A stretch of 64,000 bases of DNA. Origin: an uncultured Poribacteria bacterium. GTDB taxonomy: Bacteria; Poribacteria; WGA-4E; WGA-3G. Position numbers and translations under genes: made by a program. A model generated the notes under the pieces. The model saw only the letters and a list, made by a program, of their open reading frames with translations. It was not told where the DNA came from and did not search any database. The stretch lies in contig CATQHZ020000001.1 of NCBI GenBank assembly GCA_958296135.2, positions 3,744,001 through 3,808,000 on the forward strand, read 5' to 3'. Positions 1-64,000 of the stretch are shown in pieces (the stretch's first letter is position 1; each line of letters begins with the position of its first letter).

Positions 1-215
1 ATGCTGAAATCCTCGGTGCTGGCGACGTGGTTTTTGTAATACGCCGCAATTGCCGAGCCGCCCGTGCCGCCTGTGCCCCCCGTGATAATCTCACCGGCAT
101 CCGTGCCGATTTTCACGTAGTGCGAAACGGGGTGCATCAGCGCGATGAGGGTTTCAGCATCTCTCGCAACGAGCGCGTCAAAATAGGCCGTCACCGTATC
201 ATGCGCAGTCTGCAT
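1..215 (-). CDS. SnoaL/NTF2-like protein, N-terminal part (runs off window start)
   Basis: Not in the ORF track. Hand translation from ATG 215 gives MQTAHDTVTAYFDALVARDAETLIALMHP...AIAAYYKNH, typical of NTF2/SnoaL N-termini. It overlaps the stop of the upstream gene. Confidence 0.6.
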   Translation of the reverse strand, partial: MQTAHDTVTAYFDALVARDAETLIALMHPVSHYVKIGTDAGEIITGGTGGTGGSAIAAYYKNHVASTEDFS

Positions 216-789
216 CGTGAATTCCAGTGAGCGCGTGCCACAAGGCACCGCTCATTTGCTCGCAGGCCTGCACCACGGTTGCTTGGGCATCCGCCGGCAA
301 CGCGCCGATGCGCACCAGCAGTTTTTCCGCCTCGTGCTCGTTGTGCGAATGCGTTTCAAAATACGGCTCCACCGTCTTGGGGAGTTGATAGAACTGCTTC
401 AAGCCGGCGAGTTTGGACTGCGCGGTGGCAGGTTGCTGCGCCTCAAAAGCGTAAAGCGCGCCTAACGCCATCGCCGGCTCAGCAAAGAGTTCGTCCGCTG
501 TTTGCAGCAGTGCTTTCACTTGCGGAACCCGTGCTTCGGAGACAGCGGTGTCCAGTCCATCGGCGAAGTCGGCCCACATATCAATGTGTTCCGTCTCCTC
601 CTCGGCGGTTTCGGCATCGTCAAGCGTCTCCCATCCCTGCGGCAGGGTGGAAATGAAGGCACCGTATTCTCGGGCATAGTGCTGCAGCGATGCGACAGGC
701 AATTCGCCGGCACTCCACGCTTGGTAGAACGGGTGGTTGAGTAAGTTGTAAGCTGCGATTTTTGCATCGAGTTGTTGCTTGATATTCAT
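199..789 (-). CDS. Heme-oxygenase-like diiron enzyme, CADD/PqqC/TenA superfamily (CADD-like)
   Basis: LLNHPFYQAWSAGEL, EEETEH, LYAFE, SKLAGL and YFETH motifs; start at MNIKQ after a GGAG SD. Confidence 0.75.
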   Translation of the reverse strand: MNIKQQLDAKIAAYNLLNHPFYQAWSAGELPVASLQHYAREYGAFISTLPQGWETLDDAETAEEETEHIDMWADFADGLDTAVSEARVPQVKALLQTADELFAEPAMALGALYAFEAQQPATAQSKLAGLKQFYQLPKTVEPYFETHSHNEHEAEKLLVRIGALPADAQATVVQACEQMSGALWHALTGIHDADCA

Positions 790-1149
790 CAAAGTTACTC
801 CTTTTTTTCTAGTTGCTATGGGCATGGCGAGGGACAGTGGACATCTCTGCAACGAGGCTGCAGCTCATACGTCTGTGCCTACACAATCGACAGCAGATGA
901 CAGCGTCTCGGCGTAACGGCCCTCACTCTACGATAACGCCGGCTCAAGTTAAAACTACGCAAGATAGTTTAACACATTAAACGAATTGATGTCAAGAATT
1001 GGAAAATGAAATCCAGAACGGTTCAGGGAGTTCAGGCTCGCAACCCGCATCGTCCCGTGCCAGTCCTTTTTTTTGTTTAATTAAAACCCAAAATATGCTA
1101 TAATTAATTATCATCTCAAATCCATTGTCAGAAAGGAAGAAGCGTGCCG

Positions 1150-1470
1150 ATGTCAGAAAAACCAGCACCCTACCAAGGCATCCCTGAAGACAGGCTCATC
1201 CTGCGCGATTACCTCGCCGCGGACCGGACGATTCTCGCAAACGAACGGACGTTCCTCGCCTACATCCGCACCGCGCTCACGCTGTTCGTCGCAGGACTAT
1301 CCTTCGTGCATCTCAAAATCTTTAGCTCGCCTATCGTCGAGACAATCGGCGTTATTTTCATCTTACTCGGCATCGTCACATTCCTCGTCGGCCTTGTCAG
1401 ATATCAGCGGATGCAAGGACTCATTCGCGAGATTAAACGCAAAGAATTAGGAGAAGAAAACCCATCATGA
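1150..1470 (+). CDS. DUF202/YidH-like inner membrane protein
   Basis: RDYLAADRTILANERTFLAYIRTAL motif plus two TM segments. Confidence 0.85.
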   Translation: MSEKPAPYQGIPEDRLILRDYLAADRTILANERTFLAYIRTALTLFVAGLSFVHLKIFSSPIVETIGVIFILLGIVTFLVGLVRYQRMQGLIREIKRKELGEENPS

Positions 1471-2489
1471 CACTAAAAGAAGTCGTCGTTACTGGGCAAA
1501 ATCAGGTGGTACTCCAAACGGCCGAACTCGATACATCGGCACTCGCGGCTAACGAAGTGCTACTCGACACCGAATACACCTTCATTAGCAGCGGCACCGA
1601 ACTCGCCAACTACACGGGTAGAGAACCGAAAGTCTTTCAGAAAGGCGCATGGTGCGAATACCCGTGGCGTTCCGGCTACGCGAACGTCGGCATTGTGCGC
1701 GAAATTGGCCCAGGCGTAACGCGAACTGCCCCCGGCGAACGTGTCTTCACATACGGCCGGCACGCCTCAACTGTCCGTTACTCTCAAGACCGGCTCATCG
1801 CACCCGTTACGCAAGATATCGAACCGGGCGTTATTGCTGCATCCCGCATGGCAGGCGTCGCGATGACGGCCATCGTCGTCGCTGAAATCCCAACGAACGC
1901 CACCGTCATCGTCTTTGGCATGGGGCTTGTCGGTAACCTCGCCGCGCAGATGTTCCAGATACACGGATGCCGCGTCATCGGCGTAGATCCGGTGCCAGAG
2001 AGGCGCGCACTCGCGCAACGGTGCGGCATTGAACATACTGTCGGCGGGAGCGCAGACGAAGCACAAGCACAACTTCACGAACTCACGAACGGGGAACTCG
2101 CCAACATTACCGTCGATGCCGTTGGGCATAGCGGCGTTGTGATGCAGGCCCTTCGCGCCACGGCCAACCACGGACAGATAGTCATCTTAGGCACGCCGCG
2201 CGTTTCTGTACCCGGCGATCTGACTGAACTGCTCTCCGAAACACACTTGCGGTGGATTATCATCCGTGGGGCATTGGAGTGGTGCGTGCCGATGTATCCG
2301 GACATCGGCTCCCGCAACTCGCAGTGGAGCAAGCAACAGACAATTTTTGACTGGATGGCGCGACAGCAGTTGCACGTCGAACCGCTCATCTCGCACCGTC
2401 TCAAGCCCGAACAAATCAAGCAAGCCTACGACGGCCTCCTCAACGAACCGAATGTCTACACCGGTGTCGTTTTGGAGTGGCACGCCTAA
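1467..2489 (+). CDS. Zinc-binding alcohol dehydrogenase (MDR) family oxidoreductase
   Basis: ISSGTE, GYANVG and GMGLVG Rossmann motifs; ATGA overlap with the upstream gene. Confidence 0.85.
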   Translation: MTLKEVVVTGQNQVVLQTAELDTSALAANEVLLDTEYTFISSGTELANYTGREPKVFQKGAWCEYPWRSGYANVGIVREIGPGVTRTAPGERVFTYGRHASTVRYSQDRLIAPVTQDIEPGVIAASRMAGVAMTAIVVAEIPTNATVIVFGMGLVGNLAAQMFQIHGCRVIGVDPVPERRALAQRCGIEHTVGGSADEAQAQLHELTNGELANITVDAVGHSGVVMQALRATANHGQIVILGTPRVSVPGDLTELLSETHLRWIIIRGALEWCVPMYPDIGSRNSQWSKQQTIFDWMARQQLHVEPLISHRLKPEQIKQAYDGLLNEPNVYTGVVLEWHA

Positions 2490-2572
2490 CCGGGCGCGGC
2501 CGTAGGGCGAGGGCCCGGCGAGCACGAATCGCCGAGGGTTCCCCTCGCCGTGCCAAGGATACAAAAACTTAT

Positions 2573-3484
2573 ATGTTCATCAACTGCACTCACTCAGAAC
2601 TGCCAGCGGGCCTCAAAGCGCGGCTCAGCCATAACCAAGTTACCGCCCTTACCTTCTCACCGGATGGCACCAAGATCGCCGCCGGTGGCGAGGGCCGCAT
2701 CTGGATTTACGCGCGGGACACCGGCGCACAGTTTGCCATGCTACCCGGGCATACCGCGCGCGTCCGAGCCCTCGCCTTCGCACCCGATAACCGAAGACTC
2801 GCCAGCGGCTGCGACGATAACACACTGTGGCTCTGGGACACAGACACCGCCCGCGAAATATCGCTCCTCGCCGGGCATACCGCCATGGTTGATGCGATAG
2901 CTGTCGCCCCAGATGGAATGCCGATGCCGGCCTGGGCAGAAGTTTTGCCGACGTTTACAACATCCCCCGGTCGGATTCGCGCCCTCGCGTTCGCACCCGC
3001 CAACTCTGCTCAAGACATACTTGCCAGTGGTAACACCGATGGAAAAATTCGGCTGTGGGATTTGGATACGGGACACGCTATTCATACGCTCGCCGCGCAC
3101 GACGGGCTCGTCTTAGCGTTGGACTTCTCGGCTGATGGCAACCATCTCGCCAGCGGCAGCTCCGATACAACCGTCCGACTGTGGGATATAGAAAACGGTG
3201 AACTCCTCGCAACGCTGATTTCGCACACCGACTCGGCGCATGCCGTGGCATTTTCACAAGATAGAGCCTACCTCGCCTCGGGTGGGAAAGACCGGCAGAT
3301 TCGCATCTGGGAACTCTTGTCCTTATCAGAAACAACCAAGGCTGAAACTGCATACGAACGCGACAGCATCGCGACAGCCAAACTCCCCGCGCAGGAGAGT
3401 GCCATCCGCGCCTTAACCTTCACCGAAGATGGGCAGCTTATGAGCGCGAACCATGATGGCACACTCTACTTCTGGCACGCTTAA
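2573..3484 (+). CDS. WD40-repeat protein
   Basis: Repeated GHT...ALAFSPDG..LASG..D.T.RLWD units. The start was moved to MFINC because the upstream part of the ORF is REP-derived. Confidence 0.85.
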   Translation: MFINCTHSELPAGLKARLSHNQVTALTFSPDGTKIAAGGEGRIWIYARDTGAQFAMLPGHTARVRALAFAPDNRRLASGCDDNTLWLWDTDTAREISLLAGHTAMVDAIAVAPDGMPMPAWAEVLPTFTTSPGRIRALAFAPANSAQDILASGNTDGKIRLWDLDTGHAIHTLAAHDGLVLALDFSADGNHLASGSSDTTVRLWDIENGELLATLISHTDSAHAVAFSQDRAYLASGGKDRQIRIWELLSLSETTKAETAYERDSIATAKLPAQESAIRALTFTEDGQLMSANHDGTLYFWHA

Positions 3485-3595
3485 ACCGCCGCACGAAACT
3501 TGAAATGACGTTGATTTGTCTCGCCGCTGTAGGTGGAGATTCGCCTCAACTTCACCTACAAAGGAACGCGACCATTTAAAAACTAAATGCCGCTG

Positions 3596-4648
3596 CTAGC
3601 AAACCCAAAGCGACTCATCCTGAGCCCGCAGACAATCTACGGAGACGGCTAACTCATGCGTCCCACTCCCAAAGACGACACCCTTCAGCAGCGTCACATC
3701 CGAATAATCGCGACCCCAGGCCACCGTGATATGCTGCTCGCCCAGCATCTGATTATTCGTCGGATCGAAGTCTACCCACTCGCCGCTGTTTCCGGTAGAC
3801 GCGCTTCGCGAGGGATCGGCCATCGCGCCATAGGGGAGGCTCTCGCTTGCCAAGCGCGCCACATCCGGAAAATAAACCGAAAACCACGCATGCGATGCAT
3901 CCGCTCCCACAAGACGCGCCTGCCCCGGGGGCGGAACAGTTTCAATATACCCGCTCACATAACGCGCCGCCAACCCCATCGCCCGAAGACACCCGATACC
4001 CAAATGCGCAAAATCTTGGCAGACACCGCGACGATGCCCCAACACCTCCGCTAACGGTGTCGCAACCGTGGTAAACCCCGGGTCGTACGTGAAATCGGTA
4101 TAGAGGCGCGCCATTAAGTCTTGCACCGCATCTCGCAGCAGTCTCCCCGGCGCAAACGATGGCGTTGCATACTCCCTAAGTGCCGATAACCGCATCGGAA
4201 TCATCGGCGAATCTAGCAGATACTGCCGTATCTCTAAAATCTCCGGATGTTGCGCCGTGTGGAGTTGCGCACGAACCTCTTCCCACGTTGCGCCTTCAGC
4301 AACTTCGCGCGCCGCCGTGCTACTCTGCTGCACCTCCACACGACTCGTCACGGTGATGGTAAGTGCCTGATGCGGCCGCTGAATCGCAAAATAACAGACA
4401 GTATTCCCGAAGAAATCCTCACGCTCCCGATAATTCGCCGGCTCTGGTTCAACGACAAATCGGCTGCGGCTAACCTGTTGCAAATGCCCCCACTCCGACA
4501 GCACCCCATTCGGCGTGTAATGTTTATAGGGCTGTCTTGCGAAACTCCGCGGCATCAGCCGCGCCTCGTTATAGGAGAGATTCGCCGTGTCGCTATAAGT
4601 GTAGTGCGTTTTATGCGTAATTTGATAATGCACTGTTTTTCTCAACAC
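3596..4648 (-). CDS. Transglutaminase-like cysteine protease (Bact_transglu_N + core)
   Basis: YQITHKTHYTY N-terminus; C-H-D triad in GVCQDFAH, SHAW, FDPTN; WGRDYSDV. Confidence 0.9.
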   Translation of the reverse strand: MLRKTVHYQITHKTHYTYSDTANLSYNEARLMPRSFARQPYKHYTPNGVLSEWGHLQQVSRSRFVVEPEPANYREREDFFGNTVCYFAIQRPHQALTITVTSRVEVQQSSTAAREVAEGATWEEVRAQLHTAQHPEILEIRQYLLDSPMIPMRLSALREYATPSFAPGRLLRDAVQDLMARLYTDFTYDPGFTTVATPLAEVLGHRRGVCQDFAHLGIGCLRAMGLAARYVSGYIETVPPPGQARLVGADASHAWFSVYFPDVARLASESLPYGAMADPSRSASTGNSGEWVDFDPTNNQMLGEQHITVAWGRDYSDVTLLKGVVFGSGTHELAVSVDCLRAQDESLWVC

Positions 4649-4649
4649 C

Positions 4650-4865
4650 GGTAGGAGAGACCTCCCGGTCTCGACTTCCCCGGTACAAGGAACCTCCCGC
4701 GTCCCGATTCATTCCGTAGGAGGGACATCCCTGTCCCGATGCCTCCCCCGGTACAAGGAACCTCCCGCGTCCCGAGACTCTTATACATCGGCACAATTTC
4801 GTATCAGCCCGTAGCGCGAGGGAAAACCCGGCGAGCGCGAATCGCCGAGGGTTTCCCTCGCGAAC
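4650..4865. repeat. Cluster of GTAG/GTAC-hairpin REP-like repeats
   Basis: GTAGGAGAGACCTCCCGGTCTCG, GTAGGAGGGACATCCCTGTCCCG and GTAGCGCGAGGG...CCCTCGCG units. Confidence 0.8.
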
Positions 4866-4895
4866 CCCGTCCCCACGAAAAACCCACGGTTATCA

Positions 4896-7532
4896 CTAGT
4901 TTATCCGCACCAACTGCTGCGGCCCCTGCACATGACTGAAATACGTCCGCGTTAACGCATCTGAAATTTCCAGAAGCAGCTGCGCCAGCCGCGCCAGAAG
5001 TTTCTCTAACCCCTGACGCTCTGGCATCTTTTCAGAACGTTCTGCGAGCTGCATCGTATCCGAGAGTTGCAGCTGCGTCAACGCCTCCAAAATCAGCTGC
5101 TCCTCCGGACTCAGGCGATACCCGAGTTTCTCCCGCGGCAGCGAACGGATTTGCGCCTGTAGCCGTTTTAATTGATAGACGAGGGCACGTGGATTACTTT
5201 CATCAAGCAGCAGCAATTCCAGCACCGTCGGAAAATGCAATTCCGCGCGATACCTGCCGCGATAGGTAATCAGACTCTCCGCCGCCGCCAAAATGGCTTC
5301 CAGCAACCGCTGTTCAACCCAGTTATCAGATGCCCCGACGAGACTGGAACGGCACAGCCAAATCAGCAGGAGCGCGCGTTCAATCCGCCGCCCCATATCA
5401 AGGCTGAGCCAGCCTATCGTCTGCGTCATGCTCTCGGCGTTCAAGCCTGTTAGGGCAGCGAGAAAAATCATCAGCTGATCGATTTCTGTCTGGATATCCT
5501 GCTGTGCGCGCGTCTCCAATTCCTTATTGCCGGGCGGCGCGCTCCGCCAGTCCTGCCGTTTTTCCAACACCTTTTTCTCAAGCGCGCTACACAAACTTTC
5601 AATGTTATTCATCACGCGCCATGTATCAGTAGACCATCTGTCACGCACCGCATACGCGGCACTCACCATCGCCCGGAGCGTTGAGACAAGACTGCCGCGC
5701 TGTTTCGTGTCGAGAGTGATAGCAAACAGTTCGTCCGTTAACGTCGTCCCCTTGGACGCGTTGCGTCCATCAGTGTTACCAGAGAACCCGGTCACAGCAC
5801 GGAGCAAACTGCGCAGATACGTCAATTCCGAGCCCCCTCGCGTGCCCTCTGTTAACGGACTTGCCTGCAATGTATCCATGATAATCCGCAGCAACCGCGC
5901 CTGTCCCTCCGCACGTTCCGCGTAACGCCCTACCCAAAACAGATTTTCGGCAGAACGGCTCGACAACCCCTGCGAATTCCCAACGTTGTCATACGCCAAC
6001 GGACGCAGGTAGCCGCTCTTTGGCTGCCGCCATAGACTGACGTGCGGCTCAGGCTCATCGGCGAGGACCCAGGTATCCTTACTCACGCCGCCGGCCCGGC
6101 TCGAGACGATGAGCGCGCCTTTCTTCGCCGCGCGCCGCGTGAGCCCCCCCGGCATCACAACGTACCCCTCTTTTTGTGCGAACAAGAAACTGCGGAGCGT
6201 CGCGTGGCGCGGCTCAAGCCTGCCTGCAATCAGCGAAGGCGTTGTCGAGAAATGCACCTGCTCCTGTCCGACGTAAAGATGCGGTTCCGCACGAATCCGC
6301 TCGCGGAGCGTCGCCCGCGCCGCGCTGCTCATCTCTGCCCCAAACAGCGGATAGGCATCCATCGGTTTTCGGTGAATCGTTTTGATAACGAGGCGTTCAA
6401 GGTTCTCTAGCACATACGCCAACTGCTTTGGCTGCCCGCACCACCACGTCGCCACCGATGGCAGAAGCAGTGAGCCGCCATTAGGCACAATGCCAAACCA
6501 CTTTGCGATGCCCGGCAGAAACGGCATCAAGCCCGGATTCTCCAAAACGCTGCTCCCCGGCGCATTCACCACAACGACATTGCCGAGCCGAATCGCTTCC
6601 ATCAACCCTGCAACACCGAGCCGCGAGTCCTGCCGTAATTCCAGCGGATCGCAGAAGACATCGTCCACTCGCCGCAAAATAATATCTACCGGACGCAATC
6701 CATCAAGCGATTTCAACCAGACGCGCCCATCCCACACCGTCAAATCATCCCCCTGCACGAGGGTATAACCGAGATAACTCGCCAAATACGCATGCTCAAA
6801 ATAGGTCTCGTTGAGCGGACCGGGTGTCAGCACAACGACATGCGGGTTCGCTTTCCCGTGTGGCGCGATTTCTGACAAGCCGTTCTGCAACGCACGAAAG
6901 AAGAAAGAGAGCCGATGCACACCCACATCGCCAAATAGATTGGGCATCACCCGCGCCAGCGCAGTACGGTTTTCAAGCGCATACCCCGCACCCGACGGAG
7001 CCTGCGTCCGGTCGCTCAGCACCCACATTCTCCCATCAGACCCGCGTGCCAAATCCGCCGCATACATCAGGAGAAGCGACCTCCCAGCCGCAATCCCATC
7101 ACACCCCCGCAAAAATCCAGCGTGTGCATAGACAACCTCCGGCGGCAGCACCCCTTCCTTAATAAGCCGACGTTCCCCATATAAATCCGCCAGCACGAGG
7201 TTCAGCAACTCGGCGCGCTGCGTCAATCCGGCAGAGATAACCTCCCAATCCGAATGCGATAAAATCAGCGGAATCGGATCCAACTCCCACGGACGATGGC
7301 CCCGCTCTTCCCCATGCACAACATAGGTGACACCGTTCTCCCGCAGCAACCGCCGAACTTCCCGGTGACGCACTTGCATCTCATCAAGTCCAAACGACTC
7401 AAGTGCCGCAATGAAAGCGCGCCAATGCGAATTGACATGCCGCCCCGAAGTCAGCATCTCATCAAAAGACGCATCCGCAGTCGTATATATATCCTCAATA
7501 ACGGTGTAGTCTGTGTCGTTTGAACGCTGCAT
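4896..7532 (-). CDS. Circularly permuted type 2 ATP-grasp protein fused to alpha-E (DUF403) domain
   Basis: DRTQAPSGAGYALENR, YFEHAYLA, RRVDD..CDPLE, PGGLTR and SKDTWV, followed by AENLFWVGRYAERAE and GRRIERA. Confidence 0.9.
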   Translation of the reverse strand: MQRSNDTDYTVIEDIYTTADASFDEMLTSGRHVNSHWRAFIAALESFGLDEMQVRHREVRRLLRENGVTYVVHGEERGHRPWELDPIPLILSHSDWEVISAGLTQRAELLNLVLADLYGERRLIKEGVLPPEVVYAHAGFLRGCDGIAAGRSLLLMYAADLARGSDGRMWVLSDRTQAPSGAGYALENRTALARVMPNLFGDVGVHRLSFFFRALQNGLSEIAPHGKANPHVVVLTPGPLNETYFEHAYLASYLGYTLVQGDDLTVWDGRVWLKSLDGLRPVDIILRRVDDVFCDPLELRQDSRLGVAGLMEAIRLGNVVVVNAPGSSVLENPGLMPFLPGIAKWFGIVPNGGSLLLPSVATWWCGQPKQLAYVLENLERLVIKTIHRKPMDAYPLFGAEMSSAARATLRERIRAEPHLYVGQEQVHFSTTPSLIAGRLEPRHATLRSFLFAQKEGYVVMPGGLTRRAAKKGALIVSSRAGGVSKDTWVLADEPEPHVSLWRQPKSGYLRPLAYDNVGNSQGLSSRSAENLFWVGRYAERAEGQARLLRIIMDTLQASPLTEGTRGGSELTYLRSLLRAVTGFSGNTDGRNASKGTTLTDELFAITLDTKQRGSLVSTLRAMVSAAYAVRDRWSTDTWRVMNNIESLCSALEKKVLEKRQDWRSAPPGNKELETRAQQDIQTEIDQLMIFLAALTGLNAESMTQTIGWLSLDMGRRIERALLLIWLCRSSLVGASDNWVEQRLLEAILAAAESLITYRGRYRAELHFPTVLELLLLDESNPRALVYQLKRLQAQIRSLPREKLGYRLSPEEQLILEALTQLQLSDTMQLAERSEKMPERQGLEKLLARLAQLLLEISDALTRTYFSHVQGPQQLVRIN

Positions 7533-7781
7533 ACCTTTTGCCCAATCCCCGCGCCATCCCAGATTTTCTCAAAAACAGCGAACGGTAACGTCCATTACGT
7601 CACGCGCTGAAAACTCGTTGCCGCTGCACTGCTTGAAATATTATAATACGCCACATCTCGCAAAATGTCAAACCTATTCTGAATCCCGCGATTCAGACAA
7701 ACGAAGCCCGCGAAACAATTTTCTTGCAATTTATCCCAAATCACGTTATAATCCTCCCTAAATCACCCAGGCTGGAGGCCA

Positions 7782-10700
7782 ATGATGCTCAGCATCAAAC
7801 CCACGCACAAACCGATAACAACCTATTACGCCGAACTCGGACAGTATACGAGCCTCGGCGCACAACACGAGGGAGCCGTCCGCGTCGCCTTCCAAAACCT
7901 GCTGCAACACTATTGCGGACAACGCACGCTCACGCTGATATGCGAGCAGACGCGCACCACCCCTAACGGAAACCAGATTCGCATTGATGGCGAAATCGTC
8001 ACCGACTTCGGCTTAGTCTTCGGGCATTGGGAAGCGAAAGACTTGCTCGATGAGCTCCCCGCCGAAGTGCAACACAAGTTGACAACGGGCTATCCTGCCA
8101 AAAATATCATCTTCCAAACCCCGCACCGTGCGAGACTCTACCAAAACGGTTCGCTCGTGCTGGACTTGGACATCACCGAGCCGCGCCAGCTCGTCCAACT
8201 GCTCGAGACCTTCTTCGCCTACACCGAAGAAAACCTCGCCGACTGGGATGCAGCCGTGGACACTTTCCAAGATACCATCCCCGAGCTCGGCGCGAGACTC
8301 GAAGCACTCATCCAAACCGAACGCCAAAATACGCCCGACTTCCGCGAGGCGTTCGCGAACTTCCATCGCCAATGCCGAGACGCAATCAACCCTAACCTCG
8401 CCGAAACCGAAGTCGAACGGATGCTCGCGCAGCACCTCTTGACAGAACGCATCTTCCGCACCGTTTTTGATAACCCGGATTTCACGAATCGGAATATCAT
8501 CGCGCAAGAAATAGAAAAGGTGATTCGCGTGCTGACGCGGCACGCCTTGAATCGGAATCAGTTCCTCAACAGTCTTGATGGATTCTACGCCGCTGTGGAA
8601 AACACGGCGCGAACGCTGACAGACTATTCGCAGAAGCAGGCATTTCTCAATACCGTCTATCAACGCTTTTTTCAAGGGTTCTCTGTCAAAACCGCCGATA
8701 CACACGGCATCGTCTACACGCCGCAACCCATCGTCGATTTCATGGTGAACAGCGTGCAGCACCTCTTGAAAACCCACTTCGGCAAATCGCTGTCCGATAC
8801 AGGTGTCCATATCATCGATCCGTTTGTCGGCACCGGCAACTTCATCGTACGCCTGATGCAGGAAATCCCCGGCATCGCCCTAGACAAAAAGTATCGCGGC
8901 GAACTCCACTGCAACGAGGTGATGCTGCTGCCTTATTACATCGCCACGATGAACATCGAACACGCCTATTTCGAGAAAATGGGACGGTATGAGCCGTTCA
9001 AGCATATCTGTTTCGTTGACACGTTTGATACCTTCGGGCTCATGGACACGCCGCATCAGACAGGGCAGTTTGCCTTTCTCACGCAGGAAAACACGCTGCG
9101 CGTCAAAGAGCAGAAAGATACCCCGATGTTTGTCGTCATCGGCAATCCGCCATATAACGCGAGCCAGACTAACGAGAACGATAACAACAAGAACCGGCCC
9201 CACGAAGCAGTCGATGCGCGCGTCCGCGCTACCTATGCCGCTGCCTCCACGGCGCAACTGAAAAACAAACTCTACGATCCTTACGTCAAATCCCTCCGCT
9301 GGGCATCGGATAAAATCGGGGAAGAAGGCATCATCGCGTTTATCACGAACAACAGTTTTCTGGATGCGGCGATGTTCGATGGGATGCGGCAGTGTCTCGC
9401 CGAGGAATTCGACTGGCTCCACATCGTCGATCTGGGTGGGAACATCCGCAAGGGGCAAAAGGGAGATTCCAACGTGTTCGGCATTCAAGTCGGTGTCAGC
9501 ATCAATCTGTTGGTGAAGACAAAGGGCCCTCGGCAAGGGGCCGCGCACATTCTCTATAACGATGAAGCGGCTGAGTTGCCGAGAGAACAGACGTTCCAAT
9601 TTCTGGAGGAACGCGAGCACGTCGGCAATCTCAAGTGGCAGGAGATTCAGCCGAATGCACGCCAAATGTGGCTCACGGAGGGGCTCGAACCCGACTTTGA
9701 CACCTTCATCCCGATGGGCACCAAGAAAGCAAAGGCGGCGAAAGGCGATGTTGAAGGCACACTCTTTAAAACTTATAGTCTCGGCGTGGTGACGAACCGT
9801 GATGCATGGGTTTACAATTTTGACGCACGCGCCTTGACAGAGAATCTGTCTCGGATGATGGAGTTCTACAACGCGGAAACATCTCGGTGGCAGCGGCGAA
9901 CCGAGCGTGACATAAATGTCAGCGATTTTGTGAGTCAGGAGCGCACCCAAATCAAGTGGACAGACCGGCTGAAAGCGGCATTAAAAAAAGGAACGTTGGT
10001 GACGTTCGCGCCCGAGCAGATTCGCACGTCTCTCTATCGTCCGTTTACCAAATCGCACCTCTATTTTGACAGGTTGATGAACCAACGTGTCTATGTGATG
10101 CCCGCCATCTTCCCGACACCGGAGACCGAACAGGAAAATCGGGTTATCTGTGTGCCAAGCACCGGAGCACGCACGAACTTTTGGTGCTATGTAACAAACG
10201 TCCTCCCGAATTTGACGCTAACGGGAACGGACGGAAATCAGTGTTTTCCCTTTTACACCTACGACGAAGATGGCACCAACCGCCGAGAAAACATCACCGA
10301 CTGGGCTCTCGCACAGTTCCGGGCACACTACGCCGACGAGACTCTCTCCAAGTGGGACATTTTCCACTACAATTACGCGGTGCTGCATCATCCTGAGTAT
10401 CGCGAACGGTATCAGGTGAACTTGAAGCACGATTTGCCGCATCTCCCGTTCGCCCCAGAGTTCTGGGAGTTCGTGGAAATTGGGCGGCAACTGGCAGACT
10501 TGCACGTCAATTATGAAGCACTTGACGTGCTGCCAAACGTCGTTGAGACACCGGGCGTGCCGCTGAATTGGCGCGTGGCACAGATGAAGTTGTCAAAAGA
10601 CAAGACCGAGGTGCGCTACAACGAATCGTTGACGCTAGTGGATATTCCGCCGGCCGTGTTTGATTATCAGTTGGGGCGGCGTTCGGCATTGGAATGGGTC

Positions 10701-10892
10701 CTCGATCAGTATCGAGTGAAGTCGGATCCGAATGGTAGCGGTATTGTTGCGGATCCGAATCGTGTTGAGGATGCGCAATATATCGTTCGGTTGCTTGGGC
10801 AGGTGATGCGTGTGAGTGCGGAGACGGTGCGGTTGGTTGGGGAATTGCCGTCGCTGTTTCCGTCGGACGAAGAACGTCCTTCTTCACCGTAG
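7782..10892 (+). CDS. Single-chain type IIG/ISP-like restriction-modification enzyme (nuclease + m6A MTase + specificity domain)
   Basis: RIDG...HWEAK PD-(D/E)xK-like N-terminus, GIVYTPQPIVDF, DPFVGTGNF (motif I), GNPPY (motif IV), YRPF and YRERY..NL...LP in the C-terminal region; no helicase. Confidence 0.85.
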   Translation: MMLSIKPTHKPITTYYAELGQYTSLGAQHEGAVRVAFQNLLQHYCGQRTLTLICEQTRTTPNGNQIRIDGEIVTDFGLVFGHWEAKDLLDELPAEVQHKLTTGYPAKNIIFQTPHRARLYQNGSLVLDLDITEPRQLVQLLETFFAYTEENLADWDAAVDTFQDTIPELGARLEALIQTERQNTPDFREAFANFHRQCRDAINPNLAETEVERMLAQHLLTERIFRTVFDNPDFTNRNIIAQEIEKVIRVLTRHALNRNQFLNSLDGFYAAVENTARTLTDYSQKQAFLNTVYQRFFQGFSVKTADTHGIVYTPQPIVDFMVNSVQHLLKTHFGKSLSDTGVHIIDPFVGTGNFIVRLMQEIPGIALDKKYRGELHCNEVMLLPYYIATMNIEHAYFEKMGRYEPFKHICFVDTFDTFGLMDTPHQTGQFAFLTQENTLRVKEQKDTPMFVVIGNPPYNASQTNENDNNKNRPHEAVDARVRATYAAASTAQLKNKLYDPYVKSLRWASDKIGEEGIIAFITNNSFLDAAMFDGMRQCLAEEFDWLHIVDLGGNIRKGQKGDSNVFGIQVGVSINLLVKTKGPRQGAAHILYNDEAAELPREQTFQFLEEREHVGNLKWQEIQPNARQMWLTEGLEPDFDTFIPMGTKKAKAAKGDVEGTLFKTYSLGVVTNRDAWVYNFDARALTENLSRMMEFYNAETSRWQRRTERDINVSDFVSQERTQIKWTDRLKAALKKGTLVTFAPEQIRTSLYRPFTKSHLYFDRLMNQRVYVMPAIFPTPETEQENRVICVPSTGARTNFWCYVTNVLPNLTLTGTDGNQCFPFYTYDEDGTNRRENITDWALAQFRAHYADETLSKWDIFHYNYAVLHHPEYRERYQVNLKHDLPHLPFAPEFWEFVEIGRQLADLHVNYEALDVLPNVVETPGVPLNWRVAQMKLSKDKTEVRYNESLTLVDIPPAVFDYQLGRRSALEWVLDQYRVKSDPNGSGIVADPNRVEDAQYIVRLLGQVMRVSAETVRLVGELPSLFPSDEERPSSP

Positions 10893-11410
10893 GGCGAGGG
10901 CCTGTCCCTCGCCGTGCATCGGTCTATTGAACGTCACTTCTTCACCGTAGGGCGCGGTCCTGTGCCTCGCCATGTATCGATCTATCAAGAAACGATCGCG
11001 GCGGCCAGGCCACTACGGGACGAAGGACGATCGCGGGGGACAAGAACACCCCACTTCACCGTAGGGCGAGGGCCTGTCCCTCGCCATGTATCGGTCTATC
11101 AAGAAACGTTCGCGGCGGACAGGCCACTACGGGACGAAGGACGATCGCGGGGGACAGGCCCCCGCGCTACGGGCACCGGGGGGTTGTCTGATACCGTAGG
11201 GCGAGGGCCTGTGCCTCGCCAGGCATCGGGCCATCGAGAAACGTTCGCGGCGGACAAGAACACCCCACTTCACCGTAGGGCGAGGTCCTGTGCCTCGCCA
11301 GGCATCGGGCCATCAAGAAGCGTTCGCGGCGGACAAGAACACCCCACTTCACCGTAGGGCGAGGTCCTGTGCCTCGCCAGGCATCGGGCCATCGAGAAAC
11401 GTTCGCGGCG
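10884..11410. repeat. Tandem REP/REPIN-like array
   Basis: About six copies of CCGTAGGGCGAGG(G/T)CCTGT(C/G)CCTCGCC, with repeated spacers (AAACGTTCGCGGCGGACAAGAACACCCCACTTCA). Confidence 0.9.
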
Positions 11411-11580
11411 GACAGTGGACATCTCTGCAGCGAGGCTGCAGAGATGACAACGTTAAAGTAAGTAAGGTAGCGTGTTTACGCGGGGCGACACACGCACATT
11501 TTCTGTAGACGTGACCGTGACGGCCCCCGCGCTACGGGCCGAAAAACGTCACGCCGACAACCCTCATGGAGGAACTTGTC

Positions 11581-11817
11581 ATGAAAGAAACACGCCAAAA
11601 GTATCCGATCCCCGACTTCGATCCGGAGACTTACACAGACCCGATCCTCGAAGAATGCTACCAGATGAAACGGGAGTTCAGCGCGCAGTTCAAGGACCTT
11701 GATGAACTCCACGACTATTTGGTGGCACAAGGAAAAAAGCGGCGGAAAGAGGGCAAATGGAAATATGCCCCGCTGCCGCCGCACCTGACCGAGGATCCCG
11801 ACCCGGGGGAAGACTAG
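11581..11817 (+). CDS. Small hypothetical protein, paralogue 1
   Basis: GGAGG SD; conserved against the adjacent paralogue (KYPIPDFDPETYTDPILEECY). Confidence 0.75.
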   Translation: MKETRQKYPIPDFDPETYTDPILEECYQMKREFSAQFKDLDELHDYLVAQGKKRRKEGKWKYAPLPPHLTEDPDPGED

Positions 11818-11911
11818 CCCGGCTTGACGCAGATCCACCGCGTTGTCGCGGCGGCAGGGTTGTCGGCCTGTCATCATCTGCACGCCGACAACCCTCATGG
11901 AGGAACTTGTC

Positions 11912-12145
11912 ATGAAAGAAATACAACAAAAGTATCCGATCCCCGATTTCGATCCGGAGACTTACACAGACCCAATTCTCGAAGAATGCTATCGGATAAA
12001 GCGGGAGTATAGCGAGGAACTCAAGAACATTGAAGACCTCGAGGCGTATTTCATAGCCCGAGAGATAGAAAATCGGAAGAAAGGCCACAAATATCTCCCG
12101 ATTCCGCCAAACTTGGCGCGCTATCCTCATCAGGAGGAAGACTAA
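11912..12145 (+). CDS. Small hypothetical protein, paralogue 2
   Basis: Same upstream sequence, SD and N-terminus as 11581..11817. Confidence 0.75.
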   Translation: MKEIQQKYPIPDFDPETYTDPILEECYRIKREYSEELKNIEDLEAYFIAREIENRKKGHKYLPIPPNLARYPHQEED

Positions 12146-12220
12146 CCCCCGCGTCGTCGCGGCGGATAGAGACATCCGTCCTTACATCTGACCTGCACTA
12201 CAGAGGCAAGACGCATCAAC

Positions 12221-15200
12221 CTAAGGGCTCCACCGCAGATCCAAGGTATACGGATACTCCGGATTAACATCATCGGGCGGCACATCTGCCGGGCCTACCT
12301 CCGAACCACCGGCCACAAACTGCCCCGAGGCAGGCAGCGCAGGCCGCTGTTCAACAACCCCCGGGGTATGCCCTTCGCCGGTAAACCGACTCACCCGTCG
12401 CGATTCCGCCTCGTAAGCGTTTACCGGCAATGTCTCATAATGGCGCCCACCGGGATGAGAGACATGATAGGTGCAGCCACCAATCGCGCGCCCATGCCAC
12501 GTGTCAATCACGTCAAACACGAGCGGCGAGTGAATGCCAATAGTCGGATGCAGTGCTGATGGCGGCTGCCACGCCCGATACCGCACCGCCCCGACGTATT
12601 CGCCATGCGTGCCAGTACTGTGCAGCACCAAACGCTGTCCATTACACGTAACCGCATAACGAGAATCTGTCAATCCGCGCAATTTCACCTGCAGCCGTTC
12701 AACCGACGAATCCACGAAACGCGAAGTGCCAACACGGGCGATCTCCTCGCCAAGCACATGCCAGGGCTCAATCGCCATCCGTAATTCCAAGGCTATCTCG
12801 CGGATGCTTACCGTGCCTAACTTTGGAAAGCGGAATTCAAAAAACGGAGCAAGCCACGCCATGTCAAACCGATACCCAGCCGCTTGCAACTCCGCGACGA
12901 CTTCCTCCATGTCCGCCTTGACATAGTGGTGTAGCATGAACCGGTCGTGCAATTCCGTTCCCCAGCGCACTAGTTCCCCGGTGTAAGGCGTGCTCCAAAA
13001 CCGCGCAATCAGCGCACGGATAAGGAGCATCTGCACCACGCTCATCTGTGCGTGCGGGGGCATCTCAAATGCACGCAGTTCCAGTAACCCAAGCCGCCCG
13101 CTCGCTGAATCCGGCGCATACAACTTATCAATGCAAAATTCCGCCCGGTGCGTGTTGCCCGTCAAATCTACTAGCAAATGCCGCAGCAACCTATCCGCAA
13201 GCCAGAGCGGCGGTTCTTCTACGGTTTGCAACCCCGCTGCTTTATCCGGAATCTGCTGAAACGCCACCTCCAATTCATACAATTGTTCATCGCGCCCCTC
13301 ATCAACGCGCGGTGCTTGACTCGTCGGCCCGATGAACGTCCCAGAAAACAGATAAGACAACCCCGGGTGATGCTGCCAATACGTAATGAGGCTCCGCAGC
13401 AAATCAGGGCGCCGCAACAACGGACTATCCGCCGGTGTCGGCCCACCGATGACGATGTGATTGCCGCCGCCTGTCCCCGTGTGCCGCCCATCCAGCATAA
13501 ACTTCTCTGCACTCAACCCCACCTGCCGCGCAGCTTCATAAAGCGTCGTGATATTATGAACGAGTTGATGCCAATTCTCCGCAGGCTGAATGTTCACCTC
13601 CACTACGCCCGGGTCGGGTGCAACGCTAAGCAACTGAATCCGCCAATCCTGCGGTACCTCATACCCTTCTAAAATGACAGGGATGGCTAACGCCTCGGCT
13701 GTCGTCTCAACCGCAGCAAGGAGCGACAGATAATGTTCAAGATGCGTCAGAGGTGGCATGAAAACGTGCAACCGTCCCTCGCGCGGCTCAATACACACCG
13801 CGGTTTGAAAAACCTTTTTTTCCGAATCACTCTGGCCCTCGTCGGCACGGTTTTCAACCGCGCTCTCTTCTGGTTCCCGATTGCCAATCGCGTCCTCTAT
13901 CTGCTGTGTGAGTGCCGCCCGCGCCTCCAACGGATCCCGTTCATAAATCTGCTCCTGCTCTTCAGACAGCGATTCAAGCGGCAGCCGATACCCCATCGGC
14001 GAATTGCCCGGCACCAAATACATCCGACTCTCTCTGAATTCCCACGCGCAACTCGCCCATCGCTCATCCTCCCATCGCAACGGTAACGCATAGCCGACCG
14101 GCTCACCGAGACTCTCCTCTCGTAGCAACTGCGCCAACCGCCGCCTCTCCGATGCCTCTTTAAAATTGAATTCAAGGGGATTGACGTTGACCGGCAGCTT
14201 GCTCTCTGTCCACAGAAAAAAGAGGCTGTCCTCATACCCCGGAGAAATATGCGAGCCATTAACACCCAAAACCGTCGCGAGGTGGCGCAAAAACCGTTCC
14301 GCATGTTCGCGCGTGAAGCCGTAATTCTTCTGCGGTTCAGCAAGCAACTTATCGTTTTTCCAAATAGGGATACCATCTTTCCGCCAAAAACACCCGAATT
14401 TCCAGCGCGGCAGCGGTTCACCGGGATACCATTTCCCTTGTCCATAAGTCAGCGCGCCGCCCGGTCCAAAACTTTCGCGCAGCCGCTTCAGCAACTGCAT
14501 GGCAAGTTGCTGCTTTTCTGGGCTGTCCGCTTTGGTATCCCACTCAGCACCCTCCGCAGGCTCGGTATCCAAGCGCGCATCCTCTCCCGTAGGCGCGGTC
14601 TCCAAGCGCGCATCCTTCACAAAAGTCGGCTCTCCTCCCATCGTCAACCGAATATCCTCGCGCATTATCACCTCATCAACGTGCTCTCCGAGCGCGCAGA
14701 TCTCCTGCCACTGCGTCTGCGTGTAAGGTTTCGTAACGCGCGGGTCCTCGTGAATCCGATGCACCGTGTTGCGATACGTAAATTCGGTCTCGCACTTTCC
14801 CGTGGTGCCGGTGACAGGTGCTGCACTCACCGGTTCTGGCACGCACGCCAACGGGATATGTCCCTCACTCGCCAACAAGCCGGAAGTCGGATCGAGGCCT
14901 ATCCATCCCGCGCCCGGCGCGTAAACCTCGCACCACGCATGCAAATCGGTGAAATCCCGCGCGGTCCCGGCAGGGCCCTCAATCGGCTTCTGATCTGCAA
15001 CAAGCTGCACGAGGTACCCAGAGACAAACCGTGCCGCTAACCCCAAGTGCCGCAGCATCTGAACGAGCAACCACCCGGTATCCCGACAAGAGCCAGTCCC
15101 TCTCTCCAACGTCTCCTCACAAGCTCGAATGCCCGGCTCCATCCGAATGGTATATTTTATCTCCTCAGCAAGGCGACGATTGACCTCAACCAGAAAATCA

Positions 15201-15631
15201 ATTAATTTAGTGCCACTCTCCCGGTAGCGAATGTTTGCCAACCGCTCCATCAACCGCGGGCCACTCTCCTTCACTTCGAGAAAAGGTGCCAACTCTTTTT
15301 GAAGTTGCGCCTCATAGCAAAACGGATAACGCTCGGCACTCGCCTCAAGGAAAAAATCAAACGCGTTAATCGGTGTCATGTCGGCAACCAGAGCTACCTC
15401 AACAGACAGGGTGCGAGTTGGCTCCGGAAAAATGACGCGCGCCTGATAATTTCCAAACGGATCTTGCTGCCAATTGATGAAATGTTCTTCCGGCTTAATT
15501 TTCAGCGAATACGCTTCAATCGGCGTTCGGCAATGCGCCGCAGGCTTCAACCGAAAAATATGCGGCGACAGCATCACCGTCCGGTCATAGCGATATTCAG
15601 AAAGATGGTGGATTGCTACATGAATTGCCAT
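12221..15631 (-). CDS. Transglutaminase domain fused to DUF2126 (putative amidoligase)
   Basis: GSCRDTGW, DLHAW and GLDPTSG, followed by MGGEPTFV, GKWYPGEPLPRW, PDPGVVEVN, TGGGNH, HRAEFCIDKL and ELRAFEMPPH. Confidence 0.9.
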   Translation of the reverse strand: MAIHVAIHHLSEYRYDRTVMLSPHIFRLKPAAHCRTPIEAYSLKIKPEEHFINWQQDPFGNYQARVIFPEPTRTLSVEVALVADMTPINAFDFFLEASAERYPFCYEAQLQKELAPFLEVKESGPRLMERLANIRYRESGTKLIDFLVEVNRRLAEEIKYTIRMEPGIRACEETLERGTGSCRDTGWLLVQMLRHLGLAARFVSGYLVQLVADQKPIEGPAGTARDFTDLHAWCEVYAPGAGWIGLDPTSGLLASEGHIPLACVPEPVSAAPVTGTTGKCETEFTYRNTVHRIHEDPRVTKPYTQTQWQEICALGEHVDEVIMREDIRLTMGGEPTFVKDARLETAPTGEDARLDTEPAEGAEWDTKADSPEKQQLAMQLLKRLRESFGPGGALTYGQGKWYPGEPLPRWKFGCFWRKDGIPIWKNDKLLAEPQKNYGFTREHAERFLRHLATVLGVNGSHISPGYEDSLFFLWTESKLPVNVNPLEFNFKEASERRRLAQLLREESLGEPVGYALPLRWEDERWASCAWEFRESRMYLVPGNSPMGYRLPLESLSEEQEQIYERDPLEARAALTQQIEDAIGNREPEESAVENRADEGQSDSEKKVFQTAVCIEPREGRLHVFMPPLTHLEHYLSLLAAVETTAEALAIPVILEGYEVPQDWRIQLLSVAPDPGVVEVNIQPAENWHQLVHNITTLYEAARQVGLSAEKFMLDGRHTGTGGGNHIVIGGPTPADSPLLRRPDLLRSLITYWQHHPGLSYLFSGTFIGPTSQAPRVDEGRDEQLYELEVAFQQIPDKAAGLQTVEEPPLWLADRLLRHLLVDLTGNTHRAEFCIDKLYAPDSASGRLGLLELRAFEMPPHAQMSVVQMLLIRALIARFWSTPYTGELVRWGTELHDRFMLHHYVKADMEEVVAELQAAGYRFDMAWLAPFFEFRFPKLGTVSIREIALELRMAIEPWHVLGEEIARVGTSRFVDSSVERLQVKLRGLTDSRYAVTCNGQRLVLHSTGTHGEYVGAVRYRAWQPPSALHPTIGIHSPLVFDVIDTWHGRAIGGCTYHVSHPGGRHYETLPVNAYEAESRRVSRFTGEGHTPGVVEQRPALPASGQFVAGGSEVGPADVPPDDVNPEYPYTLDLRWSP

Positions 15632-15658
15632 TTTTGATATATCTGTCTCCTCGCGCGG

Positions 15659-16648
15659 CTAGTTATATTGACTTTGAACCTGTCCATTCGCCGCCGCGTC
15701 CTCAACGGGCCGCAGCGCAAAGAACATTTCATGAATATCCGCTCCAACGAGGTTGAGCTTCGTCTGGAATGCATCCAGAAACTCATGCAACCCGCTGGAG
15801 AGCACCTGCTTCACTTGTGCATAAGCAAATTCAGAACGGAGCTGCCCCAATCGCTGCTCTGCCGGGTTCGAGAACGTCTCCAAGGGCGTGCCAGAAATGG
15901 CGTGTAGGGATTCCTCGGCCCTGGAGAGGCAGTGTAGCACGGAGCGCGGAAATTCCCGGTCCAGCAACAAAAACTTGACGACCGGCGTCGGCGAGATGAG
16001 TCCGTAGGTGCGGCGATACATTTCAAACGCGCTTGCAGAATGCAACAGCGCACCCCACTGAATATCATCAAATGAGGTATCGATGTGCCAGACAGATGGC
16101 AAGAGAATGAAGTACTTCACATCAACGATGCGCGAGGTTTTGTCGGCCCGCTCAATCAACCGGCCAAGGCGGCAGAAGTGCCACCCCTCGCTGTGCGACA
16201 TGCTGTTATCTGTCAACCCTATAAACAGATGGGATGCCATTTTGATGTCACTGAAAAATTCATGAGGCTCCGCCATCGCCCACTCCTCCGCCGTCTCCAT
16301 CACCGTCAAATAGGCAAGATTGAGCTGCTCCCACATCTCCGATGAGATATTCTCACGGATAGAACGCGCATTCTCCCGTGCTGCGCGTAGGCAGGAGATA
16401 ATTGAGTTTGGATTTTTGGTGTCAAACGTGAGAAACCGAATCACCGCCTCCTGCGATGCTTCGCCGTATCGTTCGGCGAATACCTCATCGTCGCCTGTCG
16501 TGGCGACCAGGGGCTGCCACTGTGTCTCCATCCCCACAGGCAAATCCAGCATGAGGTGCAGATTCACATCCACAAACCGCGCAACGTTCTCCGCGCGCTC
16601 AATGTAGCGGCTCATCCAATAAATCGATTCTGCTACGCGACTCAGCAT
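15659..16648 (-). CDS. Alpha-E domain (DUF403) protein
   Basis: MLSRVAESIYWMSRYIERAEN, ARENAR and LGRLIERADKT. Confidence 0.9.
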   Translation of the reverse strand: MLSRVAESIYWMSRYIERAENVARFVDVNLHLMLDLPVGMETQWQPLVATTGDDEVFAERYGEASQEAVIRFLTFDTKNPNSIISCLRAARENARSIRENISSEMWEQLNLAYLTVMETAEEWAMAEPHEFFSDIKMASHLFIGLTDNSMSHSEGWHFCRLGRLIERADKTSRIVDVKYFILLPSVWHIDTSFDDIQWGALLHSASAFEMYRRTYGLISPTPVVKFLLLDREFPRSVLHCLSRAEESLHAISGTPLETFSNPAEQRLGQLRSEFAYAQVKQVLSSGLHEFLDAFQTKLNLVGADIHEMFFALRPVEDAAANGQVQSQYN

Positions 16649-16657
16649 AATCCTATT

Positions 16658-16800
16658 CCGCTCCCTAGAACTTATGATACTCTGGACAAATCTATCCTAA
16701 TCTGACCTGTCCTCTTATCTGTCGTAGTTGCTGTTTCAACGCGGCTTGCCTCCGAGTGAGGTCTTATAGTCGCTCCGCAGCCGTTTTACCTCTCCGTCAA
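16658..16800 (-). ncRNA. Putative TnpB omega/reRNA scaffold
   Basis: Lies between the tnpB 3' end and the inferred right end, the established location of omegaRNA. Its structure was not verified. Confidence 0.4.
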
Positions 16801-17924
16801 GCTCGCGGCGAGGTTTCTTAAATTATGCGCGGCATTCAAGTCGCGGTCGATGACCACGCCACATGCCTCGCAGTGATATGTCCGCTCCGAAAGGGACAAC
16901 TTCGTCTTCTTATTCCCGCAAGCACTGCACGTCTTCGATGACGGGAAGTTCAACGGTGCTTCGATAATCTCAACGCCGTGTGCCTCTGCCTTATACCGAA
17001 GCATCGTCAGGAAACCACTTAATGACGCATCGCTCAACGCCTTTGCAAGACGGCGGTTTTTCAACAAGCCTGCTACGCGTAGACGCTCGATGCCGAGAAC
17101 GTCAGCCGCTTTCACAATCGCTGTGCTGGTTTTCCTTGTGATGGGCATCCTCACGGAGACAGCAGATACGATAGTGACTCTTCTGAACGCGGAACTGCTT
17201 CCGATACCAGTTTCTGCTTCGGTAAACCGAACGAGATAGCTGACGCTGCGCACGCCGCAACTTCCGTAGATAGCGGTAGAGTGCCTTCGGGTTTTCAAAC
17301 TCAACACCATCGGATGTCACAGCAAGTGTCTTGATGCCAACATCAACACCAACTACCCGCATAGGAACCGCCTCAGAACGCACCCGTGGCGCACTGTCGG
17401 AAACCACCTTCACGAGAAACGATAGAAACCACCTTCACGAGAACCGATAGAAACCACCTGCCTGCACGTTTTGAGACGACACACCGACGAATCTCGCCAC
17501 GCCAACGCAACTTCTCGCGCAGGCGAACCCAGCCAATCTTCGGAAGGTTGACACGCTTTTTCTCTACCTTCACCGTGCCTGCGCCGTTGTCAGCTTGGTA
17601 GGAACTCCTACCAGATCGGTTCTTATAGCGCGGGAAACGGTTTTGTTTAGATATCCAGCGTTTCACTGCATCACCGAGATTGCAAATCCCATTCTTCGAT
17701 GCATTTTGACTGAGCTCGCGGCACCACGGATAGCGTTCATCTTTCACGGCGTTGAACCGTTTGCGCAAGTCCCTATCGGATAGGAATTCATCGCGATCGA
17801 GTGCCGCCTTGAATTCCGAGAGCGCATGGTTACGTGCCACGCGGGCATAGCCGCAGTGCTTTGCAAGTAGCGTCGCCTGCTTATTATTCGGGTCCAACGC
17901 AATTAAATGCGCTTTCAATGCCAT
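16786..17924 (-). pseudogene. tnpB: TnpB RNA-guided endonuclease, split over three frames
   Basis: MALKAHLIALDPNNKQ, LPKIGWVRL, VGVDVGIK, IERL, SSKTCSACG and DRDLNAA. Frameshifts come from a 25-bp tandem duplication (17400-17449) and an indel near 17132. Confidence 0.9.
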
Positions 17925-18137
17925 AGGCGTCACCGTTCGCCGTTGTTTTTCCTTCCTACTCAGGTAAGGTGGAGGTGAGAGACACGGCGGGATGCCGCGC
18001 TTAGTAGGGCTCACCTCCCAACGGTAACTACATTCTACCACAAATCCAAGCCGACTGCAAGTCAAAATGCACATCGATAGATTAGGGTAGGTTCTGCTAG
18101 ATTCTCATAGAGTTCTCGCCACTGCACCGAGCCCCAT

Positions 18138-19592
18138 TTACGATGCATTCGACAACACCCACGTATCCTTACTCCCGCCGCCCTGCGAAGAGTTCACGAC
18201 GAGTGAGCCCTTCTTAAGCGCGACGCGCGTCAATCCACCAGGGAGGACATAAATCTCCTCGCCATAGAGGATAAACGGCCGCAAGTCAACGTGTCTGCCT
18301 TGAAAGTGCCACTTGGCATTGTCATCAATCAGCACAGGCACGCGCGAGAGGGCCAGCGTCGGCTGTGCAATGTAGTTGCGCGGATTCGCCTGAATGCGCC
18401 GAGCGAACTCCTCCTGCTCCGCTTTGGTGGAATGCGGGCCAATTAGCATCCCATACCCACCCGACTCGTTAGCGGCTTTGATAACGAGCTCATCCAGATG
18501 CTCCAGCACGTACTTCCGGTCGGAATCCTCCCAACACATATACGTTGGGACGTTCGGCACGATAATCTCTTCGCCGAGGTAATACTTGATAATCTTCGGC
18601 ACAAACGCGCACACCACCTTATCATCGGCAACGCAAGTGCCAGGAGCATTGACAAGCGCGATGCGCCCAGCTTGGTAAACCTCCATCAGCCCCGGCACAC
18701 CTAGCATCGATTCTGACTGGAACACTTTCGGATCCAAGAAATCATCGTTAATCCGGCGATAGAGGACATCAACGCGCTCAAACCCCTTCGTCGTCCGCAT
18801 GTGCAGAAACCCGTCAAGCACAACCAGATCGCGGCCCTCCACCAATTCCACCCCCATCTGCTGCGCGAGGAAGGAATGCTCAAAATAGGCAGAATTGTAG
18901 ACACCCGGCGTAAGGACAGCAACCTTCGGCGCGCTGATCTTGTCGTTTGCAAGGTATTGGAGCATGTTCAGCAAACGGCTCGGATAATCTTCCACTGGCT
19001 CAATCCGCGACATCCCAAACAGCTGCGGAAACGTCCGCTTCATCAGGTTCCGATTCTCCAACACGTAGGAGACTCCCGATGGACACCCGAGGTTGTCCTC
19101 CAACACATAATACTGGCCATCGCTGTCGCGCACCAAGTCTGTCCCGGTGATATGGCACCAGATGCGGCGCGGCGGGTTCAAACCGATGCACGGCTCAAGA
19201 TACCGGTCGGACGAAAGCACGACATCCGCCGGCACCACGCCATCCTTGAGAATCTTCTGTTCGTGGTAGACATCATCAATGAACAGATTCAAGGCGTGAA
19301 TACGCTGCTTAAGCCCGCGTTCTATCCACGCCCATTCGCTCGCGGCGATGATGCGCGGGATGAGGTCGAAGGGAAAAATCTTCTCAACGCCTTGTTCATC
19401 GGCATAGACGTTGAACGTAATGCCCATTTGCAGCAGCGCACGTTCGGCCGCAATCTGCCGACGCAGCAGTTCTCCAACTGGCAGCCGGTCGATATTTTCT
19501 ACCAACATCTGCGCGGCCGGGCGCGGGCTACCATCCGGTGCAAACATCTCATCAAAAAAATCGTCCGTGGAATATCCATCAAATATTGACAT
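18138..19592 (-). CDS. Circularly permuted type 2 ATP-grasp protein
   Basis: FPFDLIPR, VLEDN..CPSGVSYVLENR, NSAYFEHSFLA, HVDLRPF, PGGLTRVAL and VVNSSQGGGSKDTWV. Confidence 0.92.
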   Translation of the reverse strand: MSIFDGYSTDDFFDEMFAPDGSPRPAAQMLVENIDRLPVGELLRRQIAAERALLQMGITFNVYADEQGVEKIFPFDLIPRIIAASEWAWIERGLKQRIHALNLFIDDVYHEQKILKDGVVPADVVLSSDRYLEPCIGLNPPRRIWCHITGTDLVRDSDGQYYVLEDNLGCPSGVSYVLENRNLMKRTFPQLFGMSRIEPVEDYPSRLLNMLQYLANDKISAPKVAVLTPGVYNSAYFEHSFLAQQMGVELVEGRDLVVLDGFLHMRTTKGFERVDVLYRRINDDFLDPKVFQSESMLGVPGLMEVYQAGRIALVNAPGTCVADDKVVCAFVPKIIKYYLGEEIIVPNVPTYMCWEDSDRKYVLEHLDELVIKAANESGGYGMLIGPHSTKAEQEEFARRIQANPRNYIAQPTLALSRVPVLIDDNAKWHFQGRHVDLRPFILYGEEIYVLPGGLTRVALKKGSLVVNSSQGGGSKDTWVLSNAS

Positions 19593-19735
19593 TGCAATCT
19601 GCTCTCTTTCAGGCCGCCGGGCTACCGTAGGGCGCGGGCCCGGCAATCGCGAATCGCCGAGGGTTCCCCTCGCCATGCATCGTTCGTCCTAGGGCGGCAC
19701 CACTTGTGTTAATTTACCATATCTTTCCACAAATG

Positions 19736-20491
19736 TCAAATTTTGGAAGGACGATCTGGCGGCTGGGGCTGCGACTCAAACCCATAAATCCGACGCATTA
19801 CCGGTGTAGCGCGGGCAACTACCGCCGGCTCCAAATAATGCACGAAATCAAACATCGGTTTGATAAAGGAACGGCAACAGAAACAAATCAACGCAATCCG
19901 CGCCCGTCCGGTCTTATTCGCACCCGCAGAATGCCAGACTGCGCCGTTAAACAGAAATACCGAACCCTTCGGTGCAGACAGCCGCACCTCATCGGGATGA
20001 TGCGTCGTGCCAGGCGGCGGCTTCACCCCTCGCCGATGAATGCCCGGCACATACCGCGTGCCGCCGTTTTCCGGCGTAAAATCGTCCAGCAACCACAGGC
20101 TATTCGCCACGACAGGAAAACTCGGCAGGGGTTCCGGCATCGTGCCGAGCACGCTATCCACATGGTAACCTCCATCCGGCGCACCCGGTTCAATGATGTT
20201 GGAGGTAAGCGTGCTGAGCGTGTAATCCTCGCCGAGCAGGTATTCAAAAAACGGCATCACTTTCGGCCGGGCAACGAGCTGCTCGTAAATCTCACCCTTG
20301 TTCACCAACCACCGAACGTGTTGCCCGTGGTCATCGGTATGCCGGCGCGCGGCGCCAGCCCGCCGCTCCGCCGCTGCGAGGCGCAGCAAATCAGCCCGAT
20401 ACATATCGAGCTCCGCTGGAGCAAGCACATCGGGAATCACGATGCATCCCTGCTCATCCAATTGCCGCTTTTGCGCTTCAGTAATACCCAT
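19736..20491 (-). CDS. Phytanoyl-CoA dioxygenase (PhyH) family 2OG-Fe(II) oxygenase
   Basis: HVD and WHSAG iron-binding motifs; LDDFTPENGGTRYVPG.H. Confidence 0.88.
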   Translation of the reverse strand: MGITEAQKRQLDEQGCIVIPDVLAPAELDMYRADLLRLAAAERRAGAARRHTDDHGQHVRWLVNKGEIYEQLVARPKVMPFFEYLLGEDYTLSTLTSNIIEPGAPDGGYHVDSVLGTMPEPLPSFPVVANSLWLLDDFTPENGGTRYVPGIHRRGVKPPPGTTHHPDEVRLSAPKGSVFLFNGAVWHSAGANKTGRARIALICFCCRSFIKPMFDFVHYLEPAVVARATPVMRRIYGFESQPQPPDRPSKI

Positions 20492-20505
20492 TTTGCTTCC
20501 TCCCT

Positions 20506-21723
20506 TTACGCCGCAAAATCCTTCAGACACTCCTCATACACGCGAAACCGTTCGCCTTCTTGCTCTTCCGCATCGACAAGCTTGAGCCACAGCGCGCTAT
20601 CCTTATGCGCACCGCTCAACTGCCGGCGACTGCCGAGATGCGCCGGATCCGGCCCGCTCCATACCACCTCGCCGCCCTGCAAATAGATGAAATTCCCGCG
20701 ATACCGGTCGATCAGCGATTTCTGGTTCTCCAAATAAACCAGCCCCTGCTCACATGTTGTCCGCCGCCAATTCGCAACCGTTTCAGGGCTATCTGTCTCC
20801 ACTGAATCGAACTCCGCCAACGGCGCGGTAACTTCGCTCGTCCAATCAATCTCGTCAAGGTTTACCGTGCCGTATCCGCGACGCGCAGCGATGAGGATAT
20901 GGTTCCGGTCCCGTTTGAAAGGCGGTGTCGGCCAATCCGACCTCGGGTCGTGCCCCATCAGATGCATGCCGATGGTATCGGTTGCAATGGGATGGTCTCC
21001 TGCAATAAGCGCGTTACAGATTCTGCCTTCGCCGCCCCATTCGCGGCCCCACTGCCCCGTCAGCGCGTCAATGATATTGAGGCACGGCTTCGTTATCAAC
21101 GCAAGATCGGGCAGCACATAAGAGAGACGAATCAGGTGGTGATAATAGCTGCGCGTTCTGCCTTCTGGCAGCAACATCGGCGGCAACCCGAACAGATTCT
21201 TGGTGCATAACGTAATGCCCATGAAGGCATGATTTTTCATTTTCGCCACAGAGACGACAGCATCCGCATCGTCAAAACAAGCACTCAGCGTGTAACGATC
21301 GAACATTGAACCGCCGCCGGGGACATCGTAAACCTTAAACGGTGGCAGGTTAGAATCGACAAAATCCACCCCGAATTCTTTGAGGTGATGTTCATAATTA
21401 AAACCGGGCGGCATCCGATGCCCGTGCGTATATGGATTCGTATCCGTAGCCACAATTTGCGCGCGCGTATGCTCCTTCAGCAGCCGAAACACCGCTCGGC
21501 ACACTGCATCGTCCACCAATTCTCTTCGTCGGCCCTCGTAGTAGATAATCCGCTCGTGCGGCTTCATCATATTCAGTTTGATGACAACCTTGTTAGCCGT
21601 TTCAATGGGTTTCCAGGCGCGTGTCAACGGATCGGTAATCCGGCGCAGCGTCTGATAAATTTCTTCTTCTGTCGCCCGATAATCACAATGCGCCGCCCGC
21701 ACCTTAAACTGTTTTTCCATCAT
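20506..21723 (-). CDS. DUF362 family protein
   Basis: VVIKLN, VSVAKMKNH, TLCTKNLFG, LNIIDAL and HPIATD pattern. Confidence 0.75.
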   Translation of the reverse strand: MMEKQFKVRAAHCDYRATEEEIYQTLRRITDPLTRAWKPIETANKVVIKLNMMKPHERIIYYEGRRRELVDDAVCRAVFRLLKEHTRAQIVATDTNPYTHGHRMPPGFNYEHHLKEFGVDFVDSNLPPFKVYDVPGGGSMFDRYTLSACFDDADAVVSVAKMKNHAFMGITLCTKNLFGLPPMLLPEGRTRSYYHHLIRLSYVLPDLALITKPCLNIIDALTGQWGREWGGEGRICNALIAGDHPIATDTIGMHLMGHDPRSDWPTPPFKRDRNHILIAARRGYGTVNLDEIDWTSEVTAPLAEFDSVETDSPETVANWRRTTCEQGLVYLENQKSLIDRYRGNFIYLQGGEVVWSGPDPAHLGSRRQLSGAHKDSALWLKLVDAEEQEGERFRVYEECLKDFAA

Positions 21724-21807
21724 ATCCCTCGCCTCACAATCTTGTTTCTTTTAAAATAACATCTTGTCCAAAAATTATCAAGACATTTTTTATCTCCTCC
21801 CACGTTA

Positions 21808-21940
21808 AATCCCCCGCGCACCGTCCCGCGCGGTCCTGTCCCACGCAAACACCTGCAGAAACAAAAAACGCCCGCAGCCCGGAGGCCAGGGCGTTTTTGA
21901 TACAATCGACGCACGGCGCGGCACAGGACCGCGCCCTACA
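21808..21940. repeat. About 130-bp REPIN-like element, copy 1
   Basis: Near-identical to 22942-23074 (CACCGTCCCGCG...GCAAACACCTGCAGAAACAAAAAACGCCCGCAGCCCGGAGGCCAGGGCGTTTTTGATA...GGCGCGGCACAGGACCGCGCCCTAC). Confidence 0.85.
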
Positions 21941-22000
21941 GTGAAAAGGGAACGCGGTTTGAGAAATTCTGCATCCCCCGATTTACGGGTGAAAGTGGCG

Positions 22001-22405
22001 TTAAAGTTTCTGCCACTTAAAATGAACCGTCAGTCCAGTTCCATCTGAAGTAGAAAAAGTGAGATAGGTCCCATCCCAAGCATAGGAGGTTGGATCTCCA
22101 TCAAGTGATAAGATCGTTCCATTAGCACTCCAAGAGTAACCTAAGTGGTCAACCTTATCACCTCCATCGAACACGTAATTCATAGACCAGGACCCGCCGC
22201 CGACGTTGAGGTTGAGTTGCCCGAAGAGGTCTGGAGGACGGACAACAATGGAACTTCCATCCACTTCAACCTCTATCTCAGTCGCCGTATACTTTCCGGT
22301 GAGTTCATCCATCGCTTCATCTTCATCGTCTCCGCCGCAGCCGACGAAGGCAATGGCGAACAACGCAACCAGCATTAACGCGAAAACGCGAAAACTATTT
22401 TTCAT
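22001..22405 (-). CDS. Lipoprotein of unknown function (beta-rich, possibly lipocalin-like)
   Basis: MKNSFRVFALMLVALFAIAFVGC lipobox; AAAGGAG SD. Confidence 0.8.
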   Translation of the reverse strand: MKNSFRVFALMLVALFAIAFVGCGGDDEDEAMDELTGKYTATEIEVEVDGSSIVVRPPDLFGQLNLNVGGGSWSMNYVFDGGDKVDHLGYSWSANGTILSLDGDPTSYAWDGTYLTFSTSDGTGLTVHFKWQKL

Positions 22406-22738
22406 CAAAAATCTCCTTTCTCGCACCATGGCGAGCAGTTAAAGAAGCCAGACGCAAAGGCGCGCTTTGGCAGCGCGCAGACAAGAAACTGCGCCTGTCT
22501 TGTGCAACAGAAATAGCCCGTAACGAGATAGAACTCGTACGGGATTGAAGGCAAAACGACGATGGCTACCGACGTTGCCTTGTGAAAATAATGATTAACG
22601 TATGTTACGGGGGGGGGTAAATCGCCCTAACCGATTGTCAAAACAACCGATGGCCTGTGAGGGTGCGAAGGCGCGACACGATGCACTACAGAGGGGTATC
22701 ACCTTTCCGATGTTACGATGGATATGTGCGTTATGCAT
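22405..22738 (-). other. Poly-C-interrupted leader ORF overlapping a structured 5' leader
   Basis: MHNAHIH...GRFTPPRNIR* stops at 22595. The +1 frame after C9 (22609-22617) is open for 67 codons to TGA at 22407-22405, which overlaps the lipoprotein ATG. Confidence 0.6.
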
Positions 22739-22796
22739 AGTTGTCGCGCCTTGAGAGATTTCGGATAGCCGCCGTGCCACCCATTTTTCAATAAGA

Positions 22797-22843
22797 ATTA
22801 TACCACAAAAAAGAATTATACCACAAAAATTTCAATTTGTCAA
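22797..22843 (-). promoter_or_regulatory. Sigma70 promoter with duplicated extended -10
   Basis: TTGACA-17 bp-TATAAT with TGTGG; an 18-bp duplication gives a second TGTGGTATAAT. Confidence 0.8.
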
Positions 22844-22941
22844 ATTTTTTTAATAGAAAATCCCAACGCACACCGTAGCGCGAGGGCCCGGCGATCGCGA
22901 ATCGCCGAGGGTTTCCCACGCGAACGTCCGATCTCCAACGA

Positions 22942-23570
22942 AAATCCCCCACGCACCGTCCCGCGAGGACCTGTCCCACGCAAACACCTGCAGAAACAAA
23001 AAACGCCCGCAGCCCGGAGGCCAGGGCGTTTTTGATATTATCAATGCATGGCGCGGCACAGGACCGCGCCCTACGGTTCAACAGCGGTTTTCTGCGCCCG
23101 CAGCCCGAAGACCCGGGCATTGCCTGATATCATCAATGCATGGCGCGGCACAGGACCGCGCCCTACGGTTCAACAGCGGTTTTCTGCGCCCGCAGCCCGA
23201 AGACCCGGGCATTGCCTGATATCATCAATGCATGGCGCGGCACAGGACCGCGCCCTACGGTTCAACAGCGGTTTTCTGCGCCCGCAGCCCGAAGACCCGG
23301 GCGTCTCCTGATACAATCAATGCATGGCGCGGCACAGGACCGCGCCCTACGGTTCAACAGCGGTTTTCTGCGCCCGCAGCCCGGAGACCCGGGCGTTTCC
23401 TGATACAATCGACGCATGGCGAGGGGAACCCTCGGCGATTCGTGATCGCCGGGCCCTCGCCCTACGGTTCACTCCACGCCCTACGGTTCAACGCAATACA
23501 ATCTGGCCAGAAAACGGCTCACCCTGAACTCGCCCTACGGTTCAACAGCGGTTTTCTGCGCCCGCAGCAA
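22942..23570. repeat. REPIN-like element copy 2 plus 92-bp tandem array
   Basis: Units start at 23048, 23140, 23232 and 23324. Each has a REP hairpin plus CTACGGTTCAACAGCGGTTTTCTGCGCCCGCAGC. Confidence 0.9.
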
Positions 23571-25529
23571 TCGCCGCATCACCTTATTCGATGCAGTCCG
23601 AGGCAAAGCCTCCACTACCACAACCTCATCAATCCGAAACAACGGATTCAGACGCTGACGCAATGCCGCTTGCAACGCTGTGTGAATTTCTGGTATGGAA
23701 ATCGCGCCGAGCGGCACAACATAAATCACCAACCGACTCGGCCCCCCATCCTTCGGCGATACCGCCACCGCCGCCGTTTCCCGAATCCCATCAACGCCGT
23801 TCAGCACCTCCTCAATTTCTGCAGAACTCACCTTAATCCCACTCAAATTCATCGTATCGTCAACGCGCCCATGAATCCGATAATATCCTCTCGCTAGCCG
23901 CTCCAGCGCATCGCCGTGCCGCCGCAGATGCGGCTGAGGCGTTCCGGAAAAATAGACTTCATCATGCGCTGCATTCAGCAAACGCCTTGACAACCCCAGC
24001 GATGGCGGAACAATAAAAACCTCGCCGTTATCCGCAAGATTCCCCTCCTCATCGCAAAGCACAAAATCTAAACCGAGCGCGGCGGTTGTAAACGTCGAAG
24101 GCGCAGCCGGTTGCACGCGCGTACCTGTCACATACGCACCCCCGATTTCTGTCCCACCGCAATATTCAATCACCGGCCGGTAATCAGCCAGCGACATCAA
24201 AAATAGCATCTCCATCGGATTAGAACATTCGCCGGTTGAACTGAAAGCCCGAATCGCGCGCCAATCTAGGCCCTGCATGCAGCCGCTATTTCTCCACGCA
24301 CGCACCAGCGTCGGGACGACACCGAGCATGCTTACCTTCGCGTTCTGCACGAAAATACCGAAATCTCGCCCGGTCGGCACGCCATCGTAAAGGGCAATTG
24401 TGCCCCGATTGATAAGACTCGCATAGATAAGCCAAGGCCCCATCATCCAACCGAGGTTCGTCGGCCACGCGAGAACATCGCCGGGATGAATATCGTGATG
24501 GAGGAAAGCATCCGCCGCGCACTTTATCGGCGTGGTATGCGTCCACGGAATCGCCTTCGGCTCCCCTGTCGTCCCCGACGAAAAGAGGATATTCGTATGC
24601 GCTTCGGGATAACACGGCACCGCCGTAAACGTCTCGCAGGCACTCAGAAAATCCGCCCACGTCAGATCGTTCCTACTCGCGTTTAACTCCGCCGCTGTAT
24701 CCGACAACACAACTGCCCTCGGCGCGTTTGCTGCAACAACCTTCTCATACAACGGCAGCCGTTTCCCACCCCGATCAATAGCATCCTGCGTAAAAACCGC
24801 CTTCGCCTTGCCGATACGAAGCCGCGTCGCAATCTCCGCTGGCGCGAAACTATCGGCAATGGACACTACCGCGCACCCCGCCTTCACAATCCCCAGATAA
24901 ATCGCGACAGATTCCGCATGCATCGGCATATCAACCGCTACTGCATCCCCCGGCTCCAGGCCGAGTGCCACCAGTCCATTTGCAACGCGGTTCGTTAGAC
25001 ATTCCAACTCCTGATAGGTAATGTCTCTCAGCGTCGGATCCGTTTCGCTTCGCGCGATAATCGCAACCGCATCGTCAGGGGCGGTGAAACAACTCGCAAC
25101 GATGTTATAGCGGCTCCCTGTGATGTTCAGGTTTCTACCCGCACTTTCCACCTTGAGGGAAGGGACATGAACCCCCAATGTTTCAATCATCATCTCCCAA
25201 AACGCAGCACGGTTATCCACACTCCACGCATGAAATTCGCGATAGGTCTCTAACTCCAACTTCTCCATCAACTGCGTAATGTTGGCCTGCGCGATATCGG
25301 TTTCAGACGGAAACCAAGCCGGCGGCGTTCCTTGCGTCTCGGCATGCCACGCCGCATACACCCTCTCATACAGCAGTTGATGCACCGCGAACGGATGCCT
25401 CGGCGACAAGATATTGCGTGAAACCTCGCGCCAACACGCCGCCGCCCCCTTTTCCGCCAAAAGCGCGTTCACTGCCTCCACTGCCTCTGCCCCTAATCCA
25501 TAAGCGATGAGTTCTTTCGATGTGAGCAT
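23535..25529 (-). CDS. AMP-binding acyl-CoA synthetase (acetate/acetoacetate-CoA ligase-like)
   Basis: ILFSSGTTGEPK, EYCGGTEIGG, HGRVDDTMN and LPRTASNKVMRR. Confidence 0.9.
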   Translation of the reverse strand: MLTSKELIAYGLGAEAVEAVNALLAEKGAAACWREVSRNILSPRHPFAVHQLLYERVYAAWHAETQGTPPAWFPSETDIAQANITQLMEKLELETYREFHAWSVDNRAAFWEMMIETLGVHVPSLKVESAGRNLNITGSRYNIVASCFTAPDDAVAIIARSETDPTLRDITYQELECLTNRVANGLVALGLEPGDAVAVDMPMHAESVAIYLGIVKAGCAVVSIADSFAPAEIATRLRIGKAKAVFTQDAIDRGGKRLPLYEKVVAANAPRAVVLSDTAAELNASRNDLTWADFLSACETFTAVPCYPEAHTNILFSSGTTGEPKAIPWTHTTPIKCAADAFLHHDIHPGDVLAWPTNLGWMMGPWLIYASLINRGTIALYDGVPTGRDFGIFVQNAKVSMLGVVPTLVRAWRNSGCMQGLDWRAIRAFSSTGECSNPMEMLFLMSLADYRPVIEYCGGTEIGGAYVTGTRVQPAAPSTFTTAALGLDFVLCDEEGNLADNGEVFIVPPSLGLSRRLLNAAHDEVYFSGTPQPHLRRHGDALERLARGYYRIHGRVDDTMNLSGIKVSSAEIEEVLNGVDGIRETAAVAVSPKDGGPSRLVIYVVPLGAISIPEIHTALQAALRQRLNPLFRIDEVVVVEALPRTASNKVMRRLLRAQKTAVEP

Positions 25530-25616
25530 TTGTCTTGATTGTCAGGGCGGATGTCTCTATCCACCCATCGCCATCCCTTTTCCCGTAGCGCGAGGGAAAC
25601 CTGTGCCTCGCCATCC

Positions 25617-26798
25617 TCACATGCCGCTCGACAATTCCCGCAACCGATTCACAACCGCGACAACTTCCTCAGCCACAATATCTACCTCTTCCGCCGTGTT
25701 ATAGCGCCCCAAACCGAAACGCACCGCCGTCACTGCAAGCGCATCAGGAACTCCCATCGCCGTTAGCACATGCGACGGCTTAACCGACTCCGAATCGCAC
25801 GCCGAACCCGTCGATACCGCCACCCGCTTCAGTCCCGACAACAGCGAATGGCTTTGCACCCCTTCAAAACAGAGATTCAAATTGCCGGGCAGCCGCTTCA
25901 CCGGATGCCCATTGAGATGAATATCCGTCAACCGCGCCCGTAGTTTCTCATACAGCCTATCACGCAACATCCCCGTAGGAGAGCCCTCCCGGTCTCGATA
26001 TCCGCCCACCCCGTCTTGACACAATTCACACGCCGCCCCCAAACCGACAATCCCGGCCACATTCAACGTGCCAGGCCGAACCCCCATCTCCTGTCCGCCG
26101 CCATAAAAAAGCGGATGCAACTGTAGCGGCGGATGTCGTTCATATCCGCCCGCGCGAACATACAGCGCGCCGACTCCCTTCGGTCCATACATCTTATGCG
26201 CTGTCAGCGATGCCAAATCCAGGCCCAATTCATCCATATTCGACAGAAGTTTGCCGATGCCCTGCACTGCATCCGAATGAAACAGCACGCCGTGTTTTTT
26301 CGCGATGGCGGCAATATCAGAGATCGGGTTAATCGTGCCGACTTCGTTATTCGCATACATGAAACTCATCAGCACAGTTTTCGGCGTAATCGCGGCTTCC
26401 ACATCGTCCGGATCGACCATCCCGTATTTATCCACAGGTAGATACGTCGTCTCAAACCCTTCCGCCTCCAGGGCGTGGCAAGTATCCAGCACGGCGTGAT
26501 GCTCCGCGGTGCTTGTGATAATGTGATTTTTCCGCGTATGGGCGGTTGCGATGCCGCTGATGGCAAGGTTATCCGATTCTGTCGCGCCGCTCGTAAAAAT
26601 AATCTCCACAGGCGAACATCCGAGCAGCGTCGCGACTTGGACGCGCGCCTTCTCTACTGCATCCTTCGCTGCTGCGCCAAACGGATGCATGCTAGCGGCA
26701 TTCCCGAAATGCGTTGTCAGATAAGGCATCATCGCTTCCAGCACTTCAGGCGCGACCGGCGTTGTCGCATGGTTGTCCATGTAGATGATGTCTGTCAC
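25617..26798 (-). CDS. iscS: Cysteine desulfurase, IscS/NifS type
   Basis: YMDNHATT, FTSGATESDN, HSDAVQ, AHKMYGPKG and STGSAC. Confidence 0.9.
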   Translation of the reverse strand: MTDIIYMDNHATTPVAPEVLEAMMPYLTTHFGNAASMHPFGAAAKDAVEKARVQVATLLGCSPVEIIFTSGATESDNLAISGIATAHTRKNHIITSTAEHHAVLDTCHALEAEGFETTYLPVDKYGMVDPDDVEAAITPKTVLMSFMYANNEVGTINPISDIAAIAKKHGVLFHSDAVQGIGKLLSNMDELGLDLASLTAHKMYGPKGVGALYVRAGGYERHPPLQLHPLFYGGGQEMGVRPGTLNVAGIVGLGAACELCQDGVGGYRDREGSPTGMLRDRLYEKLRARLTDIHLNGHPVKRLPGNLNLCFEGVQSHSLLSGLKRVAVSTGSACDSESVKPSHVLTAMGVPDALAVTAVRFGLGRYNTAEEVDIVAEEVVAVVNRLRELSSGM

Positions 26799-26839
26799 GA
26801 GGGTGTCTCCTTTTTGGTGCGATAATCCGTTTGGAACAT

Positions 26840-27070
26840 AGAGCGGGGGCCGTTACGGTCACGCCTACAGAAAACGTGCGTGTGTCGCCTCGCGAAAGCA
26901 CGGTCACGCCTACAGAAAACGTGCGTGTGTCGCCTCGCGAAAGCACGCTACCTTACTTTAACTCTGTCATCTCTGCAGCGAGGCTGCAGAGATGTCCACT
27001 GTCTCCCGCGTGCGCCGTGGCATGCCGAGGAAAACCCTCGGCGATTCGCTATCGCCGGGCCATCGCCCTG
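26840..27070. repeat. Nested REP-like composite element with internal 45-bp duplication
   Basis: Reverse copy of the element at 11405-11540; ACGGTCACGCCTACAGAAAACGTGCGTGTGTCGCCTCGCGAAAGC occurs twice. Confidence 0.8.
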
Positions 27071-27107
27071 CGGACAGGAAGACAAATTTTTATCGTCGTC
27101 AAACACA

Positions 27108-28145
27108 CTACAACCGCTCGCGGAACATCGCCATCATTCCATCCGGCGGATCGAACGGTAATTCGACTACCGTATTCGTCAATCCGCTATAATAAATCCC
27201 CAACAGCAGATTGAATTCCGCCAGCGATTGCGGCAAATGCGTCGGATGCACCTTGCTCTCATCGTCCAACCACTCAAGCAACGCATCGGTGAGGCCGCCC
27301 TGCGCGATGACATCCTGCGCGCCGTAACTCAGGTCGCCGCCTTCATAACCGCCTACGGGAGTGCTGCGTTCCCAACTCTCAAACCGCCAGTGGACGAACC
27401 CATGTTCGCCGAACACACAGACCCGCTTATGCCGATTGTTGCCGGTATCCGGCAGCACGCGCGGTGCCATCTCCGGCCCGAAGGCGACCGAGGCTTGCAC
27501 GCCGTTCGCATAAGTGACTAACGCTGTCGCATTGGCAGGCGAAGGTTGCGCGCCATCCAACTGCCCTGCCCCCGAAATTTGCCCATGCACTTTCACCGGA
27601 CGCGAGTTATCAATATAAGACGACACCAATTGCAACACGTGCGGTGCCTGATCGACAGGCGGATTCCGCGCGCTCGCCTCTATAAACTTAATCGCGCCGA
27701 TCTGCCCCTCCGCCACATCTCGCTTCAACGCAAGGTTCTGCGGATGGAAATTGAGCTGCGTATTGACAACAAACTTCGTTTTGGTGCGCTGCGAGAGCTC
27801 GGAGATCTGCCGCCAATCCTCACTCTCCACTGCAATCGGTTTCTCGACAATCGCCGCCGGCACCCCGTGCTCGGATGCCTGATGCATCAGCGGGTATCGG
27901 ATACGTTCGTTCGTGCCGCGCAGCACCGGCGCAGTCACGATGTGTAACAGATCCGGCTTTTCCTTGGTGAGCATCTCATCGAGAGCGGTGTATCGGGCAC
28001 TGATGCCAAATTCATCACCGAAATCGTTGAGAAGCTCTTCATTCATATCGCAAATCGCGGCCAGTTTTCCGCGTTTGACGTGTTCGTAAGCGCGGGCGTG
28101 TCCCCTTGCACGCCCCCTGCACCCCAAAATCGCACTTTTATACAT
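27108..28145 (-). CDS. Gfo/Idh/MocA family oxidoreductase
   Basis: AILGCRGRA, AAICD, PDLLHIVT and VEKP; GGAGG SD. Confidence 0.85.
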   Translation of the reverse strand: MYKSAILGCRGRARGHARAYEHVKRGKLAAICDMNEELLNDFGDEFGISARYTALDEMLTKEKPDLLHIVTAPVLRGTNERIRYPLMHQASEHGVPAAIVEKPIAVESEDWRQISELSQRTKTKFVVNTQLNFHPQNLALKRDVAEGQIGAIKFIEASARNPPVDQAPHVLQLVSSYIDNSRPVKVHGQISGAGQLDGAQPSPANATALVTYANGVQASVAFGPEMAPRVLPDTGNNRHKRVCVFGEHGFVHWRFESWERSTPVGGYEGGDLSYGAQDVIAQGGLTDALLEWLDDESKVHPTHLPQSLAEFNLLLGIYYSGLTNTVVELPFDPPDGMMAMFRERL

Positions 28146-28219
28146 TCGGTTCCTCCGTATCCACATTCCTAATTTGTGTTGATGATACCACAGAAGCAAT
28201 TTTAAAGCAACAACGCGAA

Positions 28220-28530
28220 ACGTAGGGCGGCCGCTCGTCCATGTCTGTCGCCAGGCATCGAAATCGCTACCCCCTCACCGTAGCGCGAGAGCCTGTCCCA
28301 CCGATTGGGGCGGCAATAAGCGCGCCCTCCCTGCTCAATACTCCCGGTAGGAGAGACCTCCCGCGTCTCGATGCTCCCCGGTAGTCGCGCCCTCCCTGCC
28401 TCGATGCGCCCCGGTAGGAGAGACCTCCTGGTCTCGATGCTTCACCGTAGGACGCGGTCTTGTCCCTCGTCATGCATCGACCTTCCCTTTCACCCTCATG
28501 CGAGGCCCCTCGCCATGCCGCGGTCGTCCC
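28220..28530. repeat. REP-like cluster
   Basis: Several GTAG-hairpin units, including GTAGGAGAGACCTCC..GTCTCGATG. Confidence 0.75.
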
Positions 28531-28787
28531 AGGAAACGTCCGTGATGCCGGGTCGCCGACAGTTTCATTACGGTTTTCGTCTGTCTGAATCAGGATGGAC
28601 AAGATGATAGGGCCTTGCAGCATAAAAATGGCTTGACCTGTAACCGCAAGATGTGTTAACATCTCCATGAAGGCTATAGACATGCCGCCGCGCCGCGCGT
28701 CTGTTGCTTCTTGTTTGAAGGTGTCTATCTAAAAGAAACTCAGTCTGAGTCTTGCGTTGACGCAGACTTCATGAGGAGGATAAGTTT

Positions 28788-30668
28788 ATGAAAAAACGAA
28801 CGTTCGTTTGTTTCTTGATTTTCACATTGTGTGTTTTTCACAGTTCGCTGCCAGGGCCTGTTTTTGGACAGGATGCCTCACTCGCCAAACAGGTGCTGGA
28901 AAAATACCGCGCGACGCTCACGCGGGAGGACATTCAAGCAGTGCTGCCGGACGTCTTGAAGGGGCTGAAAGCCCCCAACATTCAAAACCTACTGACTCCA
29001 GCTATCATCAAGGCCGCTGCTGCGAATCCAGAGCTCCTAGCCTTTGTGGGAGTTGAGCAGCCTTTCATCGACTTACTGAAAACGGATGCCGAACTCCAAG
29101 TGATGTTCAACGATGCGCAAGTGCAGACGTTGCTGCAGGATCCTGCCGCAATTGACGAACTCGCCGCTGCGTTGAACGTAGGGGAGCCGCCAGTTGCCAT
29201 GCCTTCGCTCGCTGAACAGGTGTTTGCAAAGTATCGCGCGACGCTGCAGCGAGCCGATATTCAAGCGGTGCTGCCGGATGTCTTGAGGGGGCTGAAAGCC
29301 CCCAACATTCAAAACCTACTGACTCCAGCCATCATCAAGGCCGCTGCTGCGAATCCAGAGCTCCTAGCCTTTGCGGGAGTCGAGCAGCCTTTCATCGACT
29401 TGCTGAAAACGGATGCCGAACTCCAAGTGATGTTCAACGATGCGCAAGTGCAGGCACTGCTGCAGGATCCTGCCGCAATTGACGAACTCGCAGCGTTACT
29501 CAACGTTGGAGAACCGCCGCTAGTAGTTCCACGAGTGGAACCACCGGTAGTCGTCGAACCGCCGGCACAGCCACTGTATTGGATAAATACGAGGAACCGC
29601 AGACTCTATCGGATCGCCGGTAGCACTGTCAAAAACATTGTGCCGAGCGTCCAAAACGCAACCAGCATCACCGTGGATGCAGTACGGAGTAAGGTGTACT
29701 GGACAGAAAAGACTGGCGCGCAACGCGGCAGAATTCGTCGCGCGAACCTCAACGGTTCCAATGTTGAATTGGTGAAGGCCTTAACCAGCGTGCCGCGCGA
29801 CTTGGCGATTGACTCGGCAGGCAGCAAACTCTATCTAACGAACGCCTGGGGCAAAATTCAACGTCTCAACTTCAACGGGACCGCCTTCCAGCCCAACCTC
29901 ATCACCGGGTTAGAGTCGCCACAGCACCTCGCCCTGGACGTTGCAGGCGGCAAAGTCTACTGGACAGAGCCGGATAGCCTGTGGCGCGCGAACCTCAACG
30001 GCAAAAACAGAGAAAAACTCATCGCCGATTTAGGAGAGATAGGCAGCATCGCAGTCGCGGGAAACAAGGTTTACTGGACAGAAAAGAATAAGGTTGGCGG
30101 CAAAAGGGGCACTATTCGGCGTGCCGCCCTTAACGGTTCAAATGTCCAGACCCTCGCCACGTTATGGAGCATCCCGATTGGGATTACGGTGGATAGGGTG
30201 GGGCATCATCTCTATTGGACAAATTCCAATGGGCGGATCCAACGTGCGACCCTGGCGGGACAGCATCTCCAAAATCTGGTCACCGGTTTGGGCATGCCTG
30301 CCGACATCGCGTTAGGTATCGCGCCAAGTGCTGCAGCTGTTGCCGCCGCGCCTGCCCCCGTGGCGGTGTTGCCCAATACGACTGTCCTCCTTGCTAACTA
30401 TCCAAACCCGTTTAATCCGGAGACATGGCTCCCCTATCAATTAGCGGTGCCAGCGGAAGTCACAGTGACGATTTATGCAGCGAACGGTGCAGTAGTGAGA
30501 ACCCTATCTTTGGGGCATCAGTCTGCCGGGCACTATGAGAGCAAGTCTCGTGCAGCGTATTGGGATGGCCGCAATGCACAAGGAGAACCTGTTGCGAGCG
30601 GTGTCTATTTCTATACCCTGCAGGCGGGAGATTTCACGGCGACGCAGAAAATGGTGATTCGGCAGTAG
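28788..30668 (+). CDS. Secreted protein: two 109-aa repeats, LDL-receptor class B (YWTD) propeller, C-terminal FlgD-Ig/secretion-tail domain
   Basis: Signal peptide; duplicated helical unit; KVYWTE..RRANLNG repeats; LLANYPNPFNPETWLPYQL...ASGVYFY. Confidence 0.85.
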   Translation: MKKRTFVCFLIFTLCVFHSSLPGPVFGQDASLAKQVLEKYRATLTREDIQAVLPDVLKGLKAPNIQNLLTPAIIKAAAANPELLAFVGVEQPFIDLLKTDAELQVMFNDAQVQTLLQDPAAIDELAAALNVGEPPVAMPSLAEQVFAKYRATLQRADIQAVLPDVLRGLKAPNIQNLLTPAIIKAAAANPELLAFAGVEQPFIDLLKTDAELQVMFNDAQVQALLQDPAAIDELAALLNVGEPPLVVPRVEPPVVVEPPAQPLYWINTRNRRLYRIAGSTVKNIVPSVQNATSITVDAVRSKVYWTEKTGAQRGRIRRANLNGSNVELVKALTSVPRDLAIDSAGSKLYLTNAWGKIQRLNFNGTAFQPNLITGLESPQHLALDVAGGKVYWTEPDSLWRANLNGKNREKLIADLGEIGSIAVAGNKVYWTEKNKVGGKRGTIRRAALNGSNVQTLATLWSIPIGITVDRVGHHLYWTNSNGRIQRATLAGQHLQNLVTGLGMPADIALGIAPSAAAVAAAPAPVAVLPNTTVLLANYPNPFNPETWLPYQLAVPAEVTVTIYAANGAVVRTLSLGHQSAGHYESKSRAAYWDGRNAQGEPVASGVYFYTLQAGDFTATQKMVIRQ

Positions 30669-31025
30669 GAGAGACCTCTGGTCTCGATGCCTTGTAGGCG
30701 CGCCCTCCCGCGTCTCGATGCCCGGTAGGAGAGACCTCCTGGTCTCGATGCCTTGTAGGCGCGCCCTCCCGCGTCTCGATGCCCGGTAGGAGAGACCTCC
30801 TGGTCTCGATTCTTCCCCGTAGGGCGAGGGCCGTCACACCGAATCGGAACGGAAAACGGCCGCAGCCGATTTTCTCCTCGTTGAAAGACCGCGGGGGACA
30901 GGCCCCCGCGCTACGGGAGAAACGGTATTTTTCATTGTGATTGAGGGATAGCCCCCGCGCTACGGGAGAAAGGAAGGAATCGCCGCGCCAAACGTAGGGC
31001 GAGGGCCCGGGGCGGCCGCCGGGCT
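30664..31025. repeat. REP-like array
   Basis: Alternating GTAGGAGAGACCTC..GGTCTCGATG and GTAGGCGCGCCCTCCCGCGTCTCGATG, then GTAGGGCGAGGG units. Confidence 0.85.
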
Positions 31026-31036
31026 GTTAAAAAACG

Positions 31037-31066
31037 TTGACATCACACGCAACACGCTGCTATACT
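31037..31066 (+). promoter_or_regulatory. Sigma70 promoter, near-leaderless gene
   Basis: TTGACA-18 bp-TATACT, 9 nt before ATG 31076. Confidence 0.6.
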
Positions 31067-31075
31067 TTAACTATC

Positions 31076-31975
31076 ATGCAAAATGCATTAGACCAGTTTT
31101 ACACGAAAAAAGAGATTGCGGACACCTGTTGGAAGCATTTTAACGAAGTTCTTCCGCGCTTACAGCGCGCGCCTACCGATGTAAAAAACAATCTGTTCTT
31201 CATAGAACCCTCAGCAGGGACCGGCGCGTTCTATAACCTCTTGCCGCCGCAACGCAGGTTAGGCACGGATATTGAGCCGAAATGCGATGGCGTGATAGCA
31301 CAAGACTTTTTTAAACTATCGGGCGGATATGGACATCTGTCCTTACTAAATGAGCCTAGCGAAACTGTCATCATCGGAAATCCGCCGTTTGGCAAACGCG
31401 GGAAATTGGCGATAGCCTTCTTCAATCACGCCGCCTATTTGGCAGACACCGTCGCCTTCATCGTGCCAGTGAATTTCCGGAAGTGGACGGTGCATAAGCA
31501 GCTCAACTCCAGCATGCAGTTCATCAGCAAATTGGCTCTGCCGAGGGAGGCGTTCTTACTCGGCAACGGCAAACCTTACGCGGTTAACACAGAGTTTCAG
31601 ATATGGACTCGGTGGGAAGCCCCCGGATATCCAGACATGCGGCTCTACCAACCGTTGCCTATCTCGCACCCCGATTTTCAGATGTGGCAGTATAACAACA
31701 CGCCTGCCGCACTGAAAGTCTTCCGAAACAACTTTGACTTCGCCGTGCCGTGCCAAGGCTGGCAAGATTACTCACGCAAGGAGACTGAGGAAAATCGATG
31801 CGAACGGAACAAGCAGTGGATATTGCTGAAGGCGAAAAATCCAAACGTCCTAGCGCGGCTCCTGCGCATCGATTATGAACGTCTCGCACGAGAGTGCGCC
31901 ACCGCTGTCCCCGGCTTCCGCAAGGGAGATCTGGTGCAGGCATATTCAGGAGAAAAAACGCCCCAGGCCCCGTAG
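31076..31975 (+). CDS. SAM-dependent amino-methyltransferase (probable DNA adenine MTase)
   Basis: LDQFYT, FIEPSAGTGAF (motif I) and IIGNPPFG (motif IV). Confidence 0.8.
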   Translation: MQNALDQFYTKKEIADTCWKHFNEVLPRLQRAPTDVKNNLFFIEPSAGTGAFYNLLPPQRRLGTDIEPKCDGVIAQDFFKLSGGYGHLSLLNEPSETVIIGNPPFGKRGKLAIAFFNHAAYLADTVAFIVPVNFRKWTVHKQLNSSMQFISKLALPREAFLLGNGKPYAVNTEFQIWTRWEAPGYPDMRLYQPLPISHPDFQMWQYNNTPAALKVFRNNFDFAVPCQGWQDYSRKETEENRCERNKQWILLKAKNPNVLARLLRIDYERLARECATAVPGFRKGDLVQAYSGEKTPQAP

Positions 31976-32063
31976 CGCGAGGGAAAACCCGGCGAGCGCG
32001 AATCGCCGAGGGCTCCCCTCGCAAACCCGCGAACCGATGATTATTGGGACAAAGGAAAAAACC

Positions 32064-32594
32064 ATGAAATATTACCTTTTCATTTTCTTATCATTCTGCG
32101 CGATTATCCCGTTTTCTGGGTGCCAATCCCAGGCACTGCGCGCCCTCATCGAACCGCAGGAATGGACAAACTACGCCGTCACGGAAGGCGTAACCTGCAC
32201 CGATGCCGCGATGATAGACGGCGATGCGAAAACCCGCGGGTATGCAGACGGACGATGGATTCATCTCACGCTGCCGACTCGGAAGCCTATCCATCGCATC
32301 GTCATCCGTGGCACGAACATTCGGGACGCGATGGTGTATCAGAAACTCCAAGGCAATGGACGGTGGCAGGCAATCCAGCAAGTCACAAATAACCGAGGCC
32401 CGGCAATTGAGATGCGGATGAGCGTCGTCACGGAGGCACTCCGCGTCTATATCAGCGGCACCACTGATGATAAGCACAGAGCACGAAAATTTTCCGAACG
32501 TCACAACGCGATGGTGCCGCAAATCCAACTCGGCAGAGCCTATGCCCACGAAATCGAGGTCTACGGGTTCGTTTCAAAGGCAGTGCAACCCTGA
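32064..32594 (+). CDS. Hypothetical lipoprotein (possible discoidin-like fold)
   Basis: MKYYLFIFLSFCAIIPFSGC; AMIDGD and HEIEVYG; AAGGA SD. Confidence 0.65.
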   Translation: MKYYLFIFLSFCAIIPFSGCQSQALRALIEPQEWTNYAVTEGVTCTDAAMIDGDAKTRGYADGRWIHLTLPTRKPIHRIVIRGTNIRDAMVYQKLQGNGRWQAIQQVTNNRGPAIEMRMSVVTEALRVYISGTTDDKHRARKFSERHNAMVPQIQLGRAYAHEIEVYGFVSKAVQP

Positions 32595-32664
32595 TGCCCA
32601 GTACCGATTTTCATGTTGGCATTTTTTGTGCAACTTGTCAACACGAAAAAGCATCTGATGATGT

Positions 32665-33162
32665 TTACCAATTGCAGGGGTCATCGAACTCGTCGAAGCG
32701 AATCGAACGCCACGTTCCCTCTTCGTGGAGATACACTTCTATATCGGCCGCATGAGGCGGGGCCGCCCCGGTCTGCCGATAGACGTATCGCTGTGGGCTA
32801 TTCGATCTGAGTGAGAGCCCGTTGACAGCGTGAACATGAAACTCAGATCCAAAATCCTGCCACCAATTCTTGCTGTCAGACTCTCGCGTGTAAAAACTCC
32901 CTTCCGCGTAGGAAAACACTAAGCCCTCTCGCGCCACCCGAAAACTCACCTTCGTGCGAGTATCCACGGTGTTGAAGGTGAGGATGCCCGTGTTTGTGTC
33001 AGCGTCAGATGATAACATCAAGTAGACTTGCTGCGCTGCATCCCGTGTTCCGACGAGATAGTAATCTGAACATGGAATTCTCCTGTAGGTTAGGTGCAGG
33101 CAACCCCACACCGATAATGGAGCAAGCAACCTACCTGCTCTCTGCCTACAAACACACCTCAA
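32665..33162 (-). CDS. Hypothetical protein, start uncertain, possibly a fragment
   Basis: The C-terminal part looks protein-like, but the SD-linked ATG near 33073 is in another frame. Confidence 0.35.
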   Translation of the reverse strand: MRCVCRQRAGRLLAPLSVWGCLHLTYRRIPCSDYYLVGTRDAAQQVYLMLSSDADTNTGILTFNTVDTRTKVSFRVAREGLVFSYAEGSFYTRESDSKNWWQDFGSEFHVHAVNGLSLRSNSPQRYVYRQTGAAPPHAADIEVYLHEEGTWRSIRFDEFDDPCNW

Positions 33163-33242
33163 CCGCCCAATGGTTCGAGTAGTTCAAGAAGAGTTCAAAA
33201 GAAAAAGGGAGAAGGCATCCGCGCCTTCTCCCACATAATCGA

Positions 33243-34409
33243 TTACCTCTCAATGGGTATGTTCGCATGCTCGTAAATCGGACTCAGTATGTGGCTATTC
33301 GGACCAATTAATTCTAGTCCCACATGCGTAGTCTCATCTAGAAGTTCCGCTTTGACGATAACCTCGTGTTTCATCTCAAGTTTGACTACGGGACCGCGGT
33401 CGGTTAATTTTCGTTCACGGATAATCTCATGTCTAACATCATCGCTGAAGTTGAGAACCTGCCATGCTCGACTATCCTTAAGAACTGCATAATCAAAAAT
33501 GTAGTCTTTTGAATATGTGCCATCGGGGTAATAAGGAAATCGCACATCAAATGTAAATCGATATGTGTTAGATTGTCCGATTTTCTTCATTTCCAACAGA
33601 TTCACATGAATGTCTGTTAGAGAGAAGAAGGAAACAAGCACTCGATTCCCTACATTAAAAGCACTATGGCGATTAAGCCACCCCGCAGCACCTGGAGAGA
33701 GTTTATCTTGATGCTGTCCATAGGACATTATGAAGGAATCGTCTCGGTAATCATGGTGGAGTCCCATTGCATGTCCTAGTTCATGCGCCAGCACATCCCA
33801 TGTCCAACATCCGCCAAATACGAATACTTCACCCCAGCTAGAAGTGCCAGCTCCTAATCCGCAACCACGTACTCCAGGCACATCTATGAAGAATACATTG
33901 ATGCTTCTTCGAGGGAACAATTCGCCATCCCCATCATATCTATCCGCATTTATCATATCGACGAGCTCTCGTTCAATCTCATTCCATCCGTGTGTTTCGT
34001 AATAGTTCGCCGATTCTTTTAATGTGATTCGGGTTATACTCACACGATGGGTCGCATCTTTATGAAACGGAAACGTTTTCTTGCCATAGCCGTGACGTTT
34101 CATCTCATCTGCAAAAAAGCGTTGTGCTTTCTTGACAAGCTCATCAATTAGCACAGCGTATTCTGCAAAGTCGGCTTCGGTTGGCGGAATTGGCTGCGAA
34201 TCTGGTTCGAGATAGTAAACTCGCACCGACACGCGAGGCCCGTGTCCGAATGGCAACTCTGGCGCGCCAGCATAAAAATCATCACTGCCAACGGAGACAG
34301 TGGGTAACATCGGTGTTGGCGTGTCCATCTCGTCACCGCATCCCGCCACTATGAGCATGATAACGACTATCATCGTTATCGCTCCGTGTGTGTTAAAATG
34401 TAAATACAT
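33243..34409 (-). CDS. Lipoprotein zinc metallopeptidase (metzincin)
   Basis: IVAGC lipobox; LAHELGHAMGLHH plus Met-turn FIMSY. Confidence 0.8.
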   Translation of the reverse strand: MYLHFNTHGAITMIVVIMLIVAGCGDEMDTPTPMLPTVSVGSDDFYAGAPELPFGHGPRVSVRVYYLEPDSQPIPPTEADFAEYAVLIDELVKKAQRFFADEMKRHGYGKKTFPFHKDATHRVSITRITLKESANYYETHGWNEIERELVDMINADRYDGDGELFPRRSINVFFIDVPGVRGCGLGAGTSSWGEVFVFGGCWTWDVLAHELGHAMGLHHDYRDDSFIMSYGQHQDKLSPGAAGWLNRHSAFNVGNRVLVSFFSLTDIHVNLLEMKKIGQSNTYRFTFDVRFPYYPDGTYSKDYIFDYAVLKDSRAWQVLNFSDDVRHEIIRERKLTDRGPVVKLEMKHEVIVKAELLDETTHVGLELIGPNSHILSPIYEHANIPIER

Positions 34410-34920
34410 TATTATCCTCTCCTCTGTATCGGTATTTCGTCCAATCTCTTGCAGCACCCATAAGAAGCTTTTCATGGAAAGAGAGTTTGTCCATAGGAAA
34501 TGTTTCACTCATGAGTTGTTCTCGGAAATTCATATCCAAATAACCCCAGACACCTTTCCAGTACATCACTGAATCCTTTGGGTCTGGAGTAGGAAGGTCC
34601 AATGCACCACCAAGAGCCTGCATATCAGGAACTGAGACTACATATTCCTGAACTTCGAGATAAATCAGAGACCTCGTGGTATTCCACAGCATTCCAAACT
34701 TCATCCCATTGAATTTGGGTGTAGCAGGTCCGTGTAGTTTAACAGCATAGTCATCTATCCCGTTCGTGAATCTGACTGGAGCATCAAGAATGTAAAATTG
34801 CTGGGTTGCAAGACACGCCGGTTCTGAGGCGACCATGGGTTGTTCCGCACCGCATCCGATGAGTCCGATTCCTGCACACACAGCGACTCCAATACATGCG
34901 AGTGTCATGAGTCTTGTCAT
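34393..34920 (-). CDS. Hypothetical lipoprotein
   Basis: LIGC lipobox; GGAGG SD; overlaps the peptidase start. Confidence 0.65.
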   Translation of the reverse strand: MTRLMTLACIGVAVCAGIGLIGCGAEQPMVASEPACLATQQFYILDAPVRFTNGIDDYAVKLHGPATPKFNGMKFGMLWNTTRSLIYLEVQEYVVSVPDMQALGGALDLPTPDPKDSVMYWKGVWGYLDMNFREQLMSETFPMDKLSFHEKLLMGAARDWTKYRYRGEDNNVFTF

Positions 34921-34998
34921 GTCGTTCCTCCATATTATGCGCGCTGTGCGCGATTAAGCATTCTCAGGTTATCGCGAAACGTTCGCGATAACACCTTA

Positions 34999-35027
34999 AT
35001 TATACCACAATTTTTTCCATTTGTCAA
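34999..35027 (-). promoter_or_regulatory. Sigma70 promoter
   Basis: TTGACA-17 bp-(TGTGG)TATAAT. Confidence 0.75.
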
Positions 35028-35295
35028 GAAAAAAAATGCAAAAAAAGTGATTTTTTTTGCATTTATTGTGATATTTTATCGGCATTTGCGGTGTTTGTCA
35101 AGAAATATTTGACAAAAAAGTGAAAAAATGTTAACTTAATAGCAAAAAGGAGATAACATACTATAGTCCGCGTTTCTGTAGATGGAGCCCACCCGCTCTT
35201 AACCTATTCAGGATTGGTTGGCGGATAGGTTTGCAGAACTTCAGACACTCCCGAACAACTCAGGCACCTCGAGTATGAGAGGCTAATCAACAAAC

Positions 35296-36357
35296 ATGAA
35301 ACGCTTGATTTTTGAAGATATATACACCTGGCCGGTCTTCAGTGAAGAGCGGCAGATTGACTTTAACGGACATCTGTGGGTGCGGCAGGAGGGAAATATC
35401 CTGATCGATCCGGTCCCGATGAGCAGTTCCGACGAAGCGCAGCTCGCTGAACTTGGCGGCGCGAAGTGGATCGTCCTCACCAACCGGGACCACGAACGTG
35501 AAGCCGCCGCCTTTCAGGAACTCACTGGTGCCGAGATAATCGTGCATGAGGCGGATGCCGATGCGCTCAGCGTTACTCCCGCGCGAACCATTCACGACTG
35601 CGAAGAAATTGTCCCAGGACTACACGCCGTGCATTTGCGTTACGGAAAGAGCCCCGGCGAAATCGCGCTCTATTTTCCCGGCAAGCAGGCCGTCCTCTTC
35701 GGCGATCTGGTTGTCGGCGAACCGATGGGCGCGGTGACGCTGCTGCCAGATGCAAAACTGGCAGACGCGCCGAACGCCGCGCTGGAACTGCGCAAAATCC
35801 TCGCCCTACGCTTCAACGCAATCCTCGTCGGAGATGGCCACTCCATCTTCAGGGACGGCAGACAACGCCTCCTCGACTGCCTGCAAGCACGACGCGATAT
35901 TTACATCAACCGCATCCACATCGATGAAATCGACTGGGCGCAGAAACACGCACCTGCCCCTTATGATTTTGAGGATAAAGACATCGACGCGCTTATCGGC
36001 AGCAAAAATCTGGGGTACCGCGTTATTCGGCTTCAGCCCAGCAAGATGAGTTTCCCAATGCATTTTCATAACTTCGGGGAGGAAATGTGCTATGTGATGG
36101 AGGGGGCATGCACGCTTAGAACCCCGCGCGGCGATGTGAACGTGCAACAGGGAGATTTCATCGCGTTTCCACCGGGTGCGATCGGCGCGCATAAATTCAT
36201 CAACGATACCAATGCCCCCGTAACGTTGTTCATTCTCGGCACGACAATCCCTCACGATGTAAGCGAATATCCGGATTCCAACAAAGTGTTGCCTTACATC
36301 GTCGGGAAAATTTATCGGAAGGATGAGAGTCTCAGTTATTGGGACGGGGAAGTCTAA
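35296..36357 (+). CDS. Metallo-beta-lactamase-fold protein fused to cupin domain
   Basis: LTNRDHER, LFGD and VGDGH, then cupin HFH..EEMCYVMEG...GDFIAFP..AH.F.N and YPDSNK. Confidence 0.8.
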   Translation: MKRLIFEDIYTWPVFSEERQIDFNGHLWVRQEGNILIDPVPMSSSDEAQLAELGGAKWIVLTNRDHEREAAAFQELTGAEIIVHEADADALSVTPARTIHDCEEIVPGLHAVHLRYGKSPGEIALYFPGKQAVLFGDLVVGEPMGAVTLLPDAKLADAPNAALELRKILALRFNAILVGDGHSIFRDGRQRLLDCLQARRDIYINRIHIDEIDWAQKHAPAPYDFEDKDIDALIGSKNLGYRVIRLQPSKMSFPMHFHNFGEEMCYVMEGACTLRTPRGDVNVQQGDFIAFPPGAIGAHKFINDTNAPVTLFILGTTIPHDVSEYPDSNKVLPYIVGKIYRKDESLSYWDGEV

Positions 36358-36635
36358 TCGCGCTCTGTCGGACGCGTGGACAAATTCGTCTTCGGCGGAA
36401 CATCCCACGAAATGTGCCCACAGCGCGGGCACCGCATCTCAAATTCAACAAGGTTCCGGACAGTGCCTGTCCTCACCGGCTTCCGCCGCGTTTGACACTG
36501 CGGACATCGCGTCGCGCGGAATTCATCAATATCGCTCTTGCTAAAATGCGCACCTATCTTAAAGGCTACCAGCAACAGCACGACGATGAAGAGGCAAACC
36601 ACCACAAAAATGAGGAAGGGAAGAAAGGATACCAC
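36354..36635 (-). CDS. Small membrane-anchored Zn-ribbon protein
   Basis: N-terminal TM helix; CPQC and CPRCG. Confidence 0.6.
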   Translation of the reverse strand: MVSFLPFLIFVVVCLFIVVLLLVAFKIGAHFSKSDIDEFRATRCPQCQTRRKPVRTGTVRNLVEFEMRCPRCGHISWDVPPKTNLSTRPTERD

Positions 36636-36640
36636 TAGGA

Positions 36641-37213
36641 TTAAAAACTAAGCCGAATCAGCGGAGCCCTCGCGGCAGCCTCCCGATAAGTATCTTCTGT
36701 GACAACATCCGCAAAGAACGACGCGAAGAACGCGCCAGCATTCTCCAGAAATTCAGGCAGGTTCATTCCCATATAGACACCGTTTGCATCGTTACATTCA
36801 ACAACGACTTGCCGCAACTTCTCGCGCCCGGCAGTGGAGAGCGTCCGCAGCGGTCTCAGCATCCGTGAATGATACTTGATATGTGCCGCCGACACCTGAA
36901 TTAACCCCTGCAGAAAAAGCCGATACGTATCCTCCGCTTGGTGCCACAGCCCTTCCCACGCCTCGTGTGCCTCCCACCAATACGCAAAGTTATAGAGATC
37001 TACGCCGTAGAGGTAATCTTCGTTTTGCCGCCACATCACCGGCGAAAGAGGCGCATCGAGTCCCGAGGTCTCGCCGCCTGGTTCATAACTATGTCCAAGC
37101 GGATCCCGAATAGGATGCGGCGTAACCCCCGGAATATGCCGATACGGCGGGAAAGGTTTGTGCGGACAATATCGCGGCCACTGTGCATCAAAAGGGTGCG
37201 GTTGCTGAATCAT
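36641..37213 (-). CDS. DUF309 family protein
   Basis: GVDLYN..YWWEAHEAWEGLW and LQGLIQ; start at MIQQP. Confidence 0.85.
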   Translation of the reverse strand: MIQQPHPFDAQWPRYCPHKPFPPYRHIPGVTPHPIRDPLGHSYEPGGETSGLDAPLSPVMWRQNEDYLYGVDLYNFAYWWEAHEAWEGLWHQAEDTYRLFLQGLIQVSAAHIKYHSRMLRPLRTLSTAGREKLRQVVVECNDANGVYMGMNLPEFLENAGAFFASFFADVVTEDTYREAAARAPLIRLSF

Positions 37214-37329
37214 TGCTGTTTTCCTCTTTATTCTGATTCGTATCATCTCTGTAGGGAAACCAGATGAGTTCGCCGGGGTTAACCTGTTCGGGTTCCCTGC
37301 GAAGCAGCCCGAGCCCGAACAAGGCTCCG

Positions 37330-37506
37330 TTGTAGGAGAGACCTCCCGGTATCGCCTCGCCTCCCCTGTAGGAGAGACCTCCCGGTATCGACACGCCCCC
37401 GGCATCGGGACAAGGATGTCCCGCCTACCGGAGCCCCCCGGCATCGGGACAAGGATGTCCCTCCTACCGGAGCCCCCTGGTATCGGGACAAGGATGTCCC
37501 GCCTAC
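37330..37506. repeat. REP-like array
   Basis: Two GTAGGAGAGACCTCCCGGTATCG on + and three GTAGG(A/C)GGGACATCCTTGTCCCGA on -. Confidence 0.85.
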
Positions 37507-38882
37507 CGGCCCACTCCGACATAATAAAACCCTGCATCGCGCGCATCTTGCGGCAAATACACATTGCGGCCATCAATCAAAATCGGCATCCGCATCTGCT
37601 TAGCGAGTTTGCGCAACTCCAGTTTGTGGTAAACGTCCCATTCGGTGACAAGCACCAGCGCATCCGCTTCGTGAGAGAGGCGATACACATCTTCCCGAAA
37701 ATCCACTGCCGTTCCGTCCAGCGCCATCTCTGCATTCGGCATCGCAATCGGATCGTGCGCGCGAACGCTGGCTCCCTCCGCAACGAGACATCGGATAATG
37801 TCCAACGCAGGTGCCGAACGAACGTCATCCGTGTTCGGCTTAAAGGCGAGTCCGAGGATGCCAATAGTTTTTCCCTTAATCGTGACTCCTGCTCCACAGC
37901 ACCTTTTGAACGCAGCGCGCAACTTTTCAACGATGACTTCGCGCTGCCGAAAATTCACGGCGCGCGCGGCTTCCGTAATCGGCATTTCATAGGCCGATTG
38001 CGCCGCCACCCCTAACAACGCCGCCGTATCCTTCGGGTAGCAGCTGCCGCCCCAGCCGAGGCCTGCCTGCAGAAACCGAGGTCCAATACGCGTGTCAAGT
38101 CCGATGCCGCGCGCGACTTCTGTCACGTCTGCGCCGACTTTCTCACAAAGTCCAGCGATTTCGTTGATAAAACTGATTTTCAGCGCGAGGAACGTATTGG
38201 CGGCGTATTTCAGCATCTCCGCGCTGCTCGGGTCTGTCGTCATCATCGGCGGTAGATGGTATGCCTCAGGCCGCGGGAACGCGCTCGGCGGGTCGAACGT
38301 CTGTTCAAGCAGCGGCTGATACAAGCGACGTAAGGCATCAATAGCATCATCGCAGTGCGCGCCGACGACAATCCGGTCCGGATAGAACGCCCCTTGCAAC
38401 GCCAAACCTTCTTGTAAAAACTCCGGGTTCGATGCAACGGAGACATTCCCTTGAATCCCGCGCGTCGCAAACACCTCATCGACAACTTCGGCGACGCGCC
38501 GATTCGTGCCGATAGGCACCGTCGATTTGACAACAAGCGTATAGTGCCGATGTGGATGGCAGACTTCTGCGACTTCTCGCGCCGCTTGTTCAACATGCCG
38601 CGTGTCTGCTTCCCCGTTCTTTTTCGGCGGCGTGCCGACAGCAATTAAAATGAGCTCCGCTTCTGGAACCACCGCGGCAACGCTCGGCGTGAAACGGAGG
38701 GTATGTCCTACCTCGTCAAGAAGTGTCTGGATGCCGGGTTCATGGATAGGGCTTTTCCCTTGGTGTAACAGTTTGAGTTTATGGGTATCTTTATCGACAG
38801 CCGCAACCTGATGGCTCAGGTAGGCCAGGACAACGGCGGTGGTTAAGCCGACGTAGCCTGTCCCGATGATTGCGATTTTCAC
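37503..38882 (-). CDS. ugd: UDP-glucose 6-dehydrogenase
   Basis: IIGTGYVGL, KSTVPIGT, SNPEFL, KISFINE, GWGGSCYPKD and FKPNTDDVR. Confidence 0.9.
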   Translation of the reverse strand: MKIAIIGTGYVGLTTAVVLAYLSHQVAAVDKDTHKLKLLHQGKSPIHEPGIQTLLDEVGHTLRFTPSVAAVVPEAELILIAVGTPPKKNGEADTRHVEQAAREVAEVCHPHRHYTLVVKSTVPIGTNRRVAEVVDEVFATRGIQGNVSVASNPEFLQEGLALQGAFYPDRIVVGAHCDDAIDALRRLYQPLLEQTFDPPSAFPRPEAYHLPPMMTTDPSSAEMLKYAANTFLALKISFINEIAGLCEKVGADVTEVARGIGLDTRIGPRFLQAGLGWGGSCYPKDTAALLGVAAQSAYEMPITEAARAVNFRQREVIVEKLRAAFKRCCGAGVTIKGKTIGILGLAFKPNTDDVRSAPALDIIRCLVAEGASVRAHDPIAMPNAEMALDGTAVDFREDVYRLSHEADALVLVTEWDVYHKLELRKLAKQMRMPILIDGRNVYLPQDARDAGFYYVGVGR

Positions 38883-39195
38883 ATGTTTCTCCTCATTGAC
38901 AGCGGAATTGCTTCTACAAGAATAGGGTACCATCTCTCGCGATTTTATGCAAGGCAATTCGGCCAAAGGCATTTAGTTTTCCAATTTTCTTTCCCCTACG
39001 CGGCCGGGGCAGCGGGTTTTCACGGTGAGAAACGCCGAAAACTAAATCGTTCTGCAAATCGGTTTTCATTTTCATTTGACATCGTCTCACTGGATATGTT
39101 ATCATTTTAGGACTGACGTAAGAGTGGATTTTTATATCCACCCGACGCGCACACACTACCGGCGGATATGGACATCCGTCCCGACAAAAAGAGGA

Positions 39196-39918
39196 ATGTC
39201 AGATATGTCTACACAGACTCGTAACGTCCTAATCACCGGCGGCACCGGCATCTTAGGCAGTGCTGTCACAAAAGCATACATCGCGCAAGGCGACAACGTC
39301 GCTGTCACATACCTGTTTGAAAATGAGGTGGAACGCTTCAAGCAGTATAACCCCGACATCAGCGAGGAGGTAACCTTCCTGTTCGCAAACGTCACCGAAG
39401 AAGCTGAGGTTCAGAAGTCGTTTCAGGAATTTCAATCCCAAATCGGGCCGCTTGATATCCTGATAAACATCGTCGGTGGCTTCGTCGGCGGGATTCCTGC
39501 GGCGGAACTTGAAGTGGAAAAATGGGATTTCATGATGGAACTGAACCTCAAATCCGTCTTCCTCTGCTGCAAAACGGCACTGCCAGAAATGACAGCGCGC
39601 GGCGCAGGCAAGATTGTCAACGTTTCGGCGCGCGCCGGGTTGAAAGGTGAGGCTGGCATGAGTGCCTACTGCGTCTCCAAAGGCGGCGTGCGCACCTTGA
39701 CAGAGGCGTTAGCCGCCGAAGTGATGGATGCCGGGGTCAACGTCAACGCTATTATGCCAAGCGTCATCGATACACCCGCGAATCGCCAGTCTATGCCGGA
39801 CGAAGACCCGGGCCGTTGGGTATCCCCCTCCAACATCGCCAAGGTGATATGTTTCCTCACCTCTGATGAGGCGGCGGTTATTAATGGAGCAGCCATTCCG
39901 GTTTATGGCCGCGCATAA
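39196..39918 (+). CDS. Short-chain dehydrogenase/reductase
   Basis: ITGGTGILG and YCVSK. Confidence 0.88.
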   Translation: MSDMSTQTRNVLITGGTGILGSAVTKAYIAQGDNVAVTYLFENEVERFKQYNPDISEEVTFLFANVTEEAEVQKSFQEFQSQIGPLDILINIVGGFVGGIPAAELEVEKWDFMMELNLKSVFLCCKTALPEMTARGAGKIVNVSARAGLKGEAGMSAYCVSKGGVRTLTEALAAEVMDAGVNVNAIMPSVIDTPANRQSMPDEDPGRWVSPSNIAKVICFLTSDEAAVINGAAIPVYGRA

Positions 39919-40006
39919 ATTGTAAGGGCGGATATGGACATCCGCCCCTACAGTGCATCGCCGTGCATTCCAAAACTGAAGCTGCCGCGTCAAATCACAT
40001 TTCCTA

Positions 40007-40035
40007 TTGCAATCGCCTTAAATTTGTGGTATAAT
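40007..40035 (+). promoter_or_regulatory. Sigma70 promoter
   Basis: TTGCAA-17 bp-(TGTGG)TATAAT. Confidence 0.65.
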
Positions 40036-40073
40036 GCAATTTCAATGGAAATGTTCGCAAGAAAGGAGAAAAA

Positions 40074-40841
40074 ATGATGAAAGTCGGTATTCGAGATGGG
40101 ATGTTGCCCGTTTCCTTTGAAGAATCGTTTCAGAAAGCGAAAGACATCGGGTTTGATGGCATCGAACTCTGCATGGGTGTCAACTACCGCGAGCACCCCC
40201 TCTGGCAGGGAGGCGGCGTGGATAAAGTGAACAGCCTCGCGGCGGCCGCCGGTATTGAGGTAGCATCGCTGTCACCCGGAGGGTTCACCGCCTATTCGTT
40301 CATGCATCCAACCGATAGCACGCGGAGCGAAGGAATCGCCAAACTGCAATACCTAGCCGAAACCTGTCCGAAATTGGGCGCGAAAGTCATCTTAGTGCCA
40401 TTTTTCGGAAACGGCCAGATTCAAGACGCGCATGTCACGGCACCACGGTTCCTTGATGGCTTGAAAGCCGCCGCTGAAACCGCTGAGAAACACGGTGTCT
40501 TCCTCGCGCTGGAATCGACGTTGAGTGCCACGCAGCACCAACAAATTATTGACAGCGTTGGTTCGTCGGCAGTCGGTGTCTATTACGACATGGGGAATGC
40601 AACGGGGTTCGGCTATGACGCGCCCTCCGAAATCCGAGCCCTGGGTAGTGGGATTGTGCAAATGCACATTAAGGATACCGGTGGCAATCACGCCGGCGAA
40701 GGCGATGTCGATTTCCCCGCCGTTTTCGAGTCAGCGCACGCCATCGGCTACGACAGCTGGTTCGTGCTTGAAACACCCGGTAAAGATGAGCCGGTCGCCG
40801 CCGCGGAGAAAAACCTCAATTTCGTCAGGAATAGTTTCTGA
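40074..40841 (+). CDS. Sugar phosphate isomerase/epimerase (xylose isomerase-like TIM barrel)
   Basis: GFDGIEL, LALES, YYDMGN, HIKD and GEGDVDF. Confidence 0.85.
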   Translation: MMKVGIRDGMLPVSFEESFQKAKDIGFDGIELCMGVNYREHPLWQGGGVDKVNSLAAAAGIEVASLSPGGFTAYSFMHPTDSTRSEGIAKLQYLAETCPKLGAKVILVPFFGNGQIQDAHVTAPRFLDGLKAAAETAEKHGVFLALESTLSATQHQQIIDSVGSSAVGVYYDMGNATGFGYDAPSEIRALGSGIVQMHIKDTGGNHAGEGDVDFPAVFESAHAIGYDSWFVLETPGKDEPVAAAEKNLNFVRNSF

Positions 40842-40890
40842 TACAGCGCGCATCTCACGCGCGCCTACCGATGTTACGGAGGGGTTGCTC

Positions 40891-41724
40891 ATGAACAATC
40901 CAAAGGCGATAGTCCCGCATGTTGAAAGCGGCAAACTGCTGGCATTGCCGACGCGCGAAGCGGAGCAATTGTTCCAAAGTTACGGCAAGCAGCAGCAACT
41001 CGAGATTATTCACGCCACTCGCGACCCGAGGGAGCGAGAACAACTCTATTATCTCGTCCCGGATTGTACGGAACTCATCCAAGAAAGCCCAGCCGAAGAG
41101 GTACTCCAGATCTTCGACACCATGCTTGGCACCGGGCTCGCCTCCGGGCTGCTGCCCTGTCTCTCAAGTGAACAGTTTGAGACACTCGTTGATATTGCAG
41201 TCTGGCGCGATGGAGAATTAGACGAAGAATCACTCGACCTCTGGTTATTTGAGCTCTCTGAATGCGAACCGGATGACCTGGGCCGGTTCCTCGCCGAGAT
41301 AGACATTCGGCTCCTCGCCCAATTGCTCCACGATAGAGTCATCTTGGAAGATAGTTTCGGCGCAATGCTCATTGAAGCAGGATTCATCGACCCGGGGTTG
41401 CCCTCAATTCAATACGCCGATGAACGCGCACGCGCTGTTGTCGATGCCATCTGGGAGGCCGATACCGAACTCTTCGCAGCACTGCTGCGCGAACTCTTCG
41501 CAATTGACGAAGAAGGCGATGCTGAGGAACTCCGAGCCGCCGCAACCGCAGACGCACAAGGAGAAAGAACCGAACGAGTTGAAGAACGCGACAGGGAATC
41601 CGGCATCGATGTCACCGAGACAGACCTGATGCAGCAGGTAGATCTGGACTCGCTCCAACTCCAAGAAGATGAGGATGAGGATGAGGATAAGGACGAATAC
41701 GACTACTATGATGACGACGAATAA
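40891..41724 (+). CDS. Hypothetical acidic protein (DUF6178-like N-terminal half)
   Basis: SD GGAGG; EQFETLVDIAVWRDGELD resembles DUF6178 as I recall it; Asp/Glu-rich tail. Confidence 0.55.
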   Translation: MNNPKAIVPHVESGKLLALPTREAEQLFQSYGKQQQLEIIHATRDPREREQLYYLVPDCTELIQESPAEEVLQIFDTMLGTGLASGLLPCLSSEQFETLVDIAVWRDGELDEESLDLWLFELSECEPDDLGRFLAEIDIRLLAQLLHDRVILEDSFGAMLIEAGFIDPGLPSIQYADERARAVVDAIWEADTELFAALLRELFAIDEEGDAEELRAAATADAQGERTERVEERDRESGIDVTETDLMQQVDLDSLQLQEDEDEDEDKDEYDYYDDDE

Positions 41725-42643
41725 AGCGGCACTCGTCGCCGCGACACCGCTCGACAGGCAGCTGTTCCTCGCGCAAGCCCTCGCACACGGCGATGCCCTG
41801 GGAAAATTCTCTACAGAGGAAGCGGACGCGCTCTACCAGAACATCGCCGCAATCGCGCACAAACTCATTACGATGAAAACAGCTGACCTCGCCGATGAAT
41901 CGCAACTCCGAACGCAGGTTCAAAACGCGTTCACGCTTACAAGTCTGGGACTGGAATACGGCAGCCAAGGAAACCTAGACAAAGCTGTCCGGGTGCTTAC
42001 CCGGAACCGCACTGTCACATTTTTCCAGATCGGCAGTACGCTGACAAGCCCCTTGTTGGATAGGGCGCGCAACCTACTAAAAAAGGGGACGATTCTGCCA
42101 TCTCTCCCCGGGGCACCCCCGGGAACCTCGGATATTCAGATTTACAACCCAGCGGAGCAGGCGTTCTTAGAGGCCGTCACGAAATACCAAACCACCATTC
42201 GCACATCGCAAGTCACCATAAGGGACCCGGTGACATCGCGCAACCTATCCCGCGTGACTGACGTAGAAATGGTCGACCGGCAATTGAGGTGCATCGAAAA
42301 TCGGTGGCGTTATGTGCGCGCTTTGCCGTTGGATAACGTCTTGAAACTCACGCCGCCGCTGAGCTCCTTCGCGAACCCGATTGAATACCTCACGCTCGGT
42401 TTAATAGTCAATCTGAGTCTCCATCGGCGAATTGATTTCCAGTTGAATGCACACACTCTCGCAGATTTCAACGCGATAGCTTATGAGAATGGCAACATTT
42501 TGCCGCCCCTCCGCAAACGCCTGCTTAAGTGGATCGCCGACTATCTTGCGGAAGCAAAGCAGCCGGAGGCGGTGCAGCAGTATGCTGTCAGTTATTGGGA
42601 TGAGTGCCTGAAACTGGACAGCCCCAAGCCGATGCTTTTGTAG
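41708..42643 (+). CDS. Hypothetical protein (DUF6178-like C-terminal half)
   Basis: SLGLEYGSQGNLDKAVRVL...FFQIG; overlaps the upstream gene. Confidence 0.55.
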   Translation: MMTTNKAALVAATPLDRQLFLAQALAHGDALGKFSTEEADALYQNIAAIAHKLITMKTADLADESQLRTQVQNAFTLTSLGLEYGSQGNLDKAVRVLTRNRTVTFFQIGSTLTSPLLDRARNLLKKGTILPSLPGAPPGTSDIQIYNPAEQAFLEAVTKYQTTIRTSQVTIRDPVTSRNLSRVTDVEMVDRQLRCIENRWRYVRALPLDNVLKLTPPLSSFANPIEYLTLGLIVNLSLHRRIDFQLNAHTLADFNAIAYENGNILPPLRKRLLKWIADYLAEAKQPEAVQQYAVSYWDECLKLDSPKPMLL

Positions 42644-42650
42644 CGCAGCG

Positions 42651-43433
42651 TCATTCTGCCGAGAACCGTTTTTTCGCCGCCGCGATTGCTTGTCGCGCTT
42701 CCGGCGTACCGATGTCGTTCAGCGCGCGTTCTGCCATCATACGCCGTTCGCTATCCGTCCCGTTGAGTGCTTCCGTGAGCGCGGGCACCGCTGGCGAGCC
42801 GATAGTAACGAGTGCCCGAACAACAAGCCTGCGGACGTTCCATTCCGGATCGGTGAGGGAACGCATCAGCGCGGCGAGAATATCTTGTAGGCGCGCGCGC
42901 TTAGTCGCGCTATTATCAAACCGTTTGCCGATTTCGCCGAGGGCATAAGCGACATGAAGCCGAGTCTCCATCGATTCTGCAGCTAAGGCATCGATGAGGA
43001 ACGGCACGGCGGGTTCACCGAGCTGCTGTAAGGCGATAGAACCGACAACGCGCACGTTTTCGTCCGGATCGGACAGCACAGAAATCAACGCAGGCACGAC
43101 CCGGGCCGCCGGCGTTGCAATGTCGCTCAACGTCCAAGCAGCGGTTTCCCGAATCTGTGGATTTTCATGCGATATCCCCCAGACGAGGGCATCAATCGCG
43201 CCAGGGCCCATCGCCACGAGTGCGTGAGCCGCTTCGGCGCGGCGTTCCGCCTCCGGGGCCCCAAGTTGGACGACAAGCGTTTTCGCCTCTCGCGTTTGCA
43301 AATAACATGCCGACAGACATAGCAGCAGAAGCAGTAGGAGGGACCTCGGGGCCCGAATCAGGTATTTCATCAGTAGGAGGGACCGCCGGTCCCGATGTAG
43401 GAGGGACCTCGGGGCCCGAATCAGGTATTTCAT
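42651..43433 (-). CDS. HEAT-repeat lipoprotein
   Basis: LSAC lipobox; repeated D....VR..A..AL..IG.PAVP.L units; alternative start at 43370. Confidence 0.8.
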   Translation of the reverse strand: MKYLIRAPRSLLHRDRRSLLLMKYLIRAPRSLLLLLLLCLSACYLQTREAKTLVVQLGAPEAERRAEAAHALVAMGPGAIDALVWGISHENPQIRETAAWTLSDIATPAARVVPALISVLSDPDENVRVVGSIALQQLGEPAVPFLIDALAAESMETRLHVAYALGEIGKRFDNSATKRARLQDILAALMRSLTDPEWNVRRLVVRALVTIGSPAVPALTEALNGTDSERRMMAERALNDIGTPEARQAIAAAKKRFSAE

Positions 43434-43732
43434 GTTGTTCAAAAGTATAGCACAGTCTCACATTTTTGGCAAACTTCTCGCCAGGGTGATTCAGTTTTCA
43501 AATCCGGAGGCATTCGCGCGTATCATCGTAGGGCGGGGGCCTGTCCCCCGCCGTGCCCGACGCGCGTATCATCGTAGGGCGGGGGCCTGTCTCCCGCCGT
43601 GCCCGAGCGCCTCGGAAATTCGCGAGGAACAGGCCCTCGTATGTCTCTATCCGCCCTTCTCCCGCACCGGGAAAGGAAAAATGAAAGGAGCATCACGGTT
43701 TTCGCCAATGTGCAAAACCAGATAAGAAAAAA

Positions 43733-44287
43733 ATGCAATTAGAAATCGCAACCTTCGGCGCAGGCTGTTTTTGGTGTGTTGAAGCAGTTTTTCAGCAGCT
43801 AGAAGGCGTTCACGAAGTTGTCTCCGGCTACACCGGCGGCACCACGGACAACCCAACTTATCAAGAAATATGCACGGGGCTGACAGGACATGCGGAAGTC
43901 GTCCAGATTCGGTTTGATCCGAGCGTTATTCCCTACGCGGCGTTGTTGGACGTTTTCTGGCACACGCATGATGCGACGACATTGAATCGGCAGGGCGCAG
44001 ACCACGGTACGCAGTATCGCTCTGCGATTTTCTACCACGATGAGGCGCAGCGGCGCAGTGCCGAGCAGTCCAAAGCGGAAATGGAGAACTCCGAAGCGTG
44101 GGACGCGCCGATTGTCACGGAGATAACAGCGGCGGCAACCTTCTATCCGGCCGAGGGTTACCATCAAAACTATTTCCGGGACAACCCGTATCAGCCGTAC
44201 TGCCAATTTGTGATCTACCCGAAAATGCGGAAGTTCACAAAGGATTTTAAGGATAAACTCAGAACCGATGCATCAAAAGTTCGTTAA
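43733..44287 (+). CDS. msrA: Peptide-methionine (S)-S-oxide reductase
   Basis: FGAGCFWC, GHAEVV, GTQYRSAIF and AEGYHQNY. Confidence 0.95.
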   Translation: MQLEIATFGAGCFWCVEAVFQQLEGVHEVVSGYTGGTTDNPTYQEICTGLTGHAEVVQIRFDPSVIPYAALLDVFWHTHDATTLNRQGADHGTQYRSAIFYHDEAQRRSAEQSKAEMENSEAWDAPIVTEITAAATFYPAEGYHQNYFRDNPYQPYCQFVIYPKMRKFTKDFKDKLRTDASKVR

Positions 44288-44364
44288 TCTGGAAAATTTC
44301 CGCTTGACAGATTTCACGAAAATTGATAGAATACCCTATCTTTACCTAACAGGAGGAAATTCTT

Positions 44365-45141
44365 ATGATGAAATTGGTTATGTGTTTAGGCATCGCATTG
44401 CTTCTGGTGATAACTCCCGCCTTCACAAAGGCGGAGGAGTTTACGGACGGGCTCGTCCTCTACCACGCCTACGATGAAGGCGACGGTGCTGTCGCCGAAG
44501 ACCTCAGCGGCAACGGGCACGATGGCGAAATCGATAACCCTATCTGGGTGGATGGCAAGTTTGAAAAAGCACTTGAATTTGGCGGCGAAGGCAGCGGCAC
44601 GTTCGTCACCGTTGAAAGCACGCCGAGACTGAACGTCAACGAATGCACGTTCATGGCGTGGATTAATGCCGAACATTGGAACGGCGTCCGCCAAATCGTC
44701 GGCAAATCTGTCCACGGCGGATGCGGCGGCCGGGTGCAATACGGGCTGTTCAGCGAAGGCGGCACTTTCAAACTCCGCTTTGAAGGCGAAGGCGCCCGAG
44801 CCGACATCTCCACAGATCTGCCTGACACTGAGAAGTGGGTGCATGTCGCTTTTACTAACGACGGAAAAACGGGCATCATCTATATCGATGGCGATGCCGT
44901 GATCGATCAAGCGGTACCGGGAAAACTCGGGGCCAACGATGACCCGTGGCGCATCGGACAGGATTGCGACCGCGAGAACTACATCTTCGCCGGCATTATC
45001 GACGAGGTGCGTCTCTGGAATCGCGCCCTGAGTGAGAAGGATATTAACACCTTCAAAGACCAGGGTGCAAAAGAGGCACTCGCCGTGGATCCGAGCGGTA
45101 AACTCTCAACCACCTGGGGCCGCCTCAAAACGTCCCGATAA
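44365..45141 (+). CDS. Secreted LamG-like jellyroll protein with Poribacteria-type C-terminal motif
   Basis: Signal peptide; WVHVAF and FAGIIDEVRLWNRAL; AVDPSGKLSTTWGRLK. Confidence 0.85.
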   Translation: MMKLVMCLGIALLLVITPAFTKAEEFTDGLVLYHAYDEGDGAVAEDLSGNGHDGEIDNPIWVDGKFEKALEFGGEGSGTFVTVESTPRLNVNECTFMAWINAEHWNGVRQIVGKSVHGGCGGRVQYGLFSEGGTFKLRFEGEGARADISTDLPDTEKWVHVAFTNDGKTGIIYIDGDAVIDQAVPGKLGANDDPWRIGQDCDRENYIFAGIIDEVRLWNRALSEKDINTFKDQGAKEALAVDPSGKLSTTWGRLKTSR

Positions 45142-45215
45142 TAGTTTGAGGCGAGGGAAACCTCTCCCTCGCCTCACATAAAAATCGCTTGACAAATTCT
45201 CTCACCGTGAATATC

Positions 45216-46001
45216 ATGACTAAAGAGATGGACGAACCAATAAAAACAGTCGTCTGTAGAAATTGCAACGCAGCAATCGATGAAGAGACGTTCGTGACAC
45301 ATCTGAAAGTGTGCGATAGCTGCGGACATCACCACTATCTGACGGCTCACGAACGGCTCGAGCTCCTCATTGACGCGGGCAGCTTTGAGGAACACGATGC
45401 GGATTTATATTCTATCGATTCGTTGGAATTCCCAGAATATCCGCAAAAATTGGCGCGAGACATCGCGAAAACAGGGCTCCGCTCCGAGATGCTCTCCGGC
45501 ATCGCCAACATCGGCGGACACCCAACTGCCATTGCGATTGGGGATGTTAGGTTCATCGGGGGGACATGCGGTTCTGTTATCGGTGAAAAGGTTACCCGAT
45601 GTATTGAACGCGCGCTTGAAAATAGGGTGCCGTTAGTACTCGTCTCCGTGAGCGGTGGGATGCGGATGCAGGAAGGCACGCTCGCTTTGATGCAGATGGC
45701 GAAAACCGCAGCGGCGTGCGCAGCCTATGCCAAAGAGGGAGTCTTTTACATTTCTGTCGTCACCGATCCGACGTTTGGCGGGGCGACAGCGAGTTACACC
45801 TCCCTCGGCGATGTGATTATCGCCGAACCCGGTGCGCGCATCGGCTTTGCGGGCCCGTTGGCGGTTGCGAGCCTACGCGAAGAACTCCCCGAAGACTTTC
45901 AAAAAGCGGAGTCATTGCTGGCACATGGCTTCATCGATGCCATCGTCCACCGCGCCGAGATGCGGCGGATGTTGATGGAACTGCTTGAATTCGCCCGCTA
46001 A
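45216..46001 (+). CDS. accD: Acetyl-CoA carboxylase carboxyltransferase beta subunit
   Basis: C4 zinc finger, SGGMRMQEG, LMQMAKT, DPTFGG and FQKAE.LL.HG; start 45216 or 45228. Confidence 0.92.
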   Translation: MTKEMDEPIKTVVCRNCNAAIDEETFVTHLKVCDSCGHHHYLTAHERLELLIDAGSFEEHDADLYSIDSLEFPEYPQKLARDIAKTGLRSEMLSGIANIGGHPTAIAIGDVRFIGGTCGSVIGEKVTRCIERALENRVPLVLVSVSGGMRMQEGTLALMQMAKTAAACAAYAKEGVFYISVVTDPTFGGATASYTSLGDVIIAEPGARIGFAGPLAVASLREELPEDFQKAESLLAHGFIDAIVHRAEMRRMLMELLEFAR

Positions 46002-46172
46002 AAAAACTAACGAACCGTAGAGCGAAGGACAGACACTCGCCCTACGGATACCACTTGGGGTTTTTTGTAGCCTCAATGAAAAACAAGCGTTAATATAGAT
46101 GCAACTCTTGCTCTTCGTTCAGGAAAACCGCGCACTAAAAAATCTCTAAGAAAAGCAAAATAGGAATAGAAC

Positions 46173-48452
46173 ATGCCGAAATCACTCGTCGTTGTTGAAT
46201 CGCCGGCGAAAGCGAAAACCATCAAAAAGATTTTAGGCAGGGATTACATCGTTGAATCCTCTGTCGGGCATATCCGCGATTTGCCGAAAAAAGAGCTCGG
46301 TGTCGATATCGAAAACGCCTTCACGCCCAAATATGTCCGCATCCGCGGGAAGGGGAAGGTGATTAAGGCACTGACAGAATCGGCGCGGAAGGTAGATACC
46401 ATCTACCTCGCCGCTGACCCGGACCGGGAGGGCGAGGCCATTTGTTGGCACCTCGCCGAGGAATTGAAGAAGGCGAAGAAGCCCATCCATCGCATCGTCT
46501 ATAACGAAGTTACCAAAGGCGCGATTTTAGAGGCTATCCAGGCTCCGGGGCAGATTGACATGGCACTCGTTGATGCGCAACAGGCTCGGCGCATTTTAGA
46601 CCGGCTCGTCGGATACCAGATCAGCCCGATTTTGTGGCGAAGCGTCAAACCAGGGCTGAGTGCCGGCCGGGTGCAGTCTGTTGCCGTACGGCTCATCTGC
46701 GAACGCGAGGCAGAAATTGAGGCGTTCAAACCACAGGAATATTGGACGCTCACCGCCACGTTGTCGCCGATGGAAAAGGAGCATCTGTTCCTCGCGAAAC
46801 TACATCGTATCGGGAAAGAGAAGGGGCAGATTAACAACTACGGCTTTCTCATCGATGCGGCGCGTGCCAAAGCACTCGCCGCCGACGCGCAGACGCAACC
46901 CTATATCGTCGAAAAGGTGAAGAAACAGGAGCGGAAACAACGCCCGGTGCCACCTTTTATCACGAGTAGTTTGCAACAGGAGGCGGCCCGCAAACTCCGA
47001 TTTACGGCGAAAAGGACGATGCGCATCGCACAACAACTCTATGAGGGACTTGAACTCGGGAGTGAAGGCTCCGTGGGCCTCATCACCTACATGCGCACCG
47101 ACTCAACGCGCATCGCACAAGAGGCACTTGTTTCCGCGCGCGAATTCATCAAAACAACTTACGGTACGGACTATCTGCCAGCGCGCGCCGTGCAGTATCG
47201 AACCAAAAAAGGCGCGCAAGACGCGCACGAGGCGGTGCGGCCGAGTGTGCCATTGCGCACACCCGCGTCACTGAAACCGTATCTCAACGATGAGCAGTAT
47301 CGCCTCTACGAACTCATTTGGATGCGGTTCATTGCAAGCCAAATGAAGCCTGCCCTTTTTGACGCGACGACAATTGATATAAAAGCCGGGCAGTATCTCT
47401 TCCGGGCGACCGGCGCTGTCATGAAGTTTAAGGGGTTCCGGAGCGTCTACATGGAGGGAGAAGACGATGTCACTGCCGATGGCGATACCGAAGCAAACGT
47501 CTCCCTCCCCATCGTCAAGGAGGGCGATAGGCTCGATTTGCGCAAGTTGGTGCCGAAGCAACACTTCACGCAGCCGCCACCCCGTTACAACGAAGCAACG
47601 CTAGTCAAGGCACTGGAGGCGAAGGAAATCGGCCGCCCAAGCACTTACGCGACAATCCTCTCCACTATCCAAGACCGGGGATACGTGGAGAAAGACCGGG
47701 GCCGCCTGCTACCGACAGACATCGGAAGGCTTGTTAATCAACTCCTCATCCACGGCTTTCCCAACATCGTTGATGTAGAATTCACGGCGAAGATGGAGGA
47801 GCAACTGGATACCGTCGCCGATGGCAAAGTAGCATGGGTGCGGACGTTAGGCGAGTTCTACCCCTCGTTCCAAACCGCACTGAAAGAAGCACCCGACAAA
47901 ATGTATGAGGCGCGCAAAGCGATGGAAACCGAATCCGAGGAGATATGCGAGAAGTGTGGCGGCAAAATGATTATCAAGTGGGGCCGTTATGGGCGGTTCC
48001 TCGGGTGCGCGAACTATCCGGAGTGCCAAAACATCAAACGCTTGAACGGCGATGACACCGCGTCTGCTGAACCGGAACCCACCGACACTCAGTGCGATAA
48101 GTGCGGCTCGCCGATGGTTATCAAGGTGAGCCGCGCGGGTGCCAAGTTTTTATCGTGCAGCGGCTACCCGAAATGCAAAAACGCGAAGCCGCTCCCGATA
48201 GGTATTGACTGCCCGGAGAAAACCTGCGACGGCTACCTCGGTGAACGACGCACGCGCCGGGGCAAAATCTTCTACGGCTGCAGCAATTATCCGAAGTGCG
48301 AGTTTTCGACGTGGGACAAACCGGTTACGGGGCCTTGCCCGGCATGCAACGCACCGATTCTCGTTGAGAGAACCCGAAAACTGAAGGGGAGCGAAGAGGA
48401 GGCAACGCACCTCGCCTGCCACTCGAAAGCGTGTGGGTATACGAACCAATAA
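46173..48452 (+). CDS. topA: DNA topoisomerase I
   Basis: VESPAKAKTI, DPDREGEAI, SAGRVQS, ITYMRTDS and QDAHEA; C-terminal Zn ribbons. Confidence 0.97.
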   Translation: MPKSLVVVESPAKAKTIKKILGRDYIVESSVGHIRDLPKKELGVDIENAFTPKYVRIRGKGKVIKALTESARKVDTIYLAADPDREGEAICWHLAEELKKAKKPIHRIVYNEVTKGAILEAIQAPGQIDMALVDAQQARRILDRLVGYQISPILWRSVKPGLSAGRVQSVAVRLICEREAEIEAFKPQEYWTLTATLSPMEKEHLFLAKLHRIGKEKGQINNYGFLIDAARAKALAADAQTQPYIVEKVKKQERKQRPVPPFITSSLQQEAARKLRFTAKRTMRIAQQLYEGLELGSEGSVGLITYMRTDSTRIAQEALVSAREFIKTTYGTDYLPARAVQYRTKKGAQDAHEAVRPSVPLRTPASLKPYLNDEQYRLYELIWMRFIASQMKPALFDATTIDIKAGQYLFRATGAVMKFKGFRSVYMEGEDDVTADGDTEANVSLPIVKEGDRLDLRKLVPKQHFTQPPPRYNEATLVKALEAKEIGRPSTYATILSTIQDRGYVEKDRGRLLPTDIGRLVNQLLIHGFPNIVDVEFTAKMEEQLDTVADGKVAWVRTLGEFYPSFQTALKEAPDKMYEARKAMETESEEICEKCGGKMIIKWGRYGRFLGCANYPECQNIKRLNGDDTASAEPEPTDTQCDKCGSPMVIKVSRAGAKFLSCSGYPKCKNAKPLPIGIDCPEKTCDGYLGERRTRRGKIFYGCSNYPKCEFSTWDKPVTGPCPACNAPILVERTRKLKGSEEEATHLACHSKACGYTNQ

Positions 48453-48509
48453 ATGAGACGCGGCAAAAATCGCCCGAGCCCGCAGTGCCAGGGCCTGTCC
48501 CTCGCAAAC

Positions 48510-48768
48510 CCGCGCGCCACAGTCTCGATACCGATGCACCCGGTAGGAGAAACCTCCTGCTCTCGAACTGGAGAAAAACAGGCCCGCGCGCCACAGTCTC
48601 GATACCGATGCACCCGGTAGGAGAAACCTCCTGCTCTCGAACTGGAGAAAAACAGGCCCGCGCGCCACAGTCTCGATACCGATGCACCCGGTAGGAGAAA
48701 CCTCCTGCTCTCGAACTGGAGAGACCTTGAGGTAGGAGAAACCTCCCAGTCTCGAACTGGAGAAAAAA
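48510..48768. repeat. 74-bp tandem REP array
   Basis: Units at 48511, 48585 and 48659, each with GTAGGAGAAACCTCCTGCTCTCGAACTGGAG. Confidence 0.9.
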
Positions 48769-48769
48769 A

Positions 48770-49417
48770 ATGATCCAAGTCCACCAAGTCAGTTTCAGTT
48801 ATGGCGAACTGAGCGTGCTTGAAACAGTCAGCTTTCGGTTGGAACGCGGCGAATTCGCCTTCCTCGTCGGACCGAGTGGCGCGGGGAAGACAACCCTGCT
48901 CCGGCTGTTATACCGCGACCTCGTGCCAACAGCGGGCGACCTGAGCGTCATCGGACAACCCTTATCGGAACTGACCCGGTTAAGTCTTCCCTACTTTCGG
49001 CAGAAAATCGGGCTTGTCTTTCAAGACTTCAAGTTTGTGCCGCATAAGACTGTTCATCAAAATCTCGCGCTGCCCCAGAAATTGATAGGCGCGAAGCCGG
49101 CGACGCTCCGGGAGAATGTGAACAAACTCCTGCATCAGATGGGGCTTGCGCACCATAAAGCGGCGCGGCCGGCAGATATCTCCGGGAACGAACGGCAGCG
49201 GCTGGCCATCGCGAGAGCAGTTATCAACCGGCCGCTGTTGCTGCTCGCTGATGCACCGACAGCGGATTTAGACGCACGCCTCTCCCTTGAAATGATGGCA
49301 CTCCTTGATGCCTTGAATTTCCAAGGAATGACTATCCTCATCGCAACGAGTGACAAACAACTTGCACAAAAATGCAATAAGCGGATTATTGAACTGAGAG
49401 ACGGTAGTATTCGTTGA
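48770..49417 (+). CDS. ftsE: Cell division ABC ATPase FtsE (degenerate motifs)
   Basis: GPSGAGKTT, RQKIGLVFQDF and QRLAIARAV; adjacent to ftsX. Confidence 0.8.
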   Translation: MIQVHQVSFSYGELSVLETVSFRLERGEFAFLVGPSGAGKTTLLRLLYRDLVPTAGDLSVIGQPLSELTRLSLPYFRQKIGLVFQDFKFVPHKTVHQNLALPQKLIGAKPATLRENVNKLLHQMGLAHHKAARPADISGNERQRLAIARAVINRPLLLLADAPTADLDARLSLEMMALLDALNFQGMTILIATSDKQLAQKCNKRIIELRDGSIR

Positions 49418-49601
49418 TTTTCTCTTTTGTTGTTTCTCGCGATGGTTTGACGTTGGCTTGGAGAAGTGTCTCTCGGGCTCAGGCGAGCCCGAACTACAGC
49501 CCGTCAGGACGTTGTTTTTTCTTGCAGGCTTTGGCTAAGGGTTGCAAGTCGGCCCGTTCCGTCAACGTAGACTTCCGAGGCTAAAAAACCTGTTCCAAAA
49601 C

Positions 49602-50465
49602 ATGCGCTATCATCTGGAAAACGCCTTCTCTCATATCATGCATGCAGGCATCGCAAATCTGATGAGCCTTCTCAGCATCGCGTTTACGATTGTGCTGCTC
49701 ACAATCTTATTGCTCAACCACACTTTTATTGCACAGCAGCTGACATTGGCGAAAGACGCGCCGACGCTCGTCGCATTTCTCAAGGACACCGTCAACGAGC
49801 CAAAAGGACGCGCGTTCGTAAGCCACATTGAGAAAGACGAACGCATCAGCAGTGTGTATTATGTCTCAAAGTCAGAAGAACTCGCACGCGGCGAAACCAA
49901 ATTTAAGGATGTAGGCCGCCTCATTAAAGAGGCTTTTCCCGGAGTTATCCCTTTTCAAGCCTCACTTGAAATTTATATAGACGAAGAGATTGTAACACGG
50001 CGAGCCTTAGAACAAATCGCTTTGGATATTAAAGCGTATGACGAAATCGAGGATGTCATGCTGAAGGGACAAGGCGTGCTGAACGAGTTGTTGCGCGACG
50101 CGGCGCGGCTAACGTTCGCCGCACTTGCTGTCGCCATCGCGATATGCTGGCTGATTATCCGTCACACCGTCGGAAAGACGCTGGCAGCCCGCAAGGACGA
50201 ACTCGCACTCATGGAACTCCTCGGCGCGTTCCCGCGCTACTTCCTCATTCCGCTCCTCATGCACGGGATTTTCCTGGGCGCGTTCGGAACAGGATGTGGA
50301 CTCGGCGTTTTCTACGGCTTGTTTGTCATGTTCAGATATCAACTGGGCGCGGTGCATGTTCTACCGATTTATCAGCCGATTGCCATCGTCATCGGTGGCA
50401 TAACAATTGGCATAATCGCCGGTATCTTCGCGCACAGGAAATTAACGCAAGGAAATGAAAAATGA
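49602..50465 (+). CDS. ftsX: FtsX-like permease
   Basis: One TM, then an extracellular domain (YVSK.E.L), then three TMs with RKDELALMELLGA. Confidence 0.8.
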   Translation: MRYHLENAFSHIMHAGIANLMSLLSIAFTIVLLTILLLNHTFIAQQLTLAKDAPTLVAFLKDTVNEPKGRAFVSHIEKDERISSVYYVSKSEELARGETKFKDVGRLIKEAFPGVIPFQASLEIYIDEEIVTRRALEQIALDIKAYDEIEDVMLKGQGVLNELLRDAARLTFAALAVAIAICWLIIRHTVGKTLAARKDELALMELLGAFPRYFLIPLLMHGIFLGAFGTGCGLGVFYGLFVMFRYQLGAVHVLPIYQPIAIVIGGITIGIIAGIFAHRKLTQGNEK

Positions 50466-52168
50466 AAAATCGTGACATCAGTGCCATCTTCAGAGCCATC
50501 GGCGCGCTTTTGCAAATCCGCGGTGACGATGCCTACCGCGCACGCATTTACGAACGCGCCGCCGACATCATTGATGGCTTAGCCCGTGAACTCGCTGAGA
50601 TGCACACCCTAGCAGAATTCCGCGCCATACCCGGCATCGGCAAAGCCATTGAAGACAAAACAGCCGAAATGATTGAAACGGGACGCTGCAAATTCTACGA
50701 TGAACTCACGACTGAAATGGGGACAGAAGTGTTGGAGTTGTTGGAAATCCGCGGCATCGGCGTGAAAACCGCCAGCAGGTTCTATAACGAACTCGGCATC
50801 CGAAACATCGATGACCTCGGGGAAGCACTAGACAGTGGACAACTCAGAAGAATGAAGGGCACCGGCAAGAAAAGCCTGAAACTCATCGCCGAAAGCTTGA
50901 AGTTTCACGCAGAACAGAAGGGGACACGGCCACTGCAGGATGCACTGAACATTGCCGAACGGCTTGCCGAACTTGTGAAAACGGCACGGATAAAACGCCA
51001 CGAATTCACCGGCGCGCTACGCCGACGCGAAGAAATCTGTCGCGGCATCGACATGGTTGTGGAGGCCGATGGAGAAATAGGGGCTACCCAGCAATCGCTA
51101 CTAGAACTTATTGGCGAAGATGCCTCGGTGCCGGACAGGGATACCAACTGCATTCAATTCCACATCAATCGGGATTTTCCGGTGACTCTCCATATCTGCA
51201 CCGCTGACGCATACAATGCAACGCGCTTCCGCACCACTGCCACCGAGGAACATCTCGCCGCACTCCCTCAGACTGAAGAAGGTAAGGGCGGATGTCTCTA
51301 TCCGCCCACCCCCGATACGGAAGCCGCCATCTATCAAAAAATGGGTTTACCCTATATTCCCCCGGAACTCCGAGGGGATGCAGACTCCATCACCGCAGCG
51401 GCGGAAGGCACCTTGCCCCGGCTTGTGGCACGCAGCGACTTACGCGGCGATCTTCACGCACACACCGACTGGAGTGACGGCCGAAACACCCTCCGAGACA
51501 TGGTAGAAGCGGCGAAAGCGGCAGGGTTTGAATACATCGCCATCACCGATCATTCTGTCTCCTCTACCGTTGCCAAAGGGTTAGACAGAGAACGGTTGTT
51601 GCGCCAGATCGAACAAGTTCGCGAGTTGGACGCAGAGATTGAGGGCATCACAGTGCTTGCCGGTTCGGAGGTGGATATTCGCGAATATGGGCACCTCGAT
51701 TTTCCGGAGAGAATTTTGGAGCAACTGGATATCGTCGTCGCAAGCGTTCACAGTCATTTCTCGCTTTCGGAAGAACGGATGACGCAGCGTATCGTTCGCG
51801 CGATTGAGAGCCCGTTCGTCCACATTATTGGGCATCCTACTGGCAGGTTGCTTGGCAGACGGCCGATGTATCCGCTCAATCTTGAGGAGATTATTGCAGC
51901 CGCCGCAGCAAACGGGACGGTGTTGGAAATCAACAGTGCCCCGAGCCGCTTGGATCTGGGGCCTGAATTTGTTCGTCAGGCGAAGCGCGCCGGAGTGCAG
52001 TTAGCAGTCAACACAGATGCGCATGCGATTGCGCAACTAGAGCATCGTCGTTTCGGCATTAACGTCGCCCGTCGCGGATGGCTGACGAAAGCGGAAGTCA
52101 TCAATACCTATACTTTGGATGAACTCAACGCGGCGTTCGGCATCGGAAGCAGTCGCCAAAGAAAGTAG
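50462..52168 (+). CDS. polX: DNA polymerase X/PHP exonuclease
   Basis: IPGIGK HhH, YIPPELR, DLHAHTDWSDG, ITDHS, GHPTGR and NTDAH. Confidence 0.92.
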   Translation: MKNRDISAIFRAIGALLQIRGDDAYRARIYERAADIIDGLARELAEMHTLAEFRAIPGIGKAIEDKTAEMIETGRCKFYDELTTEMGTEVLELLEIRGIGVKTASRFYNELGIRNIDDLGEALDSGQLRRMKGTGKKSLKLIAESLKFHAEQKGTRPLQDALNIAERLAELVKTARIKRHEFTGALRRREEICRGIDMVVEADGEIGATQQSLLELIGEDASVPDRDTNCIQFHINRDFPVTLHICTADAYNATRFRTTATEEHLAALPQTEEGKGGCLYPPTPDTEAAIYQKMGLPYIPPELRGDADSITAAAEGTLPRLVARSDLRGDLHAHTDWSDGRNTLRDMVEAAKAAGFEYIAITDHSVSSTVAKGLDRERLLRQIEQVRELDAEIEGITVLAGSEVDIREYGHLDFPERILEQLDIVVASVHSHFSLSEERMTQRIVRAIESPFVHIIGHPTGRLLGRRPMYPLNLEEIIAAAAANGTVLEINSAPSRLDLGPEFVRQAKRAGVQLAVNTDAHAIAQLEHRRFGINVARRGWLTKAEVINTYTLDELNAAFGIGSSRQRK

Positions 52169-52200
52169 CCCGTAACTCGTGATACATGTATGGTTTTCTG

Positions 52201-52530
52201 ATGCAGATTACTTCGTCACAAAAACTGAACGATTTTTCCCAGAGACATCCGAACAGCAAACCGGGCCTGGCTCGCTGGCGTGAATTGATAGCGCAAGCCA
52301 ATTTCAATTCAATCGTTGCTGTGCGTGAAGTGTTTCCGCACGCCGATCTGGTGAAGAAGAACGTGTCTACGCCACTCGGACAACCTGCACGCGAAATGAC
52401 ATATACCGTGTTCAACATTGGCGGCAACAAAACACGCCTCGTTACAACAATCCGATATGAATTACGACGTATTCGCGTCCATTATGTGTTCACGCACGCC
52501 GAGTATGAGAAATGGCTCAAGAGAGGTTAA
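52201..52530 (+). CDS. higB: HigB-family toxin
   Basis: FPHAD, TVFNIGGNKTRLV and THAEYEK. Confidence 0.85.
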   Translation: MQITSSQKLNDFSQRHPNSKPGLARWRELIAQANFNSIVAVREVFPHADLVKKNVSTPLGQPAREMTYTVFNIGGNKTRLVTTIRYELRRIRVHYVFTHAEYEKWLKRG

Positions 52531-52536
52531 GAACCC

Positions 52537-53526
52537 ATGTTAAGTCCGATACAAACCACGCAAAATGTATTACCGTTGCCGATTCTTTCTGTCTCCGCTG
52601 AAGTGAATCCGCCAGAGCCCTTTGTTTCGCAGCAGTCTCACTTACCGGAAGTGAATCACGTTCCTGAGGCAGCCCTCCTTCCGGAAGATTCAATTCCCTG
52701 GCTGCTAAGCGTCCAAGAGCTGCTAACCGAGCTCGTGAGTCGGAACGCCGCTCTCCGCTGCGTCACGGTGACAGAAGATGAATACGAACACCTCTCCGCA
52801 ATAATAGACGAGTTAACTTGGAGTGTTGGGGATGATGAAACGCATCCCTTAGCCGCCGCAGAAGCATGTGTCGGTGATTTTATGAGGAATTACGAAGATA
52901 AAAACTTCCCCAAAATGAGGGACCTCTGGCCGGAACTCCGCGAACAGGACCCGATTATCCAAGAAATTCTCGACAAGACCGGGGCGAATAAGAGGCACCT
53001 TTACGTCCCCACAGAAGAAGAGGTGGCCATTGATGCCTTTTTCGGCCTTGGAGGCTACCTGTGGGAAAAGGGACTGGGAGAACAAGCCATCTCGGCTTAC
53101 GACACGGCTCTCCACCTGAAACCCGATTATGCAGCGGCTTATTGCAACCGCGGGAGTATCCATTACGCCCTCGGCAACCACGCGGCGGCGATCCAGGATT
53201 ACAACGAAGCCATCCAACTACAGCCAGAGCGGGTAGAAGGCCATTTTAACCGCGCCGTGACGAAGTTTCAGATGCAGGACTATGCCGATGCAATTCGCGA
53301 TTACGACGCGGCCCTCGCACGAAAACCGGATTATGCGGACGCTTATGTGGGCCGCGCCCACGCAAAATTCGCAATGCACCAGTACGCCGAAGCAACGCGC
53401 GACTACGATGAGGCACTGCGTCTCACTCCAAACGACGAGGTGCGTTACTATCGAAACATCGCGCAAGCCCGCGCAACAAACGGAGACTCGCCGCTTACAG
53501 AAGGAAACCAAAAGGAGCAAACATGA
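52537..53526 (+). CDS. HigA-like antitoxin segment fused to TPR repeats
   Basis: TEDEYE...IDEL..SVGDDETHPLA.....G.....YE, then about 4 TPRs (AI.DY..A..L.PDY). Confidence 0.7.
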   Translation: MLSPIQTTQNVLPLPILSVSAEVNPPEPFVSQQSHLPEVNHVPEAALLPEDSIPWLLSVQELLTELVSRNAALRCVTVTEDEYEHLSAIIDELTWSVGDDETHPLAAAEACVGDFMRNYEDKNFPKMRDLWPELREQDPIIQEILDKTGANKRHLYVPTEEEVAIDAFFGLGGYLWEKGLGEQAISAYDTALHLKPDYAAAYCNRGSIHYALGNHAAAIQDYNEAIQLQPERVEGHFNRAVTKFQMQDYADAIRDYDAALARKPDYADAYVGRAHAKFAMHQYAEATRDYDEALRLTPNDEVRYYRNIAQARATNGDSPLTEGNQKEQT

Positions 53527-55469
53527 AAACACTGACACACCTTGCACCCGCAAAACGCGCGATTATCATCGGTATGGACGGGGCAAGCATGGAACTCGTC
53601 AAAAACTCTATCGACTGGGGACACGCACCGAACATGGCACACCTGCTTAACACCGGCGTGTATCGCCCGATGATAGGCGTGTTCCCGACGCTCACACCAC
53701 CCGGCTGGACAGCACTCTCCACCGGCTCATGGCCCGGCACGCACAAGGTGATGGATTTTAACATCCGCGCCCTCGGCGAACAACTGGACAAGAGCGTATG
53801 GGGTATCAACACAGGGCTTTGTCAATCCGAATACCTGTGGAATCTCGTTGAACGTGCCGGCGGTAAACCGATTTTGGTAAAATGGGAGATGTCCTGGCCG
53901 CCCACCGTCAAAACGGGGATTCAGGTGGAGGGAACGGGCCCCGGGGTATCTAATCACCACCAGATTGCAGGGTATCACCTCTTCGTTGCCGGGAAATGGG
54001 CACCGCGTCCCATCGGCGGCCAACGCGATCCGGAAACCTTAGACCCGAGCGCGCTGCAGAAAATTCAACACATCGATCCTGTAGAAATCCAACCTGTCCC
54101 TCAGGCCCGCCAGGGAGAATTTCCATACCCGCCCTCAGAGAAGCCTGTGCTGGCAGTTGAATTGACTATCCAACCCTTAGCGCGCGGCAGAGAGGATATG
54201 AACCGCGGCGAAACTGGAACACCGAAACCGTTTTACGGGTTCATCTATGCCTCCGGCGAAAACGGATACGACAAAATACGCATCTGCCGAACCCGTTCCG
54301 GCGACGATGTCATCGCCGAACTCGGCGTGGGAGAGTGGAGTGACTGGTGGCTAGATGCTTTTGAAATCGATGGCGAAGAAGTGGAAGGCTACGTGCGGAT
54401 GAAGCTGGTAACGCTTACGCCGAACGCCGATGCGTTTGAGTTATTCGTGCCGCAGATCTGGCCCCGAGAGGGATACACGGTGCCTGCAGCTGTCGCGACG
54501 ACAATCGACGAAGAAATCGGTTCGTTCCTTCAGAATCCGGCGCGCGACGCGCTTGGGCAACTAGACGACGATACCTATTTTGAGCTGCTGGAGTATCACC
54601 ACCAACGCCTCGCCGATGTGGCAACGCACCTCGCCAAAAACAACGACGAGTGGGACGTGCTGATGGTAGAGACGCACGCGCCCGACTACGCCAGCCATTT
54701 CTTCCTCAGCCAAGCGGATGAAATCAGCGGTGCGGCTCCTGAAACCATCCACCGATGCCGTGAAGGCTTGCGCCGCACATACCAATCCGTCGATAGGATG
54801 ATAGGACGGTTGATGCAACTCGCCGATGAAGACACCGTCATCCTCGTCTGTTCCGACCACGGTGGCACGCCAAACCAATTCCGGGCTGTCGATATTGAGA
54901 AAGTGTTGGAGGAGACAGGATTCATCGTCCGCGCCGAAGATGGGGAGATTGACTGGAGCAAAACCCGCGCTGTCAATGTCGGCTTGGTGCATATCTTCAT
55001 CAACTTAGCTGGGCGCGAACCGAACGGCATCGTCGCACCGGCAGACTATGAGGCGACGCAACGTGAAATTATTGCAGCACTCCACGCTTATCAAGATGCA
55101 GAGACAGGAAGACATCCCTTTACCTTAGCGGTAACGCGCGCGGATGCGGAGATGCTCAATTTACACGGCGAGCTCGTTGGAGACGTTGTCTACGCGTTGC
55201 GGCCGGAGTTCGATGGCGCGCACGGGAAGCAGCTGCCTTCCGTCAGTTTCGGCATTGGTGGGCAGCATTCGACGTTTATTCTATCAGGTGCAGGCGTTCG
55301 GGAAGGTGTTGCTTTGCAGCGGCAAGTCCGCGTCGTTGATGTTGCGCCGACGCTTTGCTACTTGCTAGGACTCCCGATGCCAGCGAACGTCGAAGGCGGC
55401 GTGGTTTATGAAGCGTTAGAGGATGCGAATTGGCATTTGACGCGGCTGGCAGAATTGTCCAATCGTTAA
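53523..55469 (+). CDS. Alkaline phosphatase superfamily, type I phosphodiesterase/nucleotide pyrophosphatase
   Basis: IGMDG, PTLTPPGWT..STG, SDHG and VDVAPT. Confidence 0.85.
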   Translation: MKTLTHLAPAKRAIIIGMDGASMELVKNSIDWGHAPNMAHLLNTGVYRPMIGVFPTLTPPGWTALSTGSWPGTHKVMDFNIRALGEQLDKSVWGINTGLCQSEYLWNLVERAGGKPILVKWEMSWPPTVKTGIQVEGTGPGVSNHHQIAGYHLFVAGKWAPRPIGGQRDPETLDPSALQKIQHIDPVEIQPVPQARQGEFPYPPSEKPVLAVELTIQPLARGREDMNRGETGTPKPFYGFIYASGENGYDKIRICRTRSGDDVIAELGVGEWSDWWLDAFEIDGEEVEGYVRMKLVTLTPNADAFELFVPQIWPREGYTVPAAVATTIDEEIGSFLQNPARDALGQLDDDTYFELLEYHHQRLADVATHLAKNNDEWDVLMVETHAPDYASHFFLSQADEISGAAPETIHRCREGLRRTYQSVDRMIGRLMQLADEDTVILVCSDHGGTPNQFRAVDIEKVLEETGFIVRAEDGEIDWSKTRAVNVGLVHIFINLAGREPNGIVAPADYEATQREIIAALHAYQDAETGRHPFTLAVTRADAEMLNLHGELVGDVVYALRPEFDGAHGKQLPSVSFGIGGQHSTFILSGAGVREGVALQRQVRVVDVAPTLCYLLGLPMPANVEGGVVYEALEDANWHLTRLAELSNR

Positions 55470-55480
55470 ATCGCTCCATT

Positions 55481-55760
55481 CACCGTAGGGCGAGGCCCTG
55501 TGCCTCGCCATGCCACGTGCCACCTTTTCACCGTAGGGCGAGGTCTTGTGCCTCGCCATGCATCGGTCGACTCAAAAATGCCAGGCTCCGGACAGTTCTC
55601 TATCGAGCGAGGGATCGCGGCGGACAGTGGACATCTCTGCAGCGGGACTGCAGAGATGCCAGCGTTTCGGCGTGACGGCCACCGCCCTACGGACGGGAGG
55701 CGCCTCGGCTGTTTTTCGTTTCGAGCGGGAGACCGCGACAGACAAGCCCCGCGCTACGGT
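55481..55760. repeat. REP-like cluster with nested hairpin
   Basis: Two CACCGTAGGGCGAGG..TGTGCCTCGCC units, then the GGACATCTCTGCAGC..CTGCAGAGATG element. Confidence 0.8.
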
Positions 55761-55789
55761 AAAAGGCAGTAGGATTCGTTAAAAAAGTC

Positions 55790-57280
55790 CTAAGGCACCC
55801 GATGAATATAAACATCATAATCCTCACCGCGCGCATCACTCCAGACGATAATGGCTTTCCCAGCACCAGCCACTACTGCCTGCGGTGAGATTTGCTCTTT
55901 CTTCGCGGTGCAGACCGGCACCCCATCTGTTTCCCACAGAACCTCGCCATTAGCACTAAGGCGTTGCGCATAGATGGCATCCTCGGTGGTATCGCCGAAG
56001 TCTTCGCGGTAATCAAGCCAATAGGCTATCGCGCCGCCATCACCTGCGGCGACGAGCCGCGGCTCACGCTGGACCCCGGCACCGGTGCAGACCGGCACTC
56101 CCTCCATTGCCCAAAGCACTTCGCCTGCCGCGCTCACCCGCTGCGCATAGATGTCGGCGAAGATATCGCGCTCATCCCACCAAACGACGATGAAGCCGCC
56201 CGCGCCATCCGGCAGACAACTCGGCTGCTGCTGATTCACAGCCAACGTGCAGATAGGCATCCCATCCTTCTGCCAAAGCGCGGTGCCATCGGCATTGACA
56301 TGCTGCGCATACAACTGCGCACTCGTGTAGAAACGCGGATCGTTGCGATAATCTGACCAGGTGAAGAACGCCCCACCGTTCGCATCGCTGACGACAGCTG
56401 GGCCTCCCTGATTGCCCATCGCTGTGCAGATAGGCATCGCGGGCGAACCTGTTGTAGGCGCGCTTTGGAAGCGCGCATCTAAACCCCACATCGGTACGCC
56501 TGCTGCAGACAGGCGTTGCGCGAAGATGTTCCAATCCGGCGTGCTGATGTCCCACCATGCAAAAATCGCGCCGCCCGCGCCATCGGCGATTAAAACCGGG
56601 TCATACTGGTCCCCCTCGCCTTTGTAGGCAGGAACGCCGTTTTCTTCCCAAACCGGTTTTCCGGTGCCGTCAATTTTCTGTGCATAGACATCTTGATTGC
56701 CGTTTCGCCAGTCTTCCCACGTCACAATCACGCCGCCCGCGCCATCGGCGATGGCTTTCAGGCCGTCTTGTAAGGACGGTTCGGTGCAGACAGAGATGCC
56801 TTCGGGTTGCCACAATTTTGTGCCGCTTGCGTCAATGCGTTGCGCGTAGATGTCTTGGTTGCCGTAGCGCGTATCTCCCCAGACAACGATGGCACCGTCG
56901 TCTCCATCGGCTACAATCAGGGGCCAACTTTGCGCGGCGGGCGTATCACAAACGGGGATGCCATCGGGGTTCCAGAGCATCTCGCCGGTTGCGCTGACGC
57001 GCTGTGCGTAGATGTCGCGGTTTGCATCGCGGGCATCACTCCACGCCACGATGGCACCGCCCGCACCATCGGCGATTAGCACAGGGAAGTGTTGTTCGTT
57101 CTTCGCAGTGCAGAGCGGCACATTTTCTGTCGGCGAGGCAACCCAGGCTGCGAAAGCGGTGCCGATGCTCAGCAGAAGAGAAAGCAGGCAGACGCTGAAC
57201 CATTCGGGCCGCCAATAACGTAACACAGCCCTAGAAAAATTATGGAGAAAAAGTGGGTTCCTGGTCGAGGATATAGCCAA
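55790..57280 (-). CDS. Secreted repeat (beta-propeller-like) protein
   Basis: About seven DGAGGAIVAW.D.R...DIYAQR...G..LW..G.P.CT repeats; signal peptide; start uncertain. Confidence 0.75.
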   Translation of the reverse strand: MAISSTRNPLFLHNFSRAVLRYWRPEWFSVCLLSLLLSIGTAFAAWVASPTENVPLCTAKNEQHFPVLIADGAGGAIVAWSDARDANRDIYAQRVSATGEMLWNPDGIPVCDTPAAQSWPLIVADGDDGAIVVWGDTRYGNQDIYAQRIDASGTKLWQPEGISVCTEPSLQDGLKAIADGAGGVIVTWEDWRNGNQDVYAQKIDGTGKPVWEENGVPAYKGEGDQYDPVLIADGAGGAIFAWWDISTPDWNIFAQRLSAAGVPMWGLDARFQSAPTTGSPAMPICTAMGNQGGPAVVSDANGGAFFTWSDYRNDPRFYTSAQLYAQHVNADGTALWQKDGMPICTLAVNQQQPSCLPDGAGGFIVVWWDERDIFADIYAQRVSAAGEVLWAMEGVPVCTGAGVQREPRLVAAGDGGAIAYWLDYREDFGDTTEDAIYAQRLSANGEVLWETDGVPVCTAKKEQISPQAVVAGAGKAIIVWSDARGEDYDVYIHRVP

Positions 57281-58214
57281 TTGGGTTTACCCATTTTCTT
57301 TTGCGGGTGTCGTAAACGCCGTAGTGGAGATGCGGTCCGGTGCTGCGTCCCGTGTTTCCGACGTAGCCGATGACTTGCCCGCGTTTCACTTTCTGTCCTA
57401 CCTTGAGTCCGTCCACGTAACCCTTCAGATGCGCATACAAGGTTTTCAGGTGCTGTGGCGCGTGGTTCAACTCAATCATCTTGCCGAGGTATGCGTCCCG
57501 TTTTATTTTCGTAACGGTTCCATCGCCCGGCGCGAGGACTGGCACGCCTGAGCGGGTTTTGATGTCCAGTCCCCGGTGAAATTCGCGTTTTTTCGTCAAG
57601 GGATGGATGCGCGTCCCGAACGGCGAAGAATACCAGAAAACCCGCTTCTGGTTTCCTTCTGCCACTTCCAATTGAACCGGCAGCACTGAGGGATACCCGT
57701 TCGCTTGTTCTTCATGCTCGACAACGTAATCGTAAAGCGGCTGAATCTCCTGTCTCAGGATGCCGGGCGTGAGAGGTTGCGTCTCGGTATTTCCGCCGTA
57801 TGTTTCGGAGTCGGTGGGCGCGTGGTTCGTACCCGCTGGTTCCCCAAAATCGGTTTCGGTTTCCGAGTCCGATGTCGGTTCATAAGTACCGCCGCCTTGT
57901 CCGAGGATGCCCAACCCCTGTTTGACCTTCACGGCCATGTCGCGGATATCGTTCATTTCCGATTCAACGTTTTCGAGCGCTGTCTCAACGATGAGTTTCT
58001 CCTGCTCCAAGCGTTCAATTCTCTCCAATGAATCTTGTCGTTGTTTTTCGGCGGTAACCGATTTCTTTTTTTGGAAGAGTCCGTAGCCTATCCCGCCGCC
58101 TGTCCCCACAACGGCGAGGAGCACAACGAGCGCGAGTAGCAATAAGTGCCACGGTCCGATTGGATGCTGGCGGAAGGACTTACCGCCCGATGACATAATA
58201 ATGAAGGTATACAT
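57240..58214 (-). CDS. M23 family metallopeptidase with TM and coiled coil
   Basis: HRGLD, YAHL and GNTGRSTGPHLHY. Confidence 0.9.
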   Translation of the reverse strand: MYTFIIMSSGGKSFRQHPIGPWHLLLLALVVLLAVVGTGGGIGYGLFQKKKSVTAEKQRQDSLERIERLEQEKLIVETALENVESEMNDIRDMAVKVKQGLGILGQGGGTYEPTSDSETETDFGEPAGTNHAPTDSETYGGNTETQPLTPGILRQEIQPLYDYVVEHEEQANGYPSVLPVQLEVAEGNQKRVFWYSSPFGTRIHPLTKKREFHRGLDIKTRSGVPVLAPGDGTVTKIKRDAYLGKMIELNHAPQHLKTLYAHLKGYVDGLKVGQKVKRGQVIGYVGNTGRSTGPHLHYGVYDTRKRKWVNPIGYILDQEPTFSP

Positions 58215-58276
58215 CAAGAAGTTATCCTTTGCGATTGAAGTTGCAGTGGCGGTAGGCGTGCTTACCGCCACGTCGA

Positions 58277-59830
58277 TTAAATCAGCAGTTCGCTCCCGAT
58301 AGGAAAAAACTGGTCTGCGATGTGTTGTAAATCCATAGAAGTGTTGTGTTCAAACGCCACCACCTCCACGCGTTTGTCCTGTTGTTTGATGAGCTCTGCG
58401 AGCGGGCAAAAGTCACCGTCGCCACTAGCGAGTATGACGACATCCAGCGTGCCGAGCATTGAGACGACATCGACAGCGATGCCGACATCCCAATCGCCTT
58501 TCGCCGAACCGTCGCCGCGCAGACGCAAGTCCTTGCTCTTGATCGTATACCCGTTATGCTCAAGCAGTGACAGAAAGCTGGACTGATTAATCTCCGGTAT
58601 CTGCACCACATAGGCATACGCAGCCTCCAAGTGCCGCGGGCCGACTATCAGGTCGAGCAGTTTGATGTAATCCACGCGTCGGGCAAACCGGTCTTTCGCG
58701 GCGTAAAACATATTCTGGACATCCACAAATACGCCAACGCGCGGCTGCTCGGAAGTCAGCGCGTGCCTGCCGGCAGCGTCCGGCGGCGTATCCAAATAGG
58801 TGAGGGTGTCGCGAATCCGTGTCAGGGCACCGCGCGTAGCATCCTGGTTTTTTTGCAACGCGTTGTAATGCGCATCAAGGCTCGTCTGCAGCTCCTCCAA
58901 TCCCTGATTGCCTTTGTAAACCGCTTCTTCAACTAACGTCAGATCCACGGCGAAGGTTTCTTTTGCTGCCTTAATTCGTTCGTATTCCTTGAGCTGGGCC
59001 GCCGTATTTTCCTGTGCGGCAAACAAGTTCTGATTCTCATACTTCAGCTGCTGCAGCTCCTCATCGGTTTGGGTATACTGCGCCTCCCGCTCGCGGAGAA
59101 TGCTGTTCTCCTGTTCAAGGACGTTCAACCGTTTCCGGTCAACTTGATACTCCTGCTCTTTGGCTTTCAACGCCTCGTTTTCCCCAAGCAGGAACGCAAC
59201 ATGCTGCTCCAACCGCTTATGCTTCCTCTCCAGCGCCGTGTACTGCCCCCGCAAGTCATCCCGTTTGCGTTGGAGAAGCTCCATTTCCCGGGTCTGGTTT
59301 TCAAACTCCTGCTTCGCGCTTTCCAAACTGGAAGCGTATTCGGCTTGGATGCGTTCAATCTTCTCGGTAGTGAGCTGATTTTCGCGCTCGGTTTCGTGCG
59401 CAGCGCGAGTGTCCGCGTCGGCGTGTGAGATGTGCAGGAGGTTATAGCCGTGCGTCGCAACTGCTGTCCGCTCATCGGTTAAAAGAGCCCAAACGACTTC
59501 AGCGAATTCGCCCGCCTCGATGAGCGTTTCGGAAGTATCAAAAAACATTTTGATTTCCTCAACCTCCATATAGCCGACGCGGGCAATCGCTGCTTCCGCC
59601 TGTTCGGAAAAGAACTCGCAGACTGTATCTTCAACGGCAGCCTCGACAAAAAAGGCATCCGTTAAACTGGCCAACAATCGTCGTTTTGAGAGTGAGCAGA
59701 GCCTGTCTATGTCCGGCACAAGCCCTGAAAGGGTTACCAATTGGAAGACAGCACGCTGGTCTAGAAGCATACCGAGCAACCACGTGAACTGGCCCCGCCG
59801 TATTTGCAATTTTGGGTTCAATTTTGACAT
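58277..59830 (-). CDS. NYN (LabA/DUF88) nuclease-domain protein with long coiled coil
   Basis: VFVDVQNMFY, KGDWDVGIAVD and SGDGDF. Confidence 0.85.
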   Translation of the reverse strand: MSKLNPKLQIRRGQFTWLLGMLLDQRAVFQLVTLSGLVPDIDRLCSLSKRRLLASLTDAFFVEAAVEDTVCEFFSEQAEAAIARVGYMEVEEIKMFFDTSETLIEAGEFAEVVWALLTDERTAVATHGYNLLHISHADADTRAAHETERENQLTTEKIERIQAEYASSLESAKQEFENQTREMELLQRKRDDLRGQYTALERKHKRLEQHVAFLLGENEALKAKEQEYQVDRKRLNVLEQENSILREREAQYTQTDEELQQLKYENQNLFAAQENTAAQLKEYERIKAAKETFAVDLTLVEEAVYKGNQGLEELQTSLDAHYNALQKNQDATRGALTRIRDTLTYLDTPPDAAGRHALTSEQPRVGVFVDVQNMFYAAKDRFARRVDYIKLLDLIVGPRHLEAAYAYVVQIPEINQSSFLSLLEHNGYTIKSKDLRLRGDGSAKGDWDVGIAVDVVSMLGTLDVVILASGDGDFCPLAELIKQQDKRVEVVAFEHNTSMDLQHIADQFFPIGSELLI

Positions 59831-59870
59831 TGTTCACTTCCTCCGCATGGGAGGCGCGGATGTTCCATCG

Positions 59871-61196
59871 TTAAATTTTGATAATTTTTTCTCGGCCTTG
59901 GTGTATCCCCCGGGTTGCGTTGCGCGTATCAACGATGACTTGGGCGTGTTGCACAACTTTCTCGTAATCGATGCCGCCGTGGTCGGTGAGAATCACAACG
60001 CCATCGACACTTTCCACAAGCGCGGGGGTCAGCGGTTGAGAATAATAGGTTTTTGGCGCATCAAGAACAAAATCTGATACGTAAGGATCATGATACACGA
60101 AATCCGCTTTTTTGTCAAGAATTAATCGGATGACTTCAATTGCAGGGGATTCTCGGATGTCGCCGATGCCTTTTTTGTAAGCGATTCCCAAGATGAGGAG
60201 TTTTGAACCGTTGAGCGGTTTCCGTTGGAGATTCAGTGCATGCGTGATTTTGTCAAGCACATATTTCGGCATCGCACCGTTAATATCACTGGCGAGTTCG
60301 ATGAAGCGCGCGTGATGATGATAGGCACGCGCCTTCCAGGAGAGATACTGCGCATCGATGGGGATGCAGTGCCCACCAGAACCGGGCCCAGGATAAAACG
60401 GCATAAACCCGAACGGTTTCGTCGCAGCAGCATCCACAATCTCCCACACATCTAACCCCATCTTATCGCAAATCAGTGCTATCTCATTGATGAACCCAAT
60501 ATTGACACTGCGGAAGGTGTTTTCTAGCAGTTTGACCATCTCTGCGGCGCGCGGTGAAGAGACGGTGTGCGTTTTAGCGATAAATTGCTCGTAGAAGGCG
60601 GTAGCCATGTAAGTGCATTTCGGGGTAATGCCGCCAACAATCTTGGGAGTGTTCGTCATGAAATAGGTGCTATTGCCAGGCTCAATTCGTTCGGGTGAGA
60701 AGGCGAGGTAGAAATCGCGCCCTACCCGCGGACAATTCTGCGTTGTGCCAGATACCAGCATCGGTAGGACGATTTCTTCAGTTGTGCCGGGGTAGGTTGT
60801 GCTCTCCAGAATAATCAGCTGCTCGCGATGCAGGTAGCGCGTAATCTGCTGAACGGCGGCATGGATGAACTGCATATCCGGCGTTCGGTTCGCGTTCAGC
60901 GGCGTCGGCACGCAGATATTGACGGTATCCAATTCGCGAAGCACGGCATAATCTGTCGTCACCTGAATGCGTCCAGCCTCAATCAAATCGGCGAGGATTG
61001 GCCCGGGGACATCGGGAACGTCGGAGGTGCCGCGCTGCAACCGCGCGATTTTCTCCTCGCAGATATCAATGCCCGTGACGCAGAACCCGGCGTTCGCGAT
61101 GGCCACCATGAGCGGCAGCCCGACATAGCCGAGTCCGATAACACCGGCGCAAGCGGTACGGGTTTCAATTTTCTGAAGAAGCGTTTTTTCCATCAT
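59871..61196 (-). CDS. Nucleotide-sugar dehydrogenase (UDP-GlcNAc 6-dehydrogenase/WbpA-like)
   Basis: GLGYVGLP, ESTTYPGTT, FSPER, KLLENTFR and GGHCIPID. Confidence 0.9.
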   Translation of the reverse strand: MMEKTLLQKIETRTACAGVIGLGYVGLPLMVAIANAGFCVTGIDICEEKIARLQRGTSDVPDVPGPILADLIEAGRIQVTTDYAVLRELDTVNICVPTPLNANRTPDMQFIHAAVQQITRYLHREQLIILESTTYPGTTEEIVLPMLVSGTTQNCPRVGRDFYLAFSPERIEPGNSTYFMTNTPKIVGGITPKCTYMATAFYEQFIAKTHTVSSPRAAEMVKLLENTFRSVNIGFINEIALICDKMGLDVWEIVDAAATKPFGFMPFYPGPGSGGHCIPIDAQYLSWKARAYHHHARFIELASDINGAMPKYVLDKITHALNLQRKPLNGSKLLILGIAYKKGIGDIRESPAIEVIRLILDKKADFVYHDPYVSDFVLDAPKTYYSQPLTPALVESVDGVVILTDHGGIDYEKVVQHAQVIVDTRNATRGIHQGREKIIKI

Positions 61197-61798
61197 TCGC
61201 CGGTTTCCGTTAGCCAACATACTGCTGCGTAGAGGTTGGTAAAGATTTTGTCGGGTTGCGGTGTTATTGCGTTTGCATCCGCGCGCTGGGAATGAATGTA
61301 GCGACGGTAACTCTCGCGTCCATGCCCGGTTAAAACCAGTATCGTTGAGGCACCCGCGCTGTGGCCTGCCTCAATATCCGTTAGTGAATCGCCGATGAAA
61401 TATGTTCTTGACACGTCAACGCCGTGGTCGCGGGCGGCGCGAAGTAGCATTCCCGGCTTCGGCTTTCGGCACTCGCACCCGACATCTGGATGGTGTGGGC
61501 AATAGTAGACAGCGTGGATTTTTCCGCCGGCCGCCGCAACCTCGATAACCATCCGACGGTGGATATCCTTCAGGTTCTCCTCAGTAAAGATACTTCTCCC
61601 GATACCCGCCTGATTGGTAATCACAATAACACGATACCCGTTTTGTGTCAAGTTTCGGATAGCCTTCCGGGCGTTTGGAATGAAGGCGAACTCTTCCCAC
61701 GTTCCAGCATAACCGTAATTTGGTGGATTTTGGATGAAGGAGGACGCTTCCGACGTTTTGTTGATAACGCCGTCTCTATCCAGAAAAATCGTTTTCAT
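61193..61798 (-). CDS. gmhB: D-glycero-D-manno-heptose 1,7-bisphosphate phosphatase
   Basis: FLDRDGVIN, TNQAG, CPH...C.CRKP and GDSLTD. Confidence 0.88.
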   Translation of the reverse strand: MKTIFLDRDGVINKTSEASSFIQNPPNYGYAGTWEEFAFIPNARKAIRNLTQNGYRVIVITNQAGIGRSIFTEENLKDIHRRMVIEVAAAGGKIHAVYYCPHHPDVGCECRKPKPGMLLRAARDHGVDVSRTYFIGDSLTDIEAGHSAGASTILVLTGHGRESYRRYIHSQRADANAITPQPDKIFTNLYAAVCWLTETGE

Positions 61799-62790
61799 CG
61801 TGCCTCAATTGCCGCTAGCAGTTCTCCCGGTGTGACAGTCGCGCACCCCATTTTCCCTACAACAATGCCGCCGGCAAGATTGGATAACTCAGCGGCACTC
61901 CGAATATCGGCGCACCGCTTGCAACCAAGTGCGAGCGCGAAAACGGCGGTGACTGTGTCACCCGCGCCCGTTACATCGGTAACCGCGCTTGATTGCGGCG
62001 GCAGATGCTCCACTTGATTGCGCTGGAAGAGCGTCATCCCTTTTTCGTCGCGCGTCACCAACACAGCGGTGACAGCGAGCCGTTCCAAAATCTGCTCACC
62101 GGCGGCAGCAAGGCTCGCCTCATCGCTCAGTTTTGTGTCGACAGCAGCACCTGCTTCTTTCTCATTCGGCGTGACAGCGGTTACGCCTTTGTAATGCCAG
62201 AAGTTATTTTTCTTCGGATCGGCGATAATCGGGATGCGCAAGGGCTTCGCCTGTTTCACGACAGCTCGAATGAGTACCGGACTGACAACTCCCTTATCGT
62301 AGTCCGCGAAGACAATCGCATCCGTTTCTGCAAGCTGTGCGGTGACAGCATCCAGCAATCGCGCCCGCTGTCGCGCGGAGATTTGATGCTTCGCCTCTTT
62401 ATCAAGACGGAGTAAATGGTGTCCCTGCCTGTTTTTTTCTGTTCCTCCGACGATGACGCGAGTTTTCGTGCTCGTCGGCCGCTGTGCATCCGTGCAGATG
62501 CCGGTGCTGCCGATACGTCTCTCGGCGAGCATCCGGCGCAGTTCTTCCGCCGCGCTGTCTTCCCCGATGACACCGATGAGTTCTGCCTCGCCGCCTAAAC
62601 TGGCGATGTTCTGTGCGACATTCGCCGCGCCGCCGCAGCCTGTCGCTTCTGCAGTGATGTCAAACACCGGCACCGGTGCCTCCGGAGAAATTCGGTTGAC
62701 ATCGCCCCAGAGATACGCGTCAACGATGATATCCCCGATGATGATGACTCGTTTGCCTTGAAGTTGTGCAAAAAGCGTTTTTAAGTTCAC
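61795..62790 (-). CDS. rfaE1: D-glycero-beta-D-manno-heptose-7-phosphate kinase (stand-alone RfaE domain I)
   Basis: RISPEAPVPV, GGAANVA, DYDKG, TPN..E and DVTGAGDT. Confidence 0.88.
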   Translation of the reverse strand: MNLKTLFAQLQGKRVIIIGDIIVDAYLWGDVNRISPEAPVPVFDITAEATGCGGAANVAQNIASLGGEAELIGVIGEDSAAEELRRMLAERRIGSTGICTDAQRPTSTKTRVIVGGTEKNRQGHHLLRLDKEAKHQISARQRARLLDAVTAQLAETDAIVFADYDKGVVSPVLIRAVVKQAKPLRIPIIADPKKNNFWHYKGVTAVTPNEKEAGAAVDTKLSDEASLAAAGEQILERLAVTAVLVTRDEKGMTLFQRNQVEHLPPQSSAVTDVTGAGDTVTAVFALALGCKRCADIRSAAELSNLAGGIVVGKMGCATVTPGELLAAIEAR

Positions 62791-63020
62791 GAGATTATAC
62801 TAACAGACATCCGCAGGTTAAAGCAAGCAGCATTTTTATTTATCGGTACTTTACGCTATTTCATTTTTTCAAGCAAGAATTATTTTTCGGCGGAAATAGA
62901 AATCCGCCCTGACAATTCACCCGCGGATTTTGCTTGACAATTTTGATAGGATATGTTAACCTATTTTAACGTTGGAGAATGGGGATGTGAGAAGGGAGAA
63001 GGCGACGCAAAAAGAAAAAG

Positions 63021-63093
<73 letters not shown>

Positions 63094-63200
63094 ACGTTAA
63101 TAATGCGATTGTTTTAATTATACCACATTTCCGTGCGAAATGCAAATTAAATTGCACTTTTTTGCGGAAAATTATCAAAAAAACGACCGGAAGGCTCAAA

Positions 63201-64000
63201 ATGATAACGAAATCACAGATTGACACCGAAAAATTGCGGGCGAACGCGCCATTTTTCGCGCGCGTGCTCGCGGTGAACAACACGGAGCAGACGCTTCTCT
63301 TCACGCTTGAGAACCTCGGACGGCTGCCAAAAGGGTTCGATGGCGAGGTGTTCCTCCCGTTGTTCGCGCATTCAAACCCGAAAATTCGCTGTCTCGCCGT
63401 GAAAAACGTCGGGAAATTGAAAGACGAAGCGTTCTTTGAGGCAGTGTCATCGTTCGCGCGTGCCGAGAAAAACACGCTGTCTCGCCGCGAGGCAGTGTCG
63501 GCAATCGGCAGGCTCAAAACCGAGAAGGCGATTCCGGTGCTGAGTCAGTTCCTGACAGACCCGGATCCGAAGATTATCCTGCAGGCAGTGCGCGGATTGC
63601 TCTGCTTCAAGGAGCACCCAGAAGTCCAGCAGTGCTTAACGCCGCTTTGCGAACATCCCAATGAGCTCCTCCGGGAACACGTCACGCAGGCGTTGGCACC
63701 TGTTCGTGCGTCCGAAAGCATCGCGCATAGCCGGCGAAAACTCCCGCATTCTATCAGCCCCACCTTCCTGAAAAACGTGGTTGTCTGTGCGGATGTCAGT
63801 GAAGCTTTGCAAACGATTCCTGCAGAGTCAGTGCATCTCACGTTCACGTCGCCGCCCTACTACAACGCGCGCGATTACACGATTTTTGAGAGTTACGAGG
63901 CGTATCTCGAATTTCTCGTCGCCGTTTTCGCGGAGACGCATCGGATAACGAAAGAGGGAAGGTTCCTCGTGCTGAACACGTCCCCGGTCATCGTGCCGCG
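63201..64000 (+). CDS. HEAT-repeat domain fused to beta-class N4/N6 DNA methyltransferase (partial)
   Basis: Hand translation from ATG 63201: HEAT-like RREAVSAIGRL..EKAIPVL..FL.D.DP, then VHLTFTSPPYYNARDY and HRITKEG. The frame is open to the window end. Confidence 0.8.
   Translation, partial: MITKSQIDTEKLRANAPFFARVLAVNNTEQTLLFTLENLGRLPKGFDGEVFLPLFAHSNPKIRCLAVKNVGKLKDEAFFEAVSSFARAEKNTLSRREAVSAIGRLKTEKAIPVLSQFLTDPDPKIILQAVRGLLCFKEHPEVQQCLTPLCEHPNELLREHVTQALAPVRASESIAHSRRKLPHSISPTFLKNVVVCADVSEALQTIPAESVHLTFTSPPYYNARDYTIFESYEAYLEFLVAVFAETHRITKEGRFLVLNTSPVIVP

Follow-up and report, generated by a model that had tools for sequence, protein, structure and literature searches.

On the minus strand of the window (64,000 nucleotides from an uncultured Poribacteria bacterium), a run of nine cytosines at 22609..22617 represents a poly-C cassette of which sponge-symbiont Poribacteria have copies inside or ahead of dozens of genes for surface proteins and DNA methylases. 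The Poribacteria are uncultivated and widespread symbionts of sponges, and have a large surface-protein repertoire. The chances appear about even that a lineage-specific 5′ cassette, with the C9 tract as its slippery core, acts as a homopolymer frame switch, whether as a contingency device or by recoding. The elements of the cassette come in the order strong promoter, SD, short ORF, C8-10 tract and conserved flank ending in GTTAA. In the stop state, as in this copy, ribosomes would end at the conserved UAA, five codons past Pro-Pro, and would leave intact two hairpins (P1 and the terminator-like P2) and a third that covers the SD of the downstream lipoprotein gene. An altered C count would shift the frame, by replication slippage or by slippage of RNA polymerase or the ribosome on CCC-CCC-CCC, and shifted translation would cross P1, P2 and the SD hairpin to the lipoprotein start region. 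Such read-through would suppress termination and expose the ribosome-binding site. We infer that the states interconvert, the level at which they do so, and that read-through raises lipoprotein expression.

Anatomy of the locus

All features are on the minus strand unless given without a strand. The unit begins with a sigma-70 type promoter, TTGACA-17-TATAAT with an extended TG (22843..22815), which agrees with the consensus at 12 of 12 positions and sits where the initial annotation had placed it. The promoter block is repeated at many loci in the genome. A tandem duplication of 18 nt (22790..22825; family D4, 94% identity) carries a second TATAAT box, and its second copy is without counterpart in the orthologous unit of a genome from the same genus (G002). 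Only two promoter-like sites were found in 21500-23600, none of them between P2 and the lipoprotein gene.

The leader ORF described earlier, running from GTG 22780 or ATG 22738 through the C9 to TAA 22597-22595 and ending in TPPRNIR, is likewise present. This uORF (22595..22738) has 47 codons plus the TAA and reads MHNAHIHRNIGKVIPLCSASCRAFAPSQAIGCFDNRLGRFTPPRNIR; GTG 22780 is an in-frame alternative start, and ATG 22738 is the homologous one, aligning with the SD-led GTG or ATG starts of the paralogues. The C9 is read (A)CC CCC CCC C, giving T P P, and is followed by the conserved 3′ flank GTAACATACGTTAA (22595..22608), whose GTTAA at 22599-22595 provides the stop TAA. The uORF bears signs of being translated, namely its SD-led homologous start and the presence of only synonymous changes in codons 23-43. 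Between this genome (G000) and G002, all four differences in that segment are synonymous, and codons 1-22 hold one synonymous and seven non-synonymous changes. The four codons after the PP have all changed, with length and stop kept. Indels inside the paralogous uORFs occur in threes. By inspection, the uORF peptide has no hydrophobic N-terminal segment.

Between the uORF and the lipoprotein gene lie hairpin P1 (22549..22580; -11.9 kcal/mol, z -3.09) and hairpin P2 (22543-22517), the latter with a tail CUAUUUCUGUUGCA (22516-22503); hairpin and tail together (22503..22543; -14.5 kcal/mol, z -3.83) resemble an intrinsic terminator. Both were left out of the earlier model. As judged from the aligned copies, P1 and P2 are conserved predicted structures with compensatory changes: 6 of the 12 predicted pairs of P1 and 5 of the 10 of P2 have changes on both sides, those of P1 in at least one copy. 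The P2 motif is conserved in 11 paralogues as a GC-rich hairpin; its tail is U-rich but imperfect, and a simple terminator scan did not list it. The region past the uORF is structured RNA in which indels do not come in threes.

Further downstream, at 22458..22494, a hairpin GCGCAG..CUGCGC (22494-22475) is accompanied by a short palindrome (22478-22458) that is repeated in the genome; this 21-nt repeat has more than 60 copies in the genome, on both strands. The lipoprotein SD AAAGGAG (22419-22413) is predicted to be sequestered in a hairpin at 22413..22447, and the gene itself (22001..22405) encodes 134 aa with a signal peptide, a lipobox FVGC and then an acidic linker; the protein is without a Pfam family and without an entry in the protein Atlas. 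A direct repeat of 136 nt with a strong terminator-like hairpin (21807..21942; family D3, 93% identity) has its partner at 22942-23077, on the other side of the unit. Rfam covariance models gave no match to 22405-22843, whether at the gathering score or with E as high as 10. A weak Collinsella-1 match, below the gathering score, falls in the REP array.

The unlikely alternative that suggests itself here is a regulatory leader peptide of fixed frame, in which the motif ..(V/L/F)(D/N)x5(F/I/S)TPP stalls the ribosome at CCC-CCC with no change of frame. EF-P or tRNA-Pro(GGG) would affect the stall, which in turn would control termination (intrinsic or Rho) or the fate of the mRNA. The changes are those one would expect in an arrest peptide, with synonymous-only change in codons 23-43 joined to change of every post-PP codon at constant length and stop. 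The pre-PP segment is conserved and its motif is common to otherwise unrelated leader families, a terminator-like hairpin lies downstream, and the stop frame is stable in the G002 orthologue. CCC is the slowest Pro codon according to the excerpted text of PMC8129111, and CCC is served by one tRNA there; tRNA-Pro(GGG) has one gene in this genome. Against this, the uORF stop lies 12-16 nt before P1 (by inspection), so that a ribosome at PP or UAA contacts neither P1 nor P2, and no alternative pairing is conserved: the consensus fold of the 11 copies and the fold of this copy hold no antiterminator exclusive with P2. The cassette also occurs within methyltransferase ORFs and, in signal peptides, at codons 6-8; sensing by a stall would make no sense at such places. 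TPPP is a weak pauser in E. coli in the same excerpt (PMC8129111), and the downstream genes are neither proline-related nor part of the secretion machinery.

Two other pairings were considered and rejected. The tract end can match the P2 3′ arm over 8 nt, as an antiterminator might, in this copy alone, the G002 sequence having no such match on inspection. Pairing of a poly-C "seed" with an SD or a G-run, as GGAU.ACCCCCC with GGGGGGAUAUCC, is possible in family 2 only, where it is invariant; none was found in family 1 (both families are described below).

The cassette family and its flank

The initial annotation had proposed searching for the same leader ahead of other genes, and a large family came to light in the genome and its relatives. 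With nhmmer, 11 full-length paralogous leaders are found in the genome (family 1). A second leader family, of 10 members, has only the tract module in common with the first. Written as A-C8-10, 8-14 nt, GTTAA, the cassette has 28-43 copies in some Poribacteria genomes. Matches to the pattern A-C8+, 8-16 nt, GTTAA number 28 in G000, 18 in G001, 39 in G002, 10 in G004, 6 in G005, 8 in G007 and 43 in G009, and the reversed-pattern controls give 0 in six of those seven genomes and 4 in G001. The pattern is present in 56 of the 151 genomes of the phylum sample and in 49 of 99 in the same family. On contig C1 of this genome, 35 of the 83 C/G runs of at least 8 have GTTAA within 30 nt downstream, far beyond chance.

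The cassette sits in uORFs before secreted-protein and lipoprotein genes, in signal-peptide regions, and inside DNA methyltransferase genes. In the curated set, inspection and hydropathy indicate that the products of 10 of 11 downstream genes begin with a signal peptide or lipobox and that of one with a membrane segment; two of these genes are Laminin_G_3. Some searches beyond the genomes yielded nothing firm: an alignment search with family 2 matched 40 stretches, of which 0 were confirmed, a relative of the uORF peptide from public gene calls (P0012) matched 194 stretches in metagenome contigs with 0 confirmed, and a 31-letter degenerate DNA pattern had 0 matches in the same kind of contigs. 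The genome of P0012 itself is not among the 111 family genomes searched.

The constraint on the module is seen at the nucleotide level. Pro in the cassette is CCC without exception, as against 22% of the Pro codons in long ORFs. A peptide-level search returned no version of the cassette with other Pro codons; 14 of its 22 matches have poly-C and GTTAA, and the other 8 are without GTTAA. Runs of G/C peak at 9 (58, 28, 43 and 10 runs of lengths 7, 8, 9 and 10), whereas A/T runs fall monotonically with length. The 3′ flank is a nucleotide-level motif common to 87 unique instances in three genomes, among which the tract is C8 in 35, C9 in 40, C10 in 11 and C11 in one. Its consensus, TTTA-Cn-..YYAC[AG]NNY-GTTAA[CG][CT], is conserved across genera and read in three frames in different genes. 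It should be noted that a simple switch leaves this flank, read in different frames in different genes, unexplained. The idea that the flank is an alternative sigma or internal promoter was dropped, there being no consistent -10 element at 16-18 nt on inspection.

Such conservation would also be expected if tract and flank served above all as a nucleic-acid site, one that a dedicated factor binds or processes or that has spread as a small mobile cassette, with the frames secondary. The sense codon just ahead of the UAA has the form NGT, which specifies R, C, S or G, a constraint on nucleotides and not on amino acids. G000 and G002 carry the unit in full and G001 lacks it, the boundary at the P2 tail being sharp. 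We nonetheless hold this reading to be very improbable, as neither terminal repeats nor target duplications were seen at the cassette borders, no Rfam family matches, and the uORF keeps indels in threes and, in the orthologue, its stop.

The distribution bears as well on the possibility of a stand-alone small gene, specifying a peptide of ~50 aa or an RNA of ~300 nt, or of a decayed N-terminal module, in which the tract has no regulatory role and the lipoprotein is expressed through basal read-through. The strong promoter, the SD and P2 do bound a compact unit. For two members of family 1 (C1:4898210 and C1:784422) no gene is nearby, the module makes up the N-terminus of the protein in fused copies, and G001 has the orthologous gene context with promoter, uORF and tract all absent. 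This explanation is nevertheless quite unlikely. No promoter-like site would then serve the lipoprotein gene from beyond P2, 10 of the 11 curated copies directly precede secreted-protein or lipoprotein genes, and the strict CCC usage and the GTTAA motif are left unaccounted for. In addition, the uORF peptides have no match above threshold in Pfam or NCBIfam and only 23 representatives among 1.84 billion proteins.

A broader form of the frame-switch reading is possible, though on balance doubtful. It would make TTTA, C8-10, the ~13-nt flank and GTTAA a portable "slippery cassette" exerting stochastic or recoding control over dozens of surface-protein and methyltransferase genes. The uORF form seen here, a derived one, would work as an attenuator, phase-variable or dependent on slippage, and spare the regulated gene; the flank would be a dedicated stimulator or guard of slippage and more than a stop codon.

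Tract length, frame and the downstream start

The C9 is the consensus in contigs of four of four public runs, which derive from one sample, possibly the source of the assembly. Those contigs cover at least 22300-22872 without a single difference or gap, and the length of the tract is therefore no peculiarity of the assembly. No contig with a variant length was seen at the locus in the four runs of one sample, and contigs drop rare variants. Among the public sequencing runs carrying the locus, no RNA run is listed.

Given these contigs, it is next to impossible that we are dealing with an ordinary gene with a true C8, the C9 being a sequencing error, a case that the initial annotation had named among its refutations. 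Homopolymers are error-prone and the assembly is long-read-like in its contiguity (4 contigs). However, the joined frame of 128 codons has no family match. The reading of one frameshifted gene is rejected because the C9 is confirmed, the stop is kept in the orthologue, and the indels in the structured RNA past the stop are not in threes.

The frame-switch reading draws on the finding that both stop and read-through states occur at homologous loci, a comparison of sequences in which some differences of ±1 between copies may be homopolymer errors of long-read-like assemblies; two tracts were checked against independent contigs. One pair is within the genome. At C1:3492933, a C9 fuses the module to a signal-peptide ORF of 1242 codons, and the paralogue C1:2933748, with C8, stops at GTTAA; their 30-nt 3′ flanks are identical, and neither has a start codon of its own in between. 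The closest paralogue of the present copy (C1:4424615) has C9 in contigs of four of four runs and is in the read-through state, its frame ending 15 nt before its LamG gene; the G002 orthologue of that copy is alike. At C1:3733831, a C10 lies between MMNVMAKHDKKTT and a signal peptide. In G009, two copies (L183 and L181) have signal peptides in frame (MKRRMHPP..), and three (L175, L178 and L189) have methyltransferase ORFs split at the tract (N6_N4_Mtase, E 1.5e-36 and 1.8e-17); copies there differ as C8 vs. C11, or C8 vs. C9. Ten near-identical G002 copies, with C8 followed by GACACCCACAGGC, are all C8, a point against switching.

Public gene calls point the same way. P0007, from two contigs, ends in TPPLHIR and a stop, whereas P0009, P0024 and P0025 (three records) continue as ..TPPPSYTLSIV.. 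from the same residues upstream of the tract; back-translation of the common flank puts the difference at one C. P0012 and P0026 (133 aa), relatives of the uORF, read through the tract and end in ..ARKEIFDEK, at the stop that also closes the open frame of the G002 orthologue, 8 nt past the lipoprotein ATG. Tract length sets early stop vs. read-through in the family, which puts this copy in the stop state. Of the tract-length switch first proposed, then, the conserved SD-led uORF and this dependence on length stand, and the specifics of TGATG do not.

In its exact form, the earlier model held that only +1-frame ribosomes (C8, C11 or a +1 slip) travel along 67 codons, open up the SD hairpin and start again at TGATG, where the shifted-frame stop overlaps the lipoprotein start. 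The frame itself exists: +1 relative to the uORF, it stays open past the tract as VTYVNHYF...CEKGDF until it meets the TGA in TGATG at ATG 22405 (22405..22608). Its 67 stop-free codons are unremarkable, since dinucleotide shuffling of the 192-nt stretch yields, in 47% of cases, a frame that remains open to a point no more than 33 nt from the ATG. The stretch has 3 stops in this copy vs. 5.9 in shuffles (P 0.07), and the depletion of stops in long open frames is explained by composition. In family 1, open frames reaching the downstream start number 3 against 2.6 expected (P 0.55); in all 11 curated copies, of which four belong to family 2 and are not independent, they number 6 against 3.0 (P 0.025).

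The coupling is not conserved across relatives. In the G002 orthologue, the +1 frame stops after 5 codons, and the frame that is open is the other one, ending at ATG+8. Nor does the post-tract frame always end at the downstream start, a check that the initial annotation had suggested: among the tabulated copies, a stop overlaps the predicted start only here and at C1:1154313, where the overlap of the alternative-frame stop is ATGA. The SD hairpin (CUUCUUU/AAAGGAG on CUCGC/GCGAG) is indeed the minimum-energy fold, at -11.3 kcal/mol, and the orthologues in G002 and G001 keep it, with differences within the loop. In energy it does not stand out (z -0.62; 47 of 200 shuffles do equally well), and it persists in G001, which has no leader. 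These features, together with the silence of the model on P1 and P2, make its exact form distinctly improbable, even though the frame, the two overlaps, the hairpin, and read-through relatives (P0012 and P0026) that cross the SD are all there.

Against the frame switch that we favor stand the absence from the folds of an antiterminator that would link the position of the ribosome to P2, and the lack of significant enrichment, in family 1, of open alternative frames that reach the downstream start. At the locus, changes in tract length alter only the frame of the uORF, as translation of the lipoprotein has a separate SD and ATG; other copies have the tract within the gene itself. The earlier conclusion that this copy is OFF holds insofar as the copy is in the stop state, but equating that state with OFF is doubtful because G002 keeps the stop frame despite decay of its tract to C7TT, tract plus spacer measuring 18 nt in both genomes. 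The stop state cannot mean a dead gene, since the lipoprotein gene is intact in G000, in G002 (133 aa) and in the cassette-less G001.

Relation to known switches and attenuators

Homopolymer tracts of pilC, opa and fim are well-known examples of phase variation. The homopolymeric (slipped-strand) systems of Campylobacter, Neisseria, Haemophilus and Helicobacter, "contingency loci" and "phasevarions" that involve surface-protein genes and Type III and other methyltransferases, resemble the present one in having G/C runs of 8-10 at tens of loci per genome, in targeting surface or secreted proteins and DNA methyltransferases, in the setting of frame by length and in being found in host-associated organisms (excerpts of PMC8437040, PMC5909438, and PMC3546556). 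Features of phase-variable loci are found here too: a homopolymer of at least 8, length differences between relatives with conserved flanks, and association with surface and restriction-modification genes. Here, unlike in the systems covered by those excerpts, the tract at the locus and in ~20 paralogues is in a separate upstream ORF, outside the regulated gene and its promoter, every tract is followed by a conserved nucleotide flank that has a fixed stop, and terminator-like hairpins separate uORF and gene; switching in our case is putative. The leader of Haemophilus influenzae hmw1A is closer in one respect, in that a repeat in the transcribed leader and not in an ORF tunes a surface protein at the RNA level. 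That heptamer SSR, according to the excerpt of PMC12721329, is in an untranslated 5′-UTR and forms a long hairpin cut by RNase III, whereas the present homopolymer is in a translated uORF with a frame-dependent stop.

The literature searched has no record of phase variation in Poribacteria, and what joins Poribacteria with phase variation or homopolymers has nothing bearing on the cassette. If the switch is real, the 30-40 homopolymer loci that a genome has in surface-protein and methyltransferase genes would give a first indication of a "phasome" in the phylum. The placing of the tract in a translated uORF ahead of a terminator would be a new wiring of a stochastic or recoding switch in which the gene itself is not put at risk. 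The strictly conserved flank could point to a mechanism controlling slippage.

Slippage at the RNA or ribosome level has precedents in Thermus dnaX, Shigella spa13/spa32, IS elements and CCC_UGA, where a homopolymer of ~9 is soon followed by a 0-frame stop (excerpt of PMC5009743). A slippery run and a nearby 0-frame stop are both present at our locus. RNA polymerase slips efficiently on runs of 9, which equal the RNA:DNA hybrid in length, and slippage in spa13 alters expression of the overlapping downstream gene, a further likeness (PMC5009743, as excerpted). CCC/U-C is frameshift-prone even in wild-type E. coli (excerpt of PMC8129111). The bacterial slippage cases in the PMC5009743 excerpt are A/T runs, whereas here the run is of C, and no trans-frame protein is conserved, because the open alternative frame differs between the G000 and G002 orthologues.

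Likenesses to leader-peptide attenuation (the hisL design, PMC8129111; EF-P with coupling, PMC5021804; both as excerpted) are a short SD-led ORF, special codons and a terminator-like hairpin ahead of the gene. The present case differs from it in having no mutually exclusive antiterminator, genes with no link to proline, and dozens of unrelated genes under one leader module. SecM and the RAPP peptides ApdA/ApdP also have a conserved C-terminal nascent peptide ending in Pro-Pro upstream of another gene (excerpts of PMC10951233 and PMC7897499). Here, the genes that follow are not Sec/YidC components but specify a lipoprotein, LamG proteins and large secreted proteins. The uORF peptide lacks a signal or membrane segment, the motif is TPP and not RAPP or RAGP, and stalling is putative.

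More generally, the leaders of trp, his, pheL and pyrBI and the proline-codon leaders of mgtL/mgtP are classic cases of ribosome-mediated attenuation. A leader can also switch heritably, as in cwpV of Clostridioides difficile, where a phase-variable leader forms or removes a terminator by recombinase-mediated DNA inversion. A heritable leader switch acting through a terminator before a surface-protein gene would be the common ground with our locus; the means differ, DNA inversion in cwpV and a uORF homopolymer here.

The C tract ahead of the lipoprotein gene

On the minus strand, the lipoprotein gene is preceded by a sigma-70 type promoter that matches the consensus perfectly (TTGACA, 17 nt, TG-n-TATAAT; 22843-22815), after which an 18-nt tandem duplication (22790-22825) yields two TATAAT boxes 18 nt apart, versus one in the orthologue of the same-genus relative G002. 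A small upstream ORF (uORF), starting at GTG 22780 or ATG 22738, passes through a C9 tract (22617-22609) and stops at TAA (22597-22595). From the tract onward, one of the other frames meets no stop until the TGA of the TGATG at the lipoprotein ATG (22405), and the lipoprotein SD, AAAGGAG, is base-paired in the predicted minimum-energy fold. The promoter, leader, open frame and SD pairing are thus as the initial annotation described them. The reading placed on them was of a leader switch that spares the regulated gene, with shifted ribosomes reinitiating through TGATG. Its general idea found partial support; the specific TGATG coupling did not. When the 192 nt from stop to ATG are dinucleotide-shuffled, 47% of the shuffles have some frame that stays open until at most 33 nt before the ATG, the +1 frame of the G002 orthologue ends after 5 codons, and the SD hairpin is energetically no better than shuffles (z -0.62).

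A rival account, that a true C8 had been read as C9, is contradicted by the Logan contigs of four public runs (one sample, possibly the source of the assembly itself): all carry C9, with 0 differences and 0 gaps over at least 22300-22872. This assembly is thus not alone in showing C9, and no tract-length variants were seen in these contigs.

The surroundings are rich in repeats. A 21-nt palindromic element in the leader (GCGCGC..AAAGCGCGCC type; 22458-22478) has more than 60 genome copies on both strands. Direct repeats of 136 nt (21807-21942 and 22942-23077; 93% identity), each with a strong terminator-like hairpin and T-run, bracket the promoter-uORF-lipoprotein unit. Five REP-like units of 92 bp, each with a GC-rich hairpin, lie in tandem at 22941-23492; the family is very abundant (816 genomic BLAST rows for a 2.3-kb query that took in repeats of this kind). 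A weak Rfam match to Collinsella-1 inside this array (22999-23162, plus strand; 20.9 bits against a gathering score of 35) is probably spurious.

A recurrent module and its distribution

When the leader was compared by BLAST with its own genome (G000), partial pieces matched at other sites. A profile search extended this to a set of full-length paralogous leaders, 11 in number (E 1e-17 or better), plus a single partial one; they are usually followed by a gene with a signal peptide, so that the leader does stand ahead of other genes, as the initial annotation had proposed to check. Their common order begins with a strong promoter and an SD with a GTG or ATG start, to which window ATG 22738 aligns. 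Then come an ORF of ~45-60 codons of the type (M)NQRI.N.IAKKV...(F/I/S)TPP(P) crossing C8-C10, a stop within or adjoining a conserved GTTAA, two hairpins (P1 and P2) and the motif GGGCTATTTCTGTTGCA. A second family (n=10), upstream of secreted proteins of ~1300-1450 aa, has only the tract-surrounding module in common with the first. On the main contig (C1), GTTAA lies within 30 nt after 35 of the 83 G/C runs of length at least 8, and G/C runs of length 9 (43) outnumber those of length 8 (28), unlike A/T runs.

The interpretation with the best support is a frame switch that works through the homopolymer and comes as a portable cassette. In the window copy the switch would sit in an upstream ORF and now be in the stop state, ending at GTTAA; in the read-through state the translation frame would continue past the tract. 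The change of frame could come from replication slippage, RNA-polymerase slippage or a ribosomal +1/-1 shift. Two published findings bear on the choice: polymerase slippage is efficient at 9-nt runs, the length of the RNA:DNA hybrid (PMC5009743), and CCC-C is prone to frameshifting in wild-type cells as well (PMC8129111).

The pattern A-C8+, 8-16 nt, GTTAA matched 28 times in G000, 18 and 39 times in its same-genus relatives G001 and G002, and 10, 6, 8 and 43 times in G004, G005, G007 and G009, from three other genera of the family; the reversed pattern gave 0 everywhere but G001 (4). There were 0 matches in 12 genomes of the order's three other families. A phylum-wide sample had a match in 56/151 genomes (49/99 in the same family, 5/26 and 1/2 in two others, 0 elsewhere). 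Fragmented MAGs may under-report, since high counts occur mostly in few-contig assemblies. A conserved 512-aa window protein has its nearest relatives in Candidatus Poribacteria MAGs (87, 82 and 82% identity). Searches on Poribacteria with homopolymers or phase variation found nothing relevant, and those on leader peptides, polyproline, arrest peptides and phase variation gave known systems only; hence no description of the cassette was found in the literature searched.

Stop and read-through states

Searched with a profile built from 15 uORF peptides, a set of 1.84 billion proteins yielded only 23 representatives. With identical residues upstream of the tract, P0007 (57 aa, on 2 contigs) ends ..TPPLHIR, and P0009, P0024 and P0025 (three records, three sources) continue ..TPPPSYTLSIV..; back-translation of the shared flank suggests that the two forms differ by one C. 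P0012 and P0026, two 133-aa records differing at several residues, are 69% identical to the window uORF over residues 1-48. They read through the tract with 60% identity to the window's alternative-frame translation and end ..ARKEIFDEK, at the stop of the G002 orthologue's open frame, 8 nt past the lipoprotein ATG. The closest genome paralogue, C1:4424615, like its G002 orthologue, is in the read-through state and ends 15 nt ahead of its LamG gene; its C9 appears in the contigs of 4/4 runs. Tract length has run-contig support for this copy and the window copy; some ±1 differences between other copies could be homopolymer errors. Ten copies in G002, almost identical to one another, share a C8 tract; this uniformity, like the single length seen in the four runs, weighs against simple ON/OFF control.

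The cassette is also found inside genes, where the reading frame plainly counts. The C9 of C1:3492933 puts MKYLSTL...TRFTPP in frame with a 1242-codon ORF and its signal peptide; in C1:2933748, a near-identical paralogue with C8, the frame ends at GTTAA, and neither copy has a separate start codon in between. C1:3733831 has C10 between an SD-led MMNVMAKHDKKTT and its signal peptide. The C8 of C1:2331385 is in frame in the 5' part of an 18,302-nt open ORF, which has an N-terminal extension of ~80 residues ahead of its signal peptide. Two G009 loci (L183, L181) have the tract as codons 6-8 of MKRRMHPPLLYVK.. signal peptides, and at three others (L175, L178, L189) it splits DNA methyltransferase ORFs, with Pfam N6_N4_Mtase matched upstream of the tract in L175 (E 1.5e-36) and downstream in L189 (1.8e-17). 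All three methyltransferase-linked tracts are C9 in the stop frame, and exactly one extra C would join the downstream half; this shared frame could reflect homopolymer under-calling, programmed slippage or three OFF copies. On C1 of G000, six copies of one conserved ~1.5-kb element (195560, 601424, 670252, 1453394, 2953835 and 4145689) each carry a DNA-methyltransferase-like gene split into two frames by a G9 or G10 run. Repeat-mediated phase variation classically acts on surface proteins and methyltransferases. Elsewhere in the assembly, contig C2 (143,886 bp) has a GC of 0.368 versus 0.544 for the main contig, and contig C4 (15,139 bp) contains C88 and C17 runs; both may be foreign or artefactual.

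Constraint, structure and possible effect on the gene

The uORF shows signs of translation: SDs precede uORF starts, and internal indels are in multiples of three. The G000 and G002 orthologue units are 81% identical in nucleotides, with 1 synonymous and 7 non-synonymous changes in uORF codons 1-22 and 4/4 synonymous in codons 23-43. A stall-based or stall-assisted variant of leader control is kept alive by this conservation of the pre-Pro peptide. The four codons after Pro-Pro are all changed, with length and stop kept. There are also signs, in sequence, of nucleotide-level constraint on tract and flank. Tract Pro is CCC without exception, a codon that long ORFs use for 22% of their Pro; a peptide-level search found no uORF copies with non-CCC Pro codons, and tRNA-Pro genes for GGG, CGG and UGG anticodons are all in the genome. 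In a set of 87 unique instances drawn from three genomes, 93% have A at -1 and the 3' side has the consensus ..YYAC[AG]NNY-GTTAA[CG][CT], often ..TTCACATTCGTTAA across genera; NGT, the last sense codon, gives R, C, S or G. A simple switch does not account for this conserved flank, which different genes read in different frames.

In a consensus fold of the region after the stop from 11 copies, P1 has 12 pairs (6 changed on both sides) and P2 has 10 (5 changed on both sides); in the window copy they reach -11.9 kcal/mol (z -3.09) and -14.5 kcal/mol (z -3.83). With CUAUUUCUGUUGCA directly 3', P2 looks like an intrinsic terminator, though its tail is imperfect and it was missing from the output of a simple terminator scan. 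Neither the consensus fold nor that of the window copy revealed a conserved structure competing with P2 and overlapping the uORF. The region is RNA structure rather than coding sequence, because the longer family-2 leader is strongly structured, with its own hairpin and U-rich tail, and its indels after the stop are not in threes.

The orthologues speak against simple ON/OFF control. G002 has C7TT, yet keeps the same frame and stop, with tract plus spacer 18 nt in both genomes. In G001, the orthologous gene lacks promoter, uORF, tract and P1, and retains the SD hairpin; the whole cassette is thus a presence/absence polymorphism within one genus. The stop state cannot completely silence the lipoprotein gene, because G002 keeps the stop, G001 is without the cassette, and the ORF is intact, if much diverged, in G000 and G002. 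At the G001 locus (L124), homology runs from the P2 tail (..CATTTCTGTTGCA) onward, and the lipoprotein gene lies directly 3' of an acyl-CoA-synthetase-like gene and REP hairpins.
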